This document shows positions 1-32,000 of a stretch of DNA of 32,000 nucleotides, piece by piece. The notes below the pieces were generated by a model. That model was given only the letters and a program-made list of their open reading frames with translations. It was not told the DNA's origin and ran no database searches. This stretch comes from Acidimicrobiales bacterium. GTDB taxonomy: Bacteria > Actinomycetota > Acidimicrobiia > Acidimicrobiales > Iamiaceae. Within the stretch, counting starts at the first letter, position 1, and every line of letters begins with the position of its first letter. The DNA is taken from positions 1 to 32,000 of the forward strand of contig JAOBWM010000006.1 in the NCBI GenBank assembly GCA_025463365.1, read 5' to 3'. Position numbers and translations under genes: made by a program.

Positions 1-22
1 CGACCCCGCCTAACGTCGTGAC

Positions 23-270
23 TGTCACCCAGGTCCCGCGACATACGTGTCACCCATGTCCCGCGACAGAACAGTCGCACCCATGCGTCAATGGCCGCTC
101 AGAAGTGGGGCGCGGGGCAGGCTCGGCGTTCTGAGCGCTCTGTGTCGCACCTATGCGTCCCGGGCCGCTCAGAAGTGGGCCGTGGGCGGGCGTGGGTGGC
201 GGATTCGGGCTCGGCGGTTCTGAGCGCTCTGTGTCGCACCCATGCGTCACCAGGCGCTCAGAAGTGGGGA
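23..270. repeat. Composite intergenic repeat array 3' of the CLC gene, possibly continuing past the left window edge
   Basis: Direct reading. Five copies of a GTC(G)CACCYAKG(C)(G)TC core start at 24, 49, 74, 144 and 233; the first two are 19/20 identical with a 25-bp period. Two long units, 120-180 and 208-269, are about 89% identical by my count. Five alternating-orientation copies of CGCTCAGAA / TTCTGAGCG lie at 95-104(+), 129-138(-), 165-174(+), 218-227(-) and 254-263(+). Confidence 0.8.
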
Positions 271-277
271 GGGGTTG

Positions 278-1735
278 TCAGGGACGGCGTGGTCGGGGCG
301 GGCGACGGGGGAGGCGGTGGACGAGGGCGGGGCGGTCGTCGACCCGGATGGGGCCACCGGCGGAGGCCATGCGCTGGGTGCCGTAGATGCCGCGGCCGCC
401 CGAGCAGGCATACGACGCGAAGCACGCCACCGCGAGCGGCACCCCCATCGCCGGGCCGAACAGCTCCATGCCCATGACCGTGCACGCGATCGGGGTGTTG
501 CTGGCACCGGCGAAGGCGCCGACGAAGCCCACCGACGCGCCCACGAGCGGATCGAGGCCGAGCGTCGGCGCCAAGGCCGACCCGAGCGTGGTGCCGACGA
601 CGAACAGGGGGGTGACCTCGCCGCCGACGAACCCCGTGCCGAGGCAGATCGCGGTCAGCAGGACCTTGAGCACTGGTTCGGCGAACGAGGTGTGGTGACC
701 GGCCAGGGCCTGGTCGATGAGCGGAAGCGAGAGGCCGAGCTCGTCGCGACCGACGACCGCCGCCAGTGCGACGACGGCCGCCCCACCGATCACCGGGCGG
801 AGCGGGGGCCACGCGATGCGGCGGGCGACGTGGCGGATGGCGTCGGTGAGCTCCACGAACACCAGGGCACCGAGGCCGACGGCGACGCCGACCAGCGCGA
901 CGCGCGCGACCAGCGCCGGATCGATCGTGGGGTGCAGGTGGGGCAGGGGCGCCCGGTGATGACGGAGCGTGCGCACGACCCGGTCGCCGACGAACGCGGC
1001 CACGAGGGCCGGACCGGCGAGCTCGCCCAACGCCCGCACCTCGTCGCTCCACCGCTCGACCGGCGCGCCCGCGACCTCGACGCGGCGGGGCGCGGTCGAA
1101 CCGGCTTGGTCGTCGGTGGAGGTTGGGCGTCGTCGGGGGAGCAGCCGCCGGAGGTGGGCACCGGAGCCTCGACGAACGGTCTGGACCTCCAGGGCGAACA
1201 GGGCCCCGGCCCACGGGACCCCGAACATGGACCCGAACCCGCCGGCGAGTGCGGCCACCAGCAGCCAGCGCCGGTCGCGGTGGGGGAGGCGGACGGTGCG
1301 GGCCAGCAGATCGGTGAGCGACCCCGACATCTGCAGGGCGGTGCCCTCCCGTCCCACCGAGGCGCCGAACAGGTGCGACACCGCGGTGCCCGCGGCCACC
1401 AGCGGGGCCATGCGCCGGGGCACCCACGCCGTGGGCTCGTGGATCTCCTCCAGCAGGAGCGCGCTGCCCTCCCCGGCCCGGCCCCCAAACAGGTGGTAGG
1501 ACGCCCCGAGCGCCAGGCCGGCCACCGGAAGCAGCAGAACGAGCCAGTCGTGATGGAGGCGGAGGTGGGTGGCGTCGTCGAGCACGGTGAGGAACGCCCA
1601 CGACGCGAAGCCCGCCAGCAGCCCGGAACCGGTCGCGAGCGCCAGCCGCCGGCACGCCTCGACGACGACAGCAGCGAGGGAGGTCGGGGGCCGGCCGGCA
1701 GCGGTCGGCGTGGGTGGGGGCGTGGCTTCGGGCAT
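278..1735 (-). CDS. CLC-family anion channel/antiporter, probably the fluoride-specific CLC-F (EriC-F) subclass
   Basis: 485-aa polytopic ORF with CLC-type motifs GASVGREGTALQ, GVPWAGALFALE and GGEVTPLFVVG, and no CBS domains. It has GREGT rather than the canonical GREGP. A fluoride riboswitch lies directly upstream on the same strand. Confidence 0.85.
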   Translation of the reverse strand: MPEATPPPTPTAAGRPPTSLAAVVVEACRRLALATGSGLLAGFASWAFLTVLDDATHLRLHHDWLVLLLPVAGLALGASYHLFGGRAGEGSALLLEEIHEPTAWVPRRMAPLVAAGTAVSHLFGASVGREGTALQMSGSLTDLLARTVRLPHRDRRWLLVAALAGGFGSMFGVPWAGALFALEVQTVRRGSGAHLRRLLPRRRPTSTDDQAGSTAPRRVEVAGAPVERWSDEVRALGELAGPALVAAFVGDRVVRTLRHHRAPLPHLHPTIDPALVARVALVGVAVGLGALVFVELTDAIRHVARRIAWPPLRPVIGGAAVVALAAVVGRDELGLSLPLIDQALAGHHTSFAEPVLKVLLTAICLGTGFVGGEVTPLFVVGTTLGSALAPTLGLDPLVGASVGFVGAFAGASNTPIACTVMGMELFGPAMGVPLAVACFASYACSGGRGIYGTQRMASAGGPIRVDDRPALVHRLPRRPPRPRRP

Positions 1736-1768
1736 GGCGCTACCGGGCTCTCGTCCGAGAATCGACCT

Positions 1769-1818
1769 GGTAGGGACCGTCAGCCCGGGAGCGGGCGGTT
1801 TCGGCGAGCCCCATCGCC
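1769..1818 (-). promoter_or_regulatory. Fluoride riboswitch aptamer (crcB RNA motif) in the 5' leader of the CLC gene
   Basis: The minus-strand RNA reads GGCGAUGGGGCUCGCCGAAACCGCCCGCUCCCGGGCUGACGGUCCCUACC. Elements: P1 GGCG/CGCC around an 8-nt loop, an AAAC linker, hairpin GCCCG-CUCC-CGGGC, and a tail UGACGGUCCCUACC. Tail GGUCCC pairs with loop GGGGCU to form the pseudoknot. A TACGGT -10-like box (1827-1832, minus) sits 8 nt upstream. The ATG at 1735 is 33 nt downstream. Confidence 0.85.
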
Positions 1819-1930
1819 GTCACGGCACCGTACCGCGGCCCCCTGACGAGGCTGGAGCCGGACGGGGTGGCGCAAGTTACCGGCCGGTAGGGTCGCGGGT
1901 TCCGAACGAAGCCCTGGGGAGGGTGACGCG

Positions 1931-3964
1931 ATGCCCGGTGTGACCGAACGTGATCGGGTGGTCGGCGCATCGTCGCCCCTCGCGGCCCTCGCCGACGGGT
2001 CGTCCAAGCGGAGCCGCTTCGGCGTCTCGGCGCGCCCGCTGACCCCGTTGCCCGAGGTCGAAGGGGTCCTGGCCGGCGCCGTCGAGGTCGACATCACCCC
2101 GCCGCCGGGGATGCCCAAGGCCGGCTACTCCGCCAACGCCCACGACGGCAACGGGTTCCGCACCCGGTTGCGGGCCCGCGTGACGCACCTCCGCGCCGGC
2201 CGCACGTCGCTGGCGCTCGTCCAGTGCGACCTGCTCGGCGGGTCGTCGGTGCTGCAGCACCTCGTGGCCGACGCCGTGGCCGAACGCACCGACATCCCGC
2301 TGGCAGGCATCTGGATCGGCGCCACCCACACCCACGCCGGCCCCGGGCAGTTCCTGGGCACCGACTTCTACAACCACCACGCGTCGAACCGGGCCGGCTT
2401 CGACCCGGCGTTCACCCAGTTCCTCGTCGAACGCATCGCCGGCGCGATCGTCGAGGCCCACGACACCCGGGCACCCGCCCGCGTGGCCGTCGGCAGCACC
2501 GAGGTCTGGGGTCTCACCCGCAACCGCTCGCACGATCCGCACGTCCAGAACCGCACGGTGACCGACAAGCGCCGGGATCCGCAGCGCAAGTGGGTCGCGG
2601 TGAACCCGTTGCTGCACCTCGTGCGCGTCGACCGCATCACCGAGGACGGGGGCAGCGCCCCGCTTTCCGCCGCCGTGGTGTTCTCAATCCACGGCACCGG
2701 CGTGTCGATGCAGGCCCACGAGTACAACGCCGACGTCTGGGCGTACCTGTGCGGCGAGCTGCGCCACCAGATCGAGGCGCGCCACGGTGCCATCGCCGTC
2801 GTCGGGGCCATGGAGGGCACCCACGCCGATGTCGCGCCGGCGCTGCGGCCCGGCCTGGCCGGCCACCGCGAGGCCCGGCGCATCGGAGCCGGCATCGGCG
2901 CCGAAGCCGCCGACCTCTACGACCGCCTCGGTGCCGAGCTGACCGATCGCGTCGCCTTGGACGCGGGCCTCCGCGAAGTCGACCTCGACACCGATCGCAA
3001 GATCGGCGACATCGAGCTGCCCGACCGACCCGCCGTGGGCGCCAGCCTCGTGGCCGGTGCCACTGAGAACCTCACGCCGATCGTCCACGCCATCCCCCCG
3101 TTCAAGGCCGGCTCGCCGAGGAAGTGGGGTCGCCGCGGCGACCACGCCGAGAAGTGGATCATCGGCTCGAAGTACTTCCAGCGCGTCGTGTTGCCCAAGA
3201 AGGGCTTCCCGCGGGTGCTCGCCGTCCAGGCGTTCCGGATCGGCGACGCCGTGCTCGTCGGCCTGCCCTTCGAGATCACGGTGGAGTCGGGCCGGCGCAT
3301 CGAGGCGGCCGTGCGCGCCGCGGTGTCCGACCGGGGCGTGACGAACGTGATCGTGTCGTCGGTGGCCAACGAGTACTGGGGCTACGTCGCCACCGCGGAG
3401 GAGTACAGCCGCCAGTACTACGAGGGCGGCCACACCCTCTACGGCCCCAAGACCGAGGCGTTCCTCAGCGCCCACGCCGGTCGCCTGGCCGCGGCCACCG
3501 TCGGCGCCGGCCTCTTCGCCGACGTTCGTCCCGAGCGCCGATGGGACCTCCACACCAAGCGGTTCCTGCCACTGCCGACATCCGATCCGGCCAGCGCCGG
3601 CGTCGAGCGACGGTTCACCTCGAAGGCCGCCTTCACCGACCCCAGCGCCGAGGTCGACGGCTACTGGGAGCAGACGTGGGTCGACGTGCACCCAGCCCGC
3701 CTCGCCTGGCACGAGCCGATGGTGGTGGTCGAATCCTCCGACGACGACGGCGCCACCTGGCGCCCGGCCGACGTCGGTGGTCGCGCCATCGACGATCAGG
3801 GTTGGTTCCTCGAGATCGTCCACCTCGGCGACTCCGATCGGCACCCCGGCCACGACCTGCGGGTCCGGTGGCACGATCCGGTCAACCGGTTCGGTCGCCG
3901 CCACCGCTTCGTCCTCCTGGCCAACAACGACAGACCGCGGGTCGAGGGCGAACCGTTCGACTGA
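1931..3964 (+). CDS. Neutral/alkaline non-lysosomal ceramidase family protein
   Basis: 677-aa ORF. The N-terminal domain starts DITPPPGMPKAGY and contains GATHTHAGPG, typical of neutral ceramidases. Its length also fits the two-domain family. SD-like GGGGAGGG (1916-1923) lies 7 nt before the ATG. Confidence 0.75.
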   Translation: MPGVTERDRVVGASSPLAALADGSSKRSRFGVSARPLTPLPEVEGVLAGAVEVDITPPPGMPKAGYSANAHDGNGFRTRLRARVTHLRAGRTSLALVQCDLLGGSSVLQHLVADAVAERTDIPLAGIWIGATHTHAGPGQFLGTDFYNHHASNRAGFDPAFTQFLVERIAGAIVEAHDTRAPARVAVGSTEVWGLTRNRSHDPHVQNRTVTDKRRDPQRKWVAVNPLLHLVRVDRITEDGGSAPLSAAVVFSIHGTGVSMQAHEYNADVWAYLCGELRHQIEARHGAIAVVGAMEGTHADVAPALRPGLAGHREARRIGAGIGAEAADLYDRLGAELTDRVALDAGLREVDLDTDRKIGDIELPDRPAVGASLVAGATENLTPIVHAIPPFKAGSPRKWGRRGDHAEKWIIGSKYFQRVVLPKKGFPRVLAVQAFRIGDAVLVGLPFEITVESGRRIEAAVRAAVSDRGVTNVIVSSVANEYWGYVATAEEYSRQYYEGGHTLYGPKTEAFLSAHAGRLAAATVGAGLFADVRPERRWDLHTKRFLPLPTSDPASAGVERRFTSKAAFTDPSAEVDGYWEQTWVDVHPARLAWHEPMVVVESSDDDGATWRPADVGGRAIDDQGWFLEIVHLGDSDRHPGHDLRVRWHDPVNRFGRRHRFVLLANNDRPRVEGEPFD

Positions 3965-4022
3965 GCCCACGTCGCTGTAGACCGGTCAGGCCCTGGCCGG
4001 TTTCGGGTGCGAAGCTGACGTC

Positions 4023-4589
4023 ATGACCGAATCCATCGCCGACCGTTACCGCCGACGCGCCGCCCGCATGACGCAGACCGTGGCCGCCGTCGCGGCCGAC
4101 CGCTGGGAGACCTTCACACCGTGCGAGGAGTGGACGGCCCGGGACCTGGTGCGCCACCTCGTCGATACGCAAGCCATGTTCGCCGGGTTCGTCGACCGCC
4201 CCTTCGAGCCCGGGCCCCCGGTGGCCGACGATCCGCTCGCCGCGTGGATCGCAGCACGCGACCAGACCCAGGCCGCACTCGACGACCCAGCGGTCGCCGC
4301 GCTCGAGTTCGACGGCTTCACCGGTCGGAGCACCTTCGAGTCGGCGGTTGATCGGTTCTTGTCGTTCGACCTGGTGGCGCACCGGTGGGACCTCGCCCGT
4401 GCCGCGGGGATCGACGAGCAGATCCCGCCGGACGACCTTGCGGCGATGCAGGTCGCCCTGGAGAAGCTGACCGAGGAGATGGGTGCTGCGATGCGCGGCC
4501 CGGGGGCGTTCGGGCCTGAGCTCGAGCCGCCGGCCGGCGCCGACCAGCAGACCCGGGTGCTGGCCTTCATCGGCCGGCGGGCCTGGTAG
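4023..4589 (+). CDS. TIGR03086-like / mycothiol-dependent maleylpyruvate isomerase N-terminal (DinB-like) domain protein
   Basis: 188-aa ORF. The N-terminus W-x-x-x-TPC-EEWTARDLVRHLV is typical of the actinobacterial TIGR03086/MDMPI_N family. Confidence 0.75.
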   Translation: MTESIADRYRRRAARMTQTVAAVAADRWETFTPCEEWTARDLVRHLVDTQAMFAGFVDRPFEPGPPVADDPLAAWIAARDQTQAALDDPAVAALEFDGFTGRSTFESAVDRFLSFDLVAHRWDLARAAGIDEQIPPDDLAAMQVALEKLTEEMGAAMRGPGAFGPELEPPAGADQQTRVLAFIGRRAW

Positions 4590-4623
4590 CCCTCTCGCGA
4601 CCGTGGCGTGGTAGCCCGGTGCG

Positions 4624-5592
4624 GTGCTGTCTGCTCACGCGCTCGTCGCGTCCATCCCGAGCCCGAGCTTCAACGTCTTCCACCTGGGGTGGCTGACGCT
4701 GCGCATGTACGGCCTGTGCATCGCGCTCGGCGTGGTGGCCGCGGTGACCATCTCGTCGAAGCGCTGGGAGCGGCGCGGGGGTAACCCCGACGACATCGGG
4801 ACGCTCGCCATCTGGACCGTGCCGGCAGGCGTCGTCGGCGCCCGGATGTACCACGTCGCGACGGACTGGAAGACCTACCGCCACGACTGGCTCGAGGCGT
4901 TCAACATCACCAACGGCGGCCTCGGCATCCCGGGCGGGATCCTCCTCGGCGTCCTCGTCGGGTTGGTGGTCGCCAGGCGCAAGAACTTGCCGGCGCTGAT
5001 CCTCCTCGACGTGGTGGCCCCGGCCATCCCTGTCGCCCAGGCCATCGGGCGGCTTGGCAACTGGTTCAACCAGGAGCTGTTCGGCCGTCCGACGACCCTG
5101 CCGTGGGGCCTGAAGGTCGACGCCGACAAGGCCGCCGCGGTCGGCTACGGGCCCGGCCACCTGTTCCACCCGACGTTCCTCTACGAGGCCCTCTGGAACC
5201 TGGCCCTCGCCGGCCTGCTGCTCGCGCTCGACCGCCGCAAGAAGCTTCGTCCCGGTGAGCTGTTCACGCTCTACGTGCTGGGCTACGCCATCGGCCGGCT
5301 GTGGGTCGAGGAGCTGCGGATCGACCACGCCTCGCTGCTGCTCGGCATCCGGGTGAACATCTGGATGAGCGTCATCGCTGCGGTGGCCGCTGCCATCGTG
5401 TTCCTCCGCAACCGCAGGCGCCCGGCGCCCGAGCCGCTCATCATCGGCGTCGATGCCGACGGCCGCACCGTGATCGGTCCGCAGGACGAGACGGCGGATG
5501 CCGACGCTGACGCGGACGCGGACGGGGACGCCGACGCCGCCGGCGAGGGCGACGGCGGCGACGACGACGACGAGCCCTCAGTCGGGGTGTGA
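4624..5592 (+). CDS. lgt: Prolipoprotein diacylglyceryl transferase with an acidic Asp/Ala-rich C-terminal tail
   Basis: 322-aa ORF with a GTG start. It carries the Lgt signature GRLGNWFNQELFGRPT, GGLGIPGG, and multiple TM segments. The C-terminal about 40 aa are DADADADADGDA...GGDDDDE. Confidence 0.9.
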   Translation: MLSAHALVASIPSPSFNVFHLGWLTLRMYGLCIALGVVAAVTISSKRWERRGGNPDDIGTLAIWTVPAGVVGARMYHVATDWKTYRHDWLEAFNITNGGLGIPGGILLGVLVGLVVARRKNLPALILLDVVAPAIPVAQAIGRLGNWFNQELFGRPTTLPWGLKVDADKAAAVGYGPGHLFHPTFLYEALWNLALAGLLLALDRRKKLRPGELFTLYVLGYAIGRLWVEELRIDHASLLLGIRVNIWMSVIAAVAAAIVFLRNRRRPAPEPLIIGVDADGRTVIGPQDETADADADADADGDADAAGEGDGGDDDDEPSVGV

Positions 5593-6183
5593 GGCGGTCC
5601 CCGGCTCGGTGACCGGGGGCTGCACCACCACCAGCACCAGATCGAGCGCCCGCTTGTGGGCGTTGACGTAGCGGTGCGGCCGATCGGCATCGAACACGAC
5701 GGCCCCGCCCGCCGTCACCTGGTGCTCGGCGCCACCGACGTGGAGGGTGAGCGTGCCCGCCAGGACGGCGAGCAACTCGCGGGTCCCGGCGACGTGGCCT
5801 TCGGAGTCGTGGCTGTCGCCGGCCGCGAGGCGCCAGCGCCACAGCTCGACGTGCTCGGAGCGATCGGTCCCCACGAGCAGGTCGCCGGTGGATCCCTCCA
5901 CGCCGGCCCACAGCCGCACGACCTCGGACGGATCCACGATCCGGACCGCGCCACCGTCGGCCAGCGCCACCAACTCGGCCAGCGTCACCCCGAACGCGTC
6001 GGCCACGCGACACAGCGTCCCGATGCTGGGGTTCGTCCGCGCCTGCTCGATCTGCACGAGCATCCCCTTGCTGACCCCTGATCGGGTTGCAAGCAGGTCC
6101 AGCGACCATTGACGTTCCAGGCGCAACCGCCGCGTGTGGTGGGCGATGGCCGAGGCCACCTGGTCCGGGTCGGGCACGGCCAC
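5578..6183 (-). CDS. XRE-family HTH transcriptional regulator with C-terminal cupin domain
   Basis: 201-aa ORF with a GTG start. The N-terminal HTH region reads LRLERQWSLDLLATRSGVSKGMLVQIEQARTNPSIGTL. The C-terminal half looks like a beta-barrel (cupin). The 3' end overlaps the lgt 3' end by 15 nt (convergent genes). Confidence 0.8.
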   Translation of the reverse strand: MAVPDPDQVASAIAHHTRRLRLERQWSLDLLATRSGVSKGMLVQIEQARTNPSIGTLCRVADAFGVTLAELVALADGGAVRIVDPSEVVRLWAGVEGSTGDLLVGTDRSEHVELWRWRLAAGDSHDSEGHVAGTRELLAVLAGTLTLHVGGAEHQVTAGGAVVFDADRPHRYVNAHKRALDLVLVVVQPPVTEPGTASHPD

Positions 6184-6213
6184 AAGTTACCCAGGCACTG
6201 CTTCCGGGCGCCC

Positions 6214-6229
6214 GGTCAGTTTGTTGACC
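6214..6229. promoter_or_regulatory. Candidate operator palindrome in the regulator/EamA divergent intergenic region
   Basis: GGTCAgtttgtTGACC has perfect 5-bp arms and a 6-bp spacer. It sits in the least GC-rich stretch of the window (6214-6270), between divergently transcribed genes. Confidence 0.3.
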
Positions 6230-6308
6230 AACTGGATCATTCTGCCGCTAGACCATTATACTGAACCAGCGAAGCAACACAGTGACCGGACGAGGAGGTG
6301 GGATCGAC

Positions 6309-7154
6309 ATGGCAATCTTCCTCGCGCTCGGCGCGGCGGTGGTCTACGGCTCGGCGGACTTCATGGGCGGTCTCGTGTCCCGCCGTGCTGCGGCCCTGTC
6401 CGTCGCCCTCGGGGCGCAGCTCAGTGGTCTGCTGGTCCTCGCTGTTGCCCTCCCGTTCCTCGGCCCCATGCAGGCGACGGCGGCCGACCTCGGATGGGGC
6501 GGGCTGGCGGGCATCTTCGGCGGGCTCGGACTGGTGCTGTTGTTCCGCGTGCTCGCCCAGGGGCCGATGAGCGTCGTGGCGCCGACGACTGCCCTCAGCG
6601 CCGCCATCGTGCCGATCCTCGCCGGCGTGGTCCAAGGCGAGCGTCCCGGTCCGCTGGCGGTCATCGGGATCCTGGTGTCGCTGGTTGCCGTCATGCTCAT
6701 CACCCGCGAAAGCCCCGAGCAGCGGGCCGCGGGTGGCCAGGTGAGCCTGCGGGTGCTGGGAACGGCACTGGCGGCCGGGGCCATCTTCGGCTTCTTCTTC
6801 GTGGCGCTGCACCAGACGAGCGACGCCGCCGGCCTCTGGCCCCTGCTGGCCGCCAAGGTCGTCTCCGTCCCGATGCTGGGGCTCCTCGTGGTGCGGCGCG
6901 GCCTCGCGCTCGACTGGTCGGTCCCTGAGGTCGGCCGGACCATCGTGCTGAGCGGTGCCCTCGACATGGCCGCCAACGTCCTCTACCTGCTCGCGCTCCG
7001 CCACGGGATGCTGGCCGTCGTCGCCGCCATCGCCGGGCTCTACCCCGCCTCGACCGTCCTGTTGGCTCGCTCGCAGCTCGACGAGCGGTTGCACCACGTC
7101 CAGGTCATCGGCCTGGGCGTCGCGGCCTGCGCGGCGATCCTGATCGCGGTCTGA
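6309..7154 (+). CDS. EamA/DMT-family transporter
   Basis: A ten-TM-like hydrophobic ORF with the duplicated EamA-type architecture. I prefer ATG 6309 (GGAGG at 6294-6298) over the track start GTG 6282. Confidence 0.8.
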   Translation: MAIFLALGAAVVYGSADFMGGLVSRRAAALSVALGAQLSGLLVLAVALPFLGPMQATAADLGWGGLAGIFGGLGLVLLFRVLAQGPMSVVAPTTALSAAIVPILAGVVQGERPGPLAVIGILVSLVAVMLITRESPEQRAAGGQVSLRVLGTALAAGAIFGFFFVALHQTSDAAGLWPLLAAKVVSVPMLGLLVVRRGLALDWSVPEVGRTIVLSGALDMAANVLYLLALRHGMLAVVAAIAGLYPASTVLLARSQLDERLHHVQVIGLGVAACAAILIAV

Positions 7155-7171
7155 CGATCCCCTCGGACGCG

Positions 7172-7202
7172 GCGGTGCCCCGGGCCGAACCCGGGGCACC
7201 GC
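7172..7202. terminator. Bidirectional stem-loop between the convergent EamA and csbD-like genes
   Basis: Perfect 13-bp stem gcggtgccccggg / cccggggcaccgc with a 5-nt loop ccgaa. It lies 18 nt after the EamA stop and 26 nt after the csbD-like stop. There is no U-tract. Confidence 0.65.
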
Positions 7203-7227
7203 GGTGCGAGCGCTGAGACGGGCCGCA

Positions 7228-7398
7228 CTACTTGTCGCGGTGGAGCACGTCCTTGACCTTGTCGGCGGCGTCGCTCACCGCATCCTTGATCGATCCGGTG
7301 GCCTTGTCGACCTTGCCTTCGCGCTTGAGGTCATCGTCGTCGCTCAGGTCGCCTGCAGCTTCCTTCATCCGGCCCTTGGCATCGTCGAGGTTCGCCAT
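7228..7398 (-). CDS. CsbD-family stress-response protein (56 aa; not in the ORF track)
   Basis: Manual translation gives MANLDDAKGRMKEAAGDLSDDDDLKREGKVDKATGSIKDAVSDAADKVKDVLHRDK, the typical CsbD repeat pattern. AGGAG lies 7 nt upstream of the ATG. Confidence 0.75.
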   Translation of the reverse strand: MANLDDAKGRMKEAAGDLSDDDDLKREGKVDKATGSIKDAVSDAADKVKDVLHRDK

Positions 7399-7438
7399 GT
7401 CGTTGCTCCTTGTGAGAGGTCGTCGGGAACCAGGGGAC

Positions 7439-7463
7439 CTACCCGACCGGCGGGCATCGAGAC
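7439..7463 (-). promoter_or_regulatory. Candidate SigB/SigF-type stress promoter of the csbD-like gene
   Basis: The minus strand reads GTCT-N15-GGGTAG, close to the actinobacterial SigB/SigF-type pattern GTTT-N15-17-GGGTAY. It is about 40 nt upstream of the ATG. Confidence 0.35.
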
Positions 7464-7483
7464 GCCGACGGCGGTGGCACCGG

Positions 7484-8308
7484 TCACCCGAAGAGGTCGC
7501 GCCGTGGGTCGTCGGTGTACGACGGCGGGCGCCCGGCGGCGAACGCCCGCATGGCTTCGGGCAGGTTCTCGGTGAAGCCGAGCATGAGTTGGTTGCGGTC
7601 CTCGAGTTCCATGGCGGCGGCGAGGCTCGAGATCTCGAGGTTGGCCCATGCCGTGCTCTTCGTCATCGCCAGCCCGTACGCGCTGTAGCCGGCCATCGTC
7701 GTGGCGGTCTGCACGGCGAGGTCGACCACCTCCTCGCTGGGCACCACCCGCGACACCAGGCCCATCCGGTGGGCTTCGTGAGCCCCGACCACCCGGCCGG
7801 TCAGCAGGAGATCGTTGCTGTGGGCCGCGCCGACGAGGCGGGGGAGGAGCCACGACGCCCCCATCTCGGTGCTGGTGAGCCCGTTGACGATCCCCGTCGC
7901 GTTGAAGCGGGCGCCGGCGGCGGCGAAGCGGAGGTCGGCGGCGAGGCTGAGGCACATGCCCCCGCCGTAGGCGTCGCCGTTCACCGCCGCGATCACGGGT
8001 TGAGGCAAGGACCGCAGCAGCGGAGTCAGGCGGGAGTAGGCGTACATCGAGCGTTGGGCGATGCGGCCCATCGGCAGCCCGTCGATGCCCGGCAGCGCGC
8101 CGTGGTCCTTGAGGTCGAGCCCTGAGCAGAACGCCCGGCCCGCGCCGGTCAGGACCACGACCCGGCACGAGTTGTCCGCGGCGACGGTGCCGAGCACCTC
8201 GGCCAGCTCGAGGACGAGCTCGATGCTCATGGCGTTGAGACGGTCGGGGCGGTTCAGCGTGACCACGGTGACGTGGTCGGCGGGGTGGTCGACGAGCACG
8301 ACGGACAT
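7484..8308 (-). CDS. Enoyl-CoA hydratase/isomerase (crotonase) family protein
   Basis: 274-aa ORF with LNRPDRLNAM, VVLTGAGRAFCSGLDL and AAVNGDAYGGGMCLSLAADLR, the crotonase-fold oxyanion-hole motifs. Confidence 0.85.
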   Translation of the reverse strand: MSVVLVDHPADHVTVVTLNRPDRLNAMSIELVLELAEVLGTVAADNSCRVVVLTGAGRAFCSGLDLKDHGALPGIDGLPMGRIAQRSMYAYSRLTPLLRSLPQPVIAAVNGDAYGGGMCLSLAADLRFAAAGARFNATGIVNGLTSTEMGASWLLPRLVGAAHSNDLLLTGRVVGAHEAHRMGLVSRVVPSEEVVDLAVQTATTMAGYSAYGLAMTKSTAWANLEISSLAAAMELEDRNQLMLGFTENLPEAMRAFAAGRPPSYTDDPRRDLFG

Positions 8309-8350
8309 GGGCGCGTTCCTAGCCGATCCCCGTCGGTAGGCTCGGCGACC

Positions 8351-8641
8351 GTGTCCGACAGCCAGATCCCCTCTCCGTCGACCTCGCCCGGCGGCGAGCA
8401 GGAGCTCGAGGTCGACCTAGCCTCGTTCCTCCCCGACGGCGTGACGCTGGCCGAGGCCGACGATCGGCCCCCGGTCGACACCGCCGCGCTCGAGCAGATC
8501 GAGACGGACCTGGCTGCTGTCGATGCGGCCCTCGCCGCGCTCGATGCCGGCACCTACGGTCGCTGCACCACCTGCGACGAACCGGTCGACGACGCCCTCC
8601 TCGCCGTCGACCCGACCCACCTCACGTGCGCCGCCCACTGA
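8351..8641 (+). CDS. DksA/TraR-like zinc-finger protein (start uncertain)
   Basis: The C-terminus reads LDAGTYGRCTTCDEPVDDALLAVDPTHLTCAAH. This fits the DksA/TraR pattern G-x-YG-x-C-x2-C...C-x2-(C/H). GTG 8351 is the first in-frame start clear of the divergent crotonase gene. Confidence 0.5.
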   Translation: MSDSQIPSPSTSPGGEQELEVDLASFLPDGVTLAEADDRPPVDTAALEQIETDLAAVDAALAALDAGTYGRCTTCDEPVDDALLAVDPTHLTCAAH

Positions 8642-8648
8642 CGCTGTC

Positions 8649-9152
8649 TCAGCAGTCGTCGCCGAGCGGATCGGCGTCGACGCCCACATCACCCGACTTG
8701 GCGATCAGGTAGCCCTCGGCCCGTTCGAGCAGCGGGTACCGCCGAGCCAGGGCCTGGAACGCCGCTCCGTGGGAGTGCTCCACGAGGTGGGCCAGCTCGT
8801 GGACGATCACTGCGTCGATCACCCAGGGCGGATACGTCGCCATGCGGTCGGACAACCGGATCACGCCGGTGGTGGGCGTGCACGACCCCCAGCGGTGCGC
8901 CTGGTTCGTGACCCACCGGATCTCCGTGGGCGCCGGCAGGTCGAACCGCTTGGCCAGCCGCTCCGCCCGGGTCGTGAGGTCGACGCCCTCGGATGCGTTG
9001 GTCCGCGCGTACCGGCGGCGGAACACCTCCACGAGCCGCGCCTCCTCGGCCTTGGTGGAGCGGGCGGGGATGCGGACCTCGAGGCGGCCCTCGACCATGC
9101 GGGCCTGCGCCGTCTTGCGGCGCTTGGCACTCCGGATGACGACGACCTCCAT
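8649..9152 (-). CDS. DUF45 / YgjP-like (M48-type) zinc metallopeptidase
   Basis: 167 aa from ATG 9152 (MEVVVIRSAKRRK...) with an HELAHLVEHSH zinc motif and the WGSC..G.IRLS pattern of DUF45. The longer track ORF (to 9752) overlaps the next gene out of frame. Confidence 0.75.
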   Translation of the reverse strand: MEVVVIRSAKRRKTAQARMVEGRLEVRIPARSTKAEEARLVEVFRRRYARTNASEGVDLTTRAERLAKRFDLPAPTEIRWVTNQAHRWGSCTPTTGVIRLSDRMATYPPWVIDAVIVHELAHLVEHSHGAAFQALARRYPLLERAEGYLIAKSGDVGVDADPLGDDC

Positions 9153-9172
9153 CGCGTGCGCTCCGGCGCCCA

Positions 9173-9808
9173 CTAGATCCGGTCGGCTTCGATCGCCAGG
9201 GTGTCGGCCGGGTCGACCAGCGACAGCCGCGGGCCCAGCGAGAGCCGATCGTCCACGACCTCGATCCAGCAGGAGTCCAGGTTGGAGAGCCGGCCCCGTC
9301 CGGGCGATCCGAGTCGGCGTTCGATGGCGTAGACGACGCCGCCGTGGGTGACGGCCAGCACGTCGCCATCGGGGACGAGCCGGCCGAGGGCCACGAGCGC
9401 GACCTCGACCCGGTCCCACAGCGCTTCGTCCGACTCCCAGTCGGCGGGCCAGGTGGGCTGGCCGTCGGCGCCGGGCACGAACCCGGCCGGGTCGTCGGGG
9501 AGGAGGCCGGGGAAGCGGTCGTGGATCTCGGGTCGGGTGAGGCCCGAGAGCGCGCCGGCGTCGCGCTCGCGCAGGCGCGGCTCGACGACCACGGGTTCGA
9601 TGCCGAGCAGCCGGGCGATGATCGCCCCGGTGTCGGCGGCCCGTTCGAGGTCGGAGGTCACGATGGCGTCGACGGTGCCCACCGACGCGGCGGCCGATGC
9701 CGCCTGGCTCCGGCCCCGGTCGCTCAGCGGCGGATCGGCCTGGCCCTGCCACCGGCCGTCGGCGTTCCAGGTGGACTCACCATGGCGGACGAGCAGGATG
9801 CGGGTCAT
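9173..9808 (-). CDS. Histidine phosphatase family protein (phosphoglycerate-mutase-like)
   Basis: Starts MTRILLVRHGESTWN (RHG catalytic motif) and has a second His motif, VLAVTHGGV. It lies 20 nt upstream of the DUF45 gene on the same strand. Confidence 0.85.
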   Translation of the reverse strand: MTRILLVRHGESTWNADGRWQGQADPPLSDRGRSQAASAAASVGTVDAIVTSDLERAADTGAIIARLLGIEPVVVEPRLRERDAGALSGLTRPEIHDRFPGLLPDDPAGFVPGADGQPTWPADWESDEALWDRVEVALVALGRLVPDGDVLAVTHGGVVYAIERRLGSPGRGRLSNLDSCWIEVVDDRLSLGPRLSLVDPADTLAIEADRI

Positions 9809-9879
9809 GGGTCCGCCACCGTATCGGCGCCGCCAGGATGGGAGCCACGGCGGCACCGTCGGTAGGCTCCCTGCCTGCC

Positions 9880-10122
9880 ATGGCCGTCCTCCGGCTCTTC
9901 GCCGCTGCCCGGACCGCTGCCGGAACGTCCCGGGACCACCTGCCGGGCGCCACGGTGGCCGATGTCCTCGATGCCGCCGTCGCCCGCTACGGCGACGACT
10001 TCGGCGCGGTCCTGCCCACCTGCGCGGTGTGGCTCAACGGTGAACCGGCCGACCGAGACGCACCCGTGACGGCCGACGACGAGGTAGCCGTCCTGCCGCC
10101 GGTGTCGGGCGGGGCCTGGTGA
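9880..10122 (+). CDS. MoaD/ThiS-family ubiquitin-like sulfur-carrier-type protein with a GG-AW C-terminus
   Basis: 80 aa. The pattern VRLFAAAR...G....V.DVL..........DDEVAVLPPVSGG fits MoaD. Two extra residues (AW) follow the diglycine. The stop overlaps the next start (GTGA). Confidence 0.7.
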   Translation: MAVLRLFAAARTAAGTSRDHLPGATVADVLDAAVARYGDDFGAVLPTCAVWLNGEPADRDAPVTADDEVAVLPPVSGGAW

Positions 10123-11360
10123 CCCCGGCGACCCCGCCCACCGGCGATCCCGGTGGCCCTCGCCGGCCGCCCCCGCGCCGGTCCGCCAGGCCCGCCATAC
10201 CCGCAGCGCCGTCCAAGCCGGCATCGCCATCCAAGGCGGCAGCGCCGTCCAAGGCGGCATCGCCCTCCAAGCCGGCAGCGCCGTCCAAGCGGGCAGCGCC
10301 GGCGAAGCCCGCCGGACCGGACCGGACCCGGGCCAAGGCCCCGATCCCGGACCCGCCGGGTCCGCGTCCCGAGCGTGCACCGCGCCGGCGAGGTCCGGCA
10401 CCGGCGCCGGTGGTCCGCCACGGCGTGACCTTCCGCGAGCCGGTGGCGCCGCCCGCGCCCGCACCGACCCAGGCCGTCGCTGCGTCGGACGCCGCCCGCG
10501 TGGCCGAGTCTCCGCCTGCGCCGGTCGTCGAGGCCGACCCGCGTCCCGTCCTGCTCCCCGCGGTCCCGTCGCACAGCTCGACGTTCCGGCAGCGCTTCGG
10601 CGTGGTCTACGACACGCAGGGCCCCAAGGTCCGCCTCGGCGTCGGCTGGGCAATCGCGGTGATCGTCGCCCTCGGCGCGAGGCCCCTGCGCCCGTACGGC
10701 CTGGCCGGGCTGTTCGCGATCGTCGCCGGTGCCGCCGCCGCCCAGATCCTCGATGCCCACCGCGGGCGCGACACCACCTCGGACCGACGGGTGGCCGCAT
10801 ACGGGGCATCGGCCCTGCCGATCCTCGCCACCGCTGGTGGCCGGGCGCTGGGTGTGGGCATCCTCGCCCTCGTGGCCGTCTCGCTGGTGGGCGTCGTGTT
10901 CTTCCCCGACGCCCACCGCGCGCTGTTCTCGCGGGCCGGCCACATCGTCGCGGCCGCCACGATCTGCGGCGGCGCGGCCGCCTCCCTCGTCCTGCTCGCC
11001 GACTACGAGATCGGCGCCGTCATCATCCTCCTCACGTTCGTCCTGGTGTACGACGCGAGCGACTACGTCGTGGGCTCGGGCGCGAGCAACGGCGTCGAGG
11101 GTCCGCTGGCGGGCATCTTGTTCATCGCCGTGACCGCGTTCCTGTTCGCGGAGACCCACGGCCCGCCGTTCCACGGCGGCGACATCTGGAGCTTCGCGGT
11201 GCTGGCGATGCTCGGCTGCCCCCTCGGCCAACTGGTCGCCTCCGCCCTCCTGCCGCAGGCCGGCTCGCGCGCGCCGGCGCTGCGACGGCTGGATTCGCTG
11301 CTCGTGGTCGCTCCGGCCTGGGCGGGCCTCGTCGGCCTGTACCTCGCACGGGTCACCTGA
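10119..11360 (+). CDS. Pro/Ala-rich N-terminal region plus polytopic membrane domain with degenerate CdsA-like (CTP_transf_1) remnants
   Basis: 413-aa ORF. Residues 1-165 are a low-complexity P/A/S/K region. Residues 170-413 contain about 7 hydrophobic segments with YDASDYVVGSG, PFHGGD and RRLDSLLVVAP, reminiscent of CdsA motifs. The start codon is uncertain (GTG 10119, coupled to the upstream gene). Confidence 0.55.
   Translation: MTPATPPTGDPGGPRRPPPRRSARPAIPAAPSKPASPSKAAAPSKAASPSKPAAPSKRAAPAKPAGPDRTRAKAPIPDPPGPRPERAPRRRGPAPAPVVRHGVTFREPVAPPAPAPTQAVAASDAARVAESPPAPVVEADPRPVLLPAVPSHSSTFRQRFGVVYDTQGPKVRLGVGWAIAVIVALGARPLRPYGLAGLFAIVAGAAAAQILDAHRGRDTTSDRRVAAYGASALPILATAGGRALGVGILALVAVSLVGVVFFPDAHRALFSRAGHIVAAATICGGAAASLVLLADYEIGAVIILLTFVLVYDASDYVVGSGASNGVEGPLAGILFIAVTAFLFAETHGPPFHGGDIWSFAVLAMLGCPLGQLVASALLPQAGSRAPALRRLDSLLVVAPAWAGLVGLYLARVT
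10209..10316 (+). repeat. In-frame 18-bp tandem repeat x6 encoding PSKxAx hexapeptides
   Basis: Encodes PSKPAS PSKAAA PSKAAS PSKPAA PSKRAA PAKPAG (residues 31-66 of the membrane protein). Read directly from the DNA and its translation. Confidence 0.85.
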
Positions 11361-11413
11361 ACGAGCCCCCTCGAGCCGGCCGGGCTCCGCTCCGCAGGTC
11401 GATCCTTCGGCAC

Positions 11414-11441
11414 TAAGGTCGACCACGGCCCGTGCCGATCA
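11414..11441 (+). promoter_or_regulatory. Candidate sigma-28 / FliA / WhiG-type promoter upstream of the RsiG-like gene
   Basis: TAAG-N16-GCCGATCA compared with the consensus TAAA-N15/16-GCCGATAA. The -10 element ends 19 nt before the TTG start, so the predicted short leader still contains the AGGAG SD. Alternative reading: TAAGGT (11414-11419) is a housekeeping TANNNT -10 box. Confidence 0.4.
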
Positions 11442-11460
11442 CGTAGGTCAGGAGAGACCA

Positions 11461-12003
11461 TTGGACGCGGAGCTCGATCGGATCCTCGACGATCACTACC
11501 TCGACGGGTTGGAAGACCGGTCGATGGTCCAGGTGCGCGAGCTGCGAGCGGAATGCCAGGCGGTGGAGACCCAGCTGTCGTACCTGCGCCGGCTGGTCCA
11601 GGGCCAGCACGACATCGTCACCGGCGAGATCACGCGCCGCCAGGGCGGCGGTGACCCCGACGACGTCCACGGGCTGGTCGAGCGCCTGCCGGAGATCCTC
11701 GCCGACCGGATCCACGCCCCGGGCCCGGGCCGCCTCCCCGTCGGCATGGAACCGCGGGAGCTCTCGGGCTCGCTCGTCGACCGGTTGGATGCCATCACCG
11801 CCACCGTCCAGCTGGAATCCACCGGGGCAGCCTCGGTCGACGACCTGCTGGGCGTGGCGGCCGAACTGGAGACCCTCGAGCACGACGTCTCCTCCCTGCG
11901 CCGAGCCCTGTTCGATCGGATCGATCCGCTCCAGGCCGAGATCACGAGGCGCTACAAGGCCGGCGAGGCCCACGTCGACGACCTGCTGACCGGCGAGGGC
12001 TGA
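11461..12003 (+). CDS. RsiG-like c-di-GMP-binding anti-sigma factor candidate
   Basis: 180-aa acidic, helical ORF. TTG start with AGGAG (11450-11454) 6 nt upstream. E36-x3-S40-x2-R43-x3-Q47-x3-D51 is an exact match to the RsiG signature. The second copy, E140-x3-S144-x2-R147-x3-F151-x3-D155, differs only at Q->F. The C-terminal RRYKAGEAHVDDLL is also RsiG-like as I recall it. Confidence 0.65.
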   Translation: MDAELDRILDDHYLDGLEDRSMVQVRELRAECQAVETQLSYLRRLVQGQHDIVTGEITRRQGGGDPDDVHGLVERLPEILADRIHAPGPGRLPVGMEPRELSGSLVDRLDAITATVQLESTGAASVDDLLGVAAELETLEHDVSSLRRALFDRIDPLQAEITRRYKAGEAHVDDLLTGEG

Positions 12004-12093
12004 TCGTCTGCGCCCGCGAGCCCTGCTCGCGGAAGGCAATGAGGTGCTCGCGCCGGTTGGGGACGCGCGCCGGTGCCGCCCTAGCCTGGCCCC

Positions 12094-12573
12094 ATGAGCG
12101 AGCTCGAGACCCGGTGGCACGACCTGGGCGAGTTCATCCGCGAGCAGCGACGTGTCGGACATCTGTCGCTGCGGAAGCTCTCGGAGATGGCCGGGATCTC
12201 GAACCCCTACCTCAGCCAGATCGAGCGTGGCCTGCGCAAGCCGTCCGCCGAGATCCTCCAGCAGATCGCCCGGGCGCTCGAGATCAGCTCGGAGACGCTC
12301 TACGTGCGGGCCGGCATCCTCGAGGCCCGCGAGGGCGACACCGACCTGGTCACCGAGATCCGGCGCGATCCGTGGATCAACGAGGAGCAGAAGAAGACGC
12401 TGGTGCAGATCTACGAGTCGTTCCGGGCCGAGCGGCGTGCCGCCGGCTTCGATGCCGACGTCATCCCGAACGCGGCCCACGCCGCCGCGCTCGCCGCCCT
12501 GCGCGAGACCGACGAGGCGGCCGAGCGGCGCACCTCCGGGGATCCGGAATCCGAGGCGCTCGCCGGGCGTTGA
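12094..12573 (+). CDS. XRE-family helix-turn-helix transcriptional regulator
   Basis: 159-aa ORF with the HTH region LSLRKLSEMAGISNPYLSQIERGLRKPSAEILQQIARAL. TAGCCT lies 6 nt upstream of the ATG, a leaderless-type layout. Confidence 0.8.
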   Translation: MSELETRWHDLGEFIREQRRVGHLSLRKLSEMAGISNPYLSQIERGLRKPSAEILQQIARALEISSETLYVRAGILEAREGDTDLVTEIRRDPWINEEQKKTLVQIYESFRAERRAAGFDADVIPNAAHAAALAALRETDEAAERRTSGDPESEALAGR

Positions 12574-12583
12574 ACGTCGGGCC

Positions 12584-13795
12584 ATGACCGAGCTCGCCGT
12601 CCTGTCCCTCCATTCGTCGCCGCTGGCGCAGCCCGGCACGGGTGACAGCGGCGGGATGAACGTGTACGTCCGGGAGCTGGCGGCCGCACTGGCCCAGGCG
12701 GGCGTCGAGACGTCGGTCTTCGTGCGGCGGTGGGCCGACGACCTGCCCGCCGAGGTGTCCGTCGAGCCCGGGTTCCGCGTGGTCCACATCGAGGCCGGCC
12801 CCACGGACCTGCCCAAGGAAGCCCTGGCCGACACCGTCGAAGCGTTCACCGACGGCGTGGCCAGCCACCTCGCCCACCGTCCCGTCGACGTGATCCACGC
12901 CAACTACTGGCTGTCGGGGGCGGCGGGCCATCGCTTGAAGCACCGGCTCGACCTTCCGCTGGTGTCCACGTTCCACACCCTCGCCCGGGTGAAGGCCGAG
13001 ACCGGCGATCCCGAGCCGAGTCGCCGCGTCGACGCCGAATCCGAGGTCATCGGCTGCTCGGACGTGATCCTCGCAAACTCCGTCGAGGAGGTCGCCCAGC
13101 TCGAGCGGCTGTACGGCGCCGACCCGTCGCGCATCGAGATCGTGCCGCCCGGCGTCGAGCACGCCTTCTTCTCTCCGGGTGATCGGCGGGGCGCTCGCGA
13201 TGCGCTCGGCCTCGGCGACCACCCGGTGCTGCTGTTCGTCGGTCGCATCCAGCCGCTGAAGGGCCTTTCGGTCGCCGTCGGCGCCCTCGCCGCCCTCGGC
13301 CGCCCCGACGCCGAGCTGGTGGTCGTCGGCGGGCCGAGCGGGGCCGAAGGCGAGGCTGAGCTGGCCCGGGTCGTGGCCCAGGCCGATCGCCTGGGCGTCA
13401 CCGACCGCATCCGGTTCGTCCCGGCCCAGCCGCACCACCTGCTCTCCACCTACTACCGCGCCGCCGACGTCGTGCTCGTCCCCAGCCGTTCGGAGTCGTT
13501 CGGCCTGGTGGCCCTCGAGGCCGCCGCCTGCGGTGTGCCTGTGGTGGCCACCGCGGTGGGAGGCCTGCGCACGCTCGTGGACCACGGCCGGACCGGCCTG
13601 CTGGTGCATCGTCGCGAGCCGGAGGCGTTTGCGTCGGCCGTCGCGCAGGTCCTCCATGACCCCGCTTGGGCCGCGGCCCTCGGTGCCGCGGCCGCCGAGC
13701 GGGCACGTGGGTTCACCTGGTCCACGGCCGCCGCCCGCTTGCGCCGCGTGTACGGCGACCTGGCCACCCGCGCCCCGCTCGACTGCGCGGTCTGA
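12584..13795 (+). CDS. mshA: D-inositol-3-phosphate glycosyltransferase (mycothiol biosynthesis, GT4)
   Basis: 403 aa from ATG 12584. Contains LSLHSSPLAQPGTGDSGGMNVYV, the characteristic MshA N-terminus, and the GT4 C-terminal motif PSRSESFGLVALEAAACGVPVV. The track ORF's upstream extension overlaps the XRE gene out of frame. Confidence 0.9.
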   Translation: MTELAVLSLHSSPLAQPGTGDSGGMNVYVRELAAALAQAGVETSVFVRRWADDLPAEVSVEPGFRVVHIEAGPTDLPKEALADTVEAFTDGVASHLAHRPVDVIHANYWLSGAAGHRLKHRLDLPLVSTFHTLARVKAETGDPEPSRRVDAESEVIGCSDVILANSVEEVAQLERLYGADPSRIEIVPPGVEHAFFSPGDRRGARDALGLGDHPVLLFVGRIQPLKGLSVAVGALAALGRPDAELVVVGGPSGAEGEAELARVVAQADRLGVTDRIRFVPAQPHHLLSTYYRAADVVLVPSRSESFGLVALEAAACGVPVVATAVGGLRTLVDHGRTGLLVHRREPEAFASAVAQVLHDPAWAAALGAAAAERARGFTWSTAAARLRRVYGDLATRAPLDCAV

Positions 13796-13840
13796 CCCCG
13801 GCCCGGGCTGGCCCACAGCGCGGCTGGGTAGCGTCGGGCC

Positions 13841-14305
13841 GTGCCCGAACCTGCGACCGAAGCCGAGCTCGACGAGCTGGAGGCGCGCATCGACGACTGG
13901 GCGGCGCGGGAGCTGGCTGCCAACCCGACGGTCGCGTCGGTCGACCGGGCCGAGGAGCCCGACATCCGCCGCTGGTACGTCCGCCTCCGCGGCGAGGAGA
14001 AGGACACCTTCACGGTGTGGTTCACGCTCCGCCAACGCACCCTCCACTACGAGACCTACGTGATGCCGGCGGCCGAGGAGGACCACGAACGGTTCTACGA
14101 GCACCTCCTGCGCCGCAACCTCCGCTTCAACGGCGCCGCCTTCACGATCGGCGAGGAGGACGCGGTGTTCCTCGTGGGCCAGATCCCGGTGCAGGCCGTC
14201 ACCGACGACGAGCTCGATCGCATCCTCGGCTCGCTCTACGCCTACGTCGAGCAGTGCTTCCGCCCGGCCCTGCGCATCGGCTTCGCCTCGCGATTCAAGG
14301 ACTGA
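13841..14305 (+). CDS. YbjN-domain protein (the conserved actinobacterial partner downstream of mshA)
   Basis: 154-aa acidic ORF with a GTG start. It has the position and size of the conserved hypothetical that follows mshA in mycobacteria. The YbjN-like pattern (W.V.L.GE.K......F.L....L) is recognised by eye only. Confidence 0.6.
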   Translation: MPEPATEAELDELEARIDDWAARELAANPTVASVDRAEEPDIRRWYVRLRGEEKDTFTVWFTLRQRTLHYETYVMPAAEEDHERFYEHLLRRNLRFNGAAFTIGEEDAVFLVGQIPVQAVTDDELDRILGSLYAYVEQCFRPALRIGFASRFKD

Positions 14306-14451
14306 ACCGGCGGGTACGGTGCCCGGACCGGCGGAACGGTGACATCGGGGAAGGTGCACCGCCGCCCGGACTCGCCAGGCACCGTCGACCCGGTTGGTCA
14401 AGCCGAGGTCGGCGGCGGCCCGGCCCCTGAGGGGTCGCCTACCCTGCGCCC

Positions 14452-15234
14452 ATGACCAAGCTGGTGGTGGTGGGGGGCGGGAAGATGGGCGAAGCGCTCG
14501 TGGGTGGCCTGCTGGCGGGCGGCTGGACGACGGCCGAGCAGATCACGGTGGTGGAGCCGGACGCGGCGCGGCGGGCGCACCTCGCCACCTCGTTCCCGGG
14601 CCTCGCCGTCGGGGTCGAGCCGGTCGCGGCTTCCGGCGCCGTCATCGCCGTGAAGCCGGGCAAGGTCGCCGAGGTCGCGGCCCAACTGGGCGCCCTCGCC
14701 ATCCCTCGCGTGTTGTCGATCGCGGCGGGCGTCCGCCTCGAGACGATCGAGGCCCAGGTCCCGGTGGACACGGCGGTGGTGCGGGCGATGCCGAACACGC
14801 CGGCGCTCGTCGGCCAGGGCGCGGCCGCCATCGCCGGGGGCCACGGCGCGGGCGACGACGACCTCGTCTGGGCCGAGGGCATCCTCGGCGCGGTCGGCAC
14901 CGTGGTGCGCGTCACCGAGGACCAGCTCGACGCCGTCACCGGCCTCTCGGGCTCTGGCCCCGCATACGTCTTCCTCGTGGCCGAGGCGCTCGTCGACGCC
15001 GGCGTGCTCGTCGGTCTGCCACGCGACACCGCCGCCGACCTCGTCGCGCAGACCTTGCGGGGCGCGGCCGAGCTGCTCGCCGCTGGGACCCCGGCAGCCG
15101 AGCTGCGCGCTGCGGTCACCTCGCCCGGCGGCACCACCGCGGCAGGCCTGCGCGCGCTCGAGGCGGCCGCGGTCCGCGCCGCGTTCGCCGACGCCGTCGT
15201 CGCCGCCACCGCCCGCAGCCGCGAGCTCGGCTGA
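14452..15234 (+). CDS. proC: Pyrroline-5-carboxylate reductase
   Basis: 260-aa ORF with VVGGGKMGEAL (Rossmann fold), RAMPNTPALVGQG, and SGSGPAYVFLVAEAL...VTSPGGTT, the ProC signature. Confidence 0.9.
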   Translation: MTKLVVVGGGKMGEALVGGLLAGGWTTAEQITVVEPDAARRAHLATSFPGLAVGVEPVAASGAVIAVKPGKVAEVAAQLGALAIPRVLSIAAGVRLETIEAQVPVDTAVVRAMPNTPALVGQGAAAIAGGHGAGDDDLVWAEGILGAVGTVVRVTEDQLDAVTGLSGSGPAYVFLVAEALVDAGVLVGLPRDTAADLVAQTLRGAAELLAAGTPAAELRAAVTSPGGTTAAGLRALEAAAVRAAFADAVVAATARSRELG

Positions 15235-15270
15235 CGGACCCGTCCCGCCGGACCGTAGGGTCGGGTCGCT

Positions 15271-16131
15271 GTGAGCCGCTTCGACACCATCTCCTTCCTC
15301 ACCGACTACGGAACCACCGACGAGTTCGTCGGCGTGGTGCACTCGGTCATCCGCCAGCTGTCGCCTGAGGTTCGGGTGATCGACATCACCCATGAGATCC
15401 CCGCTCACGACGTGCGCCACGGCGGCCTCACCCTGGCCCGCGCCGCGCAGTACCTGGCTCCCGGTGTCGTGCTGGCCGTCGTCGATCCCGGGGTCGCCAC
15501 CGCTCGGAAGGCCATCGCTGTCGAGGTGGGCGACGGGGAGTCCATCCTCGTCGGTCCCGACAACGGCCTGTTGGCCCCGGCGGTGGCCATGGTCGGGGGC
15601 GCGACCCGCGCCGTGGAGATCACCAATCCCGAGTTCCAGCTCGCCGCGCCCGGCCCCACGTTCGCCGGCCGCGACGTGTTCGGCCCCGCGGCCGCCCACC
15701 TGTGCAACGGCATCGACCTGCTCGAGCTCGGCCCCGAGATCGATCCGGCCACGCTCACGCCCGGGATGATGCCGATCACCCGGATCGAGGACGGCAACCT
15801 GGTCGCCGAGGTGCTGTGGACCGACCGCTTCGGGAACCTGCAGCTCAACGTCGACCCCGAGGAGATCTCGGCCCTCGGCGACCGCGTCGAGCTGCGGTTC
15901 GACGGTCGGGCCCGCACCGGGGTCCGCCACCACACCTATGCCGCCATCCCCACCGGCGAGGTCGGCCTGGTGGTCGACTCCTACGGCCTGATGTCGATCG
16001 CGTTCGACCGCAACTCGGCGGCCGACGAGCTCGGCATCGGCACCGGCGACGAGGTGATCCTGGCGGGGATCGGCGACGAAGCCCGATCGCTCGGCGTCGT
16101 CACGCCCGTCACGTTGAAGGAGAAGCCGTGA
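15271..16131 (+). CDS. SAM hydroxide adenosyltransferase family protein (DUF62; fluorinase/chlorinase superfamily)
   Basis: 286-aa ORF with a GTG start. Contains ISFLTDYGTTDEFVG, VVDPGVATARK, VGPDNGLL and PTFAGRDVFGPAAAHL, all DUF62 hallmark blocks. Confidence 0.85.
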   Translation: MSRFDTISFLTDYGTTDEFVGVVHSVIRQLSPEVRVIDITHEIPAHDVRHGGLTLARAAQYLAPGVVLAVVDPGVATARKAIAVEVGDGESILVGPDNGLLAPAVAMVGGATRAVEITNPEFQLAAPGPTFAGRDVFGPAAAHLCNGIDLLELGPEIDPATLTPGMMPITRIEDGNLVAEVLWTDRFGNLQLNVDPEEISALGDRVELRFDGRARTGVRHHTYAAIPTGEVGLVVDSYGLMSIAFDRNSAADELGIGTGDEVILAGIGDEARSLGVVTPVTLKEKP

Positions 16132-16214
16132 GGCCTGCCACCACCATCGTCCTGGCCGTTCTACTCGGCCTGATCGTCCTCTCCGCCACCATCCAGCTCG
16201 TCCTGCTGTCCTAG
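16128..16214 (+). CDS. Speculative 28-aa hydrophobic micro-ORF coupled to the DUF62 gene
   Basis: GTG 16128 overlaps the DUF62 stop (GTGA). It encodes VRPATTIVLAVLLGLIVLSATIQLVLLS, a single TM-like helix. There is no SD and no homology evidence. Confidence 0.25.
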   Translation: MRPATTIVLAVLLGLIVLSATIQLVLLS

Positions 16215-17035
16215 AGCCGGGCTGCCATCCGGTCGCGGGTGAACGCCTGGGCGCCCCGCAGGTTGAGCCATCCGGCGATGGCCCACACGACGGCGCCGAC
16301 CGCGAGCGCGATGAGGGGTCCCGACAACAGCAACGTCGTGGTCTGGCCGACGGCGAGGATCACGAGGGGCAGCACGACGGCGCCACCGAGCTGCTGCGCC
16401 TCCTGGGTGTTGCTCACGCGGATCGAGACCCGAACCATGATCCCCAGCCCCACGGCCGCAACCGCGGGTGAGATCCAGAAGATCACGATCGCCCAGAGCC
16501 ACGTGGGCAGGAACAGCCGGTGCATCACCGACCAGCACACGGCGTTCGACACCACGAGGTAGAAGGCAAAGCCCACCCAGGCCACCGCCACCGCGGGAAG
16601 GAAGCTGCCGAGCAGCTTGGCCACGTACAGGTCCTTGTCGCGCACGGGCAGGTGGAGGATCGTCTCGAGCGTCTTGCGCTCCTTCTCGCCGGCGAAGGCG
16701 TCGCCGGCCAGCACGGCGGACACCATCAACGGGACGATGAGGAACAGCGGGGCGACCAGGTAGCCGAGCACCAAGATCACGAGCCGTTCCTGGTGCGGGT
16801 GCGTCATGACGGACGAGGCGAGTCGGCCCGGCAGGAGCTTGAGGAAGTCCTCGACGTGCAGCGCATCGCCGTGGGCGGCCAGCCCGATCGAGAGCGGCAG
16901 CAGCACCAGGAGCAGCAGCGGCACGAGCAGCATCGGCAACATCACGGCCTTGGAGCGCCGCACCGCCCCGAGATCTCGTCCCAGCACGGCGCGGACGGCG
17001 TCGCGGTCGAAGCCGGCGATCGTGGGCCCGCTCAC
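16211..17035 (-). CDS. ABC-2-type transporter permease
   Basis: 274-aa ORF with 6 hydrophobic segments. Its start overlaps the stop of the upstream ATPase gene (ATGA-type 4-nt overlap). Confidence 0.75.
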   Translation of the reverse strand: MSGPTIAGFDRDAVRAVLGRDLGAVRRSKAVMLPMLLVPLLLLVLLPLSIGLAAHGDALHVEDFLKLLPGRLASSVMTHPHQERLVILVLGYLVAPLFLIVPLMVSAVLAGDAFAGEKERKTLETILHLPVRDKDLYVAKLLGSFLPAVAVAWVGFAFYLVVSNAVCWSVMHRLFLPTWLWAIVIFWISPAVAAVGLGIMVRVSIRVSNTQEAQQLGGAVVLPLVILAVGQTTTLLLSGPLIALAVGAVVWAIAGWLNLRGAQAFTRDRMAARL

Positions 17036-18165
17036 GGCTCGTCACCACTGATCGAACCGATGGCGTCCACCAGCGGACCGTCGACCGTGCGATCCGGCGC
17101 CGGACCCTCGGCCATGCCCCGCTCGTCCTGCGCCCCGGGTACTCCGGCGGCCGCGGCGCGGGCTTCGAGCGCGAAGTAGACGTCCTCCAGGTCGGGGTCG
17201 CGCGGGTCGACGCCGAAGACGGTCGCCCCGGCGCTCACGCACGTGGCCACGACCAGCGGGACGTCATCGCGCGAGCCCACCCGCACGAGGGCCCCGATCT
17301 CGGTGGGAACGGCCTGCACGATCGCCGGCAGTGCCCCGAGCCGGATCAGCAGCTCGCGTGATGCAGTGCCGCCGAGGTCGAGCCGGACCTCGAACCCGGT
17401 CCACAGCTGGGCCGCGAGGTCGGCGGTGGTGCCGAACGCGTGGAGCACCCCGCGGAACAGCACGGCCATCCGGCCGGCGAGCTTCCCCGCCTCGCCGAGG
17501 AAGTGCGTGCAGAGCACGACGGTCCGGCCGCGGTCCGCCGCGAGGGAGCCGATCAGGTCCACGACGTCGCGCGTGGCGGCCGGGTCCAGGCCTGAGGTGG
17601 GCTCGTCCAGGAACAGCAGCTCGGGATCGTGCAGCAGGGCGCGGGCGAGCGCCACGCGCTTGCGCTGGCCGGTGGAGAAGCCTTGGACCTTGACGTCGGC
17701 TCGGTGCGACATCCCGAACCGCTCCAGCAGCTCGTTGCCGCGGCGCCGGGTCTCGGTGGCGCCCATGCCCCGCAGGCGGCCGACGAATTCGAGGTTCTCC
17801 AAGGCCGTGAACCGCTCGTCGAGCCCCGCGTTCTCGGTCAGTACGCCGGTACGGCGACGGAGCTCCTCGCCCTGGATCCACGGGTCGAGCCCGAGCACGG
17901 TGGCCCGGCCGGAGTCTGGGTCCAACACGCCGTTGAGCAAGCGCATGGTCGTCGTCTTCCCCGCGCCGTTCGGGCCGAGCAGGGCGATCACCTCGCCGGG
18001 CCGGGCGTCGAGCGTCAGCGCGTCGAGCGCGATGCCCGACGGGAAGCTGCGGGTCAGGTTCTCGCAGTCGATCACTCGCTCGCCGGCCCCCACTGACCCA
18101 GTGTGGCAGGTGATCGCGCCGATGCGACCAGGGCGTCTCGGCCGGGGCCCGACTCGATCCGTCAC
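17032..18165 (-). CDS. ABC transporter ATP-binding protein (start uncertain; alternative GTG at 18093)
   Basis: Walker A GPNGAGKTT, signature FSTGQRKRV, Walker B LLFLDEPTSGLD, and an H-loop CTHFL. There is about a 120-aa C-terminal extension. Confidence 0.85.
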   Translation of the reverse strand: MTDRVGPRPRRPGRIGAITCHTGSVGAGERVIDCENLTRSFPSGIALDALTLDARPGEVIALLGPNGAGKTTTMRLLNGVLDPDSGRATVLGLDPWIQGEELRRRTGVLTENAGLDERFTALENLEFVGRLRGMGATETRRRGNELLERFGMSHRADVKVQGFSTGQRKRVALARALLHDPELLFLDEPTSGLDPAATRDVVDLIGSLAADRGRTVVLCTHFLGEAGKLAGRMAVLFRGVLHAFGTTADLAAQLWTGFEVRLDLGGTASRELLIRLGALPAIVQAVPTEIGALVRVGSRDDVPLVVATCVSAGATVFGVDPRDPDLEDVYFALEARAAAAGVPGAQDERGMAEGPAPDRTVDGPLVDAIGSISGDEP

Positions 18166-18233
18166 CGGATCGTCGGTTGTGCTCCACTGTCGTCCACCGT
18201 GGTCCCCGGGTCCTGCCCTCCTTCGAGGTACGC

Positions 18234-19727
18234 GTGAATCTCGCCTCCATCATCGATCCCCATCCCGACGACGCCGTCGCCATCATCAGCCGCGGCCGTG
18301 CCACCACCTACAGCCTCCTCCGGGAACAGGTCGCGAGCCTGCGGGGCGGCCTGACCGAGCTCGGGATCGATCCAGGCGACCGGGTCGGGATCATCTGCGC
18401 GAACAACTGGTACTTCGTCGTGACCTACCTCGCCGTGCTCGGCGTCGGCGGCGTGGCGGTGCCGCTCAACCCCCTGAGCCCGCCCCGCGAGATCGAGCGG
18501 GAGCTCGCAGCGGTCGGCGCCCGCGCCCTGGTTGCCGCGCCCGCGGGCCGCAAGACCGCTGACGCCATCGATCGCAGCCGGCTCCCGGTCCTCGAGTTCC
18601 TGATCCACAGCGAGGGCCACGCCGGTGATGGCTCCCTGCAGCTCGACGAGCTGATGGCCGCCGCCCCTGTGCCGGTGGTCCAGCGGACCCCCGAGGACCT
18701 GGCCCTACTGATCTTCACCAGCGGCACGGCCGGTTCGCCGAAGGCCGCGATGCTCTCGCACGGCAACCTGCTGGCCAACATCGACCAGGTCATCGAGCTC
18801 CGACCCGACGGCGCCGACGCGACCGACGTCGGCTTCGGCGTGCTGCCGATGTTCCACATCTTCGGGCTCAACGTCGTCCTCGGTACCGCCCTGCGGGCGG
18901 GTGCGTCGGTGCTGCTCGTCGAGCGGTTCGATCCGACGTCGGCCGTCGAGGCGATCCAGAAGCACGAGGTCACGGTGCTGGCCGGAGCGCCCCAGATGTG
19001 GGCGGCCTGGGCCTCGATGCCCGGCCTGGACGGCGACGCCTTCGCCACCGTGAAGGTCGCCACGTCGGGCGCCGCGCACCTCGATGCCCACGTCGCCGAG
19101 ACGGTTCGGAGCCGCTTCGGCCTCGAGATCGGCGAGGGCTACGGCCTCACCGAGGCGTCGCCGGTCGTCACCGCCTCGATCGGCCTCCCGTGGCGGCCGG
19201 GCTCGGTGGGCACGCCGGTCGACGGGGTCGACCTCCGCCTGGTCGATGCCGACGGCGAGGACGTCCTGGTCGGCGATCCCGGCGAGATCTGGGTCCACGG
19301 GCCCAACGTGTTCCAGGGGTACTGGAACGATGCCGAGGCCACCCGGGGCGCCGTCGACGACGACGGCTGGTTGCACACCGGTGACATCGCCATCGTCGAC
19401 GAGGAGGGCTACTTGTTCCTCGTCGACCGGGCCAAGGACCTGATCATCGTCTCGGGCTTCAACGTGTTCCCCGCCGAGGTCGAGGAGGTGCTCCTCGAGC
19501 TGCCGGGCGTGCGCGAGTGCGCGGTGGTCGGCGTGCCGCATCCGCACACGGGCGAGGCCGTGAAGGCCTTCGTGGTCGTCGAGCCCGGCTTCTCCCTCGA
19601 GGAGGACGCCGTGATCGAGTTCGCCGCCGGGCACCTCGCCCGGTACAAGTGCCCGCAGAAGGTCAACTTCGTGGACGAGTTGCCGCAGAACCTCTCGGGC
19701 AAGATCCTCCGCCGCGCCCTGCGCTGA
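18234..19727 (+). CDS. AMP-dependent acyl-CoA synthetase/ligase (FadD-like)
   Basis: Contains IFTSGTAGSPKAAMLSHGNL (AMP-binding motif), GEGYGLTE, WLHTGDIA and GKILRR. I prefer GTG 18234 (VNLASIIDPH...) over the track start 18177. Confidence 0.85.
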   Translation: MNLASIIDPHPDDAVAIISRGRATTYSLLREQVASLRGGLTELGIDPGDRVGIICANNWYFVVTYLAVLGVGGVAVPLNPLSPPREIERELAAVGARALVAAPAGRKTADAIDRSRLPVLEFLIHSEGHAGDGSLQLDELMAAAPVPVVQRTPEDLALLIFTSGTAGSPKAAMLSHGNLLANIDQVIELRPDGADATDVGFGVLPMFHIFGLNVVLGTALRAGASVLLVERFDPTSAVEAIQKHEVTVLAGAPQMWAAWASMPGLDGDAFATVKVATSGAAHLDAHVAETVRSRFGLEIGEGYGLTEASPVVTASIGLPWRPGSVGTPVDGVDLRLVDADGEDVLVGDPGEIWVHGPNVFQGYWNDAEATRGAVDDDGWLHTGDIAIVDEEGYLFLVDRAKDLIIVSGFNVFPAEVEEVLLELPGVRECAVVGVPHPHTGEAVKAFVVVEPGFSLEEDAVIEFAAGHLARYKCPQKVNFVDELPQNLSGKILRRALR

Positions 19728-19752
19728 CCCGGCGGCCCCCCGGCCGCTTCGC

Positions 19753-19770
19753 TTGTGATCATGTGCACGA
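19753..19770. promoter_or_regulatory. Candidate Rex operator (ROP) overlapping the rex promoter
   Basis: TTGTGATCATGTGCACGA matches TTGTGAA-N4-TTCACAA at 11 of 14 specified positions. It lies 22 nt upstream of the rex ATG. A TAGCGT -10-like box is at 19778-19783. Confidence 0.55.
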
Positions 19771-19792
19771 CCGGAGCTAGCGTCCCTCGGCG

Positions 19793-20476
19793 ATGGTCGA
19801 CCGCATCCGCCGCATCCCCGAGGCCACCGTGGCCCGCCTCCCGGTCTACCTGCGGAGCCTCGCGGAGCTCGTCGACGAGAAGATCGCCACGGTGTCGTCC
19901 GAGCGGCTGGCCGAGATGGCCGGCGTCAACGCGGCCAAGGTCCGCAAGGACCTGTCCTACCTCGGCTCCTACGGGACGCGGGGCGTCGGCTACGACGTCG
20001 AGTACCTGCTCTTCCAGATGAGCCGCGAGCTCGGGCTCACCCATGACTGGCCCGTGGCCATCGTCGGGGCCGGCAACCTGGGCCAGGCCCTCGCCAACTA
20101 CGGCGGCTTCACCCAGCGAGGGTTCCCGGTGGCGGTCCTGGTCGATGCCGATGCATCGAAGGTCGGCCAGATCATCCACGGCGTGCGCGTCCACCACATC
20201 GACGAGCTGCCCGAACTGTCGGCCACCCTCGGGATCGGGATCGGGATCATCGCGACCCCGGCGTCGGCCGCCCAGGACGTCGCCGACCGTCTCGTGGCCG
20301 CCGGCGTGGCATCGATCCTGAACTTCGCACCGGCGGTGATCTCGGTCCCCGACGGCACCTCGCTCCGCAAGGTGGACCTGGCGCTGGAGCTCCAGATCCT
20401 CTCCTTCTACCAGGAGCACCGCGACCTCGAATCCGACGGTGCCCCGCCCCACCAAGCCCCGCTCGCCCCTGGATAG
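19793..20476 (+). CDS. rex: Redox-sensing transcriptional repressor Rex
   Basis: 227-aa ORF with RIPEATVARLPVYLRSL, GVNAAKVRKDLSYLGSYGTRGVGYDV and the Rossmann motif AIVGAGNLGQAL. Confidence 0.9.
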   Translation: MVDRIRRIPEATVARLPVYLRSLAELVDEKIATVSSERLAEMAGVNAAKVRKDLSYLGSYGTRGVGYDVEYLLFQMSRELGLTHDWPVAIVGAGNLGQALANYGGFTQRGFPVAVLVDADASKVGQIIHGVRVHHIDELPELSATLGIGIGIIATPASAAQDVADRLVAAGVASILNFAPAVISVPDGTSLRKVDLALELQILSFYQEHRDLESDGAPPHQAPLAPG

Positions 20477-20485
20477 GGTGCCCGC

Positions 20486-21097
20486 ATGACCGCGATCCCG
20501 CCGCCTGATGCCGAAGCGCCGCCGAACGCGGATCCCGAGCCGGGCGCCGGGCGCGAGGACTCGGGCCAACGGGTGGAGCAGATCGTCGGGGTGTCCTTCG
20601 ACAAGGTCACCCGGGCCGACGAGGTCCTGCTGGCCATGACCCACCTCCAGCAGGAGGGCGAGATCGCCATCACCGACGCCGTCGTGGTGTCGAAGGACGA
20701 CGGCGGCCGGGTGCACGTGCGCCAGACGGTCGACCCCACGCCGGGCCGGGCCGCCCTCAACGGCTCGATCTGGGGGATGCTCGTCGGCGCCATCATCGGC
20801 GGGCCGGTGTTCTTCGTGGGGGCCGCGGTCGGTGCGGGCAGCGCGGCCTTGATGGCCAAGCTGGTCGATCTGGGCCTCGACGACCACTGGGTGCGCCAGG
20901 TGGCCGACTGGCTCGACCCCGGCACCTCGGCGCTGCTGTTGCTCGTGGCCGACGACATGCGCCCGTCCGTGGTCCACGAGCTCGGCCGGTACGAGGGCAA
21001 GGTCCTCTACTGCACCTTCCCCGACGCGGTCCGCCGCGAGCTGGAACGGGCCCTCGCTGACGACTCGGACCCGGTCGCCGACCCGAGCGAGGAATGA
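20486..21097 (+). CDS. DUF1269-domain membrane protein
   Basis: 203-aa ORF. It has the pattern (V/I)..F......A.EVL..M..LQ.EG.I...DAVVV.KD..G.V, then a Gly-rich TM pair, then LVDLGLDD.....V...L.PGTSALLLLV....P..V..EL..Y.GKVL. Confidence 0.75.
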   Translation: MTAIPPPDAEAPPNADPEPGAGREDSGQRVEQIVGVSFDKVTRADEVLLAMTHLQQEGEIAITDAVVVSKDDGGRVHVRQTVDPTPGRAALNGSIWGMLVGAIIGGPVFFVGAAVGAGSAALMAKLVDLGLDDHWVRQVADWLDPGTSALLLLVADDMRPSVVHELGRYEGKVLYCTFPDAVRRELERALADDSDPVADPSEE

Positions 21098-21732
21098 GCG
21101 ACCGCTACCCGGTCCTGCTCCGCCTCGAGGGGGAGCGGTGCCTGGTGGTGGGCGGCGGTGCGGTGGCGGAGCGGAAGGTTCGAGGACTGCTCGCGGTTGG
21201 AGCGACCGTGACCCTGCTCGCGCCTGACGCCACCGCCGCCTTGGCCGGCTTGGTCGCGGACGGAACCGTGGCCTGGGAGCCACGGCGCTACGCCGGCGGG
21301 GACGCGGCCGGCGCCTGGCGCTTCGTGGTGGCCGCCACCGACGATCCCGCGGTCAACGGGCGGGTGGTGGCCGACGCCGCCCGGGTGGGCACCTGGGCCA
21401 ACGATGCCTCGGCGCCCGAGGGTGGCCCGGCGTCGCTGCCGGCGATCCACCGCGAGGGCCCCGTCACGGTCGCTGTGGCCACGGGCGGGGCCCACCCCGG
21501 AGCCGCGGCCTGGTTGCGCGACCTCGCCGCCGGCGCGATCAAGCCCGAGCACCTGGCCGCCGTGGAGCTGTTCGCCGAGGTGCGCAACGAGGCCGCAGCC
21601 GCTGGTACGACCGCTCCCCGCCCCGATTGGCGGCAGGCGGTCGATTCGGGAATGCTTGATCTCATCCGCGAAGGCCGAAGGGCCGAAGCCAAGGAGCGCC
21701 TCCAGGCGTGTCTGTCGTCGTCATCGGACTGA
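21094..21732 (+). CDS. Precorrin-2 dehydrogenase / sirohydrochlorin ferrochelatase-like (siroheme synthase N-terminal domain type)
   Basis: 212-aa ORF with CLVVGGGAVAERKVRGLLAVGATVTLLAP (NAD-binding) and RFVVAATDDPAVN. There is an ATGA overlap with the upstream gene, and the 3' end overlaps the hemA start by 25 nt. Confidence 0.7.
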   Translation: MSDRYPVLLRLEGERCLVVGGGAVAERKVRGLLAVGATVTLLAPDATAALAGLVADGTVAWEPRRYAGGDAAGAWRFVVAATDDPAVNGRVVADAARVGTWANDASAPEGGPASLPAIHREGPVTVAVATGGAHPGAAAWLRDLAAGAIKPEHLAAVELFAEVRNEAAAAGTTAPRPDWRQAVDSGMLDLIREGRRAEAKERLQACLSSSSD

Positions 21733-22982
21733 ACCACCGAACCATGCCGCTCGATCTCTTCGAGCGCATGACCATCGATGGCGCGCGCCTGCCCAAGGCG
21801 CTGCACGATCTCGGTTCGCGCGAGCACATCGGCGAGGTCGTAGTGCTCTCCACGTGCAACCGCACCGAGGTGTACGCCATCGCCGAGCGGTTCCACGGCG
21901 CCTACGCGGATGTGCGCAACTTCCTCTCGGAGCTGGCCTTCGTGCCGCCCGACGAGTTCGCCGACCACCTCTACGTCCACTACGACAACGAGGCCGTGCG
22001 CCACCTGTTCGCGGTGGCGGCCGGGCTCGACTCGGCGGTGATCGGCGAGGCCGAGATCCTCGGGCAGGTCCGCAACGCCTGGGAGCAGGCCGGCGCCGAA
22101 GGCACCACCGGCCCGATCTTGAACCTCCTGTTCCGCCACGCCCTCGAGACGGGCAAGCGGGCCCGCACCGACACGAGCATCGCTCGGGGCACCGCTTCGG
22201 TGTCGAGCGCCGCGGTGGAGATGGCCGCCGAGCGCATCGGCAGCCTGTCGGGCAAGCGGGTCCTCGTCCTCGGTGCCGGCGACATGGCCGAGGGCATGTC
22301 CACCGCCCTGCAGGGCGCCGGCGTCACCGACGTCTTCGTGGCCAACCGCACCTGGCGCAAGGCCCGCGCCCTGGCCGACCGCATCGGTGGCCAGGCCGTG
22401 CGGCTCTCGGACCTGCCGCTGGCCCTGCTCGAGATCGACCTGCTCCTCACCTCGACCGGCTCCCAGGTCCCGGTGGTCGAGCGCGACGACTTCGCCCCGG
22501 TCATGGCCGAGCGAGCCGGGCGCCCCCTGCTGATCGTCGACATCGCCGTGCCCCGTGACGTCGACCCGACCGTGCGCGACCTGCCTGGTGTCACGCTGCT
22601 CGACATCAACGACCTGCGCACGTTCGCCCAGGCCGGCATCGAGCGTCGCTCCCATGAGCTGGCCGCGGTGGAGGCGATCGTCGACGAAGAGCTGGAGCGC
22701 TTCCGCACCGCGGCGTCGGCCCGGTCCGCGGCTCCCGTCGTGTCTTCGCTCCACGGATGGGCCGACGACATCCGCACCGCCGAGCTGGCCCGGTTCGACG
22801 CCAAGCTCGCCGGCCTCGACGATCGGGAGCGGGCCACCGTCGAGGCTCTCACCCGCGGCCTGGTGGCCAAGCTGCTCCACCAGCCCACCGTCGCCCTGAA
22901 GGGGAGCGCCGGTTCACCCACCGGTGACCGCCTCGCCGACGCCCTCCGCCAGCTGTTCGACCTCGACCAGCCGCCGTCCTGA
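21708..22982 (+). CDS. hemA: Glutamyl-tRNA reductase
   Basis: 424-aa ORF with a GTG start. Contains VVVIGLNHRTMPLDLFE, VVLSTCNRTEVYA (active-site Cys) and the NADPH motif VLVLGAGDMAE. Confidence 0.9.
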   Translation: MSVVVIGLNHRTMPLDLFERMTIDGARLPKALHDLGSREHIGEVVVLSTCNRTEVYAIAERFHGAYADVRNFLSELAFVPPDEFADHLYVHYDNEAVRHLFAVAAGLDSAVIGEAEILGQVRNAWEQAGAEGTTGPILNLLFRHALETGKRARTDTSIARGTASVSSAAVEMAAERIGSLSGKRVLVLGAGDMAEGMSTALQGAGVTDVFVANRTWRKARALADRIGGQAVRLSDLPLALLEIDLLLTSTGSQVPVVERDDFAPVMAERAGRPLLIVDIAVPRDVDPTVRDLPGVTLLDINDLRTFAQAGIERRSHELAAVEAIVDEELERFRTAASARSAAPVVSSLHGWADDIRTAELARFDAKLAGLDDRERATVEALTRGLVAKLLHQPTVALKGSAGSPTGDRLADALRQLFDLDQPPS

Positions 22983-22993
22983 CCGGCTCCGTC

Positions 22994-23884
22994 ATGCTCC
23001 GCGCCGCCACGCGGGGAAGCCCGCTCGCCCGCTGGCAGGCGGACCGCGTCGCCACCCTGCTCGCCGACGTGCACCCGGGGCTGGCCGTCGAGGTCGTGGT
23101 GGTCGACACCGAAGCCGATCGCCGGCTCGATGTCCCGATCTCCTCGTTCGGCGGCAAGGGGGTCTTCGCCAAGGAGGTCCAAGCCGCCGTGCTCGACGGC
23201 CGCGCCGACTTCGCCGTGCACTCGGCCAAGGATCTGCCGTCGGTGACCGTCGACGGGCTCGTGCTCGCCGCGGTTCCGGAGCGGGGCAACGCGCGCGATG
23301 CGTTGGTGGGGAGCACCCTCGCCGCGCTGGCCCACGGGGCCACGGTGGCCACCGGTTCGCAGCGCCGCCGGGCGCAGCTCGCGCAACACCGACCCGACCT
23401 CGTGTTCACGGAGCTCCGGGGCAACATGGCGACCCGGCTGTCGAAGGTCCCCGACGGCGGGGCGATCGTCGTGGCGGCTGTGGCGTTCGAGCGCCTCGGG
23501 CTGGGCGAGCACATCGCCGAGGAGATCCCCGTCGACGAGATGGTCCCGCAGGTGGGCCAGGGCGCCCTCGCCATCGAGTGCCGGGCCGGCGACGAGCGCA
23601 CCCGCGCCCTGCTGGCCGCGGTCGAGCACCGTCCCTCACGGCGGCGCGTCGACGCCGAGCGGGCGTTCCTCGCCGAGCTCGGCGGCGACTGCGAGCTGCC
23701 GGCCGGGGCCCATGCCACCTTGCCCGGCGTCCGAGACGACGACGGCCTGATCCTGCGGGCGTTCCTCGCCTCGGAGGGATCGGCCGACGCCCACGTCGTC
23801 ACCCACGTCGCGTCTGGCGACGATCCGGAGACCCTCGGCACCGGTGCCGCCCGCCACCTCCGCGCCGCGCTCGGCGCCAGCTGA
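22994..23884 (+). CDS. hemC: Hydroxymethylbilane synthase (porphobilinogen deaminase)
   Basis: 296-aa ORF with LRAATRGSPLARWQA, GGKGVFAKEVQ.A.L.GRADFAVHSAKDLP and ERAFLAELGGDC. Confidence 0.9.
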   Translation: MLRAATRGSPLARWQADRVATLLADVHPGLAVEVVVVDTEADRRLDVPISSFGGKGVFAKEVQAAVLDGRADFAVHSAKDLPSVTVDGLVLAAVPERGNARDALVGSTLAALAHGATVATGSQRRRAQLAQHRPDLVFTELRGNMATRLSKVPDGGAIVVAAVAFERLGLGEHIAEEIPVDEMVPQVGQGALAIECRAGDERTRALLAAVEHRPSRRRVDAERAFLAELGGDCELPAGAHATLPGVRDDDGLILRAFLASEGSADAHVVTHVASGDDPETLGTGAARHLRAALGAS

Positions 23885-23931
23885 CTCGGCCGCCTGCCGG
23901 GGCGATCGCGGCGACCTCGTACCATCGACCC

Positions 23932-25398
23932 GTGACCGTGTACCTGGTGGGAGCTGGCCCCGGCGACCCTGGCCTGCTCACGGTCCGGGGTGCCGAGCTG
24001 CTCGCCCGAGCGGATGTGGTGGTGCACGACCGGCTGTCGGCGGCCGAGCTTCTGGACCTGGCTCGCGGTGACGCCGAGCGGATCGACGTGGGCAAGGCGC
24101 CCAAGCACCACCGGATGACCCAGGAGCAGATCAACGCACTGCTGGTGGAGCGCGGGCTCGCCGGGCAGATGGTGGTGCGGCTCAAGGGCGGGGATCCCTT
24201 CGTGTTCGCGCGGGGGAGCGAGGAGGCCCGTGCCCTGGCACTGGCGGGTGTGCCCTACGAGATCGTCCCGGGGATCACGTCCGCCCTCGCGGTGCCGGCG
24301 TATGCGGGGATCCCGGTGACGCAGCGGTTCTCGTCCACGTCGTTCACCGTGGTGACCGGCCACGAAGACCCGGCGAGCGGCGAGGGCACGGTCGATTGGG
24401 AGGCCATCGCCCGCACGGGCGGCACGATCGTGATCCTCATGGGCGTGGGGCGGTGGCCGGCCATCTCCCAGCGACTGCTGGCCGCCGGCCTATCGGCCGA
24501 CACGCCGGCCGCGGCGGTGCGGTGGGGCACCCGTCCCGAGCAGCACACCACCCGTGCCACGCTCGCCACGCTGGCCGACCACCCGCTCGCGGCACCGTCG
24601 GTGATCGTCGTCGGCGGCGTCGCCGGCGAGGACCTGGCCTGGTTCACCGGCCGTCCGCTGTTCGCCAAGCGGGTCGTCGTGACCCGGGCGCGCGCGCAGG
24701 CATCGACGCTCGTGGCGCGCCTCCGCGAGCTCGGTGCCGACGTGATCGAGGCGCCGGCGATCGAGGTCGCCGAGCCCGAGGACGGCGGCGCGGCGCTCCG
24801 GGCTGCCGTCGAACGCATCGCCGAGTTCGACTGGGTGGTGTTGACGTCGCCCAACGGCGTCCGTCGCACGTTCGCCCAGATCCCCGATGCGCGGGTCCTC
24901 GCCGGCGTGCACGTCGCCGCCATCGGCTCCGGAACGGCCGATGCGCTCGGCCAGGTCCGGGTGGTCGCCGACCTCCTGCCACCGGAGTACGTGGCTGAAA
25001 GCCTCCTGGCCGCGTTCCCCGCACCGCCCGCCGGCGGCGGCCGGGTCCTGCTCGCCCGCGCCGCCGTCGCCCGCGACGTGTTGCCCGACGGCCTGGCCGC
25101 CATGGGCTGGGAGGTGGAGGTCGCTCCGGCCTACCGGACCGTCCCGGTCGAGCTGACCGACGACGAGCGGGACCTGGTGGCGACGGCCGATGCGGTGACG
25201 TTCACGTCGTCGTCCACCGTCACCAACCTGTGCGCCGCGGTGGGTGCGGGCGGAGTTCCGCCCGTCGTGGTCAGCATCGGCCCGGTCACCTCGGCGACCG
25301 CTCGCGCCAACGGCCTGACCGTCACGGCCGAGGCCGCCGAGCACACCATCGACGGGCTCGTCACCGCGCTCCTCGCCACGCTGGCCACCCCGACCTGA
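23932..25398 (+). CDS. cobA/hemD: Fused uroporphyrinogen-III C-methyltransferase / uroporphyrinogen-III synthase
   Basis: 488 aa from GTG 23932. The N-terminal half has VYLVGAGPGDPGLLT, RLKGGDPFVFARG and PYEIVPGITSA (SUMT). The C-terminal half has GRPLFAKRVVVTRA...WVVLTSPNGV (HemD). The track ORF's long upstream extension overlaps hemC out of frame. Confidence 0.85.
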   Translation: MTVYLVGAGPGDPGLLTVRGAELLARADVVVHDRLSAAELLDLARGDAERIDVGKAPKHHRMTQEQINALLVERGLAGQMVVRLKGGDPFVFARGSEEARALALAGVPYEIVPGITSALAVPAYAGIPVTQRFSSTSFTVVTGHEDPASGEGTVDWEAIARTGGTIVILMGVGRWPAISQRLLAAGLSADTPAAAVRWGTRPEQHTTRATLATLADHPLAAPSVIVVGGVAGEDLAWFTGRPLFAKRVVVTRARAQASTLVARLRELGADVIEAPAIEVAEPEDGGAALRAAVERIAEFDWVVLTSPNGVRRTFAQIPDARVLAGVHVAAIGSGTADALGQVRVVADLLPPEYVAESLLAAFPAPPAGGGRVLLARAAVARDVLPDGLAAMGWEVEVAPAYRTVPVELTDDERDLVATADAVTFTSSSTVTNLCAAVGAGGVPPVVVSIGPVTSATARANGLTVTAEAAEHTIDGLVTALLATLATPT

Positions 25399-25419
25399 CC
25401 GGACGACGAGGAGCTTGCG

Positions 25420-26106
25420 GTGATCGACGGCCTCGATGCGGTGGTGTTCGACTTCGACGGGTTGCTCGTCGACACCGAGACGTCGATCTTCGAGCTGACC
25501 GCGGCGGCGCTCGCCGTCATGGGTCACGACCTCACCGTGCCGCAGTGGGCGACGGTGATCGGGCGGGGCGAGGATGAGTCGTGGGCGGCGCTGTGCCGAG
25601 CGCTCGGAGCCGTGCCGGACCGCACGGAGTTCGAGGCGCGCTACAACGCCCAGGATCGGTCATGGCGGGACCAGCTCCCGCTCGTCCCGGGCGTGGTCGC
25701 GTTGCTCGACGCGCTGGGCCAGGCCGGCGTCCCCTGCGGCGTGGCCTCCAGCTCGCCGGCCGCTTGGGTCGAAGGCCACCTGAGCCGCCTCGGCATCCGG
25801 GACCGCTTCGGGACCGTGGCCACGCGCGATCGAGTCGGCGGTCGGGCCAAGCCGGCGCCTGACTCGTACCTGCTCGCGTGCGCGGACCTGGGCGCGGACC
25901 CGGCGCGCTCGGTGGCCATCGAGGACTCGGGACCGGGCATCGCCGCCGCGCTCGCGGCCGGGATGGCGGTGGTGGCCGTGCCGAGCCACATCACGGCCCA
26001 CACCGACCTGTCGGCTGCGCACCACACCGTCGCGGATCTCACCCAGGTCACCGTGGCCGACCTGCGCTCGATCGTGGCCGGGTCGCCGAACGATGGTCGC
26101 CCCTAG
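25420..26106 (+). CDS. HAD-IA family hydrolase (phosphatase/beta-phosphoglucomutase-like)
   Basis: 228-aa ORF with a GTG start. Contains the four HAD motifs: VVFDFDGLLVDTE, VASSS, KPAPD and EDSGPGIAAALAAGM. Confidence 0.8.
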   Translation: MIDGLDAVVFDFDGLLVDTETSIFELTAAALAVMGHDLTVPQWATVIGRGEDESWAALCRALGAVPDRTEFEARYNAQDRSWRDQLPLVPGVVALLDALGQAGVPCGVASSSPAAWVEGHLSRLGIRDRFGTVATRDRVGGRAKPAPDSYLLACADLGADPARSVAIEDSGPGIAAALAAGMAVVAVPSHITAHTDLSAAHHTVADLTQVTVADLRSIVAGSPNDGRP

Positions 26107-26115
26107 GGTGGAGGG

Positions 26116-27090
26116 GTGTTCCCGCAGCGCCGCCTTCGCCGCCTCCGTCGCACCCCGGCCCTGCGCCGCATGGTGGCCGAGACCCACCTCACGCCAGCCG
26201 ACCTGATCGCTCCGCTGTTCGTCCGCGAGGGCATCGACGAGCCCCAGCCGATCCTGTCGCTGCCCGGCGTCGTGCAGCACACCCGGGCCTCGCTCGCCCA
26301 AGAGGTGAAGGAGCTGGTCGACCTCGGCATCCCGGCCGTCTTGCTGTTCGGCGTTCCCGAGCACAAGGACGCGGAGGGCTCTGGCGCCAGCGATCCCGAC
26401 GGCATCGTCCAGGTGGCGCTGCGCGACCTGCGCGACACGTTCGGCGACGACGTCGTGCTGATCGCCGACCTGTGCCTCGACGAGTACACCGACCACGGCC
26501 ACTGCGGCCTGCTCACGCCATCGGGCGCGGTCGACAACGACGCCACGCTCGACCGCTACGCGGAGGTGGCCGTGGCCCAGGCCGCCGCCGGGGTCGACAT
26601 CGTGGCCCCCTCGGGGATGATGGACGGACAGGTCGCCGCCATCCGCGACGCGCTCGACGACGACGACTTCGGCGAGGTGTCGATCCTGGCCTACGCGGCC
26701 AAGTACGCCTCGGCGCTGTACGGCCCCTTCCGCGACGCGGTCGACGTGGAGATCGCCGACGGGGGCGACCGCAAGGCGTACCAGCAGGATCCCGGCAACG
26801 CTCGCGAGGCCCTCGAAGAGGTCCGCGCCGACGTCGCCGAGGGCGCCGACATGATCATGGTGAAGCCGGCGCTCGCCTACCTCGACGTCATCGCACGGGT
26901 GCGTGCGGAGCACGACCTGCCCCTCGCCGCCTACCACGTGTCCGGCGAGTACTCGATGATCAAGGCGGCTGCTGCCAACGGCTGGATCGACGGCCACGCC
27001 GTGGCCATGGAGCACCTCACCGCCATCAAGCGGGCCGGTGCCGACCTGATCCTCACCTACCTGGCACGCGAAGCCGCCGAGGTGTTGTGA
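26116..27090 (+). CDS. hemB: Porphobilinogen synthase (delta-aminolevulinate dehydratase)
   Basis: 324-aa ORF with a GTG start. Contains RRLRRTPALRRMVAE, DLCLDEYTDHGHCG (metal site), VAPSGMMDGQV, and the active-site Lys blocks YAAKYAS and MVKPA. Confidence 0.9.
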   Translation: MFPQRRLRRLRRTPALRRMVAETHLTPADLIAPLFVREGIDEPQPILSLPGVVQHTRASLAQEVKELVDLGIPAVLLFGVPEHKDAEGSGASDPDGIVQVALRDLRDTFGDDVVLIADLCLDEYTDHGHCGLLTPSGAVDNDATLDRYAEVAVAQAAAGVDIVAPSGMMDGQVAAIRDALDDDDFGEVSILAYAAKYASALYGPFRDAVDVEIADGGDRKAYQQDPGNAREALEEVRADVAEGADMIMVKPALAYLDVIARVRAEHDLPLAAYHVSGEYSMIKAAAANGWIDGHAVAMEHLTAIKRAGADLILTYLAREAAEVL

Positions 27091-27094
27091 GCCG

Positions 27095-28381
27095 GTGACC
27101 ACCAACCAGGAGCTGTTCGACCGGGCGCAGCGCGTGATCCCCGGGGGCGTCAACTCGCCGGTCCGCGCCTTCACCTCGGTAGGTGGCACGCCGTACTTCG
27201 TCGCTCGCGCCCAGGGTCCCCGGGTCTGGGACGTCGAAGGCAACGAGTACCTCGACCTGGTGCAGTCCTACGGGGCGATCATCGGCGGCCACGCCCATCC
27301 GGTGATCATCGAGGCCATCCGCGCCGCCGCGGGTGACGGCACCTCGTACGGGGCCCCGACGGAACGGGAGGTGCTGCTCGCCGAGGAGATCTGGACGCGC
27401 GTCCCGTCGTGCGACAAGGTGCGCATGGTGTCGAGCGGCACCGAGGCCACCATGACCGTGCTGCGCCTCGCGCGTGGCGCCACGGGCCGGACCCGCGTCG
27501 TGAAGTTCGCCGGCAACTACCACGGCCACGGCGATGCGCTCCTGGCCCAGTCGGGGTCCGCGGTCGCCCACCTCGATGCCGCCAGCAGCCCTGACGGCAT
27601 CCCCGGCTCGGCGGGCGTGCCGAGCAGCGCGGTCGCCGACACCCTCGTGGTCCCCTACAACCAGGTTCCCCACCTCGACGACACCGTCGCCTGCGTGATC
27701 GTCGAACCGGTGGCGGCCAACATGGGCCTGGTCGCGCCGGCACCGGGCTTCCTCGAGGGGCTGCGCGCCGAGTGCGACCGCGTGGGGGCGCTGCTCGTCT
27801 TCGACGAGGTCATCACCGGGTTCCGCATCGCACGCGGCGGGGCGCAGGCCACCTACGCGATCACGCCCGACCTGACGTGCTTCGGCAAGGTCATCGGCGG
27901 TGGCCTGAACGTCGGCGCGTTCGGCGGCCGATCGGACCTCATGGACCTGCTCGCCCCCCTCGGTCCCGTGTACCAGGCCGGCACCTTGTCGGGGAACCCC
28001 CTCGCCACCGCGGCCGGTCTCGCCGCCCTCGGCCTGCTCGACGACGGGGCCTACGACGAGTTGCACGCCACGGCCGCCGCCCTCGCCTCCGGGCTGCAGG
28101 GCGCGCTCACTCGGGCCGGGCTCGTCGCCGTCGTCCCGGTGGTCGGTTCGCTGGTGGGTCTGCACTTCGGCCACCGGCTCCCGGTCGACTACGACACCGC
28201 CCGCGACACCGACGAAGAGACCTACGCCGCCTTCTTCCACGCCATGTTGGACCGAGGCGTGGCGCTGGCTCCCGGGGCCTACGAGGTCATGTTCCCGGGC
28301 CTGGCCCACACGCCCGAGGTCATCGAGCGGATCGTCGAGGTGGCGTCCGATGCCGCGTTGGCCGTGGCGGCCACCACGTGA
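27095..28381 (+). CDS. hemL: Glutamate-1-semialdehyde 2,1-aminomutase
   Basis: 428-aa ORF with a GTG start. Contains IPGGVNSPVRAF, VSSGTEATM, LVFDEVITGFR and the PLP-lysine block CFGKVIGGG. Confidence 0.9.
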   Translation: MTTNQELFDRAQRVIPGGVNSPVRAFTSVGGTPYFVARAQGPRVWDVEGNEYLDLVQSYGAIIGGHAHPVIIEAIRAAAGDGTSYGAPTEREVLLAEEIWTRVPSCDKVRMVSSGTEATMTVLRLARGATGRTRVVKFAGNYHGHGDALLAQSGSAVAHLDAASSPDGIPGSAGVPSSAVADTLVVPYNQVPHLDDTVACVIVEPVAANMGLVAPAPGFLEGLRAECDRVGALLVFDEVITGFRIARGGAQATYAITPDLTCFGKVIGGGLNVGAFGGRSDLMDLLAPLGPVYQAGTLSGNPLATAAGLAALGLLDDGAYDELHATAAALASGLQGALTRAGLVAVVPVVGSLVGLHFGHRLPVDYDTARDTDEETYAAFFHAMLDRGVALAPGAYEVMFPGLAHTPEVIERIVEVASDAALAVAATT

Positions 28382-28394
28382 GGCGAGATGTCCC

Positions 28395-30941
28395 GTGAAC
28401 GACCCGGCCGGGCGAGCGGGCATCCCGGTCGACCTGACGCGCCTGCTGAGCCGCCTGCCTGATCTGGTGGCCCTGGCCGACGAGGCCGGGGTCGTGCGGT
28501 GGATGGGCCCCAACGTCCCCGAGTCCGTGGGATGGACGCCGGCGCATGTCGTGGGCCGGCCCATGTACGAGCTGTTCGCCAAGGGAGCGAACCACCAGCT
28601 GCACCTCGACGCGCTGGCCAAGGCCTTGACGGCTCCTGGCCTGCACGGACCGTTCGAGGTCACGATCGTTGCCGCCGACGGCCGCCTCCGCGAGCTCGAG
28701 TTGATGGTGGACAACGCGCTCGACGACCCGGCCATCCACTCGCTGGTGGCGACCGGCCGCGACATCACGGACCGAGCCCAGGATGCCGAGCAGGCGCGGC
28801 AGCAGGGGGCATGGGCCACCTCGCTCCTGCGCGGTGCGACCGACCTGATCATGGTGTGCGACATCGCCGGGCGGTTCGCCTACGTCAGCCCCTCCTCGCG
28901 GCGCCTCCTCGGCGCCGCGCCCGAGGAGCTGGTGGGCACGCTCATCACGGACCTCATCCATCCCGATGATCTCCTCGGCGACCCGGGCGCTCGCCACCTC
29001 GATCGGGCCCTCGGCACCGGCCCCGGCCGCCGCCCGGTGGTCCGCATGCGCCGCCGCGACGACGGCTGGCGCCGCATGCGGATCGAGCGCTCGCCTAGCG
29101 ATGACCTCGGCGAACACTCGCTGGTGTTCACCGCCCGCGAGCTGACCTCCGAGCACGCCGCGGCTGACCTCCTGAGCGAGCAGACCGTGCTGTTGGAACG
29201 GATCGCCCGCGGTGCCCCGGTGGCCGACTCGTTGCGGTCGATCGCCCACCTCGCGGGCCGCCGGCTGGGCGACGGCGAGGTCGTGCTGGGCTTCTTCGAC
29301 CAGTCCGGGGCCTTCATGTCGGAGGGCCCCGGGGTCGACCCCGACCTGACCGCAGTCCTCGATCGCACGGGCATCAGCCGGCCCGACACCGTCACCCGTC
29401 GGCGCGGTGCACCGGGCAGTGCCTTCCGCCGCAACGAAGGCTGGGACTCCGTCGTGCGGGCGGCATCGGCGGGCCGGTTCACCGCAGCCTGGGTGTCCGA
29501 GCTGGCCGGAGCCGACGAGTCGGCCGGACGGGTGGTCCTGCTCCGGGGCCACGAGGAACCGCTCACCCACGAGGAGCTCGACCTGCTCGGGCTGGTGGCC
29601 GACCTGGCCACCATCGCCGTCGAGCGCCACGACCTGCAGGCCCGCCTCGCCCACGGCGCACTGCACGACGAGCTCACCGGCCTGCCCAACCGGCGCTTCT
29701 TGCTGACCCGGCTGCGCGACACGTTCGAGCTGGCGGGATCCAGCGCGGGGCTCCTGTTCATCGACCTCGACCGGTTCAAGCTCATCAACGACAGCCTCGG
29801 GCACGAGGCCGGCGACCAGCTGCTCAAGGAGGTCACCCGCCGCTTCCAGCGCGCCCTGCGCCCGGCCGACATCGTCGCTCGCGTCGGCGGCGACGAGTTC
29901 GTCGTCCTGTGTCCCGACCTGGAGAGCGTCGACAGCGTCGCCCGCCTCGCCGAGCGCCTGACCGACTCGCTCACCGAGCCCGTCGACCTCCCCGGCGGCC
30001 GGGTGGTGGTGTCGGCGTCGGTCGGGGTCATGCACGCCACCGGCCCCGCCGATCCGGCGGCGGTCCTACAGGACGCGGATCTCGCCATGTACGACGCCAA
30101 GCAGAACGGCCGCAACCGCACGGCCCTCTTCCACGTCGGGCTCCGCGAGAAGGCGGTGGCCCGCCTCGAGGTGGAGAACGCCCTGCGCGAGGCCCTCCGC
30201 TCCGACGAGATGACCCTGCACTACCAACCGGTGATCCGCCTGAGCGACCGGAAGATGGTGGGGGTGGAGGCGCTGCTCCGCTGGCAACGCCCCGGCATCG
30301 GCCTCGTCCAGCCCGGTTCCTTCGTGCCGGTGGCCACCGACACCGGCCTGATCCTGCCGATCGGCCGGTGGGTCATCGAGCAGGCGGCGAAGGCGGCGGC
30401 GCGCTGGCCCGCGCTGGAGGTCGCCGCCAACCTGTCGGCCAAGCAGCTCACCGACGCCGACCTCGTGGACTTCGTGGCCGAGACGCTCGAACGCAACGAG
30501 GTCGAGCCCCACCGGCTCTGCCTCGAGGTGACCGAGGCCGACCTCGTGACCGACCCCGACACGGTGGTCGAGCAGCTCCGGCGCTTCAAGCGCCTCGGCG
30601 TGCGGCTCGCGATCGACGACTTCGGCACCGGCTTCGCCACCCTCGACTACCTCCGGCGGTTCTCGGCGGCCGACATCTTGAAGGTCGATGCCTCGTTCGT
30701 GGCCGGGGTGACCGACCCGTCGTCGCATGACCTCGCCATCGTCTCGGCCGCCCTCGTGCTGGCCGACAACCTCGGCTTCGACACCGTGGCCGAGGGCATC
30801 GAGACCGAGGCCCAGAGCGACGTGCTGCAGCGGTTGGGCTGCGAGCTGGCCCAGGGCCACCTGTTCAGCCGGCCCGTGCCGGCCGAGGAGATCGACGAGA
30901 TCCTCGCCGGCACCCGCACGGTCGGTGGCCAGCGGGCCTGA
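28395..30941 (+). CDS. PAS-PAS-GAF-GGDEF-EAL protein (putative bifunctional diguanylate cyclase/c-di-GMP phosphodiesterase)
   Basis: 848 aa from GTG 28395, 13 nt after the hemL stop. The GGDEF motif is intact (29886-29900), with an RxxD I-site (RPAD, 29859-29870) at the canonical spacing. EAL (30267-30275), DDFGTG, KVD and EGIETE are all present. The N-terminus has two PAS-like repeats and a GAF-like segment, judged by eye. Confidence 0.9.
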   Translation: MNDPAGRAGIPVDLTRLLSRLPDLVALADEAGVVRWMGPNVPESVGWTPAHVVGRPMYELFAKGANHQLHLDALAKALTAPGLHGPFEVTIVAADGRLRELELMVDNALDDPAIHSLVATGRDITDRAQDAEQARQQGAWATSLLRGATDLIMVCDIAGRFAYVSPSSRRLLGAAPEELVGTLITDLIHPDDLLGDPGARHLDRALGTGPGRRPVVRMRRRDDGWRRMRIERSPSDDLGEHSLVFTARELTSEHAAADLLSEQTVLLERIARGAPVADSLRSIAHLAGRRLGDGEVVLGFFDQSGAFMSEGPGVDPDLTAVLDRTGISRPDTVTRRRGAPGSAFRRNEGWDSVVRAASAGRFTAAWVSELAGADESAGRVVLLRGHEEPLTHEELDLLGLVADLATIAVERHDLQARLAHGALHDELTGLPNRRFLLTRLRDTFELAGSSAGLLFIDLDRFKLINDSLGHEAGDQLLKEVTRRFQRALRPADIVARVGGDEFVVLCPDLESVDSVARLAERLTDSLTEPVDLPGGRVVVSASVGVMHATGPADPAAVLQDADLAMYDAKQNGRNRTALFHVGLREKAVARLEVENALREALRSDEMTLHYQPVIRLSDRKMVGVEALLRWQRPGIGLVQPGSFVPVATDTGLILPIGRWVIEQAAKAAARWPALEVAANLSAKQLTDADLVDFVAETLERNEVEPHRLCLEVTEADLVTDPDTVVEQLRRFKRLGVRLAIDDFGTGFATLDYLRRFSAADILKVDASFVAGVTDPSSHDLAIVSAALVLADNLGFDTVAEGIETEAQSDVLQRLGCELAQGHLFSRPVPAEEIDEILAGTRTVGGQRA

Positions 30942-31014
30942 CGCCTGCGGTTCCATCGGCGCGCCCGGCGCGGTAGGAATGCCCTCGCTCGCAGATCGAC
31001 GCAGGAGTACCCCC

Positions 31015-32000
31015 GTGACCAGCTCCGGATTCCGCCGTGCCCGGCTCGGCGCCCTCGAAGGCCCCGTTGCCGAAACCCTCGACCGCCTCGCGTCCGAGCG
31101 GGCGGTCTCGCGCCTCTGGGACCGGGACCACACGCTCTGGGCCCCCGATCCCACCGAGATCTCCGACCGGCTCGGATGGCTCGAGGTGGCCGACGACATG
31201 GTCGCCGCCGCGGATGAGCTCGACGGGTTCGCCGATGCCTGCGTCGCCGCGGGGTACCGCCACGCGGTCGTCATGGGCATGGGCGGCTCGAGCCTGTTCC
31301 CCGAGGTGCTCGCCCGCTCCTTCCCGCCGGTCGACGGCCGTCTGTCGCTCACGGTGCTCGACAGCACCGATCCGGCGGCGATCGGTCGGGTCGCGGCCCT
31401 CGCGCCGCCGGAGCACACGATGTTCGTGGCGTCGTCGAAGTCGGGGAGCACGGTGGAGACCCGCAGCCACCTCGACTTCTTCTGGGAACGGATCGGCCGG
31501 CCCGAACAGTTCGCCGTGGTCACCGACCCCGGCTCCGAGCTCGGCGCCCTCGCCCGCGAGCGCGGCTATCGCAAGGTGTTCGAGAACCGTCCCGACATCG
31601 GCGGCCGGTACTCGGCGCTCAGCTTCTTCGGGCTGGTCCCCGCGGTGCTCGCCGGTGTCGACTGGCGCGGCATCGTCGACCGGGCCCGGGCGGTCACCCC
31701 CTCGCTGCGCGACGACGACCCCGCGATCAACGCCGGGCTCCGCCTCGGTGCCATCCTCGGCACCGCGGTCCAGGCCGGGCGGGACAAGGTCACCCTCGTG
31801 ATCGACCCGCGCATCGAGGCGTTCGGGCTGTGGCTCGAGCAGCTCCTCGCCGAGTCCACCGGCAAGGCGGGCACCGGCGTGGTCCCCGTCGCCGACGAGG
31901 CACTCGGGGCGACCGACCGCTACGGCAACGATCGGGTCTTCGTGGCCATCGGCGATGTCGAGCACCCCGTCGGCCTCGACGTGCTGGCCGACGAGGGCCA
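31015..32000 (+). CDS. pgi: Glucose-6-phosphate isomerase, 5' partial (runs off the window)
   Basis: Manual translation from GTG 31015 (AGGAG at 31003-31007) gives VTSSGFRRARLG...MGMGGSSLFPEV...FVASSKSGSTVET...PDIGGRYSALSFFGL..., the PGI/SIS signatures. The frame is open to the window end. The track ORF 31037-31801 is a different frame. Confidence 0.8.
   Translation, partial: MTSSGFRRARLGALEGPVAETLDRLASERAVSRLWDRDHTLWAPDPTEISDRLGWLEVADDMVAAADELDGFADACVAAGYRHAVVMGMGGSSLFPEVLARSFPPVDGRLSLTVLDSTDPAAIGRVAALAPPEHTMFVASSKSGSTVETRSHLDFFWERIGRPEQFAVVTDPGSELGALARERGYRKVFENRPDIGGRYSALSFFGLVPAVLAGVDWRGIVDRARAVTPSLRDDDPAINAGLRLGAILGTAVQAGRDKVTLVIDPRIEAFGLWLEQLLAESTGKAGTGVVPVADEALGATDRYGNDRVFVAIGDVEHPVGLDVLADEG

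What the first reader, a model, noticed from the sequence alone, without database searches (positions are those of the whole stretch)
11414..12003. RsiG-like anti-sigma candidate with two c-di-GMP-binding signatures and a WhiG/FliA-type promoter-like motif in front of it
Seen: a 180-aa acidic, helix-prone ORF with a TTG start and a good SD.
- Residues E36-TQL-S40-YL-R43-RLV-Q47-GQH-D51 (nt 11566-11613) match E-x3-S-x2-R-x3-Q-x3-D exactly.
- A second copy, E140-HDV-S144-SL-R147-RAL-F151-DRI-D155 (nt 11878-11925), matches except Q->F.
- Just upstream lies TAAG-N16-GCCGATCA (11414-11441), close to the sigma-28/FliA/WhiG consensus TAAA-N15/16-GCCGATAA.

Established: in Streptomyces RsiG this signature, repeated on two coiled-coil helices, binds c-di-GMP and arms the protein to sequester sigma WhiG. 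Single-motif homologues have been described in early-branching, non-sporulating Actinomycetota.

Inference: this is an RsiG-type c-di-GMP effector whose gene may be transcribed by its own cognate sigma, a FlgM-like feedback loop. It sits in a housekeeping neighbourhood directly upstream of an XRE regulator and mshA. The cognate sigma is not in this window. The asymmetric second motif (Phe for Gln) is a variation I cannot place.
Basis: partly seen in the sequence, partly recalled or inferred. Interest (0 to 1): 0.75.

Follow-up and report, generated by a model that had tools for sequence, protein, structure and literature searches.

The report
RsiG anti-sigma gene, Acidimicrobiia type
This gene encodes a normal member of the known RsiG family, a protein that uses the signalling molecule c-di-GMP to hold back a sigma factor. 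Its odd Phe residue is standard for its bacterial class, and the 'own-sigma' promoter proposed in front of it is probably an ordinary housekeeping promoter.

Summary
The ORF at 11461-12003 (+) is real and is a twin-motif RsiG.
- It hits Pfam PF22802 at E=1e-25.
- It aligns full length to Streptomyces venezuelae RsiG (PDB 6PFJ, E=4e-14).
- The only significant structural matches to its AlphaFold model are RsiG chains of 6PFV.

The window comes from an uncultured Acidimicrobiales bacterium. The closest named relative is Aquihabitans (70% identity). Twin-motif RsiG was already reported in this order.

The Phe-for-Gln change in motif 2 is not an oddity:
- In about 155 Acidimicrobiia orthologues this position is F (141), H (14) or L (1), and never Q.
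- The other nine motif residues are invariant in the 80 aligned genome-derived orthologues.
- The position corresponds to Gln173 of S. venezuelae RsiG, which stacks on a guanine base.

TAAG-N16-GCCGATCA exists, but such sites occur at chance frequency in the window. 'TAAG' is the start of TAAGGT. That hexamer aligns with a TANNNT SigA-type -10 box found upstream of 149 of 154 orthologues.

The GCCGATCA box is kept only in the nearest relative (79% identity). A feedback loop is therefore unproven here. One distant orthologue (L076) does carry a perfect WhiG-type promoter.

The cognate sigma could not be checked. Verdict: a new member of a known kind, of low to moderate interest.

The parts
11461..12003 (+). 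rsiG coding sequence (180 aa, TTG start, stop included)
   Evidence: Pfam PF22802 RsiG at 89.6 bits against a cut-off of 27. PDB 6pfj_T RsiG at E=4.2e-14 over residues 21-176. GC3 0.92. AF2 model pLDDT 83.8, and the only significant Foldseek hits are 6pfv RsiG chains.
11566..11613 (+). c-di-GMP motif 1 on helix alpha1: E36-x3-S40-x2-R43-x3-Q47-x3-D51
   Evidence: Exact match. Invariant in 81/81 genome loci, and Q is kept in 75/75 metagenome loci. Aligns to E64/S68/R71/Q75/D79 of S. venezuelae RsiG (numbering).
11878..11925 (+). c-di-GMP motif 2 on helix alpha5: E140-x3-S144-x2-R147-x3-F151-x3-D155
   Evidence: E, S, R and D are invariant. Position 151 is F 72 / H 9 and F 69 / H 5 / L 1. F151 aligns to Gln173 of S. 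venezuelae RsiG, the guanine-stacking residue.
11450..11456 (+). Shine-Dalgarno AGGAGAG, 4 nt before the TTG
   Evidence: Read directly. GGAG is conserved at this position in leadered orthologues.
11414..11419 (+). TAAGGT: probable SigA-type -10 hexamer (TANNNT).
   Evidence: Aligns with TACAGT/TACCAT/TAGAGT in close orthologues. TANNNT is present in 76/80 and 73/74 orthologous upstream regions, against about 13 expected. TANNNT is the preferred SigA -10 in actinobacteria (PMC6448022).
11434..11441 (+). GCCGATCA box: resembles a sigma-28/WhiG -10 element. It is either part of the 5' leader or a lineage-specific second promoter
   Evidence: 7/8 match to GCCGATAA. The -10 half-site scores +12.2 bits in a class-specific PWM. 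It lies in a 17-nt block that is identical in L083 (79% aa identity) while the flanking DNA has diverged. It is absent from L085/L086 and from about 150 other orthologues.
10119..11360 (+). Conserved upstream neighbour: predicted membrane protein with no family hit
   Evidence: No Pfam hit. Found directly upstream of rsiG on the same strand in 75 loci.
12094..12573 (+). Conserved downstream neighbour: XRE-family HTH regulator, probably leaderless (TAGCCT at 12082-12087)
   Evidence: PF01381 HTH_3 at E=2.4e-13. Found about 90 nt downstream of rsiG in 75/75 loci that have enough sequence.
12584..13795 (+). MshA-like GT4 glycosyltransferase
   Evidence: Best NCBIfam hit is TIGR03449 mycothiol_MshA at 404.5 bits, below the equivalog cut-off of 462.5. 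Syntenic in 73 loci.

Best explanation
The ORF is the Acidimicrobiia orthologue of RsiG, the c-di-GMP-armed anti-sigma factor of the WhiG (sigma-28 family) sigma.

How it most likely works:
- It folds as a monomer with two long antiparallel helices, residues 22-61 and 126-166.
- Each helix carries one E-x3-S-x2-R-x3-[Q/F]-x3-D motif.
- Together the two motifs clamp a c-di-GMP dimer. That dimer then bridges RsiG to a WhiG2-type sigma encoded elsewhere in the genome and sequesters it.
- Phe151 does the job of Gln173 in the Streptomyces protein, stacking on a flipped-out guanine. It is the class-typical residue at that position.

The gene sits in a vertically inherited core-genome block: membrane protein, rsiG, XRE regulator, MshA-like GT4, YbjN, proC.

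It is most likely transcribed from a housekeeping SigA-type promoter whose -10 is TAAGGT (11414-11419). That gives a leader of about 35 nt containing the Shine-Dalgarno sequence.

What is shown and what is inferred:
- Shown here: family membership, predicted fold, motif conservation, synteny, and the promoter footprint.
- Inferred from published work on homologues: c-di-GMP binding, sigma sequestration, and the stacking role of Phe.
For: Family and fold:
- Pfam RsiG at E=1e-25, with two matched stretches.
- Full-length phmmer match to S. venezuelae RsiG in 6PFJ/6PFV, and matches to Rubrobacter RsiG 7LQ2-4.
- AF2 model with pLDDT 83.8 and pTM 0.76, showing helices 22-61 and 126-166.
- Foldseek against the PDB gives RsiG chains of 6PFV as the only hits below E=1e-3 (TM 0.62-0.70). 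The next hit has E=0.7.
- Alpha1 and alpha5 are 35% identical when aligned on the motif. The published figure for S. venezuelae RsiG is 33%.

Motif conservation:
- Nine of the ten motif residues are invariant in 81 genome loci. The tenth position is F or H in those loci, and F, H or L in 75 metagenome loci.
- The Gln residues at this position stack on guanine, and His is an accepted substitute (PMC7005675; PMC8325347).

Taxonomy and context:
- All 80 genome hits are Acidimicrobiia, the best being Aquihabitans at 70%.
- Twin-motif RsiG was reported in 3 of 4 Acidimicrobiales genomes, and RsiG-bearing genomes also harbour WhiG.
- Synteny is conserved in about 75 loci.

Promoter:
- TANNNT is present in 76/80 upstream regions (shuffle mean 13, maximum 25) and in 73/74.
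- Its position is bimodal, at -41..-59 (leadered) or -11..-16 (leaderless).
- The window's TAAGGT aligns with TACAGT.
Against: - No sigma gene lies in the window or within 10 kb of rsiG in 80 relatives. The rest of this genome is not available, so the partner is unverified.
- Phe at the stacking position has not been tested biochemically in any RsiG.
- The E. coli-style sigma-70 promoter scan finds nothing in 11300-12150, so the SigA-promoter call rests on the phylogenetic footprint alone.
- The GCCGATCA box is conserved in the nearest relative. The housekeeping-promoter model does not explain this by itself.
Confidence: 0.8

Rival explanations
1. One reading: rsiG in this organism is transcribed by its own cognate sigma from TAAG-N16-GCCGATCA. 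This would make a FlgM-like negative feedback loop, possibly acting alongside the housekeeping promoter.
For: - The -10 half-site GCCGATCA is excellent, at +12.2 bits in a PWM built from conserved Acidimicrobiia sigma-28-type promoters, many of which read nCCGATCA.
- The box lies in a 17-nt block identical between the window and L083 (79% aa identity), although the DNA upstream of the hexamer has diverged.
- The spacing is N16, as in published WhiG promoters.
- The site would pass the one-mismatch criterion used in PMC12871210.
- One distant orthologue, L076, has a perfect TCAA-N16-GCCGATAA site 7 nt before its rsiG start and lacks a TANNNT box. That is the only 12/12 site in 1.2 Mb of loci, so this architecture does exist in the class.
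Against: - The -35 half-site scores -1.8 bits. The whole site scores 10.4 bits, against 15.7-24.2 for the training sites, and 17 other positions in the window score higher.
- The pattern count is at the chance level.
- 'TAAG' becomes 'TACA' in L083 and TACA/TACC/TAGA elsewhere. What is conserved is T1, A2 and T6, which is the SigA -10 signature and not the TAAA/TCAA signature.
- No site with at least 10 of 12 matches lies upstream of rsiG in about 150 other orthologues.
- Leader sequences are also conserved within the Aquihabitans group, which lacks the box. Conservation of the block therefore does not point specifically to sigma-28.
Confidence: 0.2
2. The protein is an RsiG homologue that has lost or changed its ligand or partner. 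The Phe in motif 2 might abolish or retune c-di-GMP binding, or the protein might act on something other than WhiG. The constant XRE neighbour could hint at this.
For: - F151 replaces a residue that contacts the ligand in the solved complex.
- The XRE regulator is adjacent in 75/75 loci.
- No sigma gene lies nearby.
- A few family representatives carry Leu, which is not aromatic, at this position.
Against: - All specificity-determining residues are invariant over about 155 orthologues. These are the Arg that reads the Hoogsteen face, the Asp that reads the Watson-Crick face, and the Ser and Glu that contact ribose or phosphate. A degenerating site would not show this.
- An aromatic side chain is chemically suited to base stacking, and the published work accepts His there.
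- rsiG is also unlinked to whiG in Streptomyces (my own knowledge, not tested here), so a missing neighbour says little.
- Conserved sigma-28-type promoters exist in the class.
Confidence: 0.07
3. The GCCGATCA block is a feature of the 5' leader, such as an RNA hairpin or an operator for a DNA-binding regulator, and not a promoter element at all.
For: - It lies downstream of the conserved TANNNT box and so within the predicted leader.
- Leaders of the Aquihabitans group are conserved too and can form a 7-bp 5' hairpin.
- CGTG-N5-CACG around the box is a short inverted repeat.
Against: - Predicted folds are not better than shuffled sequence. The z-scores are -1.4 for the window, -0.55 for L083, and -1.9 and +0.5 for two Aquihabitans-group leaders.
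- Only two independent sequences carry the box, so covariation cannot be assessed.
- No regulator is known to have this site.
Confidence: 0.25

Closest known systems
Streptomyces venezuelae RsiG (vnz_19430; PDB 6PFJ/6PFV), the twin-motif monomeric anti-sigma of WhiG
   Same: - Same Pfam family.
- Colinear full-length alignment at 34-35% identity.
- Same predicted two-helix antiparallel core, with linker and C-terminal tail.
- Motif 1 identical in pattern.
- Motif 2 identical at E, S, R and D.
   Different: - Phe151 replaces Gln173 at the stacking position of alpha5.
- The host is a unicellular, non-sporulating Acidimicrobiia lineage, so the regulon cannot be sporulation genes.
- The gene is always followed by an XRE regulator and an MshA-like gene.
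Twin-motif RsiGs already catalogued in Acidimicrobiales (Ilumatobacter coccineus YM304_37910, Acidithrix ferrooxidans AXFE_25810, Ferrithrix thermotolerans; PMC8325347 Table S1)
   Same: Same class, same twin-motif architecture, and presumably true orthologues.
   Different: - This copy comes from an unsequenced genus. Its best genome match is Aquihabitans at 70%, and its best metagenome protein match is 97%.
- The paper describes the alpha5 motif as conserved with Gln and does not mention the class-wide Phe/His seen here.
Single-motif homodimeric RsiG of Rubrobacter radiotolerans (PDB 7LQ2-7LQ4)
   Same: Alpha1 and motif 1 align, at E about 4e-4 over residues 15-63.
   Different: Those proteins are about 85-118 aa with one motif and act as dimers. 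This one has both helices in a single chain.
FlgM-FliA feedback in enteric bacteria, where the anti-sigma gene is transcribed by its own sigma-28
   Same: L076 shows the same wiring, with a perfect sigma-28-type promoter on its rsiG.
   Different: - There is no sequence or fold relationship between FlgM and RsiG.
- In the window the wiring is not supported.
- About 150 orthologues show a housekeeping-type -10 instead.

Membership tests
RsiG (PF22802), twin-motif class | Significant match to the curated family profile | tested here: met
   89.6 bits against a gathering score of 27, E=1e-25, with two matched stretches.
RsiG (PF22802), twin-motif class | Colinear homology to the structurally characterised S. 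venezuelae RsiG over both helices | tested here: met
   phmmer E=4.2e-14, with query residues 21-176 aligned to chain residues 26-175 of 6pfj_T.
RsiG (PF22802), twin-motif class | E(X)3S(X)2R(X)3[Q/H](X)3D on helix alpha1 | tested here: met
   E36/S40/R43/Q47/D51 is an exact match. It is invariant in orthologues.
RsiG (PF22802), twin-motif class | E(X)3S(X)2R(X)3[Q/H](X)3D on helix alpha5 | tested here: inconclusive
   - E140/S144/R147/D155 are present and invariant.
- The stacking position is Phe, which lies outside the published [Q/H] definition.
- Phe is nevertheless the rule in Acidimicrobiia: F 72 / H 9 and F 69 / H 5 / L 1.
- Among the 150 nearest cluster representatives the counts are H 86, F 42, L 7 and Q 7.
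RsiG (PF22802), twin-motif class | Antiparallel coiled-coil fold with the two motifs in register | tested here: met
   - AF2 model pLDDT 83.8, with helices 22-61 and 126-166.
- Foldseek finds only RsiG chains of 6PFV at E<1e-3, with TM 0.62-0.70.
- The register was inferred from helix limits, because model coordinates could not be inspected.
RsiG (PF22802), twin-motif class | Co-occurrence with a WhiG2-clade sigma in the same genome | not testable with these tools
   - There is no sigma in the window or within 10 kb of rsiG in 80 relatives.
- The genome is not in the collections; its exact protein occurs only on a 1 kb metagenome contig.
- Literature states that RsiG genomes harbour WhiG.
- Conserved sigma-28-type promoters in the class give indirect support.
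RsiG (PF22802), twin-motif class | c-di-GMP-dependent binding of the sigma | not testable with these tools
   This needs biochemistry.
WhiG/FliA (sigma-28)-dependent promoter | -10 element GCCGATAA with the central CGA | tested here: met
   GCCGATCA is a 7/8 match and scores +12.2 bits in the class PWM.
WhiG/FliA (sigma-28)-dependent promoter | -35 element T(A/C)AA at N16, described as highly conserved in PMC12871210 | tested here: not met
   - TAAG is a 3/4 match and scores -1.8 bits in the class PWM.
- It varies to TACA in the nearest relative.
- It coincides with a TANNNT box conserved for another reason.
WhiG/FliA (sigma-28)-dependent promoter | Occurrence above chance and conservation in orthologues | tested here: not met
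   - 2 observed against 1.7 expected, and 3 against 1.4 expected.
- The site is present only in the window's own lineage (L001, L084, L083) and, independently, in L076.
WhiG/FliA (sigma-28)-dependent promoter | Transcription start 6-9 nt downstream of the -10, dependent on the sigma | not testable with these tools
   This needs 5' end mapping or in vitro transcription.

The most novel reading that the evidence does not exclude
In the window's genus-level lineage (window, L001, L084, L083), rsiG may have gained a WhiG-dependent promoter (-10 GCCGATCA) laid over the ancestral housekeeping promoter. The sigma would then drive synthesis of its own c-di-GMP-armed anti-sigma. The same FlgM-like loop evolved independently, with a perfect consensus site, in the L076 lineage. 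In addition, the class-wide Phe at the alpha5 stacking position may make the two halves of the c-di-GMP pocket unequal and so tune the switch point.
Probability: 0.2. Interest if true: 0.5.

Novelty: new member of a known kind. Interest (0 to 1): 0.3.

Why it matters
As it stands, this is a correct annotation of a gene that public databases leave as 'hypothetical' or 'aerial mycelium formation protein'. It extends a known c-di-GMP switch to one more uncultured Acidimicrobiales lineage.

Three small points go beyond the literature:
- The published motif E(X)3S(X)2R(X)3[Q/H](X)3D should be widened to [Q/H/F] for helix alpha5. Phe or His, and not Gln, is the rule in Acidimicrobiia and among the 150 nearest relatives sampled.
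- rsiG in this class is part of a fixed core-genome block next to an XRE regulator.
- Sigma-28-type promoters are conserved in the class in front of a secreted CAP-domain protein gene, and in one lineage in front of rsiG itself. This gives a first view of what a WhiG-RsiG switch might control in these non-sporulating bacteria, which are abundant in soil and water.

Tried and rejected
- Searching for the sigma nearby: tblastn with E. coli FliA against the window and 80 loci (1.2 Mb) found no sigma gene at E<0.01. I extracted WhiG residues 47-274 from the PDB alignment. I ran no further search on it, because only the best 120 hits are listed and I expected these to be Streptomyces sequences rather than Acidimicrobiia.
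- A metagenome scan with the L076 RsiG, meant to test whether its perfect WhiG promoter is conserved in relatives, found nothing.
- A second metagenome scan with alignment A1 gave 80 loci, but none closer than 69% identity.
- DNA for P0007 (73%) was not retrievable.
- The E. coli-type sigma-70 and terminator scan of 11300-12150 returned nothing. This is expected in a 73% GC actinobacterium and is not informative.
- RNA folding of the leaders was not significant, so a structured-leader explanation for the GCCGATCA block is left open.
- The supplement of the 2026 preprint, which holds the WhiG1/WhiG2 presence table, is not held as text.
- I considered that the ORF might be a chance coiled-coil carrying the motif. 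This is rejected by the profile, fold and conservation results.
Full report
**Observation**

The region was read directly and its ORFs listed.
- A 180-codon ORF runs from a TTG at 11461 to a stop at 12001-12003.
- AGGAGAG lies 4 nt upstream of the TTG.
- Third-position GC is 0.92 in a 72.7% GC window, the signature of real coding sequence here.
- The protein is acidic (pI 4.56).
- TAAG-N16-GCCGATCA is at 11414-11441.

**What the protein is**

- Pfam's RsiG-like model PF22802 matches at 89.6 bits (cut-off 27), with two matched stretches.
- Against all PDB sequences the best hit is the RsiG chain of the S. venezuelae RsiG-WhiG-c-di-GMP complex (6PFJ/6PFV, deposited as 'AmfC protein'). The match has E=4.2e-14 and is colinear over residues 21-176. 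The single-motif Rubrobacter RsiGs 7LQ2-4 follow.
- An AlphaFold2 model built on a 70-sequence alignment has mean pLDDT 83.8 and pTM 0.76. It shows two long helices, 22-61 and 126-166, each with a motif at its centre.
- Foldseek against the PDB returns three RsiG chains of 6PFV as the only hits below E=1e-3 (TM 0.62-0.70, 34-35% identity). The next hit has E=0.7.
- In the alignment, Q47 and F151 correspond to Gln75 and Gln173 of the Streptomyces protein. According to the structure paper, these residues 'stack against the rotated bases' of the c-di-GMP dimer (PMC7005675).
- The two helices are 35% identical to each other when aligned on the motif. This matches the internal duplication described for the family.

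**Where it comes from and how usual it is**

- A search of 5.8 billion proteins found 1946 homologues. The top 120 are 60-97% identical and all carry PF22802. The named ones are Acidimicrobiales: Aquihabitans at 70%, Ilumatobacteraceae, and 'amfC' or 'aerial mycelium formation protein' entries.
- A scan of one genome per species returned 80 loci, all Acidimicrobiia: Aquihabitans, Iamiaceae, Microthrixaceae, Ilumatobacteraceae and others. The best is 70% identical.
- The exact protein is on record only on a 1 kb ENA metagenome contig.
- The 2021 PNAS survey already reported twin-motif RsiG in 3 of 4 Acidimicrobiales genomes, namely Ilumatobacter, Acidithrix and Ferrithrix. It also stated that RsiG-bearing bacteria harbour WhiG homologues.

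This is therefore a new member of a known kind.

**The Phe in motif 2**

- In the 80 genome loci plus the window, nine of the ten motif residues are invariant. Position 151 is F in 72 and H in 9, and never Q.
- In 75 further metagenome loci it is F 69, H 5 and L 1, with Q47 kept in all 75.
- Among the 150 best representatives of 50%-identity clusters from 1.8 billion proteins, the position is H 86, F 42, L 7 and Q 7.
- The published statement is that motif 2 is conserved with Gln and that only motif 1 varies to His. That reflects a sample dominated by Streptomyces and its relatives.
- The residue's role is base stacking, and the authors accept His as equivalent. An aromatic Phe is therefore a conservative change. 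Its fixation across a class argues for function, not decay.

That Phe retains or tunes c-di-GMP binding is an inference. It has not been tested.

**The promoter-like motif: chance level**

- T[AC]A[AG]-N15/16-GCCGA occurs twice in the window, against 1.7 expected from dinucleotide shuffles.
- Sites matching at least 10 of the 12 consensus positions occur three times, against 1.4 expected.
- At the one-mismatch stringency of the 2026 preprint there are 29 sites, mostly inside genes.

**The promoter-like motif: comparison with orthologues**

- In the 70 nt upstream of rsiG, 76 of 80 genome loci contain a TANNNT hexamer. Shuffles give a mean of 13 and a maximum of 25.
- In the independent metagenome set, 73 of 74 loci contain one.
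- The hexamers fall in two position classes. Those at -41 to -59 are followed by a GGAG Shine-Dalgarno. Those at -11 to -16 have the geometry of leaderless mRNAs.
- In the alignment of close relatives, the window's CTAAGGTCG lines up with GTACAGTCG and CTACCATCG.
- TANNNT at -6 to -13 from the start site is the preferred SigA -10 in actinobacteria (PMC6448022).
The conserved letters are T1, A2 and T6. Positions 3 and 4, which a sigma-28 -35 box (TAAA or TCAA) would fix as AA, read AG, CA, CC, GA and GG.

**The promoter-like motif: the GCCGATCA half-site**

The GCCGATCA half is harder to dismiss.
- The nearest relative with DNA is L083 (RsiG 79% identical). It has CACTACAGTCGGGAGCGGCCCGTGCCGATCACGCAGGTCAGGAG. 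A 17-nt block containing the box is identical, while the sequence upstream of the hexamer is unrelated.
- Relatives at 73% identity (L085, L086/87) lack the box.
- While scanning the loci for sigma-28-like sites, I found that a secreted CAP-domain protein gene (PF00188) carries TCAA(G/C)-N16-nnCGA(T/C)nA in 17 of 19 loci. The gene lies about 8 kb from rsiG on the other strand. The -10 often reads nCCGATCA, and in most of these loci the site ends 5-8 nt before the start codon.
- A weight matrix was built from these sites plus L076. It gives training scores of 15.7-24.2 bits.
- The window site scores 10.4 bits, with +12.2 for the -10 half and -1.8 for the -35 half. It ranks 18th in the window.
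- Leaders are also conserved within the Aquihabitans group, which lacks the box. Block conservation therefore does not point specifically to sigma-28.
- RNA folding of the leaders is not significant.

I put the probability that this site is a working WhiG promoter at about 0.2.

**A real example of the proposed wiring**

- L076 is an Acidimicrobiales MAG whose RsiG is 40% identical and has His in alpha5 (Pfam E=1.2e-27).
- It has TCAAGGCCGCTTCGGGGAGCGCCGATAA ending 7 nt before its GTG start.
- This is a perfect match to T(A/C)AA-N16-GCCGATAA and the only 12/12 site in 1.2 Mb of loci.
- L076 is one of the few loci without a TANNNT box.
- A feedback loop from WhiG to rsiG therefore probably exists somewhere in the class, but as an exception.

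**Context**

- The order membrane protein, rsiG, XRE regulator, GT4 glycosyltransferase, YbjN, proC is kept in essentially every locus with enough sequence: 75, 75, 73, 68 and 60 loci for the respective neighbours. The Pfam gene lists agree.
- The glycosyltransferase's best match is mycothiol MshA (TIGR03449) at 404.5 bits, below the equivalog cut-off of 462.5. 'MshA-like' is therefore the safe name.
- The XRE gene has TAGCCT 6 nt before its ATG and is probably leaderless.
- No sigma gene lies in the window or within 10 kb of rsiG in any of the 80 genome loci.

**Limits**

- The cognate sigma in this genome could not be looked for.
- Model coordinates could not be inspected, so 'motifs facing each other' rests on helix limits and on the fold match to 6PFV.
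- Ligand and partner binding are inferred from homologues.

**Verdict**

The identification as RsiG is right and robust. The Phe is explained. The self-sigma promoter is not supported, though it is not excluded. The finding is a well-made annotation of a known family with minor new details.

Noticed in passing
L076:857-884 (promoter) and L076:892-1434 (rsiG): A perfect WhiG2 consensus site, TCAA-N16-GCCGATAA, ends 7 nt before the GTG start of this distant Acidimicrobiales rsiG, and no TANNNT box is present. It is the only 12/12 site in 1.2 Mb of fetched loci. This suggests a leaderless, WhiG-driven rsiG in that lineage.
   Followed up: partly
L029:18111-18875 (-) with promoter at about L029:18884-18911 (-); likewise L031, L034, L036, L037, L040, L041, L046-L048, L053, L063, L078-L081: A secreted CAP-domain (PF00188) protein of about 240 aa with a Pro-rich C-terminal region lies about 8 kb from rsiG on the opposite strand. 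It carries a conserved sigma-28-type promoter, TCAA(G/C)-N16-nnCGA(T/C)nA (often nCCGATCA), in 17 of 19 loci. In most of them the site ends 5-8 nt before the start codon. It is a candidate member of the WhiG regulon in Acidimicrobiia. The gene is not present in the window.
   Followed up: partly
window 12082-12096: The XRE regulator gene downstream of rsiG has TAGCCT ending 6 nt before its ATG and no Shine-Dalgarno. This is the geometry of a leaderless mRNA.
   Followed up: no
window 10119-15234 and loci L002-L081: The gene order membrane protein, rsiG, XRE, MshA-like GT4, YbjN, proC is conserved across essentially all Acidimicrobiia loci examined. The XRE regulator is always about 90 nt downstream of rsiG, so a functional link cannot be excluded.
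   Followed up: partly
Whether Acidimicrobiia make mycothiol with it is open.
   Followed up: no
window 10119-10400: The N-terminus of the conserved upstream membrane protein is a low-complexity run rich in Pro, Ala, Ser and Lys (PSKPASPSKAAAPSKAASPSKPAAPSK...). The protein has no Pfam match.
   Followed up: no
proteins P0126, P0155, P0160, P0161, P0191: Several RsiG-family cluster representatives are 270-340 aa long, with the RsiG part at the C-terminus. They may be fusions with an unknown N-terminal domain, or start codons miscalled in high-GC DNA.
   Followed up: no
orthologous loci L026-L081 and L115-L167: In about half of the orthologues the TANNNT box (mostly TACGCT) sits 11-16 nt before the rsiG start with no Shine-Dalgarno. 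rsiG therefore appears to switch between leaderless and leadered forms within the class.
   Followed up: partly
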